Source: Eremomyces bilateralis CBS 781.70
Taxonomy: Eukaryota
Strand: one strand, 5' to 3'
DNA: 20,000 bases
NCBI GenBank assembly: GCA_010015585.1
Contig: ML975152.1
Below the pieces are notes generated by a model that searched no databases, was not told the DNA's origin, and saw only the letters and a list, made by a program, of their open reading frames with translations. Position 1 is the first letter of the stretch; every line of letters begins with the position of its first letter. Shown piece by piece: positions 1 to 20,000 of this stretch. The translations under genes and the position numbers were made by a program.

Positions 1-164
1 GCGCCAGTGACCCAGTGCGGATGGACTTATGATCGGATACCTGCCGTATTGTGTGTTGAAACATTCCCACCAGCCAAGGATATACGGAAAACTTTGAAGT
101 CACTCATCTAGATTGAAATGATCGCCATCATTGAGGAATACGACTGCTAGACCAACAGGACACC

Positions 165-1897
165 ATGGGCAAAGGTATGTCGCCTTCCTAGTTCCATTGA
201 AGCTATTTTTGACAGATCTCGAAGGCACGGATAAGCTATACATCACTCACTCCGAGTGGGCGTCAGGAGATGCCTTTGGAGCGAGTGCCGGCTCAAAAGC
301 TGGCAAACAAGCGGTCGACACAACCTTCAAACGATTACCTTATAACTACTGTGCGGTGTCCTTGCAGCCGTTTAGCGATCCTGTCTGCACGGAGAACGGG
401 ACCATATTCGACCTGTCAAATATATTAGCGTGGCTTGCGAAGCATAGAACGAATCCAGTGGATGGAACACCGCTGAAGCGCGCCGACTTGATCAAGTTAA
501 ACTTCGCGAAAAACGATGACGGAGAATATGTCGACCCGGTAACGTTCAAGGTCTTCACAGACAATACCCATATCGTAGCGTTAAAGGTTTCGGGAAACGT
601 TTTTGCTTGGGATACCGTTCAGCGACTGAACATCAAAGCCAAGAATTGGAAGGATTTGGTCACCGACCAAGAGTTTACCAGGAAGGACATCATCACCTTA
701 CAGGATCCACATAACATCGAAGCAAGGAATCTCAGTTCATTTCAGTATTTGAAAGAGGGAGAAAAACCTGTAGCCGCACACCAGGATCCCGACGAAAGTA
801 ATGGAATCAACGCGTCAGCCCTGGGAAGCTCGGCGAAGATTCTCCGAGCAAAGGAGGCAGTGGCTAAAGCACGCGCTGAGCGTGCTACGGAGGGCCAGCA
901 AGCCAAAGGCCAACTATCGCGAAATGCACAGAAGGCGGCCTTGAGTGGCAGTGGTACAGTACGAAAACTTCCACCGAAGAATGCCGCCCACTACACCACC
1001 GGGCAAGCTGCTGCATCATTTACTAGCACTGGTCTTACCCCTCAAACCGACGCCAGCCTCGCAATCCTGTCCGACGAAGAGTATATGCTCAAGCCCAAAC
1101 GAGTCAAGCATAAGGGATACGCCATTCTTTCCACCAACCTTGGCGACCTGAAGGTTGAACTATACCCCGAGTGGGCCCCTCGAGCCGTGTGGAACTTCAT
1201 TCGCCTTGGCCAAAAGGGCTACTACCGAAATATCGACTTTCACCGAAATATCAGAAACTTCATGCTGCAGGGCGGCGACCCCACGGGGTCGGGACGAGGT
1301 GGCTCGTCCATATGGGGCAAGCCATTCGTGGACGAGATCGAGGGGCCTCTGGCGCATGACGGACGTGGCATGTTGAGTATGGCCAACAAAGGCAAAAACA
1401 CCAATACCTCGCAGTTCTTCATCACGTATCGAGCATGCCCGCACCTCGATCGGAAACACACCATTTTCGGCAAAGTCGTCGACAATCTCGACGTCCTGGC
1501 ACGGCTGGAGGCGGTCAAAACGGACGACAAGGACCGACCCACAGGCGGAGACGGCGGAGAAGCCATTTTGCAAGATGTCACGGTTCTCATCGATCCATTT
1601 GAGGAATTCATGAAGGAGTCGGCCGCGCAAGAGGCTGAAAAAGTGCACAAGGAAGAGGTACGGCGACAAGGAGGGACTGAGGATGATAAACTGACTTGGA
1701 CGGGGAAACGAGTCCGGGGCACAAAAGGCAATAGCGACGGCGCTTCTACCGGTGTTGGCAAGTATTTGAAAGCCGCCATGAATGATGATACCCCAACTGG
1801 GCACGACGAGATCATCGAGGAATGGGACGAGCCCGAGCAGCCGATGAAAAAGAAGGGGAAAATATCTGCTGGGTTTGGCAACTTCGATAGTTGGTAG
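165..1897 (+). CDS. cyp8: Peptidyl-prolyl cis-trans isomerase-like 2 (U-box + cyclophilin; PPIL2/Cyp60/Cyp8). Exons 165-174 and 225-1897
   Basis: ATG at 165. Removing the intron GTATGT(175)..GAAG(224) restores the N-terminus MGKGTDKLYITHSEW. U-box-like region (CAVSLQPFSDPVCT...NPVDG). Cyclophilin motifs FHRNIRNFMLQGGDPTGSGRGG, SMANKGKNTNTSQFFIT and HLDRKHTIFG. C-terminal GFGNFDSW. Confidence 0.95.
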
Positions 1898-2445
1898 CAT
1901 CAAGGTCAAGGCTAGATGAGCGAACCTCGTGGTTCGTTCAGGGCTTTCGTGACTTGTTTTGCCGGCTATTTCTCAGCCGTCCCTGCAGCAACATCCTTTT
2001 ATATTGCTGTTACTGCCATACCGCCGCATTCCTTTCCTAGGGCCGAAGTGGACAGAGTACGGCGGGTGTGCAAGCAACTAAGAAGAATGGTTGCTGAAAC
2101 GGCATCCGTCTTGTTGGGAACGGACGCGAGAATGGAAGATATGGCTGACAGGTCGCATGCCGCTGGCTCAACTCCTGTTCAAAAACCAACCGTTCGTTTC
2201 GGCCACAATTTGAAGAGATGTAAACAGCCTGTCTGGAGCCGTCAAAATATTGAAGATGTTCCCGATGACTAAGTCAAACCACTCTCCTGAACCGAACTCG
2301 GCTCCTTCTCGCCAAGGTCCTCAATCCTCACACTCATCCGCGCACTGTCTCGGACGACAGGTCCGCTCGAGTGTCACCAATGGACCTCCGGCCTCCTTAT
2401 TCGTTTAAAAAAGAGTAAAAGAGACGACGGCAAATTGACCGCCGG

Positions 2446-2674
2446 TGACACGGTCTGGATGCGCAAGGTCTGCGATTACCAAGTTCCATTAATCTAAACT
2501 GAAGAGAGAGAGAGAGAGAAGAAATCTCCCGGCACCTTTGTGCGCGAGATAGCGACTCTCCTCTCCAATGCCCTACTGCTGTGTTACCATGTTTGTTTGC
2601 TTCTCTGATATAATCCACCAGCCACGTCTTCAGCCACAACCAAGGGAACAGGCCGCAGGCCTGGGACCATAACA
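2446..2674 (-). mobile_element. Solo LTR (229 bp, family 1) with 5-bp TSD GCCGG
   Basis: TG...CA termini. GCCGG at 2441-2445 and 2675-2679. Reverse-complement copy of 5106-5334 with no mismatch seen by eye. Confidence 0.92.
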
Positions 2675-2806
2675 GCCGGTTTTGGCAGGCTTCCGTTGTT
2701 GGTATACCCGATCCCACTACTATAGCAATCGTGGCCCACTGTAACGAACGCGAAACCTACAAGATAGGGATATCAAGAAAAACGGTTTCTTTCGTCATAT
2801 CAAAGC

Positions 2807-2840
2807 TACAGAAGAAGAAGAAGAAGAAAGAAAGAGAAAG
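2807..2840. repeat. GAA/GAAA purine microsatellite
   Basis: gaagaagaagaagaagaaagaaagagaaag. Confidence 0.6.
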
Positions 2841-3318
2841 CAAACTGCAAACAGCTATTTAAAAACGACGAAAGCGGGCGTTTGCAAAGGAAACGGCGAT
2901 AAGGCCACGAGGCACCAGGGCGCCGAGGCACCAAGGCGCTGTCCACCCATCGAACCGTGACAGCCCGCAGCCCTCGATCCTCCCGGTCATTAGCTCACTC
3001 CTATCATCCGAGGTTTTTCCACCAGCACTCTTTAGAAATGTCTATTATCTCATCACATTGATCGAGACATCCTCTACCGGGAGAACATGATCAGCTCCAT
3101 CCTGTCACGCGCCAGAAGGAAAGGGCCTCCTTTGGTTCCAAGCAGGCAGCAAGGCCACTTATGGAAAGCGACGGCCCCGCCCTGACCACTTATTAGGACC
3201 GTGACTAGAGTACTCCATACCAAGGAACGTACGCCTTTTAGCTGAAATCAAGCGGCTCATCTCCAACGCAACTTCAACGAACGGAGTGCCCGCATATGAG
3301 AAGTCCCAGCTCACCATT

Positions 3319-4221
3319 ATGGCTTCTCCAACTTCACCAACTTCTCCAATCTCTCGAACTACAGAAACCCCACCGTTCGATGAAATGACTCCTAAGGTTC
3401 CACCAGCTGCAGGACTCGAACAAGCCCAAGTACTGCCATTCAGCATTGCCAATTTCAAGCGTGCTGTTGCGGATCGTCTGCGAGCTCTGGACGGCGACGG
3501 CGGAGACAATACACAGCGATGGATCGTTTTTTCGGCCTTTAACCACTCGAAGCTCACCTACATCGACCGACTCCGTTACCCAGTTCGTTTACAACTTGAT
3601 GACGATAAATTAATCGTCAGGATGGTGACCCATGTGCACGAGAACATGCACGCCAACTTGCATGCCGAAATAATCATGCAGTTGAGGCTTATGGGTCTCC
3701 AGCTTAATCTGGAGTTTACGTGTTCCGGATCAGGCCGGTGCCGCCATCGCTCAGGCAATTCATTCAAGGAGGCGGACAGCTCAATAACACCTTCTAACCC
3801 CCCTCCATGGCCCGCCTTAATCATCGAGGCCGGTTGGACAGAGTGCTTAGGGCGTCTTCATATTGATGCACAATGGTGGCTATCGGCTCAATTGCCCCCA
3901 AACAATACTCGAATGGTGGTTCTAGCTTCGTTCAACAAATCAGGGCGTACCTTCCGCCTTGAAAGGTACGAGCTCGTCACCGTTGCTGACGCTAATCGAA
4001 CGCGATCCGCGCCACTCGGAGTTCGAGATATCGCGATGTGCACGGCAGCTACGACGATTGACCTCAGATCGACACCCCCAATCATCACTGGTGCGCCATT
4101 TGTGCTGCCTTTTAAGAAGATCATGCGGCGCCCTAAAGCGGCTGCTGAGCAGGACGTCTCGTTGAGCGCGGCCAATCTCGAGGCATGGGCCATGGGTATA
4201 GCTCGTTTGTACAACGTTTGA
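3319..4221 (+). CDS. Intronless ~300-aa protein resembling the fungal PD-(D/E)xK / Uma2-like (Crinkler-REase-like) restriction-endonuclease-fold family
   Basis: Uninterrupted ORF (first ATG at 3319; the ORF track starts at GTG 3286). Motif series HE..HA, KEADSS, WPALIIEAGWTE and L..DAQWWL matches the recurrent fungal pattern KEPD...WPTLVIE.G.SES...L..DA.WW. The family call is from recalled pattern, not from a search. Confidence 0.7.
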   Translation: MASPTSPTSPISRTTETPPFDEMTPKVPPAAGLEQAQVLPFSIANFKRAVADRLRALDGDGGDNTQRWIVFSAFNHSKLTYIDRLRYPVRLQLDDDKLIVRMVTHVHENMHANLHAEIIMQLRLMGLQLNLEFTCSGSGRCRHRSGNSFKEADSSITPSNPPPWPALIIEAGWTECLGRLHIDAQWWLSAQLPPNNTRMVVLASFNKSGRTFRLERYELVTVADANRTRSAPLGVRDIAMCTAATTIDLRSTPPIITGAPFVLPFKKIMRRPKAAAEQDVSLSAANLEAWAMGIARLYNV

Positions 4222-5105
4222 GAGGGTCTAAAGCATGAGCATCTGAAGCTGGCGTCGTGTGGAGGAGTGAGCATCGATGGAGGTCGCGCCGTGTGAGTCA
4301 TACAGCCAAATAGACCCCCGAAAACGGAGGTCTTCTTGCCGTCTGGTTGTTTGAGTAATAGATGTCTGATAGACGAAGATATTAATTCACAACTAGAGCT
4401 GTAATCCACCAGCGACCTAGCCACACCACCGAGTTAGTCACTTCAGCTCAATAACGACGATCGGTACCGTTTTTTCGAGATGCCTCGACAACAACAGCCT
4501 CAATTGTCCTCAAACGAGGCTAATATAAATTTAGCTAAAATGGCTATTGATTAAGGCCAAATTCGATCGAAGGATTTTATCTCTCTCTTTTGTTGCTTCT
4601 AAGTTAGATGTGCTGCCAGATCCAAAAATGACATCATCGAGAACCGTTGGGGATCTCGCTGTGGCTGTGTGTAGGATCCCCGGAGCTTGGCGTGGTCGAT
4701 CATACCAAGCTCCGGGGCGGCCTGGCACGACATCCTTCGCACGCTCTCCTGGTTCCGATTCTGGTCCCACAAACAGTATTCTACCACGGAACCATCCGCA
4801 CGCTCCGTAGATTGCACGCTGGCTCTTAAAAGTGCGCTCTTTTGGAGTACACGCTCCCTTCCGTGTAGCCCTCCTCCCACGGCTACTCTCGTAAGATCTC
4901 GCTCCCACGACCACTCGCCCACGAACACATTAATACGAACACTTCCCACAACCATTCTCTCTCACGGTCGCCGCTCCACGGACATCCTCTCACAATTGCC
5001 ACTCTCCCACGACCACTCTTCCACAATCCCCACAACCGCACGGTCGTTGTCACATGATCAGAGATATCTCTCCTCCACCACAGAGATGTCGTGTAACGCA
5101 TTTCT

Positions 5106-5334
5106 TGTTATGGTCCCAGGCCTGCGGCCTGTTCCCTTGGTTGTGGCTGAAGACGTGGCTGGTGGATTATATCAGAGAAGCAAACAAACATGGTAACACA
5201 GCAGTAGGGCATTGGAGAGGAGAGTCGCTATCTCGCGCACAAAGGTGCCGGGAGATTTCTTCTCTCTCTCTCTCTCTTCAGTTTAGATTAATGGAACTTG
5301 GTAATCGCAGACCTTGCGCATCCAGACCGTGTCA
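5106..5334 (+). mobile_element. LTR (229 bp, family 1); probable 5' LTR of a truncated Ty3/gypsy element
   Basis: TGTTA...TGTCA termini. Inverted copy of 2446-2674. Flanks TTTCT/ACAAC are not a TSD. Followed 12 bp later by a gag-like frame. Confidence 0.88.
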
Positions 5335-5346
5335 ACAACGAGCATT

Positions 5347-5898
5347 ATAGAGAAAGCCAACGTATTAGAAGAAATAAAGAAGGTCGCCGGAGAAGTAAGG
5401 AGGCGATACCCAGGCGAGAAAACGATAGATGAATATATCGCTGCCCTTCTAAAGGATATTAAGGAACGAGAAGGACCCGCCGCTGCGTAAGCGAAGGACT
5501 AGGTATTATTAGGACTAAGCCGTAGTATCCTTCCGAAGCTAGTAACCTTCGACGGTATTAAACGATCTAAATACCCGACTTTTAAAGATTAGGTAAAGAA
5601 TAAGCTCGCGGTTAACCTGGCTAGAAATAACGAAAGCATACGAGTAGCCTATATATAAGCTTTCCTCGTGGGTCAAGCAGTAAAATACGTATAATACTTC
5701 ATCTCGTCGGGACGAACTCTTAATATACTAACGACCGTTAGCGGCCTGTTTAAGTACCTTAACCGACGCTATATAGATCCCTATAAAGCGACTCGAGCGA
5801 TAGATACCTACGGACAATTTAAGCAGGGTAATATAGACTTTATCGAGTTCGTATCGGAACTCGACCGTCTTTAAATAGAGGTAAGAATTAATAAGTAA
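5347..5898 (+). pseudogene. RIP-mutated Ty3/gypsy gag remnant
   Basis: One reading frame translates ...LPKLVTFDGIKRSKYPTFKD*VKNKLAVN...RVAYI*AFLVGQAVKYV*...LFKYLNRRYIDPYKATRAIDTYGQFKQGNIDFIEFVSELDRL*, a Retrotrans_gag-like pattern. Stops are TAA/TAG at plausible CAA/CAG positions, and the segment is TpA-rich and CpA-poor. Confidence 0.8.
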
Positions 5899-6003
5899 AA
5901 GAGACGACGGCATGTCGACCGCCAGAATGGCTGACTTGCCCCACTGTGCACGCTTATATTAACTTAACGAACCTGACCCTATCAAAATCGCCCACTACTT
6001 TAA

Positions 6004-6235
6004 TAGGCCTCGGATGGGTGCGGTTCGAACCGCAGGGTTTGGGTTTGGGTTTGCGTAGAATGAAGAAACCCACCCCTCGCGGTTGGGGTCCGAAATCCGG
6101 CGGTTGCGGTTGGGGTTGGGGGGGTCTGTCTGTAAAACCCAACCGCAACCGCTGCCAAAAACCGCGGGGGACCCGCGGGTTTGGTTTTTCGGCGGGTGCA
6201 GCCAACCCCAACCGCCAGATGGGTTTGGTTTCTTG
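6004..6235. repeat. GC-rich array of AACCGC/AACCC/GGGTTT motifs in both orientations; possible DNA-transposon (hAT-like) terminus
   Basis: Begins TAGGCCTCGGATGGGTGCGG. Many GCGGTT/AACCGC and GGGTTT/AAACCC units. No matching opposite end found in the window. Confidence 0.4.
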
Positions 6236-6300
6236 GCATATATCGGGGTACGATTAGGTTAATTGGCGCACATTTCCAGCATAATAGGCTACTATATATA

Positions 6301-8089
6301 ATAATAAGAATCAATTTAACGTACTATCTGGATCCCTTTCGGGTCTATGAGCACGGCATTCTATCTGGTCTATCGCGGGCAAAAGTTTCCCCGTAGCCAT
6401 GAGGCTGCGGGTACATAAAATCCCACCTTCTCCCCTTGGTAGAGTATCTCAATCATTTTTATCATTCCGCACGAGTCGGTGTTTCCGCCTACGCGGAGAG
6501 CTTATTCTGGCACGTCGTGGAGGACCTGGAACGGTTTCCAGTCCTCTATTACCTCCTTCTCAACTTCCTTGGCTACCCGGTATTGCTCTAGGCCTCCCGC
6601 ATCGATCAGCCACCTTGCTGCGTGGCGCACCTTGTCCCTGTCATGCAAAATCCTCTTAAAGTCCGTTGTTCCAGCTCGTTGGAGGAGCGCAATCCTCTGG
6701 TCGGTCCGCTGCGGGCAAAACGCAAGGAGATGGTAGAGAGACTGTCGGGGGGCACCACACTCACACGCTGGGTGGATTCCAGGGACACCAATTTTCGCGA
6801 GCCATCCCTTAACTCCAACTACCTCAGTCCGAAGTGCCATAAGCGCCGAGGCCTCGTGTTTCTGAGGGCCATCGTACCGGTTAAGGCACTGAGTTTCCCA
6901 CGGGTCCTTCTATGTCCTTGCTCTCCTTCCTGGTCTGGCCGCTTCGGCTTGCCATCTTTCCCTCCATTTCGCCCGATACTCGTCCTGGATCATCCGGTGC
7001 GGGCCTTTTCGCTGTTGTGTTCGATATCCCCTAGCTGGTTCGGGCCGGGGGAACAGGAGTCTATCATACTGGGTCCGGAGCGTACACATTGCGGGTTCAG
7101 GTTTAGACTGTTCGTCTCGGGGGAGCAGACGCAGCATCCCAGACTTGCGTCAGGGCTCCTTCAATCTGGGTAGTGACCTTATGGGAGTTCGCCGATGCTG
7201 CTCTTTGAGCGGCCCGTTCTTGGACGTAGAGCTCGATTGGGGGAACGTCCACCTCTTTCTCAAGCGCGGCGATTGGTGTCCGTTTGTACGCCCCTAGAAT
7301 CTTTCGAAGGCACTTGTTCTGAACCTTGGCCAGGTCCTTCATTTTGCCTTCAGAGATTGGCTCACCCTGCTGATCGACTCCCCAGATTGGGGCGCCGTAT
7401 GTCATAATGGGCCGTGCAACTGCTGTATAAAGTAGCCTCGATTTCCGGACAGATGGTCCCCATACCGACGAGGTTACCCTCGCTAGGGAGTCAAAGGCCC
7501 TAAGTCCCCTCTGTGTTGCCCGGAGGATATGGTCCTTCCATGAGAGAGACGGGTCGAGCCAGACCCCTAGCACCCGGAGGGATGTAACCAGTTCAGCTTG
7601 GTGTCCCTGTATCTGGATCGTAGACCGGAGATCAGCGGAAGAATTACGTTTCTTGGTGAAGTGGATAATCTGGTACTTAGCCGTGTCTCCCCAGGTAATA
7701 AGTGTAGTATCATCAACGAATCCGAACCCAAGCACGTTACCCTGAACCTCTTTGAACTGTTTTAATAGGTCAGATATAAATAGGATAAACAGCGCGGGTG
7801 ATAGGGTAGATCCTTGCGGGATCCCAGTCTCCGTGTCGAACCAGCGGCTCTTAAAGTCCGAGAAGAGGATCCTTGTTCGCCGTCCGGTTAAGAACAATGC
7901 GATCATCTGGACAATCCATTCGGGGTATCCCATCCGACGGAGGACCCAGAGCAGCCGGGGGTAAGAGACGTTATCAAAAGCTCCGGCAAGGTCAAGCCCA
8001 AGTACGGATACTACTGACTTCTTTGAGTGCCACGCCGTCTGTACAGTCCCGGTAAGGAGTTCTAGGGCGGAGAGAGTAGATCTCTCCTT
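6301..8089 (-). mobile_element. 5'-truncated, degenerate Tad1-clade LINE (RT + C-terminal CCHC, no RNase H seen)
   Basis: Minus strand translates KERSTLSALELL...LGLDLAGAFDNV...TGIPQGSTLSP...GFVDD...LRVLGVWLD...CLRKILGAYKRTPIAALE, then CECGAPRQSLYHLLAFC. Premature stops and a frameshift. AT-rich 3' tail near 6290-6320. Confidence 0.9.
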
Positions 8090-8260
8090 TATAGAAATAT
8101 ATATAGTAGCTGTTCTATTTGTGTAACTCTAGGGCAATATGTTGATCAAATGGATTGTTTGTGGTGGCCGGAAACTGGGTGCTTTGACTCCTGTCCCTCC
8201 GCTAGATGTTAAATATCTCCCGAAAGGCCTCGGAGCAGCGTCTTCTATTCTACGTGGGTA

Positions 8261-9784
8261 TTAATGCCAACTATCAATGGTCTCCTCCTCAAACACCAAG
8301 GTAAAATCCAATCGCTTGGCCGCTTCGAACAGAGGATTCATAACATTCTCTGGGAAATTGCAACCACCTACACAGCCTTCGCGGCGGCCGTCGTACACGA
8401 TCCGGATCCGTTGCAACGGCGAGTGCCGCTGCCTCGCGATCTCCATAAATTGCCCCAGCCATTGGTCCAATTCCGTCCCATGCGTGCCCCGGGGACAGGC
8501 CGAGAACCGGTCGGAGAACCGGTTGAACGTCTCCATAACCAGCGTGAGGTTCCGTAGTTTCGGTGCGAGCAGCGCGTTCGCGGCGTCGGTGGCATCGAGA
8601 TCGTCGATCCGGCAATGGGGATTGGCGGTGAAGGTCGTCCAGAGGATTGTGAGGGTTTCTAGCGCGGGCAGGCCAGTGACGTCGAGGGGACGACCGGGCA
8701 TCCGATGGAAATATCCAATGGCGAGGGAACGCACGGTCGAACGGTGGCGCGCGAGAAGCCAGTGGAAGAAAGTCTGGTCGTCGTCCGGTGGGGAAGGGAC
8801 GTAACAGTCCTTAAAGTAATCCATATAGGCGAAGTGCTCGATGGTCTTGCACCAGTTAACAATCGTCGGGAGGACCAGCTCGTCATTGTTAAAATCGCCG
8901 ATGTCTACCGTAGTAAACGGCGCGGTGCCCTCCTAATAAGCGGAGTTGTTAGCAAGGGAGCATTACATTAACAGCGGAGGGTTTAATGGGAGGTTGAACG
9001 GGGAAGAAGGGGGGAGTAAAGATCGATCTTAACTAACTTTAAGAAAAGCGACGTCGGATCTCGACAGTGATACGAAGCCGTAGATCTGGAGCGCTCGGTT
9101 ACAGCGGTTCGATCTAGAGCGCATCATGTTACGGCCAAGGCCGTATCCCTCCTCTTCATGCAGGACATCAATCAGCATGACATGATTGATGGACGTAAGC
9201 CGCTCCCAAACACAGGCGAATGGGCCAGCACCGTCCGTATCGCTCTCTGATAGGACGTCGATAGGAAAGCTTACGAGCTTAAGACATCGGAGGTTCGTTG
9301 TCAACGACAAAATTTCATGGAAGACTTTGATATATTGTTCGGCAGTCAATGACTCCAGGGAGTACTGTTCAATCATTAAGGTGTGGCAGCGTCGAGCAAG
9401 CGCTGGGTTACCTCGGAGCGTGGCATGTAAACTGGGGAGCCGATTCCGGTATCGACAGCATGGGGGGCCTATCCAGAGCTCGAGGTGACGGTAAAACAGA
9501 GGTTGAAAGATCGAACGAAAGTGACGGCAAACCAAGGGCATCCAGGAGGCTTCATGGGACGCCCGAACGTTCGGGTGCGGGCATCTTCGTAGACCATCGT
9601 CACTCTTCTGCTTTATTTCCTCGCCCGTGATGGAATGGATCACCTTAGCATCTGGTACAGTGAATGTCGACGCGCCATATCCAATAGAAGCGTACTTGAG
9701 GATTAACTCGAGGAGCTCGTCCGACAGACGTAAGATGGGGGGCTGCTCGTTCAGCTCTCTGTCACCGGTGGGCGCTGTCGACAT
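8261..9784 (-). CDS. F-box domain protein with LRR-like C-terminus (~472 aa). Exons 9784-9038 and 8932-8261
   Basis: N-terminal ILRLSDELLELILKY and LVCRHFRSIFQPLFYRHLEL (fungal F-box signature). Phase-0 intron 9037-8933 (GTTAGT...GCTAAC...TAG) joins the two ORFs in frame. LRR-like units (LRCLKL, VRSLAI, LPALETLTI, PKLRNLTL). Confidence 0.8.
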
Positions 9785-10069
9785 GCTAGAGCTGACTGGA
9801 AGGCGGAAGATATCGTCTTGCTAGAGTATCAGTTAATAGACAGTGAAACTGCGTCCAGTACGTGTTTTCTACTATTTCCTAACAAATACGAATGGGGATG
9901 AATTAGATGACAGTTAAGACCTTAACAGCAGCCCCATAAAGACGTGAGGATTGATATGGTGGCGCTATTAAACTATAAATAGAGCTACTGACTTGGCAAA
10001 GATGATTGCGTACATGGGCTAGCTTAAATTACATCTCAGTTGGTATACGTAGTAGTTATGGATAACGTA

Positions 10070-10257
10070 TGTGACAGTCTTGGGCTTCGCCCAGTCTGTG
10101 TGTTGTGGCCTTGCGGCCTAAGGCAGAAGGGATGGGTAGACCGTTTGCCCACAGATGTAAATAGCAGATCGCAGCGAGAGAGATCTTCTCCTTCTCTCTT
10201 TAGCAATTCATCAGCGTTACCAGCTTACCAAATCCTTCGTGGTTTGGGCCCATGACA
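10070..10257 (+). mobile_element. LTR (188 bp, family 2)
   Basis: TGTGACA...TGACA termini. Inverted copy of 19724-19911 with 4 mismatches counted by eye. No TSD (ACGTA/CCTGG). Confidence 0.85.
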
Positions 10258-12526
10258 CCTGGCTCGCTTCGGTTTAGCGCCTCTACTTCGGGTTTGGCGG
10301 TGTCTTCTTCTAGTTTGGCGTGCTCGGTTTAGGCATTACTGCCTGCCGATCTATCAGTGAGATCCATGTCGGAGAGTAAGGGGAGTTCTCATTGGCGCTG
10401 GAGCATGGCAGATTTACCTGCGAAAACGGCGTCACAAACCTCCAAAAACGGAGGTCAATCTGCCGTCTTTTTGTTTAAAAGAGTAATTTGGCTCAAGATA
10501 GTCGAATAAGTGTTAGTCTGAATACCTTATGTATGCGTATCTGATCACGAAATCTGTCCACTGTGAAGGGCCACTGATATGAGGACGCCCGAGGAGAAAG
10601 TTCCGAGATGACGAACCCCAATTGCAATCTTGTAGCGGATTTTGGGGACGCAAGTTCACTGCATTACGAAAGACACTGTCCGAAGGCCCACATCCTGGTG
10701 AGTATATTCTATAGTGGCGTGCGGTTCAGGTTCTCATCCCTCCCTTTGGAGGCATCGAGTGAACTAATCCTCTACAGTCATTTGTGCTTTTTGCTGGTGA
10801 GGATTCGAGGCAAGATGTATCTAGACTTGTCGTTCAAGCATTCATTCACATCACCAAATATCGCAAATATGAGCGAATGGTTGTGGAGATGAGCTCAGTC
10901 AACTATAAGACGGATGCCCCTCGAGGCTTTTAAGTCGATTACCCCTGCAAAGGACTTCGCACTGATCATTATCAACTGCAAAGAACTAAGAACCTCAGCC
11001 CTGCTCTAGCACATGCCTCTTGAAGCACGCAAATGAGTAGTAGGTGCCGGCTGTGTACTCTTCCTGATACCGAGCTTATTAGCGATGTTCCTCCTGACTG
11101 GAGGCCAAACAGTTGGATTTTTGCCGAGTGTGTTCATAGCAAAGGTATGTCCCCACCCACACGGTCGAGCGGCCTGGTACTCTACTGATTATATCGTTAG
11201 AACACACAATCAGGGGATTAATATGGTCAGGATCAATACGGGGGAGATTATGATGGCTGACAAGGATTTCCCGGCCGAAAGAACTACTGGACTTGAAGGG
11301 GCGAGAACGTTAGCGTAAATTTAATCACGTCCAGCTCCGTTTCAAGGCTTATATCTCCTTCATTTATGTCTCCTAAAGGAGAAACCATACCCCCGTCGGG
11401 GGGCTGGGGCCATGATATACTATTAGTATAACATAGTATTGGGATTTGGAATGTATTTATTGCAGTATAATCATATATCAGAAATAGGAGTCCATCAGTC
11501 TGAGTGGCAATTGAAATGTTTCAAACATACCGGCCGTCAGTCACACTCAGTGCGAGAGATGTAGTAGTCTTCAATGGTTCAGCTTATAGCTACTTTAGCT
11601 ATGTCGGAGCACTTTTGAGGATGAACTCGTTGAGACTTGAATATGTAAGCTGTCCACTGACGCATTGCTTTAGCTCCATAATAGTGTCACCCGGCGTCCC
11701 AACCCATCTCCGTGGCTGACGCTATCGCGGTGGTTGAAGGCAAGGGCGGGGAGATCTCGACCGCGCTTAAGTCATCGGAGACGACAGTGTATAGGACAAA
11801 TATAATGTGTCAACTTTTGAGATGCCTAAGAAAACAAAATGTTGGCCGTCAAAGGGTGGCATTGTTCGCAGATTTTTCAACGCTTACGCCGTTATTGACT
11901 GGCATATTTGGTTGGGAAATGAATAATCAGAGGATTGGTCATGCTTGTGGCGGTATTGTATTCAAGATTGCTACCATAGTAAGGCCGAGCGCTCCAATGG
12001 TATGTCCACTGATCAGGGCTGACTTCAAAGGTTCAAGTCCGTTGCGTTATTAACGTTCGCAAACTCTATCATCATATCGAAAGTATCCAGCGGCTCATCC
12101 TCTGTATCCTCCCTGGGAGATCTGCCAGATGGATACAATCACAGTGGCTCCGGCACCACCGTGCTCCTCGCATTCTGCTCGTTCGCAACTGCGGCGGCTG
12201 TCACAGTATGCATATGGTCGTACTCAGCAGCACTAGCTGACGAAGAGTGCGACGCGAGTGGGGACCAATTTCCATTGGAATGGCTGCAGTATGATAATGA
12301 CGCAAGGCTTCAGGAAGAAGCTTATGCTCAAGAGGACGAGTAGGCACACGGGGCATATGACGATGGTCATAAACAGACGTGCTATCGGGAATGAGCCTCA
12401 GGAATAGTTATCACCAGACGTACTTCGCAATGTGATCAGTGGCAATCACCCGAGGTGGAGAGATGGGAGGTCTTACTGTAGGCGCAGAGATAGATCACTC
12501 CAAAGGTAATTTTGGGGACCGAGTGC

Positions 12527-13319
12527 TCAATGAATTTCTTCTTGAAATTCCTCTTGAATTAAAGCAGGAGCTAATCCATTTTCGACGCGACCGATTCTTG
12601 TAAACGGCCAGAGTGTAGCATTGACTTTCCCTTGAATTAGTGCTAGAGGGATCGGACCGAGCATGCGCGAATCCCTTGACCACGGTAGGTTGTCCCCGAC
12701 AACGTAACAATGGCCACGAGGCACCTTGAAAATGAGTGAGCGGAGGAGACTTCCGAGTTGTAGCTTTGGATATGGACTCTCGATATACCTGAATCATCAT
12801 ACCCTCTCCTTCCCCAGGCGTATCTCGCAGAACGAAATCGCCAGGCATCCCGACAACACGTTTAATCGCATTGTAGTCGCCTATCGGGTGGGCGAAGCTG
12901 ATAACATCGCCAACTTGAATGCCTCTCCCCCTTCGATATTTCCTCGAGATCCAAACCGCACTGTCCGACACCGGGAGAAGGGGGAGCATCGATGGGCCAC
13001 CCGTGTCCTTTATGGTTCCAACCAGGTATATGCCGAAATGGAGCCATATGAACAGTTGAGGAGCCCAGAATGCCAGGCGCCAGGCTTGTGGGCCATGGTC
13101 GCGAAATCTTTGCGGAATTTCGCGTAGAGATGGGAAGAATCGCCGGCTCCGTGGAACCGGTTCTGGTGTATCCGTCTGCTTCGGGACCGGTGGAGGTTCG
13201 GGTTCGGCTGGGGCGGGCTTCTTAGGAGCGGGTGGCGCCTTGTAAGGTGCTGGTCTTTTTTTTGACTGACTGGCGTCCTTGATGTGGCGTACAGCGAGAC
13301 GACGCCATGACGGGTTCAT
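12527..13319 (-). CDS. IMP1: Mitochondrial inner membrane peptidase subunit 1 (S26). Exons 13319-12789 and 12724-12527
   Basis: Catalytic motifs GPSMLP and IKRVVGMPGD. Intron 12788-12725 (GTATAT...AAG) joins MMIQ to VPRGHCYVVGDNLPWSRDSRMLGPIPLALI. Confidence 0.9.
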
Positions 13320-13759
13320 TGAATAGACAAAGACAAGTATCAGGGACGTCGCAGGGTCATGGCACCAGACAAGACCCCGAGGCAAAGCCTGATAATCAGA
13401 GGATAAGAGATATTGGCAAGGAGAACATCTACGTCCGCTTTGCTTCTGGGAATCCCTAGAGATGTTCACAAAGAACTACCAACTTTCGAGGTGGAGTGAG
13501 AGATCACCAGAATCCAGATATTATTACTCGAGCAGCTTGGGAGTTGAATGCCTTTCTGCCTGAGGCGTCAACATCTAACGTCCGCCAAGCATCTTATCTC
13601 CGCGTGGAACGAAAACCCCGAACCCACTCAAATTTCTCGTTCCGCTTCACTGGTGCAGAATTGCCAATTCCATGCCCTAATGGTCCAGACGTCCATCTAG
13701 AAACCCAACGAATTATATATCCTAAATCGCGTGTGATTTCACGGGGCAGATATTCGAAC
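13320..13759. promoter_or_regulatory. Probable bidirectional promoter between IMP1 and ENP1
   Basis: Inferred only from the head-to-head start codons 440 bp apart. Confidence 0.5.
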
Positions 13760-15334
13760 ATGCCGAAGACCGCGCAAATTTCGTCGGACAGCCGGCAACA
13801 GCGCCGCCACAACCCTCTCGCCGACGAGTATGACCCCGTCCAGCCATTCAAAAATAAAGTCGCCAAGCGGAGGAAGTCGCGCCATGACGGAGACGAAGAG
13901 GAACGATTCGTTGATACCGCCGCATCTCGGAAGATTTTGCGCATAGGCCAGGACCTGGAAGAGGAGGAAGCAGCCGAGCAGCGAGGTCGATATGTACAGG
14001 AGGAGAACGTCGCTTTCCAGTTCGAGTCAAGATTTCCAGCCGCCGAGCCGGAAGAGGATGAAGGCGCATATGATGATGAGGACGCCTGGGGAGATGAAGA
14101 TGAAGTGGTTGAAGAAGTGGTATGCATGTCCGTTGACTCCAGGATAGACCCGATCTGATATCCCTCGCAGGAAGTGGACCCGAACGATTTGGATCTCTTC
14201 AATAAATTTAACCCTTCAACCGACCCGGAGCTACACTGGCCCGGAGACCAACCGACCCTCTCAGAATCAAAAGGCGGGACGAATCTTGCGGATCTGATCC
14301 TTTCCAAGATAGCCGCTCACGAAGCCCTTCAAAGCGGCAATGCCGACGAAGAAGATGAAGCCCCCTCCGAGGAGATTCCCCCGAAGGTTCTCCAAGTCTA
14401 CACAACGATAGGACCACTCCTCTCCCGCATGACGACGGGCAAACCCCCCAAACCATTCACGATTATTCCTACTCTTCCCCTGCCTACCCAAGCCACGCTC
14501 CTCTCCCTAACCGAGCCGCTCAACTGGACACCGCACGCCGCGTACACGGCCACGAAGCTGTTTATCTCCGGCACGCCTGCATCCGCGCAGATGTTCCTGA
14601 CCGAGGCTCTCCTACCGTTGGTCCGCGAAAGGATAGACGATCACGCCCAGCACAAGCTGCACCAAACGTTGTACCGCGCGCTGAAGAAGGCACTATATAA
14701 ACCATCCGCATTTTTCAAGGGTCTGCTGTTCCCGCTCTTGGAATCGATGCCATCGATGCGAGAAGCGCATATCATCGCATCCGTCATTGCGCGCGTTTCG
14801 ATACCTGTTCTCCATTCTGCAGCCGCACTTCTCCGCTTGACGGAGATCGCAGCGGACAGCACTTTAGGATCGTGGAATACTAAGGGTGGAGACGCAGGTG
14901 GCGCTGGTCCAGTCAACTGGTGTATCAAAATTCTGATCGAGAAGCGCTACGCCCTTCCTTATCGTGTTATCGACGCCCTCGTGTTTCATTTCTTGCGATA
15001 TCGTGGGGTTGGTTCAGGAGACGACATCAATATGAGCGATACCAGGTCTATTGCAGGTGTGAGCCGCAAGAACCTGTCGAGGGAAGAGTCGCTGCCGCTG
15101 CTGTGGCATCAGAGTCTGCTTGCCTTCGCGCAGAGATATCGGGATGACATCACCGAGGACCAGCGAGAAGCGCTGCTGGATCTGCTGCTGGCCAAGGGCC
15201 ATCGGGGAATCGGTCCGGAAGTCAGAAGAGAGCTACTTGCTGGAAGAGGACGAGGGAATGCGGTGGAAGGAGCTGCGGCGGCCGTTGAAAATGGTGGTGA
15301 TGATACGATGGAAGGCGTGCAAATTGGTGCTTAA
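13760..15334 (+). CDS. ENP1: Bystin / ENP1 (40S biogenesis factor). Exons 13760-14119 and 14171-15334
   Basis: RRHNPL, SRKILRIGQDL, ALKKALYKPSAFFKGLLFPL, SIPVLHSAAAL, KRYALPYRVIDALVFHF, LPLLWHQSLLAFAQRY and GPEVRRELLAG. Intron GTATGC(14120)..GCAG(14170). Confidence 0.95.
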
Positions 15335-15456
15335 ATGGAGCATTCACCTAGGTTCAGGTCCAATGCAACTATGCAAGGGCCCCTGGATTGGATATGAAGT
15401 AGTGCTTGTATACCTATCATGCGATAGACTATCTTATGCTTCCACGTAACTAGCAT

Positions 15457-17866
15457 TCAAGACTCTGATAAATCGATTACAGGTAGATCCGACATGTGAA
15501 TCTTCGCGCTGCCGTGCGGCACTAGCTTCCACTCTTGAACGGGTCCGATGCACTTTCTCAATTCCTTCGAAGGCGGCAAATCCGGTATTCGTCCATCACG
15601 GACGTGCCCTGTCTTCCCACCATATAATGGCCACTCAATCTCGCACCCTTTCACCGTTATGCTTATTGGAGGCACTCCTGGTGCCCAGACGGGGTTCGGT
15701 AGCGAACCGTCCTCCGGCACACCGGCATTATGGACGGAGAGCGTGCTCGGGTCAATAGCAACCGCCCACGGTGACGATGGTGTCATCGACCAATCTTTCG
15801 CTTCGGGTGGGATCTCAGACGGATCAAACGGCGTGCGACCATCGAACTTTACGGGGTTGTGAGAGGTCGATTCGACGTCGATGTGAAGGGAGTAGAGCAG
15901 TGGCCCGTAGAACACAGCAACGGTGTCGTTCATTCTCGGTTCGGTGCGCGGCGCTGCAATCAATTTGACCGCCCCGATATGCTTGCCGGCTGACAGTACG
16001 GGAACGGCGTGAAGTCCGCCAGGGATATCCGTAGAACCTGGGGCAATCCTTCGACGCCTGGCCTGACCCAAGCCTCCAGAACTGGATACGGAGGATCGTT
16101 CGATGCTTGAGATCTCCAACGTGGATCCGGGTTGTGCCCACTCCGGGACTCGGAAGTAAAACGTGAACGGACCAGCGCACTCGATCTCGTAGCGAAGAGT
16201 GAGATCAAACGGGTATGCCGTTTTGCACTCGATGGATACATCGGCGTTCCTGAGCGATGTTCGAACGCGACTTGGACCAAGCAAGGCATGAACGATGCCG
16301 TCTTCACCATATCTCATCCAACTGTTAGCCACAAATTTCGGCCAACCTTGGCCCTGGTTGACTGTGCAGCACGGATAGTTCAGCTCGAGGCCGAATGTTT
16401 GGCCGTATGCTCCCACGTTCCAGAACGGATTTCCTCTTGCTGGGTCTGCATTCTTATGGATGTGGCCATGGTCGCTTGGAGGTAATGCCTCTTGTTCGGT
16501 ACTAGCAAGTCTGTCTAGGGCAGCAGCTGCCAAAGGTTTTGCGAACGGTTGATTTGGCTGGGAAACGTATTGATGTGCCCAGTGATCGGGGGTTGTTATA
16601 GCTGGAAGTGCATTGTACGCAATCAATTCCGCTCGAGATGCGGAATCAGGATCACCCAATGCGGAGTAGAGATAGGCGAGTGAGTACAGAGCTTCCACTG
16701 TGGTGCAGAGCTCCGAGCCATAGTAAGGTTCGAGCCCTGCGATCCGTTCGTCGGCTAGGATAGTCCCAGATGCAGCGCCGTGAAATTCAAAGGTCCATTG
16801 AACACCGCGGCGAGTAGTTTGCAGAAGGGTCTCATTCCGCGTAAGCCGACGGACAACGGCACCGGATTTTAGACCTGGAGATCGTGTTAACGACAATGGG
16901 AATGTATGGCATTCAATTGATAGTACCTTGTCCAAGGTTCACACCATGCATGTATGGTAAATATTGGTTTTCAAGCTCTCTTCCGCCATCCGGAAGATCA
17001 TTGGGATCCAATTTTACAAATGTTCCTTCTTGAAACCAAGTGGCCCAGTCTATCGATCCTTGAACTAAGAGTTCCATGACTCTTATAATGCTCTCTTTCT
17101 GCACCGCAGGCTCATGCTCCAGCAGCCATTGAAGCGAGATCATGCAGTCAGCCATGCGGACCCTGGCCCAGGTGTGGTCGAATTCACTCAGTGCGCTGCC
17201 TTCGTGATATAGGTAGCCTTCAAAATCATTCTCAAGCATGGTGTGCATCAGACCAACAAACTTTTGGATGGACGGCAGGACTTTGCCGCTGTACGCTCCA
17301 TAATCAGCTTGGAGTAGGCCGATCATCCCAAGGAGAACGGGAAAACGGGCCCAAAAATTCCGTCTGGTGCCGGTTTCGGGACCAAGCCAGCCGTCTGCTG
17401 CTTGATGGGCAGTAATAAAGGACACCGCTCCGTGTATCTGGATTTTTAATCTCTCATCGTCAAGCGAGTATGCAAGAGGCACAATTCCATTAAACCAGTA
17501 TGGGAACCCTTCGTTCAACAATGCGTACTCCTGGTCTCCTCCAAGCCAAGGCGAGTATTTAACGAAGCGATAGAAGTCATATTCGTGCCCTGGTAGTCCA
17601 GCTGCCATGGTCTGCAGTTCGGAATGAAGCCATCCTGCGGGCTTAATGGATCCTAAGGGTAACGGGTCGAAAACAAAGGGGATTAGATCGCTGGACGAAG
17701 GCATTGAGAACGAGGCTGACTGGATTGACGTAACGCAAAGGAGCGATAAACCCCCAAACCAGTTCATATACATGACGATGACCAGTATAACCGCCGTTAT
17801 AAAAGTGGAAAACACTGCTCGATTGCTGGTAAATAGTAACAAATGTCGGACGACGATTAAGGCCAT
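15457..17866 (-). CDS. Probably secreted DUF1680 / GH127-like (beta-L-arabinofuranosidase-like) glycoside hydrolase. Exons 17866 (or 17773)-16927 and 16874-15457
   Basis: PLPLGSIKPAGWL, EGFPYWFNG, HGVNLGQG|LK across intron 16926-16875, GSELCTTVE, NYPCCTVN.GQGWPKF, TAYPF and RVPEWA. Hydrophobic N-terminus; start codon uncertain. Confidence 0.88.
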
Positions 17867-19034
17867 GATGACGCGAGGGCGTCGTAGAAAGGGCGGATTT
17901 ATAGTACCAGCTTAGGAAGCTGTTATGCTTCACAAAATTTGAACACAAGCGACCCTAACGGCGTGCCACTTTCCACCCCCATCTGCTGTGCCCAACAAAG
18001 GCAAGGCGCTGTAACTTCCTGCTGCGCACGAAGGTTCAATTCGATATGCCCACATTCGAGGTTCTGAACAGGCAACCTTGCTCTGCCGACAGGTCTCACT
18101 GCTTGCTTGTGATTTCTGCACAGATTCACGTGAAAAGACTGGAGCCTCAACGTGCCACAACGGGTCTCGTAGCACAGCCAACAAAACGCGGAAATCTCAT
18201 TTATGGACCAATTGAGGATTATCAATTCGATGAAGTTTGGCGATTCCGGTTGGACAAGCGGCAATCATATGCAAGTCACGTAGAAATATGCGCGTGACTT
18301 CGGCTAAAATTCGGCTTTTCAGAATTGCTAAAGCGGCGCGAGCGGTACTCCGTGTAAAACGGACGCCGTGCTGCAAATAGGGGTAACCCCTGGATTTGAG
18401 CGACGTCCCTTCCCCCTTCCGATTCAACATTCAACATTGGACTTCCAGAACTCGTCTTGTATTTTCTGCTAAGCGCACAAAGCGTACTCTAGATTTGTCT
18501 ATACATGGTGTAAATAGGCGATATTTGTTTTCTAAGTACTGAATCGTCAAGCCAATATCAAATAGTAGCTCTGTCCTGCATATTCCTTCTATCCGAGTCT
18601 CCTATACACAATAGTGCTTTCACTCCGCTCTCACTTCGCCACCACTGAATTACTTGATCCCGAAGTATAATACCGTGCCGTCGTTTGCTGTGGTAGTGAC
18701 GCAAAGGCCGTCATTGGCGTTTAGTTTAATCAGCAGCATCATTCAGCCCCACCTTGTGCACCTCGACGCCTATATGTTCTGCTCTTTTCATTCCAAACTT
18801 CCTTCTTTTGTTTTACTTTTCTATCATGATGAAACCCTCATTGCATTGTTTTATAGCTTAGACTATGTCAACGGCACCTGATGACGAATGCTTTATCCTT
18901 CCCTCTCCCATATCCTAGCAAGCTTGGATTGGGAATCATTTCCACTGTCTGGCTTGCCCGAGACACTCAGTAAGTCTGATCACTAATTTGTTGGACTCAG
19001 AGAAAGAAACTATTGACCAACACCATCTAGGGGG

Positions 19035-19495
19035 TGACGACATGGATGAACCGTCGTCTTTCGTTGTTATTCCCATCTCCTACCAGCAGACATGGACGAA
19101 TCGTCGTTTCTCCTTCCTACTCCCATCTCTATCCCGATCTCCAACTCAACCACCAACCCCTCCTCCAACCCCATCTCCAGCTGGCCGACCTTTCAGCCGT
19201 GTCCAAATATATAGAGGGTTCTGTCCTAGTTGTAAATTGAATCTCTCGCACTCTTTGCTTGCACCGGGGCCTGCCTTTCGACCCTGTCCAAATATCAGCC
19301 GACTTTTGACCATATTCAAAACATGGTCTGTCGGTCGGTCGGCTACGTCTATATATAGACCAACTTTTGACCATACCCAAACATGGTCGGTCGGTCAGCC
19401 GGCCATGCCAAAATATATTGAGAATGCTCTCCTCTGGCCGTTATACCTCTCACTCTTTACTTACATATGGCCGGATTTTCAGTCGTGTCCATGTA
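19035..19495. repeat. Degenerate direct repeats (ACATGGTC.GTCGGTC; CCGAC/TTT..CCGTGTCCAAATAT; GACATGGA.GAA.CGTCGT)
   Basis: ~61-bp-spaced duplication TTTTGACCATA..CAAACATGGTC..TCGGTC near 19303-19345 and 19364-19405. Related units near 19037/19089 and 19185/19275/19471. Confidence 0.5.
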
Positions 19496-19723
19496 GAAAC
19501 TCTCACGCCATTATAGCCTCTGGAATTGACTATAGCCAACTTTATACTTGTCATCACCTTCCCTGTGGCCACGATTTTATACCTCTCCCTATCTTCCAGG
19601 ATTGAAGGTAGATTATATACTTCTTTATATCTCCCAGAGTGGGAAGACTCATTCCTCAACTCATGCACTACACGGCTATCCGCAGGTGGAAGAAACCACT
19701 TGTATGACAATTTGTATGACAAC

Positions 19724-19911
19724 TGTCAAGGGCCCAAACCACGAAGGATTTGGTAAGCTGGTAACGCTGTTGAATTGCTAAAGAGAGAAGGAGAAGATCT
19801 CTCTCACTGCGATCTGCTATTTACATCTGTGGGCAAACGGTCTACCCATCCCTTCTGCCTTAGGCCGCAAGGCCACAACACACAGACTGGGCAAAGCCCA
19901 AGACTGTCACA
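19724..19911 (-). mobile_element. LTR (188 bp, family 2); probable 3' LTR of an element extending beyond the right edge of the window
   Basis: Inverted ~98% copy of 10070-10257. On the minus strand it is preceded by the purine run AAAAGGGAGGAGAG (~19918-19931, PPT-like). No TSD. Confidence 0.85.
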
Positions 19912-20000
19912 AAAGGTCTCTCCTCCCTTTTAAGGAGGCCGTCTATCTCCTGCCCTTAACGCTTCGGAAGCAATGTTTCGGCCCGTCTGAGCTTCGTAGT

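Follow-up and report, generated by a model that had tools for sequence, protein, structure and literature searches.

Two captain-less gene cassettes with Starship-type ends at one locus of Eremomyces bilateralis: candidate natural mini-Starships

A stretch of 20,000 nucleotides from Eremomyces bilateralis CBS 781.70 (hereafter the window) holds two single-gene units enclosed by matching ends, which raises the question of whether these are remains of larger elements, passengers of one copied block or small mobile units in their own right. We consider it probable that the cassettes are natural non-autonomous, captain-less mini-Starships, i.e. miniature derivatives of Starships. They carry the end sequences of these giant elements while the gene for the mover enzyme is absent, and thus look like miniature hitchhikers, of which we found no earlier description in the literature.

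The sequence-only reading had reported four copies of the motif GACGGCA-N4-GACCKCCR, and all four proved correct in position and strand: 2426-2444 (+), 4325-4343 (-), 5906-5924 (+) and 10449-10467 (-). The window contains 4 matches to this pattern, and dinucleotide-preserving shuffles gave any match in 0/200 cases. The copies form two inward-facing pairs, each between (G/A)AGTAA cores, and delimit the following features, whose minus-strand orientation was provisionally assigned by likeness to Prometheus-family ends:

2413..4358, minus strand: cassette 1, 1946 bp from core to core
2413..2445, minus strand: L1, 3'-type end of cassette 1, reading GGCGGTC-N4-TGCCGTC-GTCTCTT-TTAC-TC on the minus strand
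4312..4358, minus strand: R1, 5'-type end of cassette 1, reading TTAC-TCAAACAACCA-GACGGCA-AGAA-GACCTCC on the minus strand, with a small hairpin
5893..10486, minus strand: cassette 2, 4594 bp from core to core
5893..5931, minus strand: L2, 3'-type end of cassette 2, the same as L1 across 19 nt, with a small hairpin GCCA/TGGC
10438..10486, minus strand: R2, 5'-type end of cassette 2, reading TTAC-TCTTTTAAACAAAAA-GACGGCA-GATT-GACCTCC on the minus strand, with a hairpin ACCTCC/GGAGGT

Cassette 1 is bordered by GAGTAA at 2413-2418 and 4353-4358, cassette 2 by AAGTAA at 5893-5898 and GAGTAA at 10481-10486, and the motifs face inward in both. On the minus strand, the 5' end leads from the TTACT core through an A-rich spacer of 11-15 nt into GACGGCA-N4-GACCTCC, whose inner half forms one arm of a small hairpin; the 3' end consists of the inverted motif GGCGGTC-N4-TGCCGTC, a 7-nt spacer and, again, the TTACT core. 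The spacing noted earlier was reproduced: GTAA lies 7 nt away from the motif at the two left ends, 11 nt away at R1 and 15 nt away at R2. The right-end layout motif-N3-TTGTTT-(AAAA)-GAGTAA was likewise confirmed. The R1 spacer of 11 nt is 4 nt shorter than those of R2 and of a related fungus. The 19-mer common to the left ends (AGTAAAAGAGACGACGGCA) has exactly two occurrences, 2414 and 5894, and still only two with up to 3 mismatches (at least two matches in 0/200 shuffles). Since the hexamer GAGTAA alone shows no enrichment (6 in the window versus 7.85 expected), the signal lies in the composite.

That these ends reflect chance likeness, or a regulatory or binding motif unrelated to mobility, is hardly credible. 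Each motif is short, and a relaxed half-site scan of the window was not significant (9 matches versus 4.9 expected; at least 9 in 20/300 random sequences), but shuffles never gave the exact composite patterns, the motifs stand in inward pairs at fixed spacing to a common core, and the same ends adjoin homologous genes in another fungus. Across 137.6 kb of other fungal DNA, there were 0 matches to either half-site pattern. The end hairpin energies are weakly better than those of shuffles (z -1.05 to -2.08).

The Starship character of the ends had been guessed from general knowledge, and it is backed by published ends of captain-bearing Starships. TGCCGTC-N7-TTAC occurs in the window only at L1 and L2 (at least two matches in 0/200 shuffles), and both have, on the minus strand, the same layout as the starfish-predicted 3' TIR of aspfum15_s01319 (ggcggcccgcttgccgtcttgtagtttacta; GGCGG-N6-TGCCGTC-N7-TTAC), a 49-kb element of A. 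fumigatus with a DUF3435 captain in fam05 (Table S7, PMC11162782). The 19-nt 5' TIR of colfru1_s04050 and colfru7_s04082, likewise an automated starfish prediction, agrees with R2 at 16/19 positions (any match in 0/200 shuffles); both are Colletotrichum fructicola elements with fam05 captains (Table S7, PMC11162782). Their direct repeat plus TIR reads AC, 15 nt, GACGGC, which is the R2 spacing, and the spacer is 11/15 identical by eye. At least 127 rows of Table S4 of PMC12153272 show a TIR type like that of the cassettes (gaagacggcaaacg / cgcttgccgtccgtc), also predicted automatically by starfish; the 30 listed of those 127 rows are all navis19-var05, 39-41 kb long, each with an empty site in another strain. 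The family fam05 is Prometheus (published Table 1), and the cassettes resemble Prometheus fam05 Starships in the 3' order (TGCCGTC, 7 nt, TTAC), the 5' order (core, 15 nt, GACGGCA), the GGCGG-type inner motif half, the TTACT-like direct repeat and the AT-rich or TE-rich insertion context; the host is a Dothideomycete here versus Aspergillus or Colletotrichum there. The sequence-only reading had counted a motif that belongs to a known TE as a refutation: the motif does match known TE ends, but as the TE is a Starship, this confirms the reading.

Fungal Helitron2 elements such as FoHeli also have end hairpins and asymmetric inverted repeats, occur in joined-end forms and capture genes (PMC5148889). 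Non-autonomous Helitron2-type rolling-circle elements would fit the subterminal position of the motif at either end and its overlap with small hairpins, as well as the presence of a tail-to-head junction. This origin is nevertheless very improbable: the ends match the TIRs of DUF3435-captain elements with equal spacing to the TTAC core, 5-6-nt direct repeats flank the cassettes whereas Helitrons produce none, the inverted motif stops short of the extreme 5' terminus, the published terminal signatures (TC...CTRR or TCAG...ATTTT) are absent, and no Rep or helicase (RepHel) frame was seen in the window.

In agreement with the earlier reading, a repeat search showed nothing common to the two interiors beyond the ends. 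They contain the following genes and nested repeats:

3319..4221, plus strand: gene 1, encoding a 300-aa protein with a predicted DUF820/Uma2-like (restriction-endonuclease-like) fold
8261..9784, minus strand: gene 2, encoding an F-box-type protein; two exons, intron of ~100 nt
2446..2674, no strand assigned: nested solo-LTR-like repeat, 229 nt, TG..CA, directly after the L1 motif
6295..8130 (approximate boundaries), minus strand: nested high-copy LINE-like repeat with a truncated reverse-transcriptase frame
10071..10257, no strand assigned: nested LTR-like repeat of a second family, with an inverted copy, 96% identical, at 19724-19920

The gene 1 product had no match in a Pfam search; its predicted structure (pLDDT 78.5; best Foldseek matches 3ot2, 1wdj, 9y1l and 6okh) marks it as a putative DUF820/Uma2-like nuclease. 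With 45 homologues, mostly 54-66% identical and Cenococcum geophilum among them, gene 1 is a member of a multi-copy family, for which, as elsewhere in this analysis, summed contig depth does not equal copy number. In the Atlas, Uma2 is present in 2/30 clusters. The gene 2 product is identical to a named protein of E. bilateralis CBS 781.70.

The solo-LTR-like repeat, which the sequence-only reading had overlooked, is flanked by a 5-bp duplication (GCCGG at 2441-2445 and 2675-2679), beyond which L1 resumes in a contiguous stretch at 2675-2689 (GCCGGTTTTGGCAGG). Its inverted copy at 5106-5334 is 100% identical, and in the runs X1 and X2 many contigs stop or diverge at 2445 and 5334. For the LINE-like repeat, summed depth is very high and variant contigs are numerous, and its frame 7106-8128 (-) has an RVT_1 match (E 7.9e-17); contig loose ends lie at 10070 and 19911 for the second LTR-like family. 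The net sizes proposed earlier, ~1.7 and ~2.6 kb, stand after removal of the nested repeats: cassette 1 measures ~1712 bp without the LTR-like repeat and one duplication copy, and cassette 2 ~2.6 kb without its LINE-like and LTR-like repeats.

Gene-plus-end units are present at other places in the related fungus (run X3), in which genes of the gene 1 and gene 2 types adjoin the same kind of end on separate contigs. Contigs homologous to gene 1 continue into R-type ends at 4344 and 4352, and the one with the loose end at 4352 reads AAGG-GAGTAA, then unrelated flank. Another contig, homologous to 10387-10438, continues into ACCGCC-CAAAAC-GGCGGT-CAATC-TGCTGTC, where ACCGCC/GGCGGT corresponds to the R2 hairpin with both stem arms altered and pairing kept. 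The cyclophilin and bystin genes, which flank the locus, are 2,130 nt apart on one X3 contig (record 17) versus 12,652 nt here; on this contig the interval is much shorter, and no base-exact empty site was seen.

Among the 70 frames scanned in the window, there was no DUF3435, integrase or transposase domain. For E. bilateralis CBS 781.70, the starfish tables list 15 captain-type genes (3 fam05, 4 fam03, 2 fam02, 3 fam09, 1 fam01 and 2 without family) and 0 delimited elements. The matching Prometheus fam05 elements are tens of kb long, and their DUF3435 captains lie 415-443 nt inward of the 5' TIR (PMC11162782; from listed coordinates), whereas the cassettes measure 1.7 and 2.6 kb net and have no captain. 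The distance from the R2 motif inward to the gene 2 ATG is ~665 nt (~470 nt once the nested repeat is subtracted), and the F-box gene occupies the usual captain position. The lack of a captain in the window would also fit wrecks of two ordinary large Starships that lost captain and most cargo by deletion after insertion and were never mobile as miniatures. The block forms an island rich in TEs, where LTR-like and LINE-like repeats are nested and one stretch is AT-rich, and captain-less 'derelict' Starship regions are known in print. We regard such wrecks as unlikely: both ends are kept in both cassettes and the 3' ends are identical across 19 nt, no captain fragment or other usual Starship gene was detected in the 70 frames, the junctions of gene 1 and gene 2 to the 5'-type end recur on other contigs of the related fungus, and its syntenic interval is too short for the block. 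Because these junctions recur and the interval is too short, the small gene-plus-end unit must be old and must have undergone copying.

A second, diverged copy of gene 2 is present within the same genome: the stretch 8909-9390 recurs in records 5 and 15, where 64 differences and 7 gaps separate it from the copy here, and the paralogue P0046 shows 73-82% protein identity. A further contig of this genome runs from an R-type end through 35 other letters into an L2-type end (joint 10466 to 5893). End comparison and the half-site scan also revealed one decayed end and one possible decayed end between the cassettes:

5843..5884, minus strand: Rx, a decayed third 5'-type end just left of L2
5542..5561, minus strand: possible decayed 3'-type end (GTAA, 5 nt, GACGGTA), low confidence; scan match 5542-5555

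In Rx, also overlooked by the sequence-only reading, an 8-bp hairpin (TCGAGTTC / GAACTCGA) is followed by CCGTC, which a spacer of 11 nt separates from GTAA at 5881-5884; this decayed end beside the cassettes suggests a third such element. By a rough hand estimate, the chance of a match like that at 5542-5561 in the 1.5-kb spacer holding it is ~0.01. By eye, Rx is homologous to the R-type/L2-type junction contig, and the latter resembles the decayed junction 5843-5898; the two junctions may be no more than paralogues, one local and one at another place in the genome. Given this resemblance, one or more duplications may have taken in more than a single cassette, a point against the view that cassette 2 moves by itself. 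Real Starship ends could therefore have been copied as a whole 8-kb L1-R2 block or larger segment, by a composite element or ordinary segmental duplication, with the inner ends as passengers, as the junction contig and the diverged gene 2 paralogue would fit. Yet in the related fungus units of the two gene types are found on separate contigs (records 18-21), and two contigs depart directly after the R-type end (4344, 4352) into unlike sequence, the pattern expected of single units. We consider block copying distinctly unlikely and infer that each cassette is the moving unit.

For captain-less mini-Starships, a DUF3435 tyrosine recombinase whose gene lies at another place in the genome would bind both motifs and join the two TTACT cores, releasing a circle with the junction 3' end-core-5' end. 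The circle would then integrate at AT-rich, TTACT-containing sites weakly like the junction, leaving a 5-6-nt direct repeat without true duplication. The circle junction of Hephaestus follows the same plan, with TTAC preceded at 4 nt by GGTCCC and followed at 12 nt by GGGACC. The cassettes share with Hephaestus the TTAC core and short inverted repeats at unequal distances on each side (PMC10104507), whereas its TIR is GGTCCC/GGGACC. 'Mini-Hephaestus' and 'mini-Pegasus' are laboratory constructs, and Hephaestus and these minis move through a footprint-free circle (PMC10104507; bioRxiv 10.64898/2026.09.21.753150; bioRxiv 10.1101/2025.02.28.640899), which demonstrates that a shortened Starship can move. 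The laboratory minis retain their captain together with 1.9-4.8 kb of flank on each side; the cassettes, in contrast, are natural, without captain and with only ~45-50 bp in common at each end.

Which captain family would act is less clear-cut. Tardis (fam03, e.g. aspmel1_s01827) has a direct repeat that includes GAGTA(A); its GACGGCG stands 8 nt inward of one core and its CGCCGTC precedes the other core by 13 nt, a spacing nearly equal to that found here. The host species has four listed fam03 captain genes. Unlike in Tardis, the conserved TACG of its 9-11-bp repeat is missing here, and its TIR core GGTGACGGCGG had no match to the four ends at up to 2 mismatches. Because Tardis-family ends follow the same plan with the captain on the opposite side (the short-spacer side there, contrary to Prometheus-type elements), both the orientation of the cassettes and the acting family are tentative.

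CIMEs and integron cassettes are likewise small units between recombination sites without a recombinase of their own; they can be mobilised by a tyrosine recombinase whose gene lies outside them, and they can accumulate next to one another, each inserted at a neighbour's site. The cassettes described here differ in being eukaryotic, without an attI or Pc platform, and in having two ends per unit versus one attC in integron cassettes.

The A of TTAC(N7)A, a rule of Hephaestus (whose own 5' end has it) and not of Prometheus, is present at both 5' ends (2/2) and missing in the target-derived flanks (0/2). Prometheus-family insertions are reported mostly within AT-rich or TE sequence. The outer flank of L2 holds TACTTATTA, which forms the core of the target predicted for Logos h1 of the Prometheus family; the 500-nt bin with this flank ranks second in the window for AT content (GC 0.416).

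Four copies of the composite motif GACGGCA-N4-GACCKCCR are present in the window, at 2426-2444 (+), 4325-4343 (-), 5906-5924 (+) and 10449-10467 (-), and 0/200 shuffled sequences gave any match. They mark the ends of two cassettes, which are arranged together with their neighbouring features as follows.

Features of the window
122-1894 (+), left flanking gene
2413-4358, cassette 1, between the left-hand (3'-type) end L1 and the right-hand (5'-type) end R1
2446-2674, first LTR-like repeat, nested in cassette 1
3319-4221 (+), gene 1
4359-5893, spacer between the cassettes
5106-5334, inverted copy of the first LTR-like repeat
5542-5561, possible decayed left-hand-type partner of the third end (low confidence)
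5843-5884, decayed third end, right-hand type
5893-10486, cassette 2, between the left-hand end L2 and the right-hand end R2
about 6295-8130, high-copy LINE-like repeat, nested in cassette 2
8261-9784 (-), gene 2, two exons, F-box-type protein
10071-10257, second LTR-like repeat, nested in cassette 2
10487-12490, right flank of cassette 2
19724-19920, inverted copy of the second LTR-like repeat

The architecture described in the sequence-only reading was recovered in each of its parts. The identical 19-mer AGTAAAAGAGACGACGGCA at both left ends has exactly two occurrences in the window, the distance between motif and GTAA is 7 nt at L1 and L2, 11 nt at R1 and 15 nt at R2, the ORF listing gives one gene per cassette, and the repeat search found no homology shared between the interiors beyond the ends. 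GAGTAA alone is not enriched in the window (6 observed, 7.85 expected), and therefore the signal lies in the composite pattern. On the minus strand, both cassettes are bordered by direct repeats (TTACTC on both sides of cassette 1, TTACT on both sides of cassette 2), and all four ends carry the inverted 19-nt motif near these borders, a terminal inverted repeat (TIR) feature of many Starships, though not of all. On that strand, L1 and L2 read GGCGGTC-N4-TGCCGTC-GTCTCTT-TTAC, and R2 reads TTAC-TCTTTTAAACAAAAA-GACGGCA-GATT-GACCTCC. The right-end motifs run into a small hairpin (ACCTCC/GGAGGT at R2), and the segment 2675-2689 (GCCGGTTTTGGCAGG), which follows the nested repeat, gives L1 the same look. 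The hairpins at the ends are of weak stability, and sequence to the left of L1 does not fold better than its shuffled versions (z 0.07). The decayed third end consists of an 8-bp hairpin followed by CCGTC, an 11-nt spacer and GTAA, and terminates 10 nt short of the L2 core. A relaxed half-site scan of the window gave no significant result. One further fit to the 5'-end pattern (TTAC, 12 nt, GACGGCG), at 8033-8055 (-) within the LINE-like repeat, is probably due to chance; if it is found in every copy of this repeat, pseudo-sites for a Starship recombinase would be spread genome-wide.

Comparison with published elements upheld the Starship-type reading of these ends: their TIRs and direct repeats match those of captain-bearing elements in sequence and spacing. 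In the starfish paper (PMC11162782), Table S7 compiles the end features of Starships that were predicted around captains, the genes for DUF3435 tyrosine recombinases. At least seven rows of this supplement contain "gacggc", and three are of the window's end type, 3/3 with captains of fam05, the Prometheus family. With fam05 captains, aspfum15_s01319 from Aspergillus fumigatus (49 kb, DUF3435 captain) has the 3' TIR ggcggcccgcttgccgtcttgtagtttacta and the 5' TIR tataacctagaagacggcaaatgtgctgcc, and colfru1_s04050 and colfru7_s04082 from Colletotrichum fructicola have the 5' direct repeat actattt followed by the TIR ttaaactaagagacggctg (PMC11162782). In Table S4 of PMC12153272, the same TIR type (gaagacggcaaacg / cgcttgccgtccgtc) appears in at least 127 rows; among the matches listed there, 30/30 are navis19-var05 elements of 39-41 kb, each with an empty site in another strain, and the published TIRs of aspfum15, colfru1, colfru7 and navis19 are all automated predictions. 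Within the window, TGCCGTC-N7-TTAC is found at L1 and L2 only (two or more matches in 0/200 shuffles), and the Colletotrichum 19-mer matches R2 at 16/19 positions (any match in 0/200 shuffles). Chance resemblance, to which we assign next to no weight, is thus excluded by the shuffles. The half-site patterns were absent from 137.6 kb of other fungal DNA, and strings of the inner motif half and of the spacers had 0 occurrences among the listed rows of the starfish supplement.

Based on the match to fam05 ends, the cassette ends were assigned to the Prometheus type, with both cassettes oriented on the minus strand; an enzyme acting on them may belong to fam05 or fam03. The Tardis family shares the general plan of these ends, with GAGTAA-8 nt-GACGGCG at one end and CGCCGTC-13 nt-GAGTA at the other, and its captain stands next to the shorter spacer. 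The Tardis TIR core pattern has seven matches in the window, which is chance level, with 0/4 at the cassette ends. From the Logos h1 target consensus, the 9-mer alone fits, at one of two sites, and TTAC(N7)A was found on 0/2 target-derived flanks. The circle junction of Hephaestus (PMC10104507; bioRxiv 10.64898/2026.09.21.753150; bioRxiv 10.1101/2025.02.28.640899) also follows the plan of the window's ends: short inverted repeats stand 4 nt ahead of TTAC and 12 nt behind it.

In size and content, the cassettes differ from Starships, which span tens to hundreds of kb, carry many cargo genes and open at their 5' end with the DUF3435 captain gene. Cassette 1 measures 1946 bp and cassette 2 measures 4594 bp; subtraction of nested repeats leaves about 1.7 and 2.6 kb, as estimated before. 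No captain was found in them or in the rest of the window among the 70 frames scanned. This agrees with their earlier description as captain-less: 0/70 frames showed a DUF3435, integrase or transposase domain, a scan that covered 70/96 frames of at least 75 aa in the 20-kb window alone. A Rep/helicase (RepHel) domain, as encoded by autonomous Helitron2/Helentron copies, was likewise absent from these frames. Helitron2-type elements, which we consider very improbable, resemble the cassettes in their asymmetric repeats and hairpins (PMC5148889), but leave the direct repeats and the likeness to captain-bearing elements unexplained. Helitron2/Helentron elements insert between T/T or after TTTT with neither a target duplication nor a direct repeat, whereas both cassettes have direct repeats of 5-6 nt at both borders. 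In Helitron2, the 5' terminal sequence is repeated in inverted form 20-40 nt before the 3' terminus and the ends form hairpins; the cassettes have an inverted motif along with small hairpins, but the motif is subterminal at both ends (7 and 11-15 nt from the core). In contrast to TIR (DDE) transposons or MITEs, whose inverted repeats begin at the very termini and whose target-site duplication is of fixed length, the outermost 7-15 nt of the cassettes are not mutual inverted copies, and the border sequence is the same in direct orientation. Integron cassettes have one attC end and stand in an array beside intI, attI and Pc, whereas each unit here has two different ends, the genes face both ways and the 70 scanned frames of the window hold no integrase.

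In cassette 2, gene 2 sits where a captain would be. Reading inward from the R2 motif, the ATG of gene 2 is reached after about 665 nt (about 470 nt without the nested repeat); in the matching published elements, the listed coordinates place the captain 415-443 nt inside the TIR. The annotated Eremomyces bilateralis CBS 781.70 protein P0048 corresponds to the 3' part of gene 2 and, compared by eye, matches its two exon frames; a paralogue with 73-82% identity, P0046, is encoded by this strain as well. The starfish tables, under the code erebil1, give 15 captain-type genes for the host genome (3 fam05, 4 fam03, 2 fam02, 3 fam09, 1 fam01 and 2 unassigned), with no delimited element among the rows listed. 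Its three fam05 genes are placed at scaffold5:501324-503484, scaffold13:208556-210508 and scaffold23:706-3133.

Possible signs of past movement come from contigs of a related fungus (X3), of which 30/37 aligned contigs are less than 95% alike. On two of these contigs, homology to gene 1 passes into a right-hand-type end, at 4344 in one case and at 4352 in the other. The one leaving at 4352 reads AAGG-GAGTAA and then turns into unlike sequence; this gives a 15-nt spacer as in R2 and reveals a loss of 4 nt in R1. On a third X3 contig, sequence homologous to 10387-10438 is followed by ACCGCC-CAAAAC-GGCGGT-CAATC-TGCTGTC, the hairpin of R2 with its two arms altered in step. The flanking genes for cyclophilin and bystin share one X3 contig (record 17) at a distance of 2,130 nt, compared to 12,652 nt in the window; this is a shorter interval and falls short of a base-exact empty site. 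The gene-plus-end units of X3 lie on contigs other than record 17, and bins without X3 cover (10673-12673 and others) were left out as evidence. If the cassettes were in-situ wrecks of large Starships, the paired ends would hardly be expected intact, the same gene-end junctions would not recur in another fungus, and a captain remnant might have been detected among the scanned frames (70/96 of at least 75 aa); we therefore regard this origin as unlikely.

The window's own genome holds a second version of 8909-9390 in the contig runs X1 and X2, with 64 differences and seven gaps, which agrees with the paralogue P0046. In addition, one contig in X1 and one in X2 carry a right-hand-type end joined to an L2-type end through 35 other letters. 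Such a junction speaks for copying of the whole block instead of single cassettes, an explanation that we hold to be quite improbable. By eye, it looks like the intact counterpart of 5843-5898, and it may therefore be a paralogue and not an independent event.

Gene 1 encodes a 300-aa product with no Pfam match and 45 homologues, mostly 54-66% identical, several of them from Cenococcum geophilum and many on metagenome contigs. A structure model built on 24 sequences (mean pLDDT 78.5) has as its best solved look-alikes the DUF820/Uma2 putative nucleases 3ot2, 1wdj, 9y1l and 6okh (probability 0.97-1.0, target-normalised TM 0.45-0.60), and Uma2 is carried by 2/30 of the nearest Atlas clusters. Gene 1 (region 3270-4275) is a member of a DUF820/Uma2-like putative nuclease family that is multi-copy in Cenococcum-like fungi. 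Around gene 1 relatives at 25 metagenome loci (L001-L025), neither GACGGCA-N4-GACC (0/25) nor either half-site pattern (0/25) was found. These loci resemble the window at 3340-4269 only, and their common unit is limited to the intron-less gene with about 60 nt of upstream and 35-110 nt of downstream sequence, embedded in unrelated flanks; the printed 3' flanks of the 25 loci lack a poly-A tract. GCCGTCT, suspected as a common 3' boundary of this unit, was dropped, as it stands at this position in 1/25 loci only (L016). At this boundary, L016:6945-6975 forms a perfect 8-bp inverted repeat, AGCCGTCT-AGGC-AGACGGCT, which has the GCCGTC/GACGGC core of the window's ends but no TTAC core.

In the literature, we found no description of small or captain-less Starships. 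"Non-autonomous" refers to a Tc1/mariner-like element in PMC12506042 and to a Helitron-like element in bioRxiv 10.1101/2025.11.13.688278. In the published passages considered here, natural Starships range from 15 to 700 kb and from 16 to 403 kb, captain-less "derelict" regions are described as large islands only, and laboratory minis retain the captain together with 1.9-4.8 kb of each flank. Set against these, the cassettes look like natural non-autonomous miniature Starships of a kind that we did not find described. Starships have so far been known only as giants (15-700 kb) with their own recombinase, and small captain-less relatives would be overlooked because search tools start from the captain gene. 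If the cassettes are mobile, Starship recombinases would work in trans on natural substrates, and the requirements in cis would shrink to a few dozen bp per end, compared to kilobases of flank in laboratory minis. They would then also provide a route for single-gene copying within fungal genomes, possibly between them, and recombinase-based insertion tools for fungi could be modelled on their ends as a compact natural template. These are the first Starship-type end sequences for a species with 15 surveyed captain genes but no delimited element.

Regarding the mode of movement, Hephaestus leaves no footprint, forms a circular intermediate and owes its repeats to element-target homology. By analogy, we propose that the cassettes would move in the same footprint-less, circle-type manner, with the recombinase supplied in trans: a circle with the junction 3' end-core-5' end would integrate, via a tyrosine recombinase, into junction-like sites. 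Under such integration, weak partner-like flanks would be expected. By eye, the flank left of L1 has TTACTCTTTT..AAAC in common with the 5' ends, and the flanks right of R1 and R2 have TTCGNCTATC in common at similar offsets; at each border, the flank beyond the strong end bears a weak resemblance to the partner end that is missing there. As a tentative overall reading, which we think possible while holding it short of an even chance, the cassettes may be natural miniature captain-less Starship satellites, with a recognition sequence of about 45-50 bp per end around a single gene. They would be moved in trans by resident Prometheus/Tardis-type captains and insert at each other's TTACT cores, giving small head-to-tail arrays, a eukaryotic counterpart of bacterial cis-mobilisable elements combined with integron-like accretion; in cassette 2, the F-box gene, of host type, would have acquired the captain's slot along with the captain's junction-dependent promoter.

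The insertion context is a block rich in repeats (GC of the L2 flank 0.416), and Prometheus-family insertions are reported mostly in AT-rich or TE sequence. The first LTR-like repeat (229 nt) starts with TG, ends with CA, has GCCGG on either side and is 100% identical to its inverted copy; many own-genome contigs diverge at its edges, and contig depth is very high for both copies. We read it as a solo LTR inserted in cassette 1 directly after the L1 motif. The GCCGG 5-bp duplication is clean at this left copy and missing at the right copy, which may therefore belong to a truncated element. The LINE-like repeat of cassette 2 contains a truncated reverse-transcriptase frame (RVT_1, E 7.9e-17). 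Inverted copies of the second LTR-like family, about 187-197 nt long, are 96% identical with high contig depth, and the family opens with bases (TGTGACAGTCT) similar to those that open the first one (TGACACGGTCT). Readings by eye of 4480-5105 as a pogo-like transposase start and of 5335-5890 as a RIP-mutated gag were dropped, with no Pfam match in the six overlapping spacer frames of at least 75 aa. Neither the Rfam scan nor the tRNA scan of the window gave a match. A GC-rich stretch at 5990-6230 has short GGTTGCGGTTGGGG / CCCAACCGCAACC repeats and an 18-nt near-perfect palindrome (6100-6117 vs 6135-6152), and one contig joins both strands within it. Right of cassette 2, about 2 kb (10487-12490) are without a Pfam match in any frame and uncovered by X3, so that the insertion-rich island may continue past the cassettes as far as position 12.4 kb or so. 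On the left, the flanking gene fuses a U-box/Rtf2-like domain to cyclophilin in a single open frame of 591 codons, of which the list of ATG-start ORFs gives the last 270 codons only (1085-1897).
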